Shown: positions 1 through 64,000 of the stretch, one piece after another
How the letters are laid out: every line of letters starts with the position of its first letter
Position numbering within the stretch: the first letter of the stretch is position 1
Assembly (NCBI RefSeq): GCF_031769215.1
Contig: NW_026782263.1
Location: 434,001-498,000 of the forward strand
Source of the DNA: Ylistrum balloti
Lineage: Eukaryota
Reading direction: 5' to 3'
Length of the DNA: 64,000 nt
Notes under the pieces: model-generated
Database searches by the model: none
The model's input: only the letters and a program-made list of their open reading frames with translations
Told to the model about the DNA's origin: nothing
Made by a program: the position numbers and the translations under genes

Positions 1-3000
1 ATAGGGTTGTTCGCTCGGATTGTGTAAATCTTTATATCGGAAGAATCCGTTAGATCTCGCCTGTCCGGTCTATCGGGTCTGTCCGGTTTATCGATTAAGC
101 TTGACACTACAATCATAAGATAGGAAATTTTAGTACATGCATATAGTTGCTAAGAGATAAATATGAAAAAGTGTGTAATTACCTGTTTATTCGTTACTTT
201 TCATGTACAGTGAAAAAAGTAATTTCATACGGATGTGGTATCTAATAAATTCGCAAAAATTGAGGGGGAAAAGCTAGGAAAATTAACTTAAGCATCATTT
301 ATCTATTTACAGTAAATCTAAACGATTGCTGAATAACAACTTCCATACCTTAAGGCAATAAATTTTTTCAAGATTTGTGCTATTTACACCGGGCGTATCA
401 TTTCTATGGTCGATATTTGGATATCAAAATGTACCAATTGAAATCTTCCAAGTTTTAATGCCTTGAAATTAATGTCAAATATTCTTTGCGATAACTCAGT
501 ATTGGCATTTATATATAATAAGTTAGATTCAATGTTTTTAAAACTCTTTCAATATGTTTTGTTATACGAAAGAACAAGGGTGTTTAATCGTTTTTTCCCT
601 CTCCCCATGAAACAAAATAAAGCAACAATATTAGGTGATGTACGCATAAGCTTACCAGTCATTAACACAGATTTTTTTTTCAAATTTTGATGAAAAGCAA
701 ACAAGTTTTCATGAATATATCATTCGTGTTTTGGTAAAATTCTGCAATGTTATAATTTGTATACCTTGTATTTCATAAAATTTGTTTCATGAGAAAAAAA
801 CAAAACTGCAGTTAAGCACAAAAGTCATACAATATTATGCAATAGCTTTCAATCTATTTGACAAAGACTGAGAGCAAACACTTCATAAAAAAAAAACGGA
901 AAACAAAACAATAAAAATCTTCAACCAACTAAAATTCCAAACTTTCACCGGGACATTTGTCAACTTTCTTAAGTCTCTATCCATTTTATTGTTTAATAAA
1001 AGCAAATTATTTATTATCATTTAGAATTATCTTTTTCTGATAAGAAACCCAATGCATCCTGATGAGCACGAATATAATGAAATACATCCGGGTTACTCAC
1101 ATAGCAATCTCTGTAAATCCAAATCCGAGGCCCTTCTGCGTAGTGATTGGCTAATTGTTGATGACGTCGACACAAGGACAACGACGCAAAACAATAAAAT
1201 CCTAGCCGACATGGCGCCTTGGTTATGTCTGGTCTGAAAAATAATGACATAAAGCATACATCAAATGGTCAGTATTGACCAATTTGGTCGTATCGTTGAT
1301 TGACCACAGGACGTAGCGAGCAGCGCTTGAGTGACACTTATTAATCTGTTTGCGCTACCTACAGCTAACCCTATACAAGTATGGACGTATGTATTACCCA
1401 ATACAAAATACGTCTTTGTATTGGTCAGTGTTTTATTACAATGTTTACACTTTATGTATAACTCTGTATATACCCCCCTCCTTAACTTAGACTGACCTTG
1501 AGGTTCCCTGACTATATGTTAGTACATACGTACCTAAGGTGTTGGTCATTAGAATTGTATCTACATGTAATCTGCTCTTTGACATTTCCTTTATGCTTAT
1601 CGTTTGCCTACTTTTGGTTTAGGTTACGACAATTCCGAGTTGAAGCTTCCCAACTTCCCAGGAAGACAACCCCGCCGTTCACATTATACTGACAACTGGC
1701 AGACCATCTGTTACAGTACAATTTTGAGCGTTAAAAATTGAGTAGTAGGTATCCTTTTTTAAAGATAATCTGTAATTTCTTGGATCACAAAAAAACGAAC
1801 ACTCAACTATAGGTCACCAGTGAGGCGATGTCAATGAAGAAGAAACAGTAGTACAGAAAGAAAAGAGGAAATTCTAAAATCAGTCTCCTCTAACGAATCA
1901 TGCTGAGATGTATCAGATACAATTCTGACAGCCTACCTGCAAGAATTTCATCTTTTGTAGATTTGGAGAACTAATTATCATTCATAACATATTGCAACAA
2001 TGAAATTAATTATTTTCCATAGCAAAATTTTCATTACGGCTAGAATAAAAATGTAAGTTTTCTTATAATAAAATATACCGTTCTTCTCTACGTTTGTAAA
2101 ATGGAAACAGCGACTAATTCGTTGCTAATTTCAGATAGAGCTCTAACGTGGCTATACCCTTGTATAACCACTTCATGTTGTAATACTTGATATTCTAGAT
2201 ATCGCTGACGGGGTTCATATCTGGTCGAGAGACAACTATTGTTTATATTTAAGACTACTTAAGACCAGGCGTAATTTATCAACAATAATCATTGTATTGA
2301 TAAAAACATTTAAATTAGAATTTTAAAAAGTGTGTTTTTCATTGTAAATTCAGATTTTTTTAACAGAAAGTATATATCTTGGTTATGCAAAAGATTTGTT
2401 TTTCATTTTTTTGTGACGATTTGCTACAATTTCGAAAAAAGCGAAAATCAGATCTCCGCGAAAATAACGGTGTTACAGTATATATGCTATCGAATAGACT
2501 ACCAATGAATATGAATTAGTATATTCACATCATTTTAGCGCCTTGTCAGGCTTAAACAAATTAGTGCAACTATGCATTTACGTATCCACACTCATTGTTG
2601 AACAACATGCAAAGACTGCATTCTACGCATTGATATTTAAGTGAATATTTTCCGGGCTAAAAAGTCCTAAAATAGTATTGCCTCTTAAAATATACGTTTA
2701 CAGAAAATATTTCTTGGCGATATTTTTGTCAATTTACATATGGTCGGTAGAGCTCGAATTCTTTATCATGCGATCATTTAAAAGTAATGTTAATTAATTA
2801 ACTTATTGATTTATACAAACTGTTCTGTTGCTATTTCTTGTTGTTTTTAGCAAGTATTGTAATAACTAAATCATTTATGTCAGTATTAGCACGCCATTAG
2901 TGTGTTTTAAGTCTTCAAGCGAACCAATGACGATGTCACAAAGACAATAACGATGAATAATAAGGTCACTCAAGAGCGTTACTTAGAGTCGTCATACAAA

Positions 3001-5139
3001 GATAACAAACTGGACACGGTGTAATGACATCTCACCTGGTTACATTATACCGACAGCGCACTAAACAGTCCAAAGCGCTCACTAATTTATACGCACACAG
3101 TATCATAACACCTCATCCGGTTACATTATACCGACAGTGGTGCCTTTTTAGACAAGAGAAAAGTTGTCAGGGACAACTGTCTATAAACTATTATGGTACT
3201 GCAAACGTCGTGAATAATAGCTTCACCTTGGTGACCATGACGCTGTAAGGGTAAAGTAAGCATGCATTCCTCCTAGAAGACGAGTATTCAGAAATGTTTT
3301 CGGTGATCAGTCACAGAAAATGGGCAGTGGCATATTAAACATGAAATTTTCTGCCTACAATTGTCAACTGATGCAATAATATGAGTCGTTCTTGTTTTTC
3401 TTTGGCTTCTTTTTGAAATAGCGCATACAGCCTTAATGTTGTCGATCATGACGTCATTTTGATGTAGCGCGAACGATAACTGTTTAAGCCTCCACATATA
3501 TCTACTGCGAGAACTTTTCGACGCCTTACTTTGAATGAAGCATTAAGAAAAACTGGATTGTTTTTTTCATCGCGAAACTACATTCATGAATTCTTTGAAA
3601 TGAAAGTGAACGACAAAAGATTTTGATCTGAACAAATACCTAAATATTTCTTTACCTATTTGGGTCAAATCAAGCTACATAAAACTGTAAAGGCGTCCAT
3701 AGACAAAGAGTTTCAAATCTTTATCTATGTACATTTGAATTAATCAGGCTAATCATGGTGTATTGCGATCACTACATCATAAATGGTATCAGTTTAGTTT
3801 ATAGTACCGTACATTCGATAGGCGCTGATACATTATCATTCATCATAATTATCCTCAATATTCCTAATTATTAAATAGACACAATTTAGCTCAGACGCAA
3901 ACGTCTGAAAATAATAATAAAACTGAAGAACACGAACTTTTAAACACGTTAAATAAATCCAATAGTTATACCAAATTAGTATTCAATTATACCAAATTTG
4001 TTACAAATGTTATCCTGTCTTACCTGGTACTGAGTGGCCGGTCTGGAGCGGTACTGGCAGTGGTGTGAACCGTACCATTATATATACAGTCATATCTAGG
4101 CAAACGTATTTTAATGGTTCTGTTTATTGGACGCCTTCGCACCCAATACTGAACGAAAACACCTAGTAGGCGGGCATGCATGGTTTGCGTAGTGTCATGT
4201 TGATATACATTTTATTATTTAAATCTGTGCCTATATGCTGGTAGTCATAACACCTATGACGGAAGCGATAAATTATCAGTAAACGTGTTCGTTCTAACGT
4301 ACACATAACATGTGTAATTGCTCCTAAAGCGTACACGGCGAATTCGTATCTCCGTATATTTATATCTTACTGTGTATATATTATCTTGGGGCTAGTGTAT
4401 TATATCGGGATTAGGACATTTACTTTATCGGTCAGGATAAAAGACAACCTCAAAACTAAGATGACAGGACAATTGAATGACAAGCAAACTCTATACAAAG
4501 ATAATGCCATCAGTCAAAAGTTTGAGGAATTTTGAATAGCATTTCGTCAAGGGAAATAACTAGTTACTACAAAAACGTGAGTAGTATATGGTAAATCAGC
4601 ATTGTTCTACCAAATATTAAATTATAAGCTACAAAGTGATCTGTAACCTAAAACGTGTCTGCGTGTGCAAAATACTGCACACATTTTGAAGAAGTACGTA
4701 GGAAACATTCGAGGTAGGGACAATGAAAGGTCTTCGATAACGTAAAGTATGTTCCTAAACAATCCAAAAATTTGTCTTTCAGTAGGAAATAACAATGCTG
4801 TGTAAAAGAGATGTTTAAGACATTTTTAATAAAGTTTTCTCTCACAAACATCGTCTGGTTCTCAAGCTATCAAGGCCCTAGTCATGCCATCAAAAAGTTC
4901 GGGTTCATTTCGGTAAGATTCGCATGTCTGAATCAATACATGACCCTTGCAGCTATACAACGTCACAAAGCAGCCAATTAGAATATATTACCTTATCAGA
5001 CAATGGTATACATACATGTCACGTGTTCAAACTCGATGAATATCGAAATTCAATGCACGTGTTTGTAAGTAAAACTTAGCTGTGAAATATGTGTCCGACT
5101 TGCATCTTATGTTCTGATATTCAAATTCCATTCATGCTA

Positions 5140-5142
<3 letters not shown>

Positions 5143-5219
<77 letters not shown>
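5143..5219. repeat. (TC)n microsatellite, about 38 units
   Basis: Uninterrupted tctctc run. Confidence 0.98.
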
Positions 5220-5222
<3 letters not shown>

Positions 5223-5499
5223 GTAATGATAATACTTGCTGACTATCTACGTTCTCTCAGAGTTACACATTTCGATGTATTTTTTGTTGAATCGGCGTTT
5301 CTTTTCTTCGCCAGCTTCTAGTATATATGTATCCTGTTGTTTGCTGATTTCTCTCCCGATATTAAACAACTTTGGCTATCAATAAAACAAAGGTAAATGT
5401 ATTTATGATTTTAATATATATATAGGCTTGATTTTTCTTTATTCATTTTTTGTTTCCTAATATATTAATGAATTGTGAAGCAAATAGTAATCATTTTTA

Positions 5500-5700
5500 A
5501 TGGTTTGGTTGCGTTGTTGTATACTTTGTTCTCATTTGGGAACGTCACATAACTAACTTGGATTGACCAAGGTTTACATGGTGGCTGTCGTCGATGAAGC
5601 AGAAGACGCTTACTCTTCCAGAGCACCTGGTCTTAATATCTTTGTGGCTTAACAGGATTTTCCATGTAAATATTGTGTTTGCTCTTTTGTCCTGGCTTTA
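5500..5700 (+). mobile_element. Solo 3' tail fragment of the Penelope-like element family
   Basis: ctcatttg...ttgaccaaggttt.catgg.gg.tgtcgtcgatgaagcagaagacgctt.ctcttcc matches the reverse complement of 13985-14160, the tail of the long RT-bearing copy. Confidence 0.8.
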
Positions 5701-7202
5701 TTGAAATATAAGTTTAGATTATGCTTTTGTTCAAATGTTGATATTTTCTTGTTGTTTCTGTTTCGTTAGTTAAAAACACGGATATCTGTTTTTTAGTAAA
5801 GCCTGCAAAATAAGCAGGCAACACACGACTCATCATACCAACATATGGCATGTGTAGAATGTTTGGGTTGGTAGGGCTGCTTAATTGTTTTCCTAAACAT
5901 GAAACATTTTTGTTTACTTTTGCGGAGATATAAATGGTGAAGAGCTGGGAAAAGAATCGCAATATTTCATTTACAGAATAGACTTTCTGAAATCATAACA
6001 AACGTATTGATTCATTTATAATGTTTATTGATTATAAAGTAATATATCATTAATTATTCGTCTCTTAAGTGCGATAAATTGTTCAACTGCAAATATTTAG
6101 GTTTTGTACACTTGTTTTTATTACGACATCAAAACCTCTGTCAACAGAATAGGCAATATTTAAATATATATTTTTTAACGAAAAGGTTTTCTTTTGCTAT
6201 ATAGAATCTAATAAAGTCATGTCATATTCAATTAATGGTTCATTATCACAGAGGTCTATTGAAACATGAAAATCGTCAACACAAATGTGTCAATCATGCC
6301 AATAAAATGCGTTAAGTTTAGATGAGTTAATCCGCCATTTTCTCAGTTACGGTTGTCTCCCTTGACATCGGGTCTTTATTGCCTCGTGACCTTGTAAGAC
6401 ATCATGTTGGGTTGTTGCTATAAAACAGAGTCACATGTTTTTATCATTACTTACATGTGTCGTATCTGTTGATTATATATGTACATCGTATTTATCATAT
6501 ACACGTACCATTGGGGTAAATAATCTATGGTAGCATTATAGACGTATATCTCTGTACTATAAAAAGCAGACTTCTTAATGTTGCTAAAATAAAACAAAGC
6601 ATTGTTTCTGTGTCACTTTCTCAACAGCGGAAGAGAAGACATCAAATCACTACATAACAGAATGCTTTTTATTTGTATATTTTTTACATAATATACGAAA
6701 AAAAAGTTTTCATCTAGGCCGGAGAAAGGGAATTTTTCGTTCTATCAATGTGAGGTTGCAATATTGAACGCAATGATTTTATCTTGCCCAGAACAACAAT
6801 TTTTTATATATGTTTTATGTGATTAGATTTCGGACATATTCCTCGAGTCATGTTCAAACATATTCCCACGGAGCCGAGTTTGCCTTGAAAGTCTTTTTGA
6901 AATGAAAGAATTCGTTAAACAGTAAGAGAAACACTGACCAAGGACGGGTTTACAACATTGTGTATCATTTTCATCTGAAGGGGTTTTATTTTGTTTCAAG
7001 TCATAAGTACATTACAATTTGTTTTCAAGAAGCAAATAGATAAAAACGAAAAAGAAAGAAATAAAGAAGGAAAGAAATGTCAGACATCAGATCTTAGATC
7101 AAGAAATAATGTTCTTTTTATAATTTTTAATTTATCTGCCTTCTTAATGTATGGTTTTATATGTATGAGAGGGTGTGGAAAAGGGTGTATGTATGTGTTT
7201 TA

Positions 7203-7212
7203 ATGATGACGA

Positions 7213-7282
<70 letters not shown>
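7203..7282. repeat. Compound trinucleotide microsatellite (GCT)n(GAT)n
   Basis: Direct reading; it explains the poly-Ser/poly-Ala of ORF 7144..7386. Confidence 0.97.
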
Positions 7283-7284
<2 letters not shown>

Positions 7285-8137
7285 AAGAATGCATAGATAA
7301 TGATGATAATAATTTTGGATGTGTGAGTCTTGTTTACTATATATGTTTATATGAAAACCTTTCAAACATAAATAAATACAAAGCAAACTTTAATACATTT
7401 CAAAAACAAACAAACAAAACAAAAAATCTGTCTCAACAATTAAGTTGTGGTAAACTATTCGGAGTTAATTGTGTCAAAGAAATAAATGGTTTACGGTTCA
7501 TTGCACAGAAGGCGGGAAAGACTTTGACGGATTTTACACTGAAATTGGGAAATAATGACAAGCAAAGTGCAACCATATTAAATCTAAAAACACCTACTAT
7601 ACATTATTGGTTCGAAAGCATCCATTGATTCATGTAGCTTCTTTTACTGAGGAAAAACAATAAATCTGTTCACGTCAATGTGTTGACTTTATACAACGAC
7701 ATCGAATTTATCACTAAGTTATCGACACTGATATGTACAAATGGGATTTGTCAATCAACGCTGTAATGCCGTAGTTGAAGGGTTTCCGTAAACACAGTGA
7801 TATAGATTTATTGTCATATTTAGGTCTGAGAAACTTGCCTACGTCTACGGTTATCAAAGTTTTATCAAAGTCAGCTCTATCTTTAAATGTTTGTCTTACA
7901 TTGTAAAGTTGATAAAGACAAATACTAATGTTGGCAATATCACAGTGAAAAAAATCTAGTTATAAATATAATAATGTCTTATTGAATAAAAATAATATTG
8001 AAATGAAAAAAAACTTTAGGCAATGCATATATTCCTGAATACATTACAAGTGGTATATATGCATTATGGTGCAACGCCTGTTTTGTTCTGTTTGAATAGC
8101 AAAATATTTGCCGCAAAACTTTGCCGCAAATATATAC

Positions 8138-8455
8138 ATCACTGAGGTCACTAGTCAGTATAGTGTATAACTAACAAATATCACTGAGGTTACTAGTCAG
8201 TATAGTGTATAACTAACAAATATCACTGAGGTCACTAGTCAGTATCGTGTGTAACTAACAAATATCACTGAGGTCACTAGTCAATATCATGTATAACTAA
8301 CAAATATCACTGAGGTCAGTAGTCAGTATCGTGTATAACTAACAAATATCACTGAGGTCAGTATCGTGTGTAACTAACGAATATCACTGAGGTCACTAGT
8401 CAGTATCGTGTGTAACTAACAAATATCACTGAGGTCACTAGTCAGTATGGTGTGT
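8138..8455. repeat. 42-bp minisatellite, about 7.7 units
   Basis: Unit atcactgaggtcactagtcagtatagtgtataactaacaaat. tcactgagg starts at 8139, 8181, 8223, 8265, 8307, 8349, 8384 (preceding unit 7 bp short) and 8426. Confidence 0.97.
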
Positions 8456-10249
8456 ATCATTTAGATGAAGTGATGCACTAGCCCCTTGCTTAACTTAAAA
8501 TTGTAATCTTCCATAATTCTGTAATTTATATTAAGTTAGCTTACTCCATCCAACCACTTAACAGTAGTACTCTTCATCTTGATACATAAATCGCCATATT
8601 GTATGAACTTTGTAATTGAGTGATGAAATAACGGAGACAAAAATCTCCATCCTATAATCAATAGTCTAACACGAAATATGTATATACTTCCGACTGCTTT
8701 AGATGTGATGACAAATGTTTGATGCATTCTGTAGAAGACGGCACCAAAACGGAACTTGGCAAATATGTTGCATTGGTGAGCATTGCAGATGTTCTATTTG
8801 TCACTCGATGTATGGTTCAGGCAAAAGGAATTAATAGAATTTAACTTTTTTATGGAGTGTGATGTTTTGTATCTAATATTTCTTGTTTATATTCAATTTT
8901 TCATTGAAATCAGAGAAGAATATAGATAACTAGTTGGATGCTATGATACATTTTCTGGAATAACAAACAGACACATATATGATATACATATGTAGTTCAG
9001 ACATTTGTTGTGTTGTATAAGCGGCATGTGCACTATAAAGTTGTCCCACTTCAGGCATCTAGTGATTAATATATCACCTTTTATCGGCATGATCAAAGCA
9101 AACATACAGGTAGGTCAAATAAAAGGTATACATGTCTGCTTGTTTATGTACGTTTGATTACAGAATTAGCAAAAGGTGTAAACATGTTCCGGAACTTCCC
9201 GTCTCCCTTTTTGACTGTTAATGCTATCCGGGAGCAACGTGGACAGGATCGGTGAGGTCAGCGTTAGAGATAAATGTTCTTTGTGTTGTTTATTGCTAAA
9301 CCATCCAATATCGGTCACATTATTCTATTCCCTTTTTTCATACTGAAATTTCATGTATCTGTTACTTTAAGTCACAATATTTCTATGTTTTCAAAACTAC
9401 CATTCATCAAATATGAAGAAGTGTTTAGTGTAAAACGCAGGTAAATCCAAGGTAAAAATCCAGGTTAAGGAAGACAGCTTATATGAAATGGTTTATAATC
9501 GACTTGCCATTGTTCCCTAAAACAACATTTTCCAATTGTTTAAAAACAAAGTTGGCGTTCAGAGAATCATCAATTCAATTAGTTTAGTCTGTAAGTCATA
9601 CGACTTATCAGATGAAGTACACAATATCTATACATATTAACATGTTAAACACACTAACGATGTCCCTTCCATAAGCCATTTGTGGTCAACGAAATCATTG
9701 GATTAGTTATATAGTTCAGCAAGGTCCTGGATCCTGACCGTCTTATGGTAATAGATGGAGGAGAACAACAGTTAGCATGCAACTGACAATTAGCCAAGTG
9801 AAAACGGAATAAAAATGTGAAATTATCTTGTAATGTTATCAAAATGGTTGCGCTCTTGCAAAAAAGTCAGGAGGTAGCTTATTAATAACATTCATATTGT
9901 CCATTAAACAAAACTTCATTGGCTTTGACTAGAAAAGGATTTGAATTTGTTTTGTTGAGGAAGTTAAACTATTTTATAGTCAAATTTTATTGCTACTGAT
10001 GAGATTCTTGTCATGTAATTTATCACGACTTTGACCTCGGCCTGTCAAATAGAATGCTCTTTTCTAAATATAGCAATGATTGATCCTGTCAATGAAGGAA
10101 AGGAACCGCAATGAAGCATTTTCTTTAATTTGCCTAAATTCCTTCCTAAAGTATCAAATAAAGATTAATGTATGCTAATATGAACATTGCTTGTAACAAT
10201 TTCGCTATTTTACAAGAAGAAGTTTGAAGCTGTATTTGTTTTGGTTGGT

Positions 10250-10346
10250 TGGTTTGATTGGTTGGTTGGTTAACAGGTTTTCCGTCTCCATGACTCCTTC
10301 TGTTGCCGGGTATCGCCCCACCGACGGTCATCAGTGTTCTGGTGAC
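10250..10346 (-). repeat. Dispersed short repeat with a degenerate hammerhead-like core; second copy at about 49375-49450 (+)
   Basis: ggttggtt.acagg.ttt..gtctcc.tga.tcct.ctgttg.cgggt.tcg...tcagtg.tctggtgac aligns with the reverse complement of 49376-49450, which has an internal deletion of about 15 nt. Confidence 0.75.
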
Positions 10347-11059
10347 GTCGAAGCCATATTTCCGCCCGAAGTAAACTTTTGTGACGGTGTTATTTCTGAG
10401 ATAAGTTTTGTATTTATTCCAACGGAATACTGAATGAAAAACCTGAAAGTCTGTTAATATCTGTTACTGGTAATCCCGAACAGTTGTTCGTTGGTTAAAA
10501 AAGTCACTGATATCTACTGATGTGCGAAAAATATGAAAATATATCACCAGAACATCGTTAAAAGCTGTTCCTATGATATATAGTTGGTTGATGAAAGAAA
10601 CAAAAATGCATTTCAGATAAACCAACATTTTATTTTTATCACAACACACTAAAACCAATGGAAATCAGAGATGTCACTTCCGTATTCTTGGGAGAACAAG
10701 GCTTAGTAACCTCCCATACCTGTAAAATAGGGGAAAATAATAGATTTAGAAAGTAATAATTACAATGACACAAATATGTATTAAAATCCGACATCTTTAG
10801 ATGGGACTATACTCATCTTAGAAATCAATAATATGCACGCACTTTACCGTTATCGATCAGCAATTAGCTGACATACCTGTCTGTCATAGATCACTATCTC
10901 CCCATTACATTATTTAGCAAATCTTATCTGTATGCAATTCTCTATGTGAATGAGATTGGAAATGAAAGCATTTTGGCAATGCCATACAATTGTTTTAGCA
11001 CGACATATATAAATTAAAACTTAATTTTAGAATAACCACTAGTTCAACATGAAGTTAAA

Positions 11060-11482
11060 TCAAATCTTACCAAATTTCTTTCCTGATCCGAATCCGGATC
11101 CTCCAATGATGAATCCATTGTTTCCACCGTATCCCTTACTGATGCCGCCGTATCCACCACCATATCCTCCACCAATGATGAGACCACCATTTCCAATTCC
11201 GGATCCGTAACCACCGTATCCCTTGGATACGATCATTCTCCTTCCGTAACCTTTGCCATACCCTCCGTAGCCTTTTCCGTATCCCCCGTAGCCTCCGATA
11301 GAAATGCCTCCCTTGTATCCCCCGTAACCTCCACTGTAGTATGACGGTCCTCCATATGACCCGTATCCATGGCCTATTCCATGTCCAATGCCGATCCCAA
11401 TTCCTCCGTTATATTCATCATTGTCATACCACTGAGCCATGGCGCCAGCCAAACACACAGCAAGAACGGCAAACTTCAGCAT
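11060..11482 (-). CDS. Secreted glycine/tyrosine-rich structural protein, 140 aa (shematrin-like composition); single coding exon
   Basis: Signal-peptide-like MLKFAVLAVCLAGAMA followed by GGY/GYG/GIG repeats. Splice acceptor ttttcctacag lies 15 nt upstream of the ATG (exon starts at 11497). Confidence 0.92.
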   Translation of the reverse strand: MLKFAVLAVCLAGAMAQWYDNDEYNGGIGIGIGHGIGHGYGSYGGPSYYSGGYGGYKGGISIGGYGGYGKGYGGYGKGYGRRMIVSKGYGGYGSGIGNGGLIIGGGYGGGYGGISKGYGGNNGFIIGGSGFGSGKKFGKI

Positions 11483-12171
11483 GATTGCGGCGTATATCTG
11501 TAGGAAAAATATATATCGAACGGTTACAGACGAATCTACTAGCTGTAGAATTCTACGTTTCCAACACGAAATTCGGCAAAAGCTAGATCAAAGGAATGCC
11601 TTATCTTTGAATCTGGTCATAAGTCGGTTTTGAGATAAAAAGTAAGGATGTTCTGTTTAATTCAAGAAGTAGATATACAGTAAAGTGAAAAGCAGATTCT
11701 TTAAAGTCGTAGAAAGTTATATTCCAGAACTATACTACATCTTTTCTAAGGTAAATAAATTGATACTATATATACTCATATATATCTAGGGAATGATATC
11801 AATGTTTTAGAATCCAACATCAATAATTCTCAAGTAAGTTTATCCAAAACGAATCAACAGTTTTCTAATACGTACGTACGATAGATATGGCAGGTTCGAA
11901 CAACAAAGCATATGATTGACTTTAGACAAGCTTTCTGTTATACATTGTTCCGCTCGATTAATATATCTAGGCTCGATAGTTTCCGTATTTCTTTTTTTTA
12001 CGGAAAGTGCCGACAGTTTCTGATCATACTTACTGTAGTATTTATGCAGAATTCGAGAATGTGTAAATGAATTGGTTGTATATTTCTTACATTTACTAAG
12101 ATTCTAATTTTTGTCTGCTTGAAGAGAAACCCGAGTAGATGTCGTTAAGTAAGAAAACAAGAACCACTTAC

Positions 12172-12258
12172 CTCGCTTTGGAAAACGGAAAAGATTGTGA
12201 GCTCCTGATTCGTAGATGGAAACGAATGACAACTGTTGCAAATCACGACTCTTATATA
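12172..12258 (-). promoter_or_regulatory. TATA box, initiator and non-coding first exon of the Gly/Tyr-rich protein gene
   Basis: On the - strand: TATATAA at 12258-12252, TCATTC initiator with A at 12227 (31 nt downstream of the TATA start), and donor GAG|GTAAGT at 12172/12171. Intron is 12171-11498. Confidence 0.75.
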
Positions 12259-12668
12259 GAGATTCCGAAATTCTGTAGCAAGCCATGTTTCAATAAAAAT
12301 GACATATAACTGTAACACTGTATGCGTACTGGTTGTTACGTAAGCGGCCCTCAGGGGAACGTCACCATTGTGCTTACGGTATATGACAATAAGACCACAG
12401 AGAGAAACTACGGGACGAAGACAGGCGAGAGGACATAAGATGTCATTATACTGATTACGGGCTGTGCATATGTGATTATCATTTGTCAGTTATACGAGTG
12501 ATTGCCATTTTATCCCTGCGTCATGGTAATAGTAGCTCGACTTTGGTTGCGTAAGGAATGGGGTAATAAAAAGAATAGGTGAGAGAAAGGTCAAATTATT
12601 ATACAACGTAAATCCCATATGTCATGAAGACTAAGTAACTATGTTATTAGTCGGTAGCTTTGCAATAC

Positions 12669-12838
12669 CTAGCCCCAGTATCATGATTTTCCTCAACTTA
12701 AAAGATTCTCATAAAAACATGAGTTAAGAAAAAACTTAAATCTAAGGATGTTTCCTTAAATTATGTAATGCTTTCCTATGGACATTTTAAGTAAGGAAAC
12801 TTTCTCAAGAAAATGAATATTGATAAATCTGGGGCTAG
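12669..12838. mobile_element. 170-bp MITE-like element
   Basis: Perfect 10-bp terminal inverted repeat ctagccccag / ctggggctag, with imperfect continuation inward. Confidence 0.6.
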
Positions 12839-13979
12839 TTCATGTCATTGTCGGTCGAGATAGGTGGCGAAATGTTGCTATACCTTTTTTTGTGTACGAA
12901 TTTAAATTATTGGATCGCAAATGTTAAACAGGGAGTGTCTTTGTACACTGTCTTACACATTAAGCCTTTTTCCATAACGGTATTTAGGTTCATACCATTA
13001 TAAGACGAGTGTTGAATATGCTTGTCCAATTGTCAATGCCAAATACCATTTCTGTTATTTTAAAATAAATCCCCCTTCTCTCTCTAAACCGTTAGATACA
13101 TTTGAACGTTGATATTCAATCAAATGTGAAGTAATTAATTTCTTCTGACACAGGAGTGTTAGAATTTATTCCATGGAATTAGTTAAAGTAGTTTGACTCC
13201 TCCTAAAACCAAATACTTAAATCTTGTTAAAAGTGTACGCCATGATATTTTCTCGTTTATCTTCTCTTTTTTATTCTTTGTTTTGATATGAAATAAATAT
13301 TTCACTGTGTCATTAATTTTATCGAAGTGTTGGTATTCTCAGATTACAATTATTCCAAGAGACAACTTGTCTCATTTAACTTAATTTTTTTTTCATTTTC
13401 TTAAGTCGACCAAGACGTTATTTTTGACCCGTTTGTTTTTCTCAGGGAGATGTCTGTGCTTTCCCGGTTACCCGAACTAATCTGAATGGAATACGACGGG
13501 TCTTCCCTTTGTTGTTCAGTTACGTAGCAACCGGATATTATAAGGAGGTCCTGCCTTAAGGTTGTTGACTGGCGATAAAACCGATACTTTTCCACTTTGA
13601 CGACACATCAGTTTATATAGAATAGTCTACATCGTGTTTCGTACCAGAAACTGACGTGTATCTCGTTTACAAGCTATTCATACATGTATTTTAGCAATGG
13701 CATGGTTCCAAAAATCTTATATTTTATCATGACAAATAATTCCCACTTTTACAGGCAACCTGATAAAACCTTCAAAGTGAAATTCTGAAATTAATTGATA
13801 CCAATAAAACTTCTTCGCTTCCTTTCCAATAAGAGTATTCTGATAATGTTGTTTACGTAAAGTTATCATTCTTGGGAAATGAAGATTATCGCATTTTGCA
13901 AAAAAAAAAAAAAGAAAAAAAAAGAAAATCAAGAAAATATCAACCTGGCAACATTATCATAATTCTAACTCAAATTCCA

Positions 13980-15790
13980 TAAGCTAGGACAAAACATGAA
14001 CAAAAGATAGAATCACACAGAGACTTCTGACCAGATGTTCCGGAAGAGAAAGCGTCTTCTGCTTCATCGACGACACCCGCCATGCAAACCTTGGTCAATA
14101 CAAGTAAGTAATGTCACGCTCTCAAATGAGAACGCGGTATACAACAACGAAACCAACAGACAAACTACAGAGCATCAAATATGTCCAGCTTCATGTCGCA
14201 AAAAGAAATAGAATAATTCGCTATGAGATAACTATGACGACCATAAATCTTCCCCATAATTTTCATCAACCTGCATCTTTTGAACCCTTGTGTTACGAGT
14301 TTGTCAGTCAGTTGACGACTTCTTGCACGAAAATCGTGATAATGAATATCAAATTAGCTGTGACATGGAAATACCATAGATTGGCGACGCAGGAATGTTG
14401 CTATCCAAAAATGGAAAATTCACAATAGGGAAATTGAAATCATCATGTTTATAATACAGCTTGATGGAAAGCTGACCATGTTAGTTTCTTTGTAGGAAAG
14501 CTCGAGATAATCAGCTGTTGTAGAAGAGTCTGTCGTATATTTGATTTCCAGTTTTGTTTGATATATACGATGGACGTAGTCAAGAAATTTCTTGTTATCT
14601 AAAGACAAGACGTCATAAGTATATCTGAAGGTGAAATCAAACGACTTTGCAAGGTCTTTGTGACATATTTTGATAAGTTCTTCAATAAATCCCGTCTTGT
14701 ATGAAAACAAAAACAAGTCAGCCAACAGAGGGGCGCAGTTGGTATGCTTTTAATCTGTTGGACGATCTTATCACCAGACTCAACAAAAATGTTGTAAACC
14801 AAAAACTCGATCATTTTTATGATTTTTGTCCATCGTATATTTCTTCTTTGGTTTGGACGTAAATTTTACGAAATACGCTTCATTATAGTTCACAACAATA
14901 TATTTATACCGCCGTTCGCCTTTCTTGGAGAAGAAAGCTGCACATAATAGGACAACGTAGACGTTCCTTCAGTTTAGAATGGGGTGATGTACAGGGTGGA
15001 AAAATCAAGTGTTCTTGTAGAAGAAATGTTTTGTAGAATAGGGTGTTGAAGTTTGGTCAAAAGCTCTTTGGAGTTCTTCAAAACCCACATACATGTACTA
15101 TCAATTCCTCCTCTTCAGTAAGCAGTATCACAATAAAACTGTAACCTAGATTTGATGGTACTTAGAATGGTGGCTAGCAGTTTAGACAAAGGCTTGTTTG
15201 AACAATTAGACGATCCAGCTATAAAACGTTGTATATGGATTCTTGTGAAGTTTAGGGATCAAGTATAAACGGGGGAGGTCCGTATCCTCTTCATTTATAG
15301 GCAATCTAAATGATTGTAATTCCGAAGCATGATTAGCTAGTATTTTGTCTTTTACAAGATTGCATAATGTATAGATGGGGTTTCTTTCATTATCAAACAA
15401 GCCCAGCAGTTTTTGTATACAGGAAATGTAATAATGTTTGCAAACAAGGACCGAATTATCAGACGCCTTTATCTGCATGCACAATGACATACCTGTCATG
15501 TTAATCTTGAAGTGTGGATTTAATATCAGGATCGAGAAAAGCTGACCTGAGTTTTGGTTTTTCATTTTCGATTTCAAACTGCAAATTATTTCACGAGTGA
15601 TGGACCGTATGGACTTAGCCCACTCAGAAAGTAAATCCAACGCAGATTGGACTCGTTTGTCCCATTCTCTGGTGTAGTTTTCAACAAAATCCATAAGTAT
15701 CTTAGAATTAACATTCCAGTTAATGGAAGGGGTTTCATGATATATAGGACCCTTCATGAAAAGTTCTCGTAGCTAAACATTTTGAATAAT
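13980..15790 (-). mobile_element. 5'-truncated, frameshifted Penelope-like retroelement (probably Naiad-type RT)
   Basis: Fragments read KGPIYHETPSINW, DKASDN..VCKHYY, LPRLYLIPKLHKNPY, RFIAGS, MWVLKNSKELL, DFSTLY, IPTAPL-LADLFLFSY, FRYTYDVLSLDN and TTDSSTTADYLEL, followed by the 3' tail. These match PLE reverse transcriptase motifs, with several stops and frameshifts. Confidence 0.85.
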
Positions 15791-18280
15791 ACTTAAATCT
15801 ACATTTAAATATCAAAATGGATGTACGCTCATAGTGTTATAATTATACAGTTAAGAGACATTCGACCTCTGGGTAGAAGTCTGCTTTATTTACAATTCTG
15901 ATGATTGGTACATTCTCTCCTGAATAACTTCAACCTTTAACAAACACTAAACTAAGTTGATCTTTTAGATTATCTCCATTTGGAACCAATTTTGTTGATA
16001 CCTTTGAAGTTGGTATGGAAGTTTTTCTGAGAATTATTTTTTTAAAAAGGGTCAAGTATGAAAATGGGTCATTTACTTTTAGATTAGATTATTGGCAATG
16101 GTGGGTGTTGTTATCGAAAAACAGTTAGTTTCCTTTTAAAAACATAATACGTTAAAAGAAACAAGCATGTCAATATGGTAGATCAGGTCCGGAGATGTGT
16201 TTATCTGGAAAACTATCAAACGTCTTTTTCATTCTTTGATTTGAAGCAACCACCATTCATGTTAATAATAATCATTAATGTGTTTTTTAATTATTTTATG
16301 AATATAAACTACCAACTCCAGACTGGAAAGATGTATTATTGTCGACTAGAAATCCACCTAGAGGGTTTTTTTATGATGGAACACCTTGAGATAAAACGGT
16401 CATTTACAGCCGACATGTTTGGGAGAGCGAGTTTTGAAACCCATGAACAATCTTCATCCTTATCTTTCTTCAATGATAAAATGAGAGTACCACTGTGTTA
16501 GTCACGTACATCAACATACACAAACTCTCTCTCTATCTGCCCTCAGAACTTTCCACCTCTCGTCTTCAAGAAAATGTTTGACGGCAGTAATGAACACATA
16601 ACACATGAAGGTGAATATAAAAATTCACACAGACACATACACAGCTGAAGTTTGTGTAGTCCCTTGTATTTGGTCATCGTGCAAGTGACAGGTCTTCACA
16701 TTAAAACTGACCGGACATTGCCTGGACACGACTATCCACGGTAATGATATAGCTGTAATTAGGACCACTGAGTCACTGTGACAGTGATAAACACATTCAG
16801 GTGGTCCTTCTACAACACCTGGGGCGAAAACGAGTTCTTTTATTAATTGCAACATCTCGGGGAAGTTTCTGGCAATCTTCGGAGATGAATGAATGAACAC
16901 CTTCCCCCTCCCACAACCACCATTACCACATTTTTTTCGGTCAGTCATGAGACAAACCCAAACAATAACAATCTACATACATTTTGCATTTTGATGTTGG
17001 CATTTTAAACTATTTGATATCCAAATTTGACAGCATTTATTTTACAGAATATTTTGGGGCAGATACAAGTAATAGCTAATAGTTCGTTGGACGAATCCGA
17101 TGGACTTGTTTCCGAAGACTGATCCACGGACAATTGGACAGTATTATCATATGTGCTGTAAATCAAAATAAAGGCTCTCGCATTGACTATATAATGCATA
17201 TTGGTTTTGAAATTTGACCAACGGAATTAAGTAAGATGAAAAAATCCGTGTTAGCTTTCTGACGAATCACCAAAATCCAGTTTGAATTTGAATTGACCAA
17301 ATCGGCCGTCGTTCAACGGTACAGACCTTCGGTTTTTTCGCAGTTGTACCTTTTTATGGAAATTAAACATGTTTATCTGAAATCGTGCTTGACCATCTGC
17401 CTGTGTTGCTATGGCTATGCAGCGTGGAAAACATCCAAGAGAGGGTCACTTATATTGATGTCCGATTTTCTGAGTCATCTTCCAAATTTATGGCTTCCTG
17501 GTTCCATTAAGTCGCCGAAACCAGTTATCTTGACACGGATGACCCGGAATGACGCTGACCTAAATATGACTGCCATCGCAACACCTGGGCTCACGTGCAG
17601 GTAATATATTACAATACATTACTAATCGACAATTATGTCCACTTTAACGACATTCATCTGTTATTTATAAAACAAATCCTGGCATACTGCGAAAAAAATG
17701 TGATCCGGAGCACCTGCATATTAAACGCCTTTTATATATCTAGAATCGTATTGTTAGTACAAGGATTGTTGTTTTTATTAAAGGCTCCAGGAACCGCTAG
17801 TTGTTAAACCTACAATAACAAAAATACCCAGTCGTCTTTGAATACAGGTAAACGCATTCTGCACAAGCAAATTTGATTGATAAAGGTCATATATAGTCTA
17901 CTGTTCTAATTATAGAACCGGAGACTATACTTAGATCTTTTATACTCCCTATTCTTGTTGGCGTCGTCGGTGAAAAGATGACAATCAAACTGTCTTAGTT
18001 GTCAGGTACAATGTACATATACATTTGTATCAACAGAGAAGTGACCGATTATACTATACTGTGAATTGAAATCAATACACGACTTAACCAATTTTATTTG
18101 AAACGAAATTGGAGCAATTTATATGAAATTTACATAAGTGTTAATTTAATTTAATATAGATTAATATAAATTTCAGTGGTTGTGAACAAGTTTTAGAATA
18201 TTGCGTGTATCACACTTCCCAAATATAAACAACCTCGAACAAAAGTGTTTATCAATTTTCATTTAAATACACAAAGCTTA

Positions 18281-18370
18281 CCAGGAATGACGGTATATTC
18301 AGCGCCCTTGGCATGAGACGATGGCAGCAACAATTGCCACAACGACAAGTTTTCATAGCCAACGTTCATT
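18281..18370 (-). pseudogene. Signal-peptide-like exon with two 1-nt frameshifts (possible pseudogene or assembly error)
   Basis: Bounded by ttgtttag| and |gtaagc. Removing one A from ATGAAAA and one G from CAAGGG gives MKLVVVAIVAAIVSCQGAEYTVIP-G. Confidence 0.4.
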
Positions 18371-19898
18371 CTAAACAAGCATTATATTGAATCGTATATT
18401 TGAAAGGAGTGTGTTATTATCGTTGCATTCGCTATTAGGATAAATACGTCCCCCGTGGTTTTAACATACATTTGTAGGGTAACAGTAACAATGTATTTCT
18501 GCTACGAGAACTCATTTTGGAAAGGTTTGTTCGATTTTAGAGAAGTTGTCTCTTTCTTCCCCTATTAATCAACAAACACCGTAAGAGGTTTTATGTAAAC
18601 TTCTTTCTCTGAATTGATACATATGATTTGCATTTACGGAATATTTTTACATTCTTTGACAGAATTCGATTTTTAAATGAGTTCTCCTTTCCGCAGTATT
18701 TCTGGTTATTTATAGTTGTGTTTAAAACAATAGAAAAAAACTCATATATTGAATAAAATCCAAATTATTCACATCATTACAAGGACAACTACTGAATATA
18801 CTTAACGCAGTCTTTTAAATCTCCCTCTCACTTGGGGAACGCAAGTTTAAATATGGCCCTGCACCATGTAGAATGTATTTATTGATTTTAAAGGCCCTGA
18901 TCCGGCGTTTTGTGTCGGCCTTGTATTACAGTGACGGGTCAGTTAATGGAACACGACTCGACAGGTAGGTTTTGATTAACTGCATGGCCTTGTACAACAG
19001 ACATCTGTAATACATAATATTGACGGGTTTATATGCATCGTGCAATTGTGTGATTTTCTTGTCGTGTATAATATATATATCATAATGTACCTGAAGTAGT
19101 ATGATAAATATCATCTGAGCAAATGTAGGTAATATAACGGTAATATATATACACTTTATATACCTGTATCACGTAGACCCATATCTTTTTACAATCTACG
19201 ATCATCATCGTCTTATTTAATATCTAATATTGAAATATAAGTTTATAAGTTACTACATATAACATGATATTTCCCACGCAGTAAATATATCCTCAGCCAC
19301 ACTGTCTAGTGTTCTGGACAAGGGCTTTCTTCTATCACGTTTACTGGTAAGGGGGAATAACTGCTATAAACTACTTTCACGTATATATAAAACTGAAGGG
19401 GGGTGGGGGTCTCAATTGTTTTTTCTATGATGTCTATTTTGGCTATTTTAATCCGAAATGATTTTTAAAAGTAAAATTCCCCTTATTGGAACAATCTTTA
19501 TATGTATGCTTCATGTAACAGAGGCCCGCCATGTCACTTTTAAAAATGTAAACAATCCCTTACCATGCTGTCGATTTAGTATGTATATGTGATGCATTGT
19601 ATGCTCGTTATGCCAGTTTCTTTGTTTTATTTGGGTTTTTTTTTTCAATTATTCCATAGACAGTTAGTTTCTATTTTCTGAAATACAGATTCGCGATGTC
19701 ACACATTTATTAACAATTTTGTACCAAACTGTATATTTTTCTGTACTTTACATCCGACATGGCATGCGGTTTTTCTTATAACCCAATACAAAACTGTATG
19801 TGTGTTATATTTTCTATATTTTGGACCCTCCATTTTAGTTTGTTTGTCTTATTTCACGATTCCCAGTCGCTTGTTTACATTTTTATTACAGGCCCGCC

Positions 19899-21914
19899 AT
19901 GCCAGTTGTGCGGGTTCCTGACGAGACGGGACACACTCTGACACTTCTTGAGGTAGATGGCACCTACCGCGCCACATGCAGTTCGGTACCCGACCACGAG
20001 AACGAGGTCAGGTCTATACCAACGTGGCTGGCACGTGATGATGACGTCCTTATTTGCTCCTATCCTAAATCTGGTGAGAATTTACACATTTAGACAGGAT
20101 GTCAAAAAGTCTTTTTTTCTTCAGTATAAAAGTCTAATTCATGGATCATTGAAAGTTAAGTAACTTGTTTTTTAATGTTCCCGCGGATTCTATGTCATAT
20201 AGTTATCTCCCTTTAACGATACGATCACCTAACACTATATTGTAATATGTTACCTGTCGTCGGTTCCTATATGATTCGGCTTGTTTTGACTCATCCAGAC
20301 AGGTATATGATAAATATAAAATTAAGTTTTTAACTAAAGTTATTGAACACATCATTTCTTTACTAGGTACACATTGGTTATGGGAGGTAACGTCTATGTT
20401 GATAAGAAACAAAGCGGAGCGAATTCCTGGTGAAAAAGAGTCAGCCATGCTAGAGCTGATACAACAGTCTCGATTTGATAACCTCCCGTCCCCAAGAGTT
20501 CTCAACACACACGTCCAGTATGGGCACGTACCTAAAGACTTTCTCGATCGGAGATGTAAAATACTCTACATGATCCGGAATCCGAAGGACGTATCCGTTT
20601 CCTTTTTTAATCACCACGCAAAACTTTTGGATTATGAATTTACTGGACCATGGGAAACATATCTGCCAAGATTCCTTCGAGGGGATGGTAATTTGCATAA
20701 AACATGTTGAAAAGATTTTTAAAATATGGAAACTTACTAAATGTTTAAAAATAAAATGTTGTATTATGTAAACTATATGATAATATCAGCCTTTTTTGTC
20801 TGATACATTGTTTGAAACAAAAAAGTTACTTTCAGTTGACGGTGGCAGTTGGTTTGACTATACCCTCAGTTGGGAAAATTTCATCCTACAAATTCCAGAC
20901 TACCCCATCCTTGCCATTTATTACGAGGACATGAAATCGGTACGTACATTAGCTTCTGCTTTCTAATCTTTGCCCAGTCATTGCTAACAACATTCTGAAT
21001 CCCATGACAAAGTCATGCAAGTGCTTATTTATCACTGAGTACAGCGATGTATGATGAAAACGTATTACTGAATTAAGCAGCCGCATGGATTCCACTGACA
21101 CATACACGTTACTGAGAAGCAAGTTGCATGTTTTTTCTGGGCGAAGTTAACTTCATACAAAATGTACGTTATTTAGTTTCCTTTGACAAATAGTCCTGTT
21201 TAAATTGTCCTGAACATATTTTACCCAGAACCATTTCAAACGACAAAGTCATCGCCGTTTCAACAAACTGTTTCATTTCATATAATCCTTTGATGCTGTT
21301 AGAATCCATTTCGGGAAATTCAAAGGATAGCGACATTTTTGGAGGTCCCATGTGACGTCATGTTCCTAGAACGCGTTACCCAACTTTGTGACTTCAACAC
21401 AATGAAGACGGACAAGGAGCGCTTGGAGGACGCAGCTGACTGGAGAGGTGGAAAGTCCGACATGTACCGAAAAGGTAGCCAGTCAAAAACGTTTTTCTTT
21501 TGTCACGCAACTAATGATAGTAAGTCGATCATAATTCATGACGCATTTGTAAAATATTCTCTGGCAAAAGTCACTTGATAATACATAAAATAATATTACA
21601 CGTACGAGATATTGAAATAATATATAGGATAATATTACAAGTATGAAATATTGAAATAATATATGAAATAATATTACAAGTACGACATATTAAAATAATA
21701 TATAGGATAATATTACAAGTATGAAATATTGAAATAATATATAAAATGATATTACACGTACGAGATATTGAAATAACTAATTTTTTTAATGTTATTTTCA
21801 GGAAAGGTTGGTGACTGGAAGAACTGGTTTACTGTGGGACAAAACGACCTTTTTGACAGAGTTTTTGCAGAACGAATGCATAACTCGAAAACGAATATTC
21901 GATTTTCTCTATAA
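19899..21914 (+). CDS. Cytosolic sulfotransferase (Sulfotransfer_1 family), copy A, 294 aa; exons 19899-20073, 20367-20687, 20836-20939, 21303-21474, 21802-21914
   Basis: GT-AG exons of 175/321/104/172/113 nt splice in frame. Motifs SYPKSGTHW (5'-PSB), PRVLNTH (catalytic His), RNPKDVSVSFF (3'-PB) and [13 protein letters not shown]. Confidence 0.95.
21592..21777. repeat. 39-bp AT-rich minisatellite (about 4.8 units) in the last intron of SULT copy A
   Basis: atattac core recurs with units starting at 21592, 21631, 21670, 21709 and 21748. Confidence 0.93.
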
Positions 21915-22440
21915 AAGTCCGAATTGAAGAATATATTTTGCACGAGTCAAGCAATTACTGGCCGTACCGAAAACAGATATGGAAATTCGGGCTCGATCAT
22001 GAAGTTGATCCCTCGGTGGCTAAAACACAACTGGCCTGAGAAATAGGTTTTAAATGTACAGGGTAAATGGTAGCAGTAAATGTTATCGTCAAGGATTGCT
22101 CTTAATACTGGAGTATTCCAGTCCTCTGTTACAGTTAGATATGTTGGTGTTTCTCGTGTCGTGACGCTGGAAGATGGAAACCTATCACTAGATAATATAT
22201 GATACAATTGGTGTTGACTAGCAGCTCATTAGTAATTTCATGATACACTTTTATTCGAATTACATGTAGCTGCATAGAAATAAAATTACAAATGAAACGA
22301 TTTTTTTCTTGGTTTATGCAGACATACACGTCGTCTCTGTTTTATAGTAGAAAGTGTGTAAAAAGACAAGAGTAATAACGATGGTTAGTCACGATGCTTT
22401 ATTGGCCGTAGAGATATTACTGAAGTCTTGTCCAGCCGAA

Positions 22441-22515
22441 CTCTCCCCTCCCTCTCCCCCCCCCCCCCCCCCCCCCCCACCCCCAAAAAAAAAAAAAATA
22501 AATAAATAAAATAAA
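22441..22515. repeat. Low-complexity poly-C then poly-A/(TAAA)n tract
   Basis: Direct reading. Confidence 0.9.
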
Positions 22516-22641
22516 AACTCACCTTCCTTTTATGCCTAAATTCTGTTAGACCCAACCGTGGCAATGTCTGATTGGTTCATCTTAATATCAGGATAAACTT
22601 CAGATAATTAAATTACCAAATCCTTAAATGTTTTGTTTACT

Positions 22642-22731
22642 AAAGATTTCATGTTTCGGACTTAACTCTGGTGTGACTGTACTTTCAAAGATTTCATGTT
22701 TCGGACTTAACTCTGGTGTGACTGTACTTTC
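22642..22731. repeat. Perfect 45-bp tandem duplication
   Basis: aaagatttcatgtttcggacttaactctggtgtgactgtactttc at 22642 and 22687. Confidence 0.95.
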
Positions 22732-23264
22732 TAAGGCAGACCGCCGCTCAGAAGATAGCTGAGCTGGCCCAGTAAATAGACTAATAAAATAACATTGCTG
22801 TTCATTATCAGAATAACAGTTTGAATTAATAGTTCACACTTTATCCACTTGGATTTACAAACTGATAAAGTTAAATCTTCAATCAATCCTCCGAGCACTA
22901 CACTAACTGTGTATCCCCGATACTTATCCATTGAAGTTCTATTTCGTAACAAGTGACATTTATGTCGTGTTACGTACTAAACGAAAAATATAATATTTTT
23001 TGTCGAATAACAGTAATAATGACTTGCAATCTTAATGCTCGGAATAGGATTTTACATAAGTGCCAAAATCTAGTTCGAAATCATTTTGTAACAATAAAAT
23101 GAGTTTGAATGGGCCACTATAGACTTGATGTTACGGTTACTATTTTAACGTTCAGTAGATTTCCAAATTATAGAACGACATTTACATACCTAACTGCTCT
23201 TTATATTTGACATTTAAAACGAAAGCTTTATGAATAGATATCTCTTGCTGTTTTAGCAATTATT

Positions 23265-23430
23265 TACTGTAATATAATATTTTTTCGTTGGGTTCAATTT
23301 TCGTGGTTGACAAAAAATTCACTTTTTCGTGGATATTTGATTTTTTGGAAAAATGTAGCTCAATAAATAATCTTAATCTAATTATATCACGTCGTGGGCC
23401 TATGAACTCATGGATAAAGATTACCCATGG
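23265..23430. repeat. Probable non-autonomous DNA-transposon fragment beginning TACTGTA with ttttcgtgg sub-repeats (duplicated near 32092)
   Basis: tactgta start followed by repeated ttttcgt(t/g)g motifs. A similar start occurs at about 23817 and 32700. Family assignment is from recall only. Confidence 0.35.
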
Positions 23431-24223
23431 AATCAAGGGATATAGATTCTTGTATTTTCAGTGGTCTCTATACAAATCTTTCTGAATCTTTCATAGTTTC
23501 ATCGATTTTGAATAAAGCTTTAATCTATATTTTCTACAGAACGTACAATATTACTTTGTTTTTAATTGATCTGCTTATAAAGTTGTACATCATATAGAGA
23601 AATTAGTATTTAACAAAATTTTCAAAAAAGATCGATCAAGATTTTCCGGCAAGAATGCCTGTCACCAATTTTAAAAATATTACTGTGAAGGCTTTCTTAA
23701 ATAAGGAAATGGTTGCTTTTTTATTTGTAATTCAATTCATTATAAAAGACGAGTTATTGACTGGATATTTAAAGAAAGAAACAATCATAAGTAGACCATT
23801 TCATATACATGTACTGTATACTGTAGAGACAGGTATTTTTGAGGGGCATAAATTTCGTGGGTTTTTTTTTTAATTCTGAAAAATGTACAATTTATGAACA
23901 CTTCAACACGCTACCAACATGGAGCATATGATGGACATGTATTTTATATATAACGTGCTAGATCATTGTGCAACCTAAACAATAGAAACCAGTCCTTTAA
24001 ACTGTCGTTTCTAGTTTCCTACATGGACTACTGTGAGTTGCTGACAGTACAATGAGTGGAACATAGGATCATTATCACTACTCACCTATTGCATAAAAGC
24101 TGAAGATTTCATCTCTATAATACTTTCCGTAAATTGAATTAAATTTACTTATTTGTATAGTTCATTATAATATCCAAATCTTCCCAGTCTAAATTTTACT
24201 GTTGTTGGTATAACTGCCAGCTT

Positions 24224-24458
24224 TATTTAAATGTTAATGATCCTGAACTCAGTAAACATCAGCACAGGTAACAGGATATTCTAGTATCAAATACAGGTAT
24301 TCACATATCTTAGTTGATGCATAGATGTATCTTTTTCGCACAGACCGAGTATTACGATAACAGTCGGTTTGGCACAACGTACCCCGCCGAGAGCCCCTAC
24401 ATGTGGCCTCGATTTACTCTGGGTTCAGATACAGGACATTCAACACAGCAACAGTTTG
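24224..24458 (+). promoter_or_regulatory. Putative core promoter and two 5'-UTR exons of SULT copy B (24251-24267, 24344-24458); counterparts in copy C at 33135-33151 and 33228-33348
   Basis: TATTTAA at 24224, TCAGT initiator at 24249, donor cag|gtaaca, acceptor tttttcgcacag| and donor ttg|gtaagt. All of these sites are retained in the duplicate. Confidence 0.55.
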
Positions 24459-25392
24459 GTAAGTTAAAAGTCTTAAAAGTAGGTTCCATTTACATTGAAA
24501 GTGTATTTTATTCTGAATGCTAACATTTTAAAGACTAAACCTAGCGAGAGAGATTTAGAACTATATATAATTTACATATCAAAACCTTGCTAAATGATAC
24601 ATAATACCGTCTCTTTAAAGTAAGAAGCTCGTGTACAGACTGACTATATCTACCGTACACCTTTAGTTTCCCCTAGTGTTGTATAGAATGACTACGTCCG
24701 CTCTAGGGACGTCCTAGAATACGACCGCTGATACATGCTTACGTTGTAAAGTTTTACAGTGGTCAGTGTATATTGGTGTCTTGGAGCTAGGATTGTCGGA
24801 CACCAGTTAAAGTGTACATAGGTTTTACTTACTTTCACGTTTTGATGTGATTTCTATAAGACCCGGGATATGCTTACTGATAAGTGTAATCGCAGTATTT
24901 TTAAATAAATAAAATCATGTATCTACTTGTCATATAAGCCGATTACGTCGGAGTGGACCTTTAATTGTACATTTGTACATGTATATACTACTCGTGGACG
25001 TTAGAAATAAGATATGTGTATATTACACATCTCACTATCATAATGGTGTGACATCACGAAATCTTCTTTTTTCGCATGTTATGCAATCCAGGGTTTGATT
25101 CACAAATGTAAATTACATACATTGATTCAATCTGGCTGCGTATACATATCGCTTATCTTAAAAAGTCTGAAATTTCAATTTTAGACTCAGAATGTTATTT
25201 TTATTCTCTTCTATCAATATATCAAAACAATGTAAGTCACCTCTTCACAAAAAATATAATAGGTAAGGTCAATACTGTACCACACTCGCTGCATATGATT
25301 AACAACAATTCCTGCACAAGTATCAAAACGGGACAAGCTGTTTATAACCTTTTTTTTTCTTACAATTTTTCTACCTTCAGTAAATCATAAAG

Positions 25393-28300
25393 ATGCCTGT
25401 CAAAAACTTAATGGATAATGGTGGGAGCGGCCTTAAAGTTATAGATCTTGACGGCTATTATCTACCAACATTTAGCCAACTCAAATCTCACGAAGAGGAA
25501 CTGCGTTCCATGCCGGATTGGATGGCCCGGGATGATGACGTCATGATTTGTACTTATCCCAAATCAGGTATGTCTTTCAAAAGCCTATATTATGAATTGT
25601 TTCCAAACATTGGTGTATCTGTCAAGAAAGACGATGCCACTATGCCCAAGATGAAGATTCCATTTTATAATTCTGAAAAGATCAGTGAAGTAGATTTTTG
25701 AATTTCATTAAGTGTTTTTATTCAGATATCTAACATATATTTGAAATAATTGTTTCTCGTATTTTCTATCAAGGCACCCACTGGCTATGGGAAATCGTAA
25801 GTATGCTGGTTAAGAAGAAAGCGGAAAGGATCAGTACCGTAAAGGAGACCGCCATGATGGAAATTATGAGCAAAAAAACACATGACAACATTCCGTCCCC
25901 ACGTGTTCTCAATAGCCACGTGTACTTTGAGTACCTGCCAAAGGACTTCGCAAAACGCAAGTGCAAGATCGTGTACGCCATGCGAAATCCTAAAGATGTG
26001 GCGGTGTCCTTTTTTAACCATCACAGTAAAATACTTGAATATGAATTCTCGGGAACCTGGGAACACTACGTTGATAGATACTTAAAAGGCGATGGTAAGT
26101 TTTGATTTGAACGTATCAAAAAAAAATTTGTCGTAGCATTTTCTTTTTTTTAATTTTGTATGCATTATAGGAAAAACTCAGTAATGCGGCTTCAACAAAG
26201 AATTGTATTTCGTGAGTGATATTACTTCATAAAAATCTACTTCACAGATAGTGCAGTGGTTTAAATTGAATCATTTTACCAACTAAACACTGAATGAAAA
26301 TGTATAGCCTTTTCCTCAGGTTGGCAACGTATATTGTAGCGTGATTTCTTTTTTGGCTTTTCTGTTTTAAATCTGATTTTTTTTTTATTGAAATGTAATA
26401 TTCACCTGCAAGTATTTTGTACACTCGTCGAGATTTCAGGTGGTAGAAGCAGCTGGCTGACTTTTAGTTCATGGAGTTTGCCGTTACCTGAATGCTATGA
26501 TTTAGTTCATTCTAATAGTGGCACGGTTCAGAACATACGCTTGAACTTGACTTTCATTTGAAAAAAATCAGATACACTGAATATTACAAAAAATATAAAA
26601 AATATTGAATAATTGGATTAGTACCGCTCCCCATCAAGATTTTGATATTTCATAGATGGGCGAATACGTTTTATATTGCAGTTTAATTCATTGGTTTGCT
26701 CTACTTTGTCTAATCTTACTAATCACTTCTTTGTACAATCATTGTATAAAAGTAAGAAAATGATGTCTGCTATCTCAATGTTTGATGTATTCATTGTCCG
26801 AAATGTTCGAGATGCACACGACACTTCGCCTATAGGATAATACTATGTACATTAAAGTGGAAAGGAATGTGAAAACAGAGACCGAATCGGTGAGCTTACA
26901 TGCGCACGTCAGGTGATAACAATGTACTAATCAAACGAAGTCGAATCGACTTTCATGTGAAAGTATATTTTTATCACCTAAAATTTGTTTGGAAGATTAC
27001 AAATTCGGCCTGATTTGATTAAATAGATAATTACACATGTATAGCAAAAACGTTCAATTTTTGAAAGCACACATACCACAATGTCCGGAGGGGATGTATT
27101 TAAATATGTTGCCTATCACGAATTACTTTGTCAGAAGTTATATCATCAATTTCCTAACAATCACTCATATTTGCATTCTATAGAAATTGGTTGACCTACA
27201 TACCGCTTTTGTCGATATACCTTAATGAAGTTCCTGATGACACTGTACAAGAAAGTCAACGTCAATGAATTTATATATAGCGACATAAAATATTTACTTT
27301 TAACATATGTGGTTATTTTTATTGGTGTTATTACAATAACAGATATTATTACACGTATACACTGAGGTCTGTCCTATTACAGTTGATCATTCTTTTTTGT
27401 TATTCAGGAAATTTAAAAAAAAAAAAACTAATTATCAGAAGCAATCTCAGATCTAATTAACATGGATCACCTTTTATATAATTTCGCTTTGCTTTTGTTT
27501 ACTTTTTTTAAAGGATAATACGGCTTTTTGACAGTTCTTGACTTGCTTGGTTACAAATGAAGATTAAAACAGACTAGAAACTCGTGTTTCATTACGTAAT
27601 GGGTCTCGGGGATCTGATAATGTAAATATTTAAGTGTTTTGAAATACAAATAAATGGTAAAAAGGTTTCATGGTCGCCTTGGTGATATTATTGCAAAATT
27701 GAACGTAAAGCATACGTGTTAGTATCAGTATGAAAAGATTGCGTTCTCTCGTCCGTGGCTCTCACTTAGAGAACGTTAGATTTCATTAATTTGGTTTCAG
27801 ACATCGATGAAACAGTAATAAGTCTTGGTTATGTGAATAAATGGTATATATACCATTTACTATAATTTACTTATTACGCTTTGTGGACCTCTTCGATTTG
27901 ACAGTACAAAGGGTTAAAATATTGGTCTGTTACTGAATATCACATTTTGTACAAGCCCACTTTCTTTGGACAAAAGAAATGAGATTATTGAATATATTTG
28001 TTTGTTGATACTTTTTCAGTTGATTACGGGACTTGGTTCGATTACACCCTAAAATGGGAAAAATTCATGGCAGATAACCCAGATTATCCAATAATTGCAA
28101 CAACTTTTGAGGACATGAAAGAGGTAATGAAAACTTTTCTACTTTGAAGGTCTCCCAAAACTCCTCGGCCAATGCTGTTCATTAATTCATTTTGTTTTTG
28201 GGGACCAATTTGACGACATTACCAAATCTCCTCTCTACATACTTGAATTAATACTATGTTCATGCAATCTCATATGTCATATTAATGTTAAAATGCTAAA

Positions 28301-29334
28301 GGTTTATGGACTGACGATTTGGTCGATTATTTGGGGATTCCACTTTCAAAAATCCTTAAAAGAAAATAAAATGGTCAGACTGTTTGCATTCACCCTGAGA
28401 AATCTTTTAAAAAGCACATATACAAATCTTATTTCCCCTGCCTGTATTTTACGAAACAGTCACACTGTACACAAAAACGGAAAATAGTCTCTACGACTTT
28501 TGTTATACTTCTCACAGTTTCAAACTTCATTTTTATCCGAGAATCATCTCAAATCTTTACTAAGTATTCGATCGTGTTTGGCAAATCCCGGGGTAATTAC
28601 CCGATTCATATGCATGTATATTGCATTCTTTAAGGACGCTCTACGAGAGGTGACACGCATCGCCAAGTTCCTCGAAGTAGATTGTGACCAAGCTTTTCTT
28701 CAGGAAGTCACCGACCTCTGCCACTTTGACCGCATGAAGAAGGAGAAAGTCAATATGGAGGAGATTGACTCGTGGAAAGATGGTCAACCTGGGATGTATC
28801 GCAAGGGTAAAAGATATATGTACTCAAACCAAACAAATTCCTGAACAAATATGTTGGAAAGAGAAGATCATGAAATGTTTTGTTTTTTTAATAGTGATAA
28901 TGTAAGCAATACATGTTGCAGCGTTGATATTGTCAATCATAAAAATAGTTAGTTGTATTTATAGTTATATTTATCATGGGCTTCTATTGCTTTTAACGAT
29001 AAATTTTGGGTACCACATAACTTGTCAAAATTTTCGAGATCTTCTTTTAAAACGGTCGAATTACATTCTACAGAATTAATTGGTTGTAAAAGGACGTCTT
29101 ATACCATTGTGTCTCTTTTATCACGAACCAATTTTTAACGTACTGCAAAATAGCGAAAACACAATTCCTGCGGAAATAAAAGAGTTCTCTGAAGTAAACT
29201 TTATAACATCCTATTTTTTAGGTGATGTTGGCGATTGGAAGAACTGGTTTACGGTAGCACAGAATGAATTTTTCGATCGTGTTTACCAAGAGAAAATGAA
29301 GGACTCAAAAGTTCAACCAAGATATACGTTATGA
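25393..29334 (+). CDS. Cytosolic sulfotransferase, copy B, 294 aa; exons 25393-25567, 25774-26094, 28020-28123, 28635-28806, 29222-29334
   Basis: Same exon sizes and phases as copy A. Motifs TYPKSGTHW, PRVLNSH, RNPKDVAVSFF and [18 protein letters not shown]. Confidence 0.96.
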
Positions 29335-30534
29335 AAGCCTACTGTGGTTTCTATTCATGAAAATAACGTACAATTGTAACTCCTATGTGAATTCATATAA
29401 TTCACTGATTGGTTGATATTGATCATTTGAATTAATATTTGTGTCATGTTGTGTCCTTCAAGATACGCAGATAAATGTAACGGCGTGTAGTCCGCGCATT
29501 TCGTTTTTTTTCGCTACACTTAAGGATGTACACCACACCATCGATTCTCCAGGGGTTACACTCACTATCACTTTCTGCAAAATTGAAAGCACAAGAAAAG
29601 AAACTTTTTATTATACATATATATACTTTTTTGGCTTCTCTCTCTTGATATTTTTTTCGCATAAAACATGATGAATATATAAATGATCTACGTAAAATCT
29701 TTTCCTATCACACATTTTTTAATGTTTGTTATTATAGAATAGGTCACCCCGACGATTGTATCTTGCGGCACATGACCCCAATAATATATAGTTATACACA
29801 GATGATATCGTAATTATGCTGATGGAGCTTGTAAGCTGTCAAATTCTTGCTTCTAATTATTTCTTTATTCAAAGGTTATGTCTACATTATTGATTATGGC
29901 AATAGCTTGCTAATACTGGTAAAAATGTTAAGGATGACATGAACACAGCTCACATTATCATCAAATGAACAAGCATTCCCCATCATATGAGATTCTCGTC
30001 CTCCTTAACTTTAATAATTTTATTCAGCATCTAAGTCGCATGCGCAAGCCTTCACAGGTTCGGGTGTAGCCTTACATATAGAGAAATGCACAATGACCTT
30101 TGTGGGTTTGTTAAACTGAAGCTAGGTTGTAGTTAGTCCTTTATAATGTACAAGGGTTAGGCTTATATTTTACACGGGTTTATTGTTTATATTGATAATC
30201 TTTGGTTAACTCATTAAATGATTAATATAACAATTGTTAAGTAGATTTGCTTCATGTACTTTTTCATTAAAAATATCCATCATGTTTTGTACATCGACTT
30301 TGTTGAAAATATCAAAAACAGAACCACCATGTAGTAAATCATACAATTGTGTACGTGTCTTAATTAGTATCATTGACATAGCGATGTTTATTTTGTAGAA
30401 TTTATAAGCTATATATGCTTGTATTGAATTACAATATCAATGTTACAAGAACAATCGTTTAACTCCTTCGTTTTTGTGGTATGTGAACTTATACATATAC
30501 AAGCACACTAGCATGCAAAAAATGTTTGTTGCTA

Positions 30535-30810
30535 TCTATTAGTGTTGTGTCTTTTAATTCTGGTGGGTATATGATATTGACGTGATCAACAAATTTCTTG
30601 TTATCTAAAGACAAAACGTCATCAATATATTGGAAAATAAAATGAAACAAATTTGCGAAGTCTTTGTAATCTGTTTTAATAAGCTCTACGATGGATACAG
30701 CTCCGTATGAAAAGTTAGCCAACAAACGGGCAAAGTTAGTTCCCTTAGATATGCAAATAGCCTGTTGTAGGATCTTACCACAAAACTCGACGAAGGTGTT
30801 TTCAACCAAA
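30535..30810 (-). mobile_element. Penelope-like RT core fragment (same insertion as 38998-39665, duplicated)
   Basis: ISKGTNFARLLANFSY...FQYIDDVLSLDNKKF..IIYPPELKDTT. Confidence 0.85.
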
Positions 30811-33800
30811 TTGTGTTAGTCCGAATTATTCTGGTGATCTTTCGATTTTGATATCGGTCAGGTATGGTGGTTTATATCTGTCATTTTGTCTTTGTCTGAT
30901 GTCTGGTCCTGCTATCCGTAAGTGATAACCTGTTTAATTATTAAGGACCTAGAAACCTATTTTAACAGATTCCTCATCAATGTAGCGAAATCAATGTGGG
31001 GATACTTTTGATGAAGGACAATTATCCAAGATATAAATTATGTTTGCATATCCCTCCGCGAAAAGGTAGTATAAAAGGCAGTAAAATATCGAAAGAAACA
31101 TTGATTTGAACGCAAATATCAGATACGCGTGAAAACAAGGGAAATGGGTTGCCTCCCTTCCCATGAGTGTCAGCAACGGTATGTTGATCGGTATCAGAGT
31201 TACTTCAATTATTTAAGTGTGTTCCGTTTGGTTACGACTTTGTTCATTGGTACAATAAAAACTGTTGTTTCAATTATAGAATATCTCATATATGGAATGT
31301 CTCATATAACTTTTTTAAAGAACTTCACTTACATGAAAGCAGTAATGCATCCAGCATTAATACCAACCAGTCGACACTATTATCAACCTCAAATTTTTAT
31401 CAACGATGGATTCCTCCTGCATTTGATCTAAATTTATTTCATTTACAAATTAAATTTCAATAGGTACAATATACAATATCTATGCATTTAAGCATTATGC
31501 TGTAATTTTGCGTTGTGTCAGTCCAATCAGTCTGTTTTGTTTATTATATATCAACGCTCTTTTAGGTTTTGCCTTCTTATATTAAGATGTATGATGATTT
31601 ATGAGCACAAATATTTCCCATAAATATGTTCTGTTATAGTGAACTAGTACGCCGTATATGCCTGATCACGGATGATCCCCTCCACTAATTCATATTTTTG
31701 TGAGCATGCATAAATATTTGATATTAAAAACGAAACTGAAAGCTTGTATCAGAGATAGCATTAATAGTAGAAAGTAACATATATATCGTGTTACGTACTT
31801 AAAGCGAAAAAGATATCATTTTTATCTACTAACAGTAATAATGACTTGCAATCGTAATGCTCGGGATAGGATTTTACATCAGTGCAAAAACTAGTTCGAA
31901 ATCCCTTTGTAACAATAAAATGAATTTAAATGGGTCGCTGTAGACATGGCTTTAGTGTTTAATATCTTATCGTACAGTATACAAATTATAGAACGACATT
32001 CTAACATTTACATACCTAACTGCTCTTTATATTTGACATTTAAAACGAAAGCTTTATGAATAGATCTCTATTGAGCTACTAGCAATTATTTACTGTAATG
32101 TAATATATATTCGTTTGGCACAATTTTCGCGCGTGTCTTAAAATCACTCTTTCGTGGATATTTGATTTCGTGGGGAAAATATAGCTCAATAAATAATCTT
32201 AAACTAATTATATCACGTCGTGGGCATATGAACTCATGGGTAAAGATTATCCATGAAATCAAGGAATATAGATTCTTGTATTTTCAGTGGTCTCCATACA
32301 AATCTTTCTGAATCTTTAATAGTTTTATCGATTTTGAATAAAGATTTTATCTATATTTTCTCCGTTGATTTTGAAATACGAGTTTAAGAAAGCCACTTTA
32401 TCAACTATTGTGAAGGTTAGACAGAACCGAATGGCATTTTAAACCATCTACAGAACGTACAATATTACTTATCAATTGATCTGCTGATAAAGTTGTACAT
32501 CTTATAGAGAAATTAGTACAAAATTTTTAAAGATGGTTGTTAAAAGATCGATCAAGATTTTCCGGCAAGAATGCCTGTCTTTAATAAGGGATTGTTCCAT
32601 TTGTAAAGGTTCCTTTAAGCAATTCATTGTAAAAGACAAGTTATCGAATAGATATATAACAAAAGAAACAATCACAAATAGACCATTTCATATACATGTG
32701 CTGTATACTGCAGAGACAGGCATTTTTGAGGGGCATAAATTTCGTGTTTTTTTTTTTTTAATTCTGAAAAAATGTACAATGTATGAACACTACACTACCA
32801 ACATGGAACATATGATGGACATATATTTTATATATAACGTGCTAGATCATTGTGCAACCTAAACAATAGCGACCAGTCCTTTAAACTGTCGTTTCTAGTT
32901 TCCTACAAGGACTACTGTGAGTTGCTGACAGTACAATGAGTGGTACATAGGATCATTATCACTACTCACCTATTGCATAAAAGCTGAAGATTTCATCTCT
33001 ATAATACTTTCCGTAAATTGAATTAAATTTGCTTATTTGTATAGTTCATTATATTATCCAAATCTTCCCAGTCTAGATTTTACTGTTGTTGGTATAACTG
33101 CCAGCTTTATTTAAATGTTGATGGTACGGAACTCAGTAAACATTAGCACAGGTAACAGGATATTCGAGTATCAAATAAATGTATTCACATATTTTAGTTA
33201 ATGCATAAATATATCTGTTACGCACAGACCGACTGTTACGATAACAGTAATTTTGGCATAACTTAACCCGCCGTGAGTCCCTACATGTGGCCTCGATTTA
33301 CTTTGGGTTCAGATACAGGAACAGGACATTCAACACAGCAACAGTTTGGTAAGTTAAAAGTCTTAAAAGTAGGTTCCATTTACATTGAAAGTGTATTTTA
33401 TTTTGAATGCTAACATTTTAATGACTAAACCTAGCGAGAGAGATTTAAAACTATATATAACTTACATATCATAACCTTGCTAAATGATACATAATACCGT
33501 CTATCTGAACTAAGACGTTCGTGTATAGACTGGCATTAGTTTCCCATAGTGCTGTAAAGAATTACTACGTCCGCTCTTAACTTAGGAGGTGTAACACACT
33601 GATTTCTTCTCTTTTTCATATTATGTAATCCAGGTTTTGATTCACAAATGTAAATTACATACATTGATTCAATTTGACTACGTATACATATCGCTTATCT
33701 TAAAAAGTCTGATATTGCAATTTAAGACCCAGAATTTTATTTTTATCCTCTTCAATCAATATATCAAAACAATGTAAGTCACCTCTTCACAAAAAATATA

Positions 33801-33930
33801 ATAGGTAAGGTCAATACTGTACCACACTCGGTACATATGATTAACAACAATTCCTGCACAAGTATCAAAACGGGACAAGCTGTTTATAACCTTTTTCTTT
33901 CCACTATTTTACTTTCAGTAAATCATAAAG

Positions 33931-37924
<3,994 letters not shown>

Positions 37925-38997
37925 AAGCACACTGTGGTTTCTAGTCATTAATTGTAACTGCAATGTGCATTGATAGGTTGATATTGATTACTTATAGAAT
38001 GTGTTTCATGTTGCTGTCCTTCACGATAAGCAGATGGATGTGACGGCGTGTCGTCTGCGCATTTCGTTCTTGTTTTTGCTACATTTAAGTATGTACACCT
38101 CTGAGAAGTTCCAGTACTCAACCGCTATTCTATGATGACTTTTGGAAAGGTTTCATTTTAGAAAGTTGATAAAAGCAAAATATAAATGTGTTGCCGCACC
38201 ATTTTTTCTGGTTCAGACACTACATGTGTAACGGGAAATAACTCCTTTTAATAGAGTGTTCTAATCTTCTCCTGAATAACATTTTCAGTTCTATACGAGG
38301 CAACCTTTCTTTCAAAATAATTTTTGTCTTTAATTACAAGATATGAGTATGATACATGGATAATAAGAAAAGATCATGTTAAAATGTATGATTCAAAAAG
38401 AGGGAGTCTCCATGCTTTTATTTTTTCAATTTTTATTTAAATAATAGTCAGTTTTTCCAAGTTAAAGACAACAAGCGGAAATATTTGTTTCTGGTACTAA
38501 AAGTAGTTCTCATACAGCTTTGCTTCAATCATCATAAAATTTAAAAGTACATCTATAGATAATAACGTGTATAAGAACACAAAAGTCCAAGAACTCAATC
38601 TAACATATAGAGAAATGCACAATGACCTTTGCGGGTTTGTTAAACTGAAGCTAGGTAGTAGTAAGTCCTTTATGATGTAAAATGGTAAGGTTTATATTTT
38701 ACTCGGGTTTATTGTTTATATTGTTTAACTCATTAAATGATTAATAAAACAACTGTTACGTTAAGAAGATTTGTTCCATGTTCTATTTCATAGACTAACT
38801 CCATCATGTTTTGTACATCGACTTTGTTGAAAATGCAAGAACAGAACTACCATTATGTAAATCATAAAATTGAGTACGTGTCTTAGTTAGTAACATTGAC
38901 ATAGCGAGATTTATTATAGAATGTATACATGTTTGTATTGTATTTACAGAATCAATGTTTGATTATATTTAGATAATACCGTCAGAAAGTCGCATCA

Positions 38998-39665
38998 GGT
39001 TGAGAACAAGGTATATAACAACGGACCCGACAAACAAACTAACGGGCATCAAACACGTCCAGCTGCATAGTGCACAAAGCAATAAAATATTTATCAATCA
39101 GATCACTATGGCGACCGTAAAACTTCCCATTTATTTTAATCTACCCGCTTCTTTCGAAATCCTGTTCCTGTTCAAAGTTAGTTCGTCAATTGACGAATTT
39201 TTGCACGAAAATCGTGATAATGGGAACAGGCCCTTGAGTACTGAATCAATTGCGACAAGTAACCACTATAGGTTATGAAGGTAGGAGGTAGAAATGAAAA
39301 ATTCAAACCATGGAAATCAAAATTATCACGCTTATCGTACAGCTTGGTGGAAATCTGTCTATGCTGGTTTCGTTGTAGGAAAAGATCGAGATAAGTGGCT
39401 GATGTAGAACAGTCTGTAGTGTCTTTTAATTCTGGTTGGTATATACGATGGACATAATCAATGAATTTCTTGTTATCTAAAGACAAGACGTCATCAATAG
39501 ATCGGAAAGTAAAATGAAACAAATTTGCAAGGTCTGTTGTAATAAGCTCTACGATAAATTCAGCGTGCATGAAAACAAGTCAGCCAACAGACGGGCACAG
39601 TTAGTTCCCATATAAATGCCAATAGCCTATTGTAAGATCTTACCAACGAAGATGTTTTCAACCGA
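38998..39665 (-). mobile_element. Penelope-like RT C-terminal fragment
   Basis: FRSIDDVLSLDNKKF..RIYQPELKDTTDCSTSATYLDLFL..ISTKLYDKRDNFDF..SQLIQYSRACS. Confidence 0.88.
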
Positions 39666-40628
39666 AAAACTAATACCACGTCCGGCTGACCTTCGATACT
39701 ATATTAATTATTCACATTCAAGAACAGCGTTGGTTACTTGTTTTTAGTCCGAATTGTTCTGGTGGTCTAGCGACTTTTGATATCGGTCAGATATGATGCC
39801 TTATATCTGATATTTTGTCTTTGTCTGATGCCAACTTCTGCCATTCGTGAGTGGTAACCTGTTTAATTATTAAGGACCTAGAAACCTATTTCAATAGATT
39901 TCTCATCAATTTAGCCAAATCAATTATGTAAGGATACTTTTGATAAAAGACAATCATCGAAGATATAGATCAGTTTTGCATATCTTCCGCGAAAAGGCAG
40001 TACAAGGTAACAGAAATTCTAAATAACCTGATTACAGAAATATTGATTTGAACGTAGATCTCAAACGCCACAGGCACTAGGTACTGCCTAGTATGTCTGA
40101 TCACGGATGATCCTCTCAACAAATTCATTTTTTGTGAGCATGAATAAAAAATTGATATTAAAAACGAAACTGAAATCTTGTATTACATAAGAGGATAATG
40201 TTTTAGACTATTCACTGGGTATTTAACTAGAGGAACCCAGTCTGCTCGCGCCTCTCCTTCCTTATTGTGTAAGTGCATTATACTATTCATGTGTATGCGT
40301 CATTACGTCATGCATAACTTTTTTATTCTCTTTCCGATGGTCTGTTGTTTTATATCGGGATAGAGAATATCGATGGAAAATACAATTATTTGGTTGCACT
40401 ATCACTAATGGAAATAAGTTCTTTATATGAATGATTTGTTTTCTGAAAATGTTAACGTTAAAACCTATGCATATGCTGATATGTAAGGAATACGTCTAAG
40501 GAAATACATCGGTAAAGTTTCTACCCAGATATCATGTGATTCAAAGAAACCCTAGGATGTTATTACTATACACGTTACTCTTAAACTACATTCGTTTATG
40601 TTGCAATAAAACAGCCAATATCTCCAAG

Positions 40629-43600
40629 ATGTCTCTCAAAACGTCCAAAGATAATGCTAAAATTCCGCTCCCAGGCTTGTTCTACCTTCCTAAGTTGAAC
40701 CTCCTACCAGACAACAACGCGGAAGAACTGCAATCAATACCTGCTTGGAAGGCACGTGATGATGACGCCATGATATGTGCCTATCCAAAATCTGGTAAGT
40801 ATTATATCCACTTTGATCGAAATACAAAATTAGAATACCGAAATATATTCGCAACAAGAAATTTTAATACTTTACCATGTCATTGTCAAATCAGATGTCA
40901 AATGCAGAGACATATTCCTTTAGGGAACACTATTCTTAATCTCTGATGCCGGTGTAAAAACGGTAATGTTTTCTACTTAGATATTTTGTAGTTTAAAACA
41001 GAACAACAGTTATATTAATATTTGATAATAATATTTGAGAGGTGAATTCTACTGATGACAATGGGAATGTGTTTTAAAGGAACTCACTGGATTTAGGAAG
41101 TGACTAGTATGTTAATGATGAGGAAAGCTGAACGGATCCCAGTCATCAAGAGAACAGCTATGATAGAATCCATAGCCCAAGCAACTTATGATAATATCCA
41201 ATCACCACGTGTCCTCCACACCCACAGGTGCTTTGAATTCTTGCCAAGGGACTTTGCGAAACGGAAGTGCAAGATCATTTACATAATGCGCAATCCTAAA
41301 GATGTGGCTGTGTCGTTTTTCAACCATCACAGTAAAATAACTGTATATAACTATTCGGGGAAATGGGAAGACTATATTCCAAGATTTATAAATGGAGGAG
41401 GTAAAGTTTAAATTACTCATTACAAGTTAAATCTTGTTTTCTACATTTAAGACACTATGATCACTAGTTATATATTTTACTTACAATTATATAACGTTCC
41501 ACGAACACAATCAATTATATCACTACTGGAACAATTCCCTTGCCTAGAATTCGTCGCATAAAAAAAAAAAAAAAAAAAAGAAAAAATGCTGCAGAACGTT
41601 TTTATAATTGATGAATGTTGAAATATGTTACTGCTATTTACAACGTTACTCTGTGCAAACATTAGTTTGTCTCATCACTTCCAATCAGGATTGATCGGAT
41701 GTTTTTCATGTCCTTCCATTTATGTAAGAAATTGAATATGAACAAATGAATCATCCGCTTTACATATATGATGATACATAAAACATCAGAGAAATGCCAA
41801 CATGTCAACATGTCATCATAATCATAATCCAAACTCAAACTAGGGCAAAATATGAAAAAAGAGATTACACAGAGACTCCTGAAAAAGGACAGAAAGACCT
41901 TCATCGACGATTCCCGCCATGTAAACCTTGGTCAGTCAAAGTAAGTAATGTGTGTTCGCAAATGAGAACACGGTATACAGCAACGGAACCAATAGGCAAA
42001 CCAGCGAGCATAAAACACGTTCAGCTTCGTATCTCACAAAAAAATAGAATTTCTTAAAGAGATCCCTGTAACGACCATAAAACTCCCACATAATTTCCAT
42101 CAACCTGCATCTTTTGAACACCCGTGTTACGAGTTTGCCGTCAGTTGAAGACTTCTTGCACGAAAATCGTGAATATTGAAACAGACCCTTGAATATCGAC
42201 TCAACTGTGACATCAAAATACCATAAGTTGGGGGTGGAAGGATATTGCTATCTAGAAATGGAAACAATGTTAATAAAGGTATCATTACGGACGCTTCCAT
42301 TTTCAGAGGGTGGTGAGAGCTGGTTCGACTTTGCGCTAAAGTGGGAGCAATTCATGAATGACAACCAGGAATATCCGATTTTAGTGACGACTTTTGAGGA
42401 TATGAAGGAGGTAATGTTGCTGATTGTTCCTTTAGGCTATGGATACCAGATGAAATCTTAATGACTAAAACTTACACGCACAACCATTGACGTCATGTAT
42501 AACTTTCCATTTGTCAGGCTGTAATAAAATAGATTATTTGCTAATGAATTATTGGTAATATCGACGATATTCTCCCTTCGATTCTATCACTTACACCATT
42601 GTGTCCACATACTATCTCCTTAAATTCTAAACCAATTCTCTCAAATGTGGCTGACCTTATCATTGCGACATATAGATTTTGATTCGTTTAGAAAAAGTTA
42701 ATATCTCTTAATGTTTTTATTATTTATAACTGTCTCTGGGATGTTAACATTTATTTTTCGACATTTTTTTACGTGATGCTGGATTGGCAGTTTGACCATT
42801 TCTGTGGTAGCATTTCTGTTTATTTATGCATTTACTTCAAGAATTTAAATTGCATTTGAATAAAAGAGGATGCATGAATCAACATTACCTACTACCATAA
42901 AACTTGTAAAAGTAAGGGAATACAGATTTATTTATAAGCATATGTTGGCTTTTTTCATAACGTGCTGAATTTTTAGGTGTTTTCTGGTCTTCAGGACCCT
43001 AAAAGCAGGAAATAATTACTATTGGTATTCATTATTCTGAATATACGTTCGACCCTTTTAGGATGCTCTGCGTGAAGTGAATCGGACCGCCAAGTTCCTT
43101 GAGATAGATTGTGACCAGGCCTTTCTACAGGAAGTCGTCGATCTCTGCCAGTTTGACCGCATGAAAAAGGACAAGAACAATATGGAAATGATCGGTCTTT
43201 GGAAGGAAAATAAGCCAGCAATGTATCGAAAAGGCGTGTAATAATTGTTCATTACTTTGTCCATCTTTTTTTAACTATTTCCACCTCGATATATATTTCA
43301 TTCGTATATTAGATTACAAGGACGATATGATCTATCTTGATTTCTATCTCTAATATTTAGTAGGAAAATAGCGAGACTAAATCAATCAAGAAAATGTAAT
43401 CCAATAACAAGGATTAGTACAGCTCGTTCTTTTTTTCTTTTTTTTTTTAATTTTTTGAAGTTATGACAAAAAGAATCGATGAATACTTTCGGTATTATTT
43501 AAACTTTTGTGATACATGAAGTGCCTCATCTTCTCATACTAAACCGAAAGTGACAGTGCAGCTATTCTTTCTTAACTATGTTCAAGGCTAGGTAAAAGAG

Positions 43601-44397
43601 GATAGATATATTATTCAAGAAGCCAGAAGCTATAATATTGGACTTGAATGTTTGGTAAGCTGCTGTCGAAGCAGCACTGTGAGAAGGCTTTTAACTACTG
43701 GGATGTTGAAGCAATGGTATAGAAACGAGTTTGTTCTGTTTCGGCAATGCCATACATTATGAAGAGAAATTATTCCGATCTAGGTTTTTTTCTCTAATTT
43801 GAAGCTATTGTAGACATGCCTACTATACACAATCAAACATAATGACAAATATCTAGCTAGAGTGCGTTTTTGTTAAACGATCTAGACATATTTACTTTGC
43901 GTGCATCCGATTTTATCAAGAAAAGTTTCTTTAAATGCATATTCAAACTATTACCTTGGGAAAGATATCTAGATGTCCCCATACATTAAATTCAATCTAC
44001 CATCCGACAAGTATCTCACTTAAACTAAATTGGTATTACAGTACAGATTTTATACCTTGATAAATGAAAGTTCTTCTATTCGTTATTTTAATTTTTGCCA
44101 ATTAAAAAAATAAATAAAATCAATCCCCTTTACTTGGTAAATGTAAATAAAACTGCAATCAGTGTATTCACCTCACTTCTCATTGATTTTTACTTGAGTC
44201 AATCATTGCTGTGGTGAAATACTGAAGTGTAAACAATGCACTGAATTACAGCTGTAATTAACTTTTTGTTCCCAGGTGCAGTTGGTGATTGGAAGAATTG
44301 GTTCACAGTGGAACAGAATGAACATTTTGATAGCGTTTATTATAAGAGAATGAAGAACTCGCAAGTTCTACCACGATATACACTACACAATGAATGA
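40629..44397 (+). pseudogene. Cytosolic sulfotransferase copy D, probable recent pseudogene or null allele; exons 40629-40794, 41080-41400, 42307-42410, 43062-43233, 44276-44397
   Basis: Exon 2 reads G-T-H-W-I-TAG-E-V (41094-41096) where all paralogs have TGG. The exon 4 donor is GCGTGT. No frameshifts otherwise. Confidence 0.85.
41838..42275 (-). mobile_element. Penelope-like 3' fragment inside intron 2 of SULT copy D
   Basis: Aligns with 13985-14415; ends about 30 nt before the exon 3 acceptor. Confidence 0.85.
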
Positions 44398-44569
44398 CGC
44401 CTGAAATTCATAGTCTTATATAGGGTTAATATATGTAGCTATCGAAAACACTAATATATACTTTTCTTATTCTCCTTTTCATATTTCAAGGGTCGACATT
44501 TCTTTTGTTAAAATTCTGCATTAGTTTTCTTGAATTTGAGTTTGCATTATAATTATGCGTCTTCTCCTT

Positions 44570-44755
44570 CCACTACCAAACCTGACATGCAAATCTTGGT
44601 CAGTCCAAGTAACTTAAGTCACATTCTCCAATGAGAACAAGGTAGAGCAAAGGAACCATCTGACATACTAACGATATAAAAATATCGCACAAGGAATTAT
44701 ATTTACCAATGAGACCATGGCGACAACCATAAAACTTCCAAATTGTCGATCATCC
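44570..44755 (-). mobile_element. Penelope-like 3' fragment just downstream of SULT copy D
   Basis: catgcaaatcttggtcagtccaagt..caatgagaacaaggta..accatggcgac..aaaacttcc matches the other copies. Confidence 0.7.
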
Positions 44756-44821
44756 TTCATCTCTCGAAATCCTGTGTTAATAACATCCACTTTACGATCA
44801 TGAACATTAAGTTAATATATA

Positions 44822-46145
44822 CGCTCAGTCGCAGTTTAAGAACCATCAGTTTCAGTTTTTTTGAAAATCTTAATTTAAAACATTTCCTGTTGTAAAAATA
44901 AACCTGGTCAAAACATTTGCACTGTCTCCTTTTATGTTTGGCACCATATGCAACCAAATGGTACACCCAACAATACTTTTGGTGTACTCCGTTCTCTAAC
45001 ACTTTGCCATGCCACCTTAGCAGCATTGGCACGTATATAACTGGTAAATCATGCTCATCGTGTATTTAAAAATGGCACGTCGAAAATTTATGAATGTTAA
45101 AAGATGGAAAGCTTCAGATATGTTTCAAGGTGGTATTACATACAAACAAGTAGCTGCACGTTTGAATACCAGCCAATCTGTTATTTCTCTGTTAAAGCAG
45201 CGTCTGCACCAAACCCGGCACATTTGAAGACTTGATATTTAAAGATAAAGGAGATAAATTTCCAAGTTGACAGACAAGGCAAGTCCAACCCAACACACCC
45301 ATAGGATAGTGTAATGTCAATGTTTATGTTAGCTGGTGTACCGTCAGCAAACTTCGCTCTCACCGACTGGTAAAAATTATCTGTTGACTGGAAGGTACCA
45401 ACAAGCCAACCCACAATTTCGGCATCTGATTACCGGACATGTAGTTATAGGAATACTATGCCTTGGCGAAGACCCTACTGGTCTGATGACGATAGACGTC
45501 AGGGTTCGTGTTCATAATTAAAGAAATACGGCGTACCATCACAATCACATTCGGGCCACATCAGCATTTGGTGGTGGTGGTGTTACTGTTTAAGGGTACC
45601 AGTAAGCTTCGCTCGCTCGTCCTTGGTGGAACTTTAAATGGGGAGAAGTACTGTTATCAGATCATTCGATCGCTGGTTGTTCCTCATTCCAGTCATTGGT
45701 AGATGGCATACCATAATGGATGAAAATGCCATACAACATGGAGCCATCCCAATGCAGGACTATATTAAACCAGACGCTCCATGACCTGCAATATCACCAA
45801 ATATGACAAAAAGTAAATGCAGGATATCCAAAATGCCAAACAATTGGAGTTGCAAGGTTTACTCAGAACAAGCTTCTACGTCTCGTCTATGGTTTAAGAC
45901 GACGTGGTCACGAGTTGTACCAAAACCATGGTGGCTACACCGGATACTGATATTATCATACCCAATGCCACTCGTTGATTCGTTACTCTTCTTGATCAAG
46001 TAACAAGCTTTTTCTTTACTTTGGGAAATTTCTTTTCATGTCGACTGTGTATATCATGTTGAGTTGTCATTGAATACTTTTTGATACAGTGAATAAAATG
46101 AAACCCACTCTAAGATATTGATGGTCCCAAACGTAAGGCCACGTG
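44822..46145 (+). mobile_element. Degenerate Tc1/mariner DNA transposon
   Basis: From ATG 45072 the HTH-like MARRK..DMFQGGITYKQVAARLNTSQSVIS. Later FGGGGVTV, GTLNGEKY, IMDENA..H and (W>stop)PAISP match the Tc1 DDE domain. Weak TA-flanked TIR candidates at 44822 and 46145; AATAAA near the right end. Confidence 0.75.
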
Positions 46146-49100
46146 TATATGTATACATTATGTGTCAAGATGGCAATTAATTACAAGGAAACACAATACT
46201 TTGTGTATTTTGGTTCAAAAACAATTTTCCAACTTTGCGAAACTACACATGTTGTGAGGATACTAGAAGTATTTTGGTAAAAAGCCGAATGAGTTCCTTG
46301 GGTGAGTTCGACTAAACGCGCCGTAAGATTGTACAATAGACACAAAAATGAATATTACCATTTGATGCTTTGGAGGAAATACAGAAGAGTCAAAAAAAGA
46401 GTTTAACTGCATATTTTAAGGGAAAAAATATATATAGACAGGTCCCTCTTCTCCTCATGTCTGGTCCATTTCTTTGTGATTTCTTCTATAATGTCACTAT
46501 ACTGACTTGATTTTGAATTGTTGTAGAAGTGGTAATGATCAAAGATATTTTGACAGCGATCATGGAATTAACGTCAATATTTGAACGGTAATAACGAGTC
46601 TCAGACTGAGTAAAGAGGCCAGGTGGTTTTTGCCTATGTACAACATTCTAACATGGATTCTCTTTCCATTACGGGCACCTAGTTATAGTGTTACAGGCGA
46701 GTTTGGACCTGTATGGTCGGGTCTTTGAGGATAGCTACCCTGGTTTTGTACTCATGGTTCTGTACCAATGAAATAACCAAGGATGGCAAATATAACATTC
46801 AGTTATACCTTTATTATGCACCTGTTGATAATTTGAGAAGACATGTATACGTGAATAGAAAACAAGTTTCAAGTGTTCTGTCTACAATATATTGCTATAA
46901 ATCTATTTCTACACTGTAGTTTCCATCCAGCATGAGGACTATCCTAGTAGTTAATACACTCTTCGCGACTGGTCTGTATGCCTAAATACCACCTCATCCC
47001 CGGTTCCAAGTAACAAACAACCGAAAAACCGTGTACTGACCTCCTACATAGAAAAAGAGAGAGAACGCAAGAGATGTGAGCTGATCTGCGACTCAACGCA
47101 TCCTTCAGCCTACTTACCTACGATGATGATGAGAGTTTCGCGTCTCCATGACTTCCCGTTGCCCTGCGTTGTCCAATCGACTGGGGACGATTCTATGGCG
47201 ACGTTTCTTTGTGGATTATTAACAGGAAAAGTAATCAGACATGGCCTTATCATATACCGAAAAGCGTTCAGAAATATTTCAATAAAAATAGTCTTTAATA
47301 CATTTAACTGACAACAAATAAACACTCTTTTAAAAAGCATGAATTCATGTCTTTTAACATGTCCGTATTTTCTTTGTTGTTTTCGTCTCGCGATATTTAC
47401 TAATTTTATTTGTGATGCTATTCATTTTTTTTTCTTTTCTCTTTCATTTTAACTTGTGCCAGATCTTTTCGTCGCTGTTTCGGGACACCCAGTATAGTTT
47501 GTACAGTAATGACACTGATATCCAAATTCTGGTCTTCATGTTTACTTTAGAATGTATATTTACAAAGTATATCCTTATATTTAAAAATTACACTCTTACA
47601 TTGTTCAGACAGATCAAGCGGGCGTCCCGTTAGTGGAGACTAGCCTCTCTCCTCCATCTCTACTGTGTGGCCTCGCCTTTTCTAGTAGATCAAAAGGGGT
47701 CTATTTATACCAAACGATCAACACAGGTTAAATATGACTATGACAATCTGGTAAGATGATCTCACATAACTAATGTATACGTACTTTGACAGTATAACCG
47801 GCCCCACCTCATGTATATCACAGTTACCCGAATGATCACGTGGATGTAAGAGTCAATTAAATTATATAAATATATTTTTAGTTCAAATGTAGGAAATTAT
47901 TATTTTTTAAAGAGATGGATCTGTATCATAGCCATCCAGTTCTTATAATGACGAAACAGACATACATGTTGTACATGTAAAATGAAAATACATAGGAAAT
48001 ACATATGTTATCAAAATTTGGAAAGATAATATAAAAAGCTTCTCTTTTGTGTACACGTCTTTTCAATATCGTTTTTCAATATTTGATTAATTTGGCTTTC
48101 TAACATGCTTATTACATGATAAAGACAGTTGTCGAAATAACAGCTAAAAATCACTGGAGAAAAATGACCAAATATCTAACTGAGAAGAAATGATCGTAAG
48201 AAAGAGAAAGATATAGGTGGCAAGAATAAGAATGTCTGAATGGGATTTACATAAGCGTCGAGAAAGCTGATCATCTCATCCATCTGATTTAAATACTAAA
48301 ACTTACTGGGTCACATGTAACAATTGTGTATATAATGTCATTCATTACATATGGAGGTGGATTATGGAATATTTATATGTATTTATTCATTCAAGAATTT
48401 TATTCAGGTCTGTAGAAGCCAAGGTTTCCTCTGGTTCCTTTATTAGACATGTCTTTGGGAAAAGTCGTGTGTAAGATGTAGGGGAAACTCGGGCTAACAA
48501 TGTTGAAATGTGCAGGAAAATCTGTTAAACATACGAACCATCCATTGTAAAGATCACCGCCTGAAGCATGTACTAAAGAATTCTGATTATATGAAATAAT
48601 TTCCATCACATTATAAAATAACATGTACTGTTATATAAACCCAAACCTAAGTCTGTGATGAACTATGCTCAAAATCTCAATTATTTGTTGTAGTTACTCC
48701 TTTTTGTCTTTTTTCTTTTCAATCTATTTGTCAACATCGTTAACAATAAACTCTAATTTTATTTATATATTTACCACAAACTATTGTGGTCCGTGTTATT
48801 CCAGCCCGTCACTTGTTTTAGTAGTCCCTATACGTGCGTGAAGTATTTGAACTTCGCCGAAAGCACCACTTCGTGCGGTTTTGTTTCATTCATAGAAAGA
48901 CGGCTTGGAAATTCAGTTTATCATCAGTAACTTCAAACTCGCTTAGATATCATTCTACATATTTACTAGGGAAACTCGATTGTTTACTCTTAATTCTTCG
49001 ATTTTCGATCAGGATTAGTGGTCCTGTCGATGTTGCCGAACACAAGAATCGGTAGTTATAATATCTGTGGATATTTCGTGAATTTGTGACAAAGTTGATG

Positions 49101-49374
49101 TACAAATGTTTGTCAATATCGTCAATAGACTAAACACTGTTCTTGTCGATTTCTAACGTTATCAATTTGGCCATATTAAAAAAGGTCGCCGATTTTAGAA
49201 AAGAAGTCACACGGCATTGATAAGCGAGCGTTCTGTTTGGTCAAATGTGAGAAATGTTAAGAATGAAATTAGTGAATGAAAGTAGTTGTTCCAAAATTTC
49301 CCCCTAGATGGCGTCATGACTCAAATCACATATATATACATAGCAGATTTAACAACACACGTTTGATGTCAAAA

Positions 49375-49450
49375 AGGTCACCAGAGCACTGAGACGAAAC
49401 CCGACAACAGGAGGAATCACGGAGACAGAAATCCTGTCAACCAACCAGCT
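49375..49450 (+). repeat. Second copy of the 10.3-kb dispersed repeat, with the stem-II-like region deleted
   Basis: gtcaccagagcactgagacgaaacccgacaacaggaggaatcacggagacagaaatcctgtcaaccaacc. Confidence 0.75.
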
Positions 49451-50472
49451 AACAAAGTCAGGTTTGTTGTTAAAGTGTAGCTAGACTTACCTGTTGAGTA
49501 GAATTATCTCCTACTTCAGTTAGTATTACAATCAATATTAGCACGGGTAGTTCAGGGAGTTATGTGACGGTCTCCGTTAGAGTCAGCACGTGTATTCATG
49601 AGATGTTTATTGAATGTATCTTTGGTATTGGAGTTACATCAAATTCAAATGCAAGACGTGATTTGAATAGGAAAATACCACGTGAGGTCAAGAACAGTGC
49701 AATGTATCTTGTGACACATGGAAGACTGTTTCTCTTGTCCTTAACTGTATTTAGTGGTTTGAAGGTATGTATTAATCTTATACCATTGGCAAATATTGAT
49801 TTGTACTAAAAATGGCAAATTAAAATTATTTGAGGCAAGGAAAGGGTACATGCTTAAGTTTTATGAACGTTCCTATAGAAAAGTAAAGAAGCGCATTATA
49901 GAATTAAAAAATATCATACATTTGCCAAACGAATTGAATGGAATGGTGATACAACTTCGTAAGAAATGCATTACTTTATATAAGTGAAGAGGTACAATGG
50001 AAATACATTAAAGCAATTACAGTTTACGTGCATGTAATTATAATTCATGAATCTAATTATTCAAAAGCAGGTAATGTAGAATACATGCATACCTCTGAAT
50101 AAACGCAAGGAATAAAACCAACAAGTCTTAGTTGAAAATCAATTCAATGAAACTTTGGCAAAATATGAACAAAAACAAAACAAAAAAATAAAATACCAGC
50201 ATTTCAAAAGAAAGAATCACATGACCAGATTCCTGAAAACGTACACGGAGAAGACTGTGTTCCGGGACGGCCTCCTGGTGAGTCGACGAATCAAAATATG
50301 GCATTTAATCAGTTCATTTCGTTCACGTATAGTTGGCGGTGTAAAAATGTAAATATTCTGGCGTTCATCTTGCAATATAAGAAAATGGCAATGGTTTGTA
50401 CTACCAACATATGCAGTCATTGAGGACATACCCCGTCGCGCATGTGCGGATTTCTCGCTGCAGGTGAACGAG

Positions 50473-51356
50473 TTTTTGGCTCACCTGATCTGAAGCGCCA
50501 AGTGAGCTATAGGCATACCGCGGCGACCGTCGTCTGTCATATGTCAACTTTTTTCTGCAAAATGCTACTAGTCATGAACGACTAAGGAGATTTTGACTAA
50601 ATTTGGTCAGAAGCATCCCTAGAGGAAAGGTTATTTTTTAAAATATAAATGGTAGGTCCATCACCTCTTCAGGGCCTGAGAGACGGGGCCCAAAAGGGGA
50701 AATTTGGTAAGTCATCTAAAGTTCTACTCCTCTTGTAGAAATGATTGCATTTTGCCCATATTTGGTCAGAAGCATCTTTGGCTGAAGGGAAATCAATTTT
50801 GTGTAAACGGTGGACATTTTCTCTTTTGGGCAGGAGGCAAGAGAGAGTTTAGATCTCCTTCCTATAACCATGTATAGCATTGCTGGATATAAAGCCATAA
50901 ACATAATCATGATGTAAGAATTGGCCCTGGGGTCTAGTCCCACTCAGTTTCATGGTAATATCTTTGAAATAGTTGAGATCCCCAACCCTCAACCATATAT
51001 GGCAATGCTGAACCTACCCATCTGGACTTAATGGCTGGGTGATATCTTTGATATAGCTGAAATCCTCATCAAGTAAGCATACATGTATATATAGAGAGAG
51101 AATTGCTTGTTATGTGTAGCACACCTCTGCGTGATATTTTCGATTTTTCAACCTGATAACCATATAAACTCTTACTGGGAATCAAAACAGAAAATCAGCA
51201 ATGATATAAGAATTTACCTAATGATCTTGATCCATCAAAGAGGTAAAGAGAGTTTAATTTCCGGGAAATATTTGAAATACCCAACGTATAAGCTTGTATA
51301 AAATTGCTGAGCATTAAGATCCAGGTGAGCGATACAGGCCCTATGAGCCACTTGTT
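50473..51356. mobile_element. pearl/CvA/HINE-type (Helentron-associated) non-autonomous element
   Basis: Inserted in a T-run. Subterminal IR gctcacctg (50479) / caggtgagc (51322), 5' hairpin, (cgt)-type microsatellite remnant, and 3' ggccctatgagcc palindrome followed by cttgtt. Confidence 0.85.
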
Positions 51357-51467
51357 TTACTATAAATTATATAGTGGCATTTCAGAAAAATACTAATATA
51401 TCGTTTTTGTAAATAAAAACTCCAAAATGCATGCCTCGGATAAGTACATTTAACGCTTTTTCGTTAA

Positions 51468-51495
<28 letters not shown>
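51468..51495. repeat. (TA)n microsatellite
   Basis: Direct reading. Confidence 0.9.
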
Positions 51496-51499
<4 letters not shown>

Positions 51500-52311
51500 G
51501 TTTTGATGAAAATTAGATGTATCATTTTTTAATGAAACTTACAAATGAATCTCCATCATAAGTCTTACTAAATTTAGAATAAAACGATTATTTCGACAAA
51601 TTCAACGTGAAATAAAAGCATTACTATGCATAAATTTCCAAATGTTTGCCTCTGACTATCATGTATAGTCACTTTCCAACACATTGACATTACTTTGACA
51701 AACATGAGTTTAAATGATTTGTTCCATTTTCCTTTATATGAAAATGGCACAATAATTTCAGTACAGAGCCAAGTGGAATGGCCAAAATCATTCAAGCGTG
51801 AAATTCGTTATTAACAGAAGAACAGAGAGGTTTTCTATGACACACTTGTAACCATAATTGAATTCGTTGAAAAGAATCAAAATAACACCTGTTCCTCAGA
51901 TTCACAGGGCCTTATTAAAATTCGCATTATAATCAGGCGGACACAAATACATATTTACTAAATTATGATGTAACTGTAAAATTCTATACACGTTCTAATA
52001 TTTTACTATATAAGCATGTAATAAATAAATATATAATATGATACTATAACTTCTTATTTGCCAGAATGTATGTATTGTCTATATGAATGTAGTCTAAGCG
52101 ACAGATATCTAGAATAAATTGACATATAAATACATTTAAATGAATTTCCAGTATACAAACTTCCACAAGATGTTACCTCTCATGTTTATACAATTGGAAC
52201 ATTCTTTTTGAAAATATGCACTCTTTGATTAGTGTGAGAAGTTTAGATATACTCTAATTTAGATTTTGATTTTAATTTTAATTAATGTTGAAGGGAATCC
52301 ATCTTTCCAAG

Positions 52312-55256
52312 ATGCCTTTGAAAAAATTACCATACAATGATGGGTCAACACTCACAGTAATGGATTTGGACGGTTTTTACCTGACATTGGCCAGCAACCT
52401 CAAAAACCAGGAGGAAGAATTGTTGTCTATGCCTGACTGGCAGGCAAGAGATGATGACGTCATGATTTGTACCTATCCAAAATCAGGTATGATACAATGA
52501 TCATTCCTTATTTTAGTATTACATATGTATCTAGTTATCGAATGGAATGAAATTCAGGGACAATGATCTAAATTAAGCTGTTAAAATCTTGTAACCACGG
52601 ATCACCATCAACAGTAATAACATATAAAAATATAAGCACCATTTACCTAACAACAATCGTGAAACATATCAACTTGCATTAAACACTCCTCCTGGTGCGG
52701 GTGGATCTTACTGGGGCAGAAAGTCGGTGTAGAGCCAAGAGAAAACATTGCGGGACATTTGATAATCAAATCCCGCTTGCCTTGGTGAAAGGCATGTGTG
52801 TTATCAGTACGAGAGAAAGTTTTAATACCTTAGCTTCGAAGAAAACTGAACTGAAATAAGACAATAGCAGGTGATCCCACCATTTGTTATTAGAACATTT
52901 GTTATAATAAAGTCAGTATCAAGCGGACTTCACAATATAGGGCGAATTGAGTATTCCTTGGGGTAAACTTGAAAGATGATGCTACATTCTTTTGTGTAAT
53001 TTTGAGCTATTGATAAGCGATGTAAAAGAATAAAATGTCAACATTATCTCCGGTCAGCTGTGCTTATTGTTGACATTTCCCTCCAGGAACACACATGCTT
53101 TGGGAAATTGTATGCATGTTGATGACGAACAAGGCACGGCGGATACCTACTTCAAAGAGTGATTATATGATGGAAGTTATCCCCAAGGCATCATACGATA
53201 ACTTCCCATCACCACGTGTTTTAAACACCCACATGTACTTCGAATACCTGCCAAAGGACTTCGCCAAACGGAAGTGCAAGATCGTGTACATAATGCGAAA
53301 TCCTAAAGATGTGGCTGTATCATTTTTCAACCATCACAGTAATATTATAAGTTATAATTTTTCAGGAACATGGGGAAACTATGTTCCAAGATACTTGAAA
53401 GGCGATGGTAAGTTTAGATCATCAGAAAATGTAACTTTACATGAACAAATGTGGTAAACATAAGTAATTTTTCAATCCATGAATTGAAATGCTAACAGAA
53501 AAGAAATTCTTCCGAAACTTGGCGTATATATTCTCCTAGTGTACTTTTCAGGTGAAGGGACCTTATAGCTCAGGAAATATAGATATTGGCACTTAGTAAC
53601 TTCCGGTGAGGGGTGTCCTTAAGTAGTAACGTAATATATATACCCTGTCAGTATGTGAAAGCAATGACGTCGCGGAAAATAAGTATTAAAGTACTTAAAA
53701 AATATATTGAATGCTTAATTCCAGAATATTAAAACTATCAATTATCGCGACTAAAAGGCAAGTATGCATTCGATATGAAGACATAAAACAACAAACTATG
53801 ACTTTAATTTCAATAAGACGAGTACAGTCTAAATTATCAACTATACATATAATATGTCATTGATAATAAAATTACCAAGTTTGATGTCTACAATTGTAGT
53901 TGATTACGGAACTTGGTTTGACTACACCCTTAAATGGGAAAAATTCATGGCAGATAACCCAGATTACCCGATTTTTATGACAACATTTGAAGACATGAAA
54001 GAGGTAATGACGTGAAGGTGCTTTAATAAAAATGCTGATGAATGGTAAATTGATTTAAGGAGATGTACGCATTCATTAGGTTTTTTTTTTAAAAAAATTA
54101 AAGAATGATGGTATAATCAAGTTGGGCCAGAATTTGTTTTCTTCATCAACCATAACTAATGTACCCGTCTTTTTAAATCAAAACACTGATACCAGTGTTA
54201 TGATTGGGATTGACATATACAAAAAGTTCTGTAACACTACTCTACTTATTTAGCAATCATTCCGCGGTTTAAGGCTGAAACACAGGAGGATATGTCGATG
54301 ATTTTGTGAATATTTCAAATAATTACTTTTCATTAATGATAATAATGCTAACGCTGTATCCGTGATTTTATTGATCTGATTATATAAATTACTAATTACA
54401 TATTTATTGCCTCTCGGTCAACACCAATAGGCAAATATTACAGACAGAGGAAAACGAAAGTACTTGGCAAACTATTGGGAATTTATTATTCGTGACATGT
54501 GTCTAAGTCATACGGATGCTTTGCCTTAACTACTTGTATGTGCACATGTTTGCCTTACTATAGTAATTATTGTGAATCGAATCTTTCTATTTTTTCTAAC
54601 ATCATATATGTCGGAAGGACGCCCTCCGAGAGGTGAACCGGCTCGCTAAATTCCTTGAAGTAGATCGTGGACAGGACTTTCTCAAGGAAGTCATCGACCT
54701 TTGTCACTTTGACCGGATGAAGAAGGAGAAAAATCACATGGAGGTGGTTGGTGGTTGGAGAGGAGGTACAGCAGCGATGTACAGAAAGGGTAAGATTAAA
54801 TGCTTTCATCATCACTAAATACCTCACACCTGAGGCTAATATGATACTAATACGATTTCTTAAAATTATAAATCTGGTTTTACTTATTTATTGATATATT
54901 TATCTATTTTTCAAAACATTCATAGGAAAAACGTAAAATATATATTCTGGCAAAATATTAATGATACAATATTGCATTATTCTTTTTACATATATACGGT
55001 CTGTTCAAATAGCATTTTGTAATGAATGGAATCTTCAGAGTTTTTTTTTTTTTTTTTTTTTGTATGTATCTCCCTGTTATATACTTGTAAGTGCAGCGTA
55101 TATTAAACCACTTCATTTACATGGGTGGCTTTATTGCTTCTAGGTGAAGTTGGTGACTGGAAAAACTGGTTCACAGTGGCACAAAATGAGCTCTTCGATC
55201 AGGTGTGTCAAGAGAAAATGAAATATTCGGAGGTTAAACCAAGGTATACATTATAG
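52312..55256 (+). CDS. Cytosolic sulfotransferase, copy E, 294 aa; exons 52312-52486, 53087-53407, 53900-54003, 54618-54789, 55144-55256
   Basis: Intact spliced ORF with the same exon sizes. Motifs TYPKSGTHM (sic), PRVLNTH, RNPKDVAVSFF and [18 protein letters not shown]. Confidence 0.94.
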
Positions 55257-55717
55257 AAACACAAGGAGACCTTCCAACCATAAACCACCTGGTAAAATAA
55301 CATCTACTCGCTGGCTACAACAACTTATCATGGCCATATGGTGTGGACAGTATATAAAAGCATTTACAGCAAATAAAACATTCAATTAATGAGATTTTCT
55401 TATTTTGTTATCACTCTATTTCATCTTTGTACGAAAAATATTTCATTTATTCATAATAATGACATTACAATTACGTTTGCGGTGGAACCAAAGTAGACCT
55501 CCTGTTGTACAGTTTGTACAGCACAAACTCCACAAAGCACTTGTAACTTGATTAAGCAAACAAGAGGTATTGGTAAACAGTTAAACATGTGACGAGATGA
55601 AAGCCCGATTCTTGTATGACATCTTATTTCGTTGTCTATTTGTGGTGGATGGGACAATTGTGACGATAAAATATTTACCTCTTTTCAATTGTGACGTCAT
55701 TATCATAAAGTAAATAA

Positions 55718-56531
55718 AAGATCTCAGAGGGATCTTGGAGCCCACCATTGTTTGATCTTTGTATGCTCTTTGATAGTTGGATCTTTTCCCTTCTTTTCTC
55801 TTCTCTGTTTTTATTTTTTATGATAAGACATTTGAACATTCTTTTGCAGAAACAGAGATGATAATCTTTACCTACCATCTCCAAAAATGGCCCCCTGGAA
55901 CCATTTTGTTTCTTCTGATTAGTCCAAAAATCAAACGAGCACATGAAAGTCAAAGGGAACATACGTATGAAATTTGAGAGATATCCATTCAGTACTCATT
56001 AAGAAATAGCAATAACAATCTTTACTAGGCAAACTCCAAGATGGCCGCTTTTCTAATCAGTCCTAAAATTAGATGGACACAACAAGGAGCCTATATGAAA
56101 TTTCAAAAAGATCGATTCAGTAGTTCTCAGGAAATAGCGATAACAAACTTTCAAAGTCAAAATCCAAGATAGCCTCCTTTCTGCCCTTTTGTTTTCTGAT
56201 CAGTTCTAAAATATCATGGGTACAAAAAGAGGCTAAGGTGAACTTTCATATGAATTTTGCGAGAGATCCAACCCGGAGTTTTCAAGAAATAGCAATGACA
56301 AACTTCATTGAAAAAAAAATCAAAGATGGCTGCCTATCGGCCATTTTGTTTTTTATCAGTTCCAAAATCAAACGGGCACAACAAGGGACCAAAGGGACCA
56401 AAGGGATCCTACATATGCAATTTGAGAAAGATCCATCCAGTACATCTTAAGAAATAGCGATAACAAAAATTGTTTATGGATGGACACAGAGCGGTTAGAA
56501 TAGTCCACCATCTGATGGTGGTGGGTTAAAA
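55718..56531. mobile_element. HINE-like element carrying about 4 internal 130-160-bp tandem repeats
   Basis: Terminal hairpins aagatctc-aga-gggatctt and ccacca-tctga-tggtgg, with cccacc/ggtggg subterminal IR. caa(g/a)atggc...aagaaatagc.ataac units start near 55883, 56037, 56165 and 56321. Confidence 0.75.
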
Positions 56532-57804
56532 ATAGACCGCCGATATAACCTTTCATGTAGACATGGACATTATCTTTACACAAGGTGATTTAATCAAGGG
56601 GATTATTCCTATACATGTGACCATAAAGATAACATATAACAGTGTGGATATTGTAAGTTTCCAATAATATGTCCGGGCCTTCTGACTCTTATACAAATAG
56701 TTTTAACGTAAATTTTTGTGCGGATATGAATGAAAAGTAATGTCAAATACTGAATACAAGTATTTGGATTTTTTTATGTTTCTTTATTGTTAATCTGCTT
56801 TTAATCAAAGCATGGACGTTTTTCTTAAAAATGCCAGGTGTTATTTACAGACACACGAGCATACCTATTAAGATTGTATCAAAAGTGATGTGATTAAAAG
56901 TCTTGATCTGTGTCATCATACTGTGTATAGTCTGTCCATATTCATTTGAAGGCATCACGAAATAGTTTTCTGATCTTAAATGTCATTAGTGATATTTAAC
57001 ATGGGTATATGTCAGGTATTTTCCATTTGTGCATATTTCCTTTCACAATGTAACCTCTGTGGTGTTTATAAATTCTTAACTTACTAGCTTTGTGTCTTTA
57101 GCTGAAATTACATTTCAATTGAAAATGAGAGAACGGAACATACTTAAATTCATAACGAATACAACAGGACCTAAAAAAACTATTTCAGGTTCTGAACTTA
57201 TCATGGCCTTTTAAGTATAGTCAGTCAATACTTCAGAAAAATCATAACTTAAATCCGATTTGTTGAAAACCGATAAAGCCATACTTTCAGAATTTGTGCA
57301 TCATGTAAATTATCTTGCACTTTCGTTTCACAAAGTCCTTAGAGAGATACTCAAAGTGCATCTGGCTATTGATAAGTTTGGAATATGAAAATGATTTTAC
57401 AGTGAAACCACTGTATCCAATATATCAAAATGCAGGGCTACCAATACCTGACTGCAAGCATCATTTAGATAAAATGGAACATCTGTAATAGTTAACCACT
57501 AACTTACATATCTAAGTCTTCCTACCCTTTACTACTTTCCCTTAATAATATACAACATATATTTACAAAGAGGCAATTTAAGTGGAACTACATGTATTAT
57601 TGTTAGCATTAATCAGGATTTGTACCGTATACAATTTTGCCTGAAATCTGTCTGAATCAAGAAAAATCCATGTCTTGACTTCATTACTTACTGTAATCAT
57701 TACTGATGTATCCAGATAGAATCTGTCAAACTTTTGGTACTAAGTGTACCTGTACCAGTGTAAACATTATATATGTCAGCAGGATGTCCTTTCAAAAGGT
57801 GATC

Positions 57805-58005
57805 TCGAGATTTTCCTCAGCTGATATCTCCTCAAAAACGGCTTGTATAAAATTTTTTCAAGGAACAGGAGGAAATCATCGGCTAGGATGTCCTGAAATT
57901 CCTTGAGGAATTTTCATACAAGATATTTTCAAGGAGATATCAGCTGAGGAAAATCTCGACTTGAGGAAATCTCAAGTTGAGATGTTTTATACAAGTGGGG
58001 CCTGG
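57805..58005. mobile_element. Fold-back MITE-like element
   Basis: Perfect 28-bp inverted repeat (57805-57832 vs 57932-57959) extending imperfectly inward. Right terminus tggggcctgg resembles the 12.8-kb MITE end. Confidence 0.7.
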
Positions 58006-58007
58006 TC

Positions 58008-58065
58008 TCTCTCAAAGAGGTCACCAGTCTTTGTCAGTCTGACCACATGAAGGAGGAAATCATAT
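58008..58065 (+). pseudogene. Orphan remnant of SULT exon 4 (sixth paralog)
   Basis: ctcaaagaggtcaccagtctttgtcagtctgaccacatgaaggaggaa translates LKEVTSLCQSDHMKEE, versus LKEVIDLCHFDRMKKE (E) and LQEVTDLCHFDRMKKE (B/C). Confidence 0.75.
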
Positions 58066-58280
58066 GTTGTGATCAGTGTTAGAAATGATCAATGTCTTCT
58101 TCATAATTTAACACTTCACAGTTTTTTCTTACAAAATACACACGTATTTATATAACTTAGCTAAACCAAATCTATTTTTTAATCACCTAGATTAATAATT
58201 TTTTATATAAAATTTTATATGTTTACAGTACATAATTATATATTATCTACGTGTGTAAAAAATCAAATTATGATATAAAA

Positions 58281-60005
58281 GGGCCGGTTTCCAAAACGGC
58301 CCCTTCTCTGATTCAAATTTCCTGTTGGTGGTGCATTTCCCATGCCGTTGTGGTCACAAATCTATAAAGTATAAAGATATAGGTCACTTGATTTGTTTTT
58401 TTATGGCTCCTCAAAGTTGTACCTTTCAGAAGCTGTCTAAGTGTTGATAAAATGTGCATGTTATGTAAAATATTAATGAAAATCTAATCAAATGATAGTC
58501 ACCGTAAAGAATACATTCATGGCATGATTGTGACAAAATAATCATGTTTCCATCGCGCCATTTGGATGAAACAATCTCAAAAATGCAATTTTCGATGATA
58601 ACATTTTAGACACAAAAACTGTGTTTTTTAGAGAATACACCCTTTTATGGGCGTTGGATGCAAACCAATTTTTATCTTATTAAATAGTACGTAATATGCT
58701 ATTGATGAGAGGAAAAATTATCAAAATGTAAGTGGTGGAACATTTTCAAATGTTGGGTTGAATTAGCCTATGGTTGAATTGCCGATTTTCGACTTTCTTT
58801 AGATAATTAACAAAAAAACGAGAGTATTTGCTCGGTATGTTGAGAATATGTACACAGATATGAAAAATAGTGAGAGAAACACTTTTTCATAAAAAATCCA
58901 AGATGGCTACTTCACAAGTCCCCGTGGTTGAAGACATTGGCTGACAAATAGACAGAACAACAAACAAAACGTGTTCCTTATGATTTTGGTTGGTTTTCGC
59001 ATTTACGGGAGTGTTCATAGCTACGGGCGATTGTATAATACCTATATTTATAAGTTTGGTTAGTCACATGGTAACGGGGATCTTTCATATCGAGCCCCAA
59101 ACATACTTTCGACATATGCACTCCGTTGCCGCATGGAAAACTATTTCAAATTTTGTCGGAATTTCTTTACCTGTGGTTGTAATGGTCGAGGGTTTTCCAG
59201 CGTCCTGTAATACCCAAGGTAGTACAAGATACTGGAGATGTGCGCACACATTCCAATCGTTCTCTCTCCAACTGGGCACTGGCAGTAGTAGTCCTTTATT
59301 GGGGCCTCAACATGAAATATATCCAAACGTTATATTTCGTTTGGCTTTTGTATATGTATTTGACATCGGAGAAGGTCTGGGGGGTGCTGGTAAAGCCACA
59401 CCTCATAGTCTCCGTCATCACTTAAATGTTCGGCGATGTAACCAGGAGCCAGAGATATCTGATACGTTCTCAAGTAATCAAGATCGAGACGGGGAAACAG
59501 TACGGAAGATGCATCCATCTTGACAAACTCGGACCTTGCCCGTCTAGATAGATCCGGATCTATCTTGACTCTCTGAGCTAAACCATTCGGTGTTGTCAAA
59601 CGGACCTTCATACGTTCAGCCATTAGCCTATCTTTGGCATCTCTCTCTGGAGATCTCTGGTAGATCGGTCCTCTAATACCATTCAGACAGGCTGTGACGG
59701 TTCGAAGCAAAGCCTCAATGACATTGATAAAGCTGTTAGACACCAATTGCGTTCGGAAGAACGTCCGGTGTTTCAGACGACCATGATAGGATTCCACAAT
59801 CCACCTCGATTTGGTGATAGTTCTGTCAAGATTTGCTTGGACGTCAGAATGTTGACTTACCGGGTTTCAGGTATGACGGCATGCTAGCATTGAGGCCAGA
59901 GGCTTCGAGAACTGGTAGGACATCTCTAAAACCTCGGTCAACGACAACGTTGTCGTCTGGTTGTAGCCAAGTAACTCCAATGGAGAATTAACATTACTGG
60001 AAACA
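58281..60005 (-). mobile_element. Truncated DNA transposon with DDE_Tnp_4-type (PIF/Harbinger-ISL2EU group) transposase remnant and C-terminal SWIM finger
   Basis: On the - strand: DDNVVVDRGFRD..MPSYL..ANLDRTITKSRWIVESYHGRLK, FPRLDLDYLRTYQISLAPGYIAEHL and YCQCPVGERTIGMCAHISSILYYLG, broken by frameshifts. Candidate terminus gggccggtttcc at 58281. Confidence 0.75.
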
Positions 60006-61979
60006 GGCCCTTTGAATAAGTTGTAATTATACATAATTAAATGGATTCCATTTTGAAAAGTAGGGATATTATAGATGTATATTTGTATACTGCAACAAAT
60101 TATAAAGCATTGTTAGCTTTACTGACACATATAGGTATGATTTTTCTCTAGGTGGATCCAAGAACTGGTACAATCTGACACAAAGGGAATGATTTGATTG
60201 TGTGAAAAGATGGAAAATGAAATATTCACTTGCTCAAACAAAATACAAAATACAAAAGCACACAAAATGTGAATTACCTTTAATAGTACAGAGAAGTTAT
60301 TGACACCATCTTTCTAAACACAACAGCAATTTCTCTTTTTATTACAGTCCTATTTTGTGGAAAACACAAAGAAATGCCAAATAAGACAAGAAAAACTATT
60401 AAAATTTGTATATATATATTACTTAAGGTATTTATAATGGTAACTATGAAAAATGGCTTTCACAGGCCAACAATTCCATTTTCAGTTTTATATGTAAATG
60501 ATAAAGAAACATGTGCACTAGTGTAAGAGACATTTCTATTAATGAAAAATTAACAATGCTTTTCTTTGAATTAAACTAAAATTGTTGAACAGGTAAATGA
60601 TGTTTGCTCCAATGAAGGGAGTTCAATATGAAAGGCATGACAATGTGATTGAAATTCCAATGCTATGGTCAATCTATGAACATTGCAGATATTACAAATT
60701 GAAAGATGGTAGATTGTTTAACAAAGTGAAAAATTTTCAATGTGTAATACTATGTTCACTTGCCATGAGTGAGGATGAATTGGTTGTATGAATATGTAAT
60801 AACACAAAGAGAAATTTCTAGTCTGGGCATCATTTCAAATCACTCATTGTATTATGAACATTAATCACTGAGTGCTGTTAGAAGTTTGCACAAACTTGGA
60901 AGGTACCACAGGAAAAATATTTGATGTCCAAGATATTAAACTTAATATAACTCTTAACATAGTAATTGATTTTGGGGGTTCAGAGAAAAATTCTGTTGCA
61001 ACTTCAAACAGCAAAATGACAATAAATCAAAGAGTTAATGTATTTTACAATTACATATCATGGTTTGAATAATTTACATCAGTATATATTTGTAGAAAGA
61101 TACAGGTGTTTTTTGTGAATATCTGAAAAAAAAACTATGTGCCTATGACTCAAAAACAATGTTGGTTATACCAGGATTTTTATAACCTTGTAAATGTTGT
61201 ATATTTTAACCAGTGTCATTTTGCATTCTGTCCATGATTTCTACTTTAAAAAAAGGCTGGATGGACAGGTGATTCATTAAATTTTCATATGTGTGATAAG
61301 GAATTAAAAGTCTTGCTGCAATAGGTAAAAAGAAAGTGTAATGTCTACTGTGCTGCCCTACCACTCAGAAAATATTGTCATTTCTCTCTAGAAATGTAGA
61401 AAATACAGAAGTGAATAAATTTATTCTAGCCAAACAAGTCACTTGGTATCATGAACTTGCACATATTTTTCAAGGCTTCTTCCTTGTTCGCAACAGAGTC
61501 ACTCGAAGAAAATGACCTGTCCTGTGCTAATATGTTCAGCAGAGATTTTAGTAATCAAATTTATCTGAAAATTGTGGACGATGAACACCTCTGAAAATAA
61601 CCACAAAACACAATATTCTTGGGCAAGGCACAGCAAGCTTATCAATCTTTCAATTAAAATTGTGTTATTATCATTACCATTTTAATCAATTTTGTAGGTT
61701 AATGTCTTTACATATATGACATGCACAGCAATTTTGTTTTGGAACTTAAAAACAACCTTGATGCAAATATAAAAAATGAACAAAACGATTAGGTAGTGTA
61801 TATACTTATTTTTTAACAAATAAAAGTTACCTCTTGAATCAGCTCTAGCACTGAAGGACAGTTATATTCCATCCTTTGCTCTAGTTCAATGTTTTAGAAT
61901 GAATTGTGTCATTACATAGAATAAAATATCACATAGTTATAATTTGTAACTGTAATCATTATCAAAGTAAACAGCATCA

Positions 61980-64000
61980 TTATTCGTCATCAGCCTTTCT
62001 CCTCTTCTCTGGTGGCTCATCCTCTGGTAACGCGTCCTCTGGTGGCTCATCTTCTGAAAATTTAACAAAAATAAAACAACATGCATCTCAAAAGACCAAC
62101 TTAAGTTGAACTCCAGTAATAGTTTTTATAATCTCAACATGGCATTTATTAAATCAAAGTTTGACAAACATCCATTGAACTGAATCTTCTTTATAAATAT
62201 ATTTATATAGGAAACCTATAATTGGTATAGAACAAAAGCATTACATGTTGTGTATAAACAAAATAAAGGGAATCACTAGACAAACTAACACCGAGAAGAT
62301 GCTCTTTTGTACAATGCAATAATGGAAACAGGTACATAGTAAATGCCAAATCCTATACTCTTAGATTTCATCACACTGACATTTTTTCACAACAAATAAG
62401 CTATGTATTTTTTCCAATGATTCATTTGTTACCAGGTATTGTTTTATTTATATATATTGTGAAACTGACCTGAAGACTGATGAGATTTCACAGTTGATGT
62501 CTTTCCATCACTCTTGAAAAGCAGGTGTTTAGGAAAATTGAAGGCCACACAATACATATCTTTGTTAGGGGCCACATTTCTTACAAACTTCAACTTGGCA
62601 TCATCTGGTAGTGACTCCCCAATGTTCTCTTCTACAAGGTCCTTGGCAGCTTGTCTTGTATCGGCTGCCTTTCCAAACACATAGCAGTGAACCAAAGGAA
62701 TAAGATGGTCTGGATAAGTGTCCTGATCACCAGCTCTGTCTGATAACAGACCAATGAATTCATCGAGAAATGTCACGGCTAATGCTGGTAAATTCATTAC
62801 AGCATACGTCTTGTGAACTCTCATATGACCTAAATCCCACAATCTAAGAAGTTCAGGTTTCATCACAGATGTTATGAAGTCTCTGCCATCCAAATTACTG
62901 CATTTCACTTTTGTTTTCACTTTGTTAAGGGCAAGGTTCTCTACTAAACTTTCATAAGAATGTGGGTTAAGGTCATTAGCAAACACATTTACACCCCTTC
63001 TTGCAGCTATAACTGCAAATGGTCCAACTCCAGCAAACACATCAAACATTAAATCTTGTTTTTCCAATTGTAGAGCTATCCTTGCATGTTCTGTACCTGT
63101 ATTAAGAAAATTTAAATATTGTATGAAGGATTGATTAATAAAATACTGAACCATTGATAACTTTACAAGGCCTCAGGTAATCAATTAAGGACAACAAATT
63201 GATGCAGTTTGATCTACAAATTTATTGCTGTAATTTGCATAAACTTTTAAATGACCAGGTATATATTCTAACTGTTTGAGAATTTAATATTACAATACAG
63301 TATATCTGTGCACAAAATTCTTGTTAAAACCAACAATAAGTTAGTACAATAATCAGCAGTTGTTCCAAACATTACAATTTGATAATTTCTGAACATCTTA
63401 TAGGTCTCATTTTAAATTTATAACCAAATAAACACTAAAAGTAATGACAGCACAAAGGGGTGGAGGAGTCCAAACGTCCTGTGGGTGGTGCTGGTAGGTA
63501 GATTTATCAGTAGAGGAGTTCAAACGTCCTGTGGGTGGTACTTGTAGGTAGGTATATTGATAGAGGAATCTGAGTTGGATACTGGAGTATTCTAATAGAG
63601 CTCCACAGATGATAGGTATCACAAGAAGATAAAGGATGGAACATCAATACCAGGGATTCTGTGATTTTGTAGGTTTTGTTGATTGACATGTTTCGGATGG
63701 CTATGCCAACCATCATCAGAACAATTTTACATCAAGAAAGAAACATTTAACAGCATGAGTTCATTAATGTTCTGTCATCACTTACAGTTACTATCTATTT
63801 TATCGTTTTTGTGTCCCTTTTCGTTGCATTTTTTAAAATTTTCAAAATACTTTTCTAATTGTTGAATAGATCTTGAATATAAATGTTAATTGAAAATTCA
63901 GTAAAAGATTTACCTAGCCTTGTATTCCAGTAGACTTTTGAAAAGTCAAATTTAAAAGAAGCTCCATTCTCTCTGACTGTTGTAATAGTGTCATCTTCAC
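61980..64000 (-). CDS. TRMT5: tRNA (guanine(37)-N1)-methyltransferase, 3' part; exons >=64000-63914, 63096-62470, 62053-61980
   Basis: Spliced reading: VRENGASFKFDFSKVYWNTRL|GTEH..DVFAGVGPFA..ANDLNPHSY..VMNLPA..VHCY..VRNVAPNKDMYC. Phase-1 GT-AG introns join in frame; the gene continues beyond the window. Confidence 0.95.
63460..63551. repeat. Imperfect 50-bp direct repeat (about 1.8 units) in the TRMT5 intron
   Basis: gaggagt.caaacgtcctgtgggtggt.ct.gtaggtag with units starting at 63460 and 63510. Confidence 0.9.
63679..63724 (-). ncRNA. Minimal type I hammerhead ribozyme motif
   Basis: On the - strand: TTGTT-CTGATGA-T-GGTTGGC-ATA-GCCATCC-GAAA-CATG-TC^AATCAA. Full catalytic core, 7-bp stem II with one mismatch, palindromic ACATGT stem III, GUC cleavage triplet, and 5-bp stem I with a 1-nt bulge. 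Confidence 0.75.

What the first reader, a model, noticed from the sequence alone, without database searches (positions are those of the whole stretch)
63679..63724. Sense-strand minimal hammerhead ribozyme inside an intron of the housekeeping gene TRMT5
All core nucleotides are present in order: CUGAUGA, one extra U, stem II one substitution from a perfect GGUUGGC/GCCAACC, GAAA, and GUC with predicted cleavage between 63685 and 63684. Helix III is the palindrome ACAUGU. That is the signature of minimal type I hammerheads of Penelope-like elements and retrozymes, which cleave efficiently as dimers. It lies in the 817-nt intron 63913-63097 in the same orientation as TRMT5, so every pre-mRNA would contain it. 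Possible outcomes are silent passenger, concentration-dependent cleavage in trans, or an exapted regulator.
Basis: partly seen in the sequence, partly recalled or inferred. Interest (0 to 1): 0.75.

Follow-up and report, generated by a model that had tools for sequence, protein, structure and literature searches.

The report
Penelope retrotransposon hammerhead relic in intron
The hammerhead ribozyme motif is real, but it is the tail of a front-truncated Penelope-like retrotransposon that landed in a TRMT5-like intron, an ordinary and probably inert passenger whose catalytic core is already mutated in other individuals.

Summary
Observation confirmed. On the minus strand, 63724-63679 reads helix I, CUGAUGA, an unpaired U, a 7-bp helix II with one U:U mismatch, GAAA, the palindrome ACAUGU, then C17. 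Predicted cleavage is 63685^63684, inside the GT-AG intron 63913-63097 of a TRM5/TYW2-type gene, in sense.

It is not chance. A descriptor scan finds 1 site in the window and 0 in 200 shuffles. The motif sits in a ~300-bp interspersed repeat with at least 147 genomic copies.

Across 46 distinct copies the core is conserved, while N7 and the extra nucleotide vary freely. Helix II is 90% paired, with compensatory changes at 6 of 7 pairs. Loop 3 changes CAUG to CUAG and stays palindromic. These are the published hallmarks of Penelope-like-element (PLE) minimal hammerheads.

Related variants lie 160-190 nt upstream of reverse transcriptase + GIY-YIG frames. Copies share 3' ends and show a ladder of 5' truncations.

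The window copy is a solo, ORF-less tail with weak helix I and no partner ribozyme in 65.3 kb. Locus-spanning contigs of three other runs (two studies) carry G5>A. It is most likely a decaying passenger.

Rfam RF00163 misses the family. The scan has already noted hammerhead/PLE families elsewhere in this genome. Low interest.

The parts
63443..63742 (-). About 300-bp 5'-truncated insertion of a Penelope-like-element 3' tail (pLTR-type sequence), in sense in the intron. The 5' boundary is about 63739-63742 and the 3' boundary about 63443-63454.
   Evidence: Own-genome BLAST shows homology over 63739..63454 at 74-88% identity. Pairwise extents of L060 (the window copy) run from -9 to +288 relative to 63731.
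63720..63724 (-). Helix I 5' strand, UUGUU. The three pairs next to the core are U-A, U-A and G.U, followed by a U/C mismatch and one more U-A.
   Evidence: Sequence. Family helix I is UUGUU/AACAA in one subfamily and only GUU/AAC in another. The inner three pairs are paired in 89-98% of copies and the outer two in 31-53%.
63713..63719 (-). Core C3 U4 G5 A6 U7 G8 A9 (CUGAUGA). G5 is 63717.
   Evidence: Among 46 distinct copies, C3 is kept in 44, U4 in 44, G5 in 46, A6 in 46, G8 in 44 and A9 in 45, while N7 is free (U 25, A 17, G 4). Contigs of other runs read A instead of G5 here (63717 C>T on the + strand).
63712..63712 (-). Unpaired nucleotide between A9 and G10.1, a hallmark of PLE minimal hammerheads.
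   Evidence: The column varies freely in the family: C 31, U 11, G 2, A 1. The feature is listed by Cervera & de la Pena 2014, PMC4209133.
63695..63711 (-). Helix II hairpin GGUUGGC-AUA-GCCAUCC: 7 bp, one U:U mismatch at 63709/63697, G10.1-C11.1 intact.
   Evidence: Family helix II is 90.4% paired, and 6 of 7 pairs show changes on both sides. PLE-linked variants have GGCAUAC/GUGUGCC and GCCUCUG/CAGAGGC.
63691..63694 (-). G12 A13 A14 A15.1 (GAAA).
   Evidence: In the family G12 is kept in 37 of 46, A13 in 46, A14 in 44 and A15.1 in 44.
63686..63691 (-). Palindrome ACAUGU. In a monomer this is only the A15.1-U16.1 pair plus a CAUG loop. A 6-bp helix III can form only between two copies.
   Evidence: Three family copies have ACUAGU, which is also self-complementary. 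The dimer model comes from PMC4209133.
63684..63685 (-). C17 (63685) and A1.1 (63684). The predicted scissile bond lies between them.
   Evidence: Follows from hammerhead numbering applied. Cleavage was not tested.
63680..63684 (-). Helix I 3' strand, AAUCA. The family consensus is AACNA; the C at 1.3 is U in this copy.
63463..63567 (-). 2.1 copies of a 50-nt tandem unit belonging to the element tail. The same unit forms arrays of more than 1.5 kb elsewhere in the genome.
   Evidence: TRF. Arrays on C66, C363, C189 and C103. The number of units is polymorphic at this locus: X2 and X5 have 54 letters in place of 103.
63097..63913 (-). 817-nt GT-AG intron of the TRM5/TYW2-type methyltransferase gene that hosts the insertion.
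   Evidence: A spliced contig in X6 removes 822 nt with a donor 5 nt upstream.
62857..63096 (-). Downstream exon stretch that encodes the TRM5/TYW2 methyltransferase domain.
   Evidence: PF02475, E 8e-16, profile positions 26-100. The best solved relatives are Trm5b 5yac and MJ0883 Trm5.
63914..64000 (-). Upstream exon. Its open frame continues to window-equivalent position 64124 in L021.
   Evidence: PF25133 E 2.7e-10, and PF02475 positions 1-22.

Best explanation
The motif is a genuine minimal type I hammerhead of the Penelope-like-element (PLE) class. It is carried by a ~300-bp, ORF-less, 5'-truncated copy of a PLE 3' tail (pLTR-type sequence) that inserted in sense into an intron of a TRM5-type gene.

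In the parent elements the ribozyme lies near the 3' end, and so also upstream of the ORF in partial tandems. It is built to pair with a second copy through its self-complementary ACAUGU, giving a two-site dimer that cuts after C17. That role is inferred from the literature and was not shown here.

In this intron the copy is alone. Its helix I is weakened and helix II carries a mismatch. It is evolving neutrally, with a G5>A allele seen in other runs. It is therefore most likely a silent passenger that is spliced out with the intron, with no regulatory role.
For: Family membership:
- BLAST to at least 40 other loci.
- A covariance model built here finds at least 147 hits among the 150 candidates scored.
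- 39 loci match a strict pattern, against 0 for the reversed control.

Structural constraint:
- The core is conserved while N7 and the extra nucleotide are free.
- Helix II is 90% paired, with 6 of 7 pairs changed on both sides, and 0 of 500 shuffles reach the observed covariation score.
- CAUG changes to CUAG and keeps the palindrome.

PLE link:
- L072 and L082 carry RVT_1 and GIY-YIG frames with a model-matching hammerhead 160-190 nt upstream on the same strand.
- L052's tail runs on into sequence resembling the L072 ORF leader.
- Copies show a ladder of 5' ends from -405 to +9 with fixed 3' ends.
- Inverted truncated copies lie alongside several copies, as drawn for PLEs in PMC8557442.
- All descriptor features of PMC4209133 are present.

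Passenger status:
- There is one hit only in the window and in L060, which reaches window-equivalent position 65231.
- G5>A, plus three further differences within 58 nt, occur in locus-spanning contigs of X1, X2 and X5.
- The hammerhead fold is predicted at -1.7 kcal/mol against -10.5 for a register-shifted hairpin that pairs G8 and A9.
- PLE hammerheads have low or protein-assisted activity in vitro (PMC4209133; PMC11167929).
Against: - Rfam RF00163 reports neither the window copy nor the best family copies at E<=10.
- No cleavage assay and no RNA reads were available, so the activity of the intact-core allele is unknown.
- The 3' pLTR of the ORF-bearing PLEs could not be fetched. The link therefore rests on upstream copies whose hammerheads are diverged (34-45 bits).
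- Most of the covariation separates a few subfamilies, so the number of independent events is small.
- The window allele keeps every core nucleotide.
Confidence: 0.85

Rival explanations
1. Exapted or consequential intronic ribozyme. The sense-strand hammerhead cleaves TRMT5 pre-mRNA, by pairing with another pre-mRNA or with transcripts of other family copies, possibly helped by PLE protein. This lowers or tunes TRMT5 expression.
For: The window allele has all core nucleotides, and G10.1-C11.1 and A15.1-U16.1 are intact. It is in sense, so it is transcribed with the gene. At least 147 family copies could supply ACAUGU partners. A PLE protein assists its hammerhead in vitro (PMC11167929).
Against: No partner lies in cis. 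Helix I has only three contiguous pairs next to the core, one of them G.U, and helix II has a U:U mismatch. A competing fold is predicted. G5>A is present in locus-spanning contigs of three other runs, so the core is not under constraint at this locus. Minimal PLE hammerheads cleave poorly even as dimers (PMC4209133). A spliced transcript exists.
Confidence: 0.04
2. Unit of a non-LTR retrozyme. This would be a small tandem repeat with a hammerhead that is excised and circularised into a circRNA.
For: Long subfamily copies carry a degenerate second hammerhead-like block about 290 nt upstream. L039 has two motifs 38 nt apart. A 2026 preprint argues that animal retrozymes derive from PLE pLTRs.
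Against: The window holds a single motif and no tandem unit. The motif is the minimal PLE type, not the canonical type I with loop-loop contacts, and RF00163 is silent. Related copies adjoin RT/GIY-YIG ORFs. No RNA data were available to show circles.
Confidence: 0.08
3. Chance resemblance, or a DNA-level hairpin of a DNA transposon (MITE or Helitron type) that only mimics a hammerhead.
For: Inverted partial copies flank some members. The internal tandem repeats recall bivalve Helitron-derived elements (my recollection, not tested). Rfam gives no hit.
Against: 0 of 200 shuffles give such a motif. The single-stranded core is conserved while only N7 and the extra nucleotide vary, which a DNA hairpin would not explain. 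The ladder of 5' truncations and the RT + GIY-YIG association also argue against it. Inverted truncated copies are a known PLE feature (PMC8557442).
Confidence: 0.03

Closest known systems
Minimal hammerheads (min-HHRs) of Penelope-like elements (Cervera & de la Pena 2014, PMC4209133)
   Same: CUGANGA...GAAA core. One unpaired nucleotide between A9 and G10.1. G10.1-C11.1 pair. Long helix II (7 bp). Short, poorly defined helix I. Self-complementary 15.x-16.x/loop 3, which implies dimers. Consensus families with compensatory changes. Mostly solitary dispersed copies from truncated PLEs, and some pairs on opposite strands.
   Different: A lineage-specific sequence family with helix III ACAUGU and loop 2 CUA. 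It carries a 45-50-nt tandem unit in the tail that has expanded into satellite arrays elsewhere. This copy has a U:U mismatch and a weakened helix I. RF00163 does not detect the family.
Canonical 45-nt tandem type I hammerheads of the same genome (Rfam RF00163 hits)
   Same: Type I topology, the same core, and a palindromic helix III (ACAGCUGU).
   Different: Those have a 4-bp helix II (GUCC/GGAC), no extra nucleotide, a 6-bp helix I, 45-nt head-to-tail arrays and scores of 34-42 bits. The window motif has none of these features.
Non-LTR retrozymes of metazoans (Cervera & de la Pena 2020, PMC7229834)
   Same: A hammerhead carried by a non-autonomous retroelement, a possible common origin with PLE pLTRs, and occurrence in molluscs.
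   Different: Retrozymes are 170-400-bp tandem units with canonical type I hammerheads and are expressed as circRNAs. Here there is a single truncated copy with a minimal motif, and no RNA evidence.
Conserved intronic hammerheads of amniotes (HH9/HH10; de la Pena & Garcia-Robles 2010, cited in PMC7229834)
   Same: A sense-strand hammerhead inside an intron of a protein-coding gene.
   Different: Those are single-copy, ultraconserved, canonical and active as monomers. This one is a repeat copy with a core polymorphism within the species.

Membership tests
Hammerhead ribozyme, type I | Conserved core C3 U4 G5 A6 N7 G8 A9 ... G12 A13 A14 ... A15.1-U16.1 H17 in the right order, with helix I open | tested here: met
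   Sequence. The core is conserved over 46 copies, with only N7 free.
Hammerhead ribozyme, type I | Three helices supported by covariation | tested here: inconclusive
   Helix II is strongly supported (6 of 7 pairs compensatory). Helix I has only 3-5 bp: the inner three pairs are well kept, there is one compensatory case (GUC/GAC in L082), and the outer two pairs are paired in 31-53% of copies. Helix III can form only between two copies, and its palindrome is kept through CAUG>CUAG.
Hammerhead ribozyme, type I | Match to Rfam RF00163 at or above the gathering score | tested here: not met
   No hammerhead hit at E<=10 in the window or in 8 loci holding the best family copies.
Hammerhead ribozyme, type I | Site-specific self-cleavage 3' of H17 | not testable with these tools
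   No RNA runs hold the locus. No assay was possible.
PLE minimal hammerhead (Cervera & de la Pena 2014) | [quoted passage not shown] | tested here: met
   U at 63712. Present in 45 of 46 copies and variable in identity.
PLE minimal hammerhead (Cervera & de la Pena 2014) | G10.1-C11.1 pair and an enlarged helix II (6-8 bp) | tested here: met
   The window has G63711-C63695 and a 7-bp helix. In the family the 21-37 pair is G-C in 32 of 44 copies.
PLE minimal hammerhead (Cervera & de la Pena 2014) | Palindromic 15.2-16.2 / loop 3 that allows dimers | tested here: met
   ACAUGU in 43 copies and ACUAGU in 3.
PLE minimal hammerhead (Cervera & de la Pena 2014) | Location in the terminal repeat (pLTR) of an element encoding RT + GIY-YIG | tested here: met
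   Met for related family members: L072 and L082 have RVT_1 + GIY-YIG frames with the motif 160-190 nt upstream, and L052 shows continuity into PLE leader-like sequence. The window copy itself is an ORF-less truncated tail. The 3' pLTRs of the ORF-bearing copies could not be fetched.
Non-LTR retrozyme | Head-to-tail tandem units of 170-400 bp, each with a canonical type I hammerhead | tested here: not met
   There is a single motif in the window and in adjoining sequence. The motif is not canonical.
Non-LTR retrozyme | Expression as small circular RNAs | not testable with these tools
   No RNA run is on record for the locus.
Conserved functional intronic hammerhead (HH9/HH10 type) | Core preserved at the locus among individuals and species | tested here: not met
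   Locus-spanning contigs of X1, X2 and X5 read G5>A and C>U in helix II. A cross-species comparison was not possible.

The most novel reading that the evidence does not exclude
The intact-core allele is cleaved in vivo when PLE protein or abundant family transcripts supply the missing dimer partner. TRMT5 pre-mRNA would then become allele-specifically sensitive to retrotransposon activity, and the G5>A allele would be a naturally occurring loss-of-cleavage control.
Probability: 0.03. Interest if true: 0.6.

Novelty: new member of a known kind. Interest (0 to 1): 0.15.

Why it matters
It matters little for gene regulation. This is one of at least 147 copies of a retrotransposon-borne ribozyme, and copies landing in introns are expected.

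There are three modest points of value:

1. It documents a PLE minimal-hammerhead family that the Rfam model does not detect. The covariation is clean, including preservation of the helix III palindrome, which supports the dimer model.

2. The locus offers a natural pair of alleles, G5 and A5, in a housekeeping gene intron. These could be used to test whether such solitary motifs ever cleave in vivo.

3. The element tail has seeded 45-50-nt satellite arrays, an example of satellite DNA arising from a PLE terminus.

Tried and rejected
- Rfam cmscan of the window (E<=10 on 62-64 kb, gathering threshold on all 64 kb) and of eight loci holding the best family copies gave no hammerhead family. I treated this as a limit of RF00163 for this variant, not as evidence against the motif.

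- Single-strand folding of 63670-63735 is unremarkable (z -0.75). Cofolding did not recover the hammerhead dimer as the minimum free energy structure for any copy. Nearest-neighbour folding cannot judge a ribozyme core, so this carries little weight.

The 3' ends of the ORF-bearing PLEs, orientation bias relative to genes, and more diverged copies were therefore not examined.

- Sequencing-run search found no RNA run on record, so cleavage ends, intron retention and expression could not be examined.

- I considered the Helitron/MITE idea, prompted by the internal tandem repeats and inverted neighbours. I dropped it after finding the 5'-truncation ladder and the RT/GIY-YIG link.

- I rejected the retrozyme reading for this copy because there are no tandem units.

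- I did not build or search a joined-exon model of the gene.

Full report
**1. The observation**

Read on the minus strand, the window has:
- UUGUU at 63724-63720
- CUGAUGA at 63719-63713
- U at 63712
- GGUUGGC at 63711-63705
- AUA at 63704-63702
- GCCAUCC at 63701-63695
- GAAA at 63694-63691
- CAUG, then U at 63686 and C at 63685
- AAUCA at 63684-63680

Every invariant hammerhead nucleotide is present and in order. Helix II has one U:U mismatch at 63709/63697. A15.1..U16.1 with the CAUG loop forms the self-complementary hexamer ACAUGU. The predicted scissile bond is 63685^63684.

The host intron is 63913..63097 (GT..AG, 817 nt). The upstream exon frame matches PF25133 and profile positions 1-22 of PF02475. 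The downstream exon matches PF02475 positions 26-100 (E 8e-16), and the nearest solved relatives are archaeal Trm5 proteins. The two domain halves are contiguous only across the 817-nt intron. I searched the exons separately and did not build a joined model.

A min-HHR descriptor scan finds exactly this one site in the window and none in 200 dinucleotide-preserving shuffles.

**2. It is a member of a repeat family**

BLAST of 63640-63780 and 63380-63800 against the window's own genome (648.5 Mb) finds dozens of copies at 74-88% identity. They cover 63739..~63454.

The last third of the element (63567-63463, 2.1 units of 50 nt) is a tandem unit. Elsewhere it forms arrays longer than 1.5 kb (C66, C363, C189, C103).

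I built a covariance model (R1) from 24 copies. It scores the window copy at 77 bits. It finds 147 hits at E<=0.01 among only 150 scored genome candidates, which is a lower bound. A strict consensus pattern with at most 1 mismatch hits 39 loci, against 0 for the reversed control.

**3. The family is under hammerhead-shaped constraint**

In 46 distinct copies:
- G5, A6 and A13 are invariant.
- C3, U4, G8, A9, A14, A15.1, U16.1 and C17 are kept in 44-45 copies.
- G12 is kept in 37.
- N7, the one core position that hammerheads leave free, is U 25 / A 17 / G 4.
- The extra nucleotide after A9 is C 31 / U 11 / G 2 / A 1.

Helix II is paired in 90.4% of cells, and 6 of its 7 pairs show changes on both sides. 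Two subfamilies have GGUUGGC/GCCAACC and GGCUAGC/GCUAGCC. More distant members have GGCAUAC/GUGUGCC and GCCUCUG/CAGAGGC. The observed covariation score exceeds all 500 shuffles and all slid controls.

Loop 3 changes from CAUG to CUAG in three copies, so ACAUGU becomes ACUAGU. This keeps the self-complementarity that a dimeric helix III needs.

Helix I is weak. It is UUGUU/AACAA in one subfamily and only GUU/AAC in another, with one compensatory GUC/GAC.

Most of the covariation separates a few subfamilies, so the number of independent events is small. Even so, several pairs changed compensatorily while the single-stranded core stayed fixed.

**4. What the element is**

Cervera & de la Pena 2014 (PMC4209133) define the minimal hammerheads of Penelope-like elements (PLEs) by these features:
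- a larger helix II (6-8 bp)
- a short helix I with an ill-defined loop
- an unpaired nucleotide between 9 and 10.1
- a conserved G10.1-C11.1
- palindromic 15.2-16.2 / loop 3, implying dimers
- genome-specific consensus families rich in compensatory changes
- mostly solitary copies from truncated PLEs
- some pairs 100-700 bp apart on opposite strands

Every one of these is seen here.

I then tied the family to PLE coding sequence. L041 carries a PLE-type RT fragment beside a copy. Searching the genome with that fragment gave loci with long frames. In two of them, L072 and L082, Pfam finds RVT_1 followed by GIY-YIG. In both, R1 finds a hammerhead 160-190 nt upstream of the frames on the same strand.

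The tail of a subfamily copy (L052) continues past the family's usual 3' end into sequence similar to the L072 ORF leader. This is what a pLTR followed by an element body should look like.

Copies share 3' ends. Some end after 'CCATCCTTTATT' at +106..111. Others end after one or more 45-50-nt units plus 'ACTCCTCCACCTCTTTTTATTTTCC'. Their 5' ends form a ladder from -405 to +9, the signature of abortive target-primed reverse transcription.

Several loci have an inverted truncated copy alongside, as drawn for PLEs by Craig et al. 2021 (PMC8557442).

The window copy runs from about 63742 to about 63443. It starts only ~22 nt before CUGA and has no ORF. It is a solo, front-truncated PLE tail.

**5. 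Is this copy likely to work?**

Shown here:
- There is only one R1 hit in the 64-kb window and in the adjoining 1.2 kb, and there are no Rfam hammerheads. No cis partner for the obligatory helix III dimer was found. The part of the gene beyond window-equivalent position ~65231 was not seen.
- Relative to the family consensus, helix I has lost its G-C pair (now G.U). Helix II carries the U:U mismatch typical of its small subfamily.

Predicted:
- The hammerhead secondary structure is worth -1.7 kcal/mol, against -10.5 for a register-shifted hairpin that pairs G8 and A9. This is weak evidence.

Shown in other runs:
- Contigs of three other DNA runs from two studies span the unique flanks and carry the insertion.
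- They differ from the window at 63717 (G5>A on the RNA strand), 63699 (helix II G-C to G.U), 63726 and 63669.
- Two of them have one tandem unit fewer.
- G5 is a catalytic-core position. That its mutation abolishes cleavage is established hammerhead biochemistry, from my own knowledge.
- The window allele matches the family consensus at these sites, so the other haplotype is the derived one.
- A core that is polymorphic within the species is not under purifying selection at this locus.

From the literature:
- Minimal PLE hammerheads do not cleave as monomers and cleave poorly as dimers in vitro (PMC4209133).
- A lizard PLE hammerhead needed its own protein, was dispensable for insertion in vitro, and left no detectable read ends in RNA-seq data (PMC11167929).

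**6. Splicing**

One short contig of run X6 joins 63095|63918 with a 3-letter ambiguity. The only near-canonical reading is a GC donor at 63918 with the acceptor at 63097, giving 822 nt. That is 5 nt more than the frame-preserving GT-AG intron, so this form shifts the TRM5 frame. It shows that the intron, with the ribozyme inside, is removed. It may represent a minor unproductive isoform. It rests on one contig at depth 3, from a run of uncertain kind.

**7. Comparison and novelty**

The motif works like, and passes the tests for, a PLE minimal hammerhead. It fails the tests for three other classes:
- It is not a retrozyme unit: no tandem and no canonical motif.
- It is not a conserved intronic hammerhead: the core is polymorphic.
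- It is not a match to RF00163.

The same genome also has canonical 45-nt tandem type I hammerheads that RF00163 does find, so two hammerhead lineages coexist.

Earlier notes of this scan had already flagged hammerhead/PLE families elsewhere in this genome. One follow-up calls the organism a scallop, which I did not verify.

The finding is a new member of a known kind, in an unremarkable place.

**8. Limits**

- No RNA data and no cleavage assay were available.
- No related genomes were available for the orthologous intron.

Noticed in passing
window 63095|63918 (run X6 contig): A spliced contig removes 822 nt. This is consistent with a GC donor at 63918, 5 nt upstream of the frame-preserving GT donor at 63913, and it would shift the TRM5 reading frame. 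It may be a minor unproductive isoform. It rests on one contig at depth 3.
   Followed up: partly
window 63463-63567; arrays at G000 C66:298.1-299.8 kb, C363:379.3-381.8 kb, C189:1151.1-1153.6 kb, C103:855.7-858.6 kb: The 45-50-nt tandem unit in the PLE tail has expanded into arrays of more than 1.5 kb elsewhere, so a satellite has apparently arisen from a retrotransposon terminus. The number of units is also polymorphic at the TRMT5 locus: X2 and X5 have 54 letters in place of 103.
   Followed up: partly
L044, L061, L066, L007, L022, L023, L029 (5' ends at +2..+9 of the 61-nt model): An unexpectedly large share of copies begin within a few nucleotides of the 5' edge of the hammerhead (GGUU|CUGA), rather than at random truncation points. 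No explanation was tested. A reverse-transcriptase stop at the folded ribozyme is one idea.
   Followed up: no
L053, L057, L069 and other long subfamily copies, about 290 nt upstream of the hammerhead: A degenerate second hammerhead-like block (CCAAUGA-CGGCUAGC-CUA-GCUGGUC-UCAAAGC) lies inside the pLTR-type sequence. This suggests an old tandem duplication of the ribozyme module. Other scan notes on this genome mention cores 290-343 nt apart.
   Followed up: no
L039:1451-1549: Two hammerhead motifs sit head to tail only 38 nt apart. The cleavage site of the first abuts the CUGAUGA of the second. This is a natural tandem dimer of this family.
   Followed up: no
G000 C874:485.75-485.98 kb, C348:515.5-516.0 kb, C645:1052.3-1052.5 kb (L011-L020): Canonical type I hammerheads (GCAUCA-CUGACGA-GUCC..GGAC-GAAACAGCUGUA) occur in 45-nt head-to-tail arrays at 34-42 bits on RF00163. 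They form a second hammerhead lineage, distinct from the one in the window.
   Followed up: partly
L065:1557-3060: One family copy is cut off at +65 by sequence encoding a LINE-type reverse transcriptase (motif ...DFQKAFDTVPH...). This is a nested insertion.
   Followed up: no
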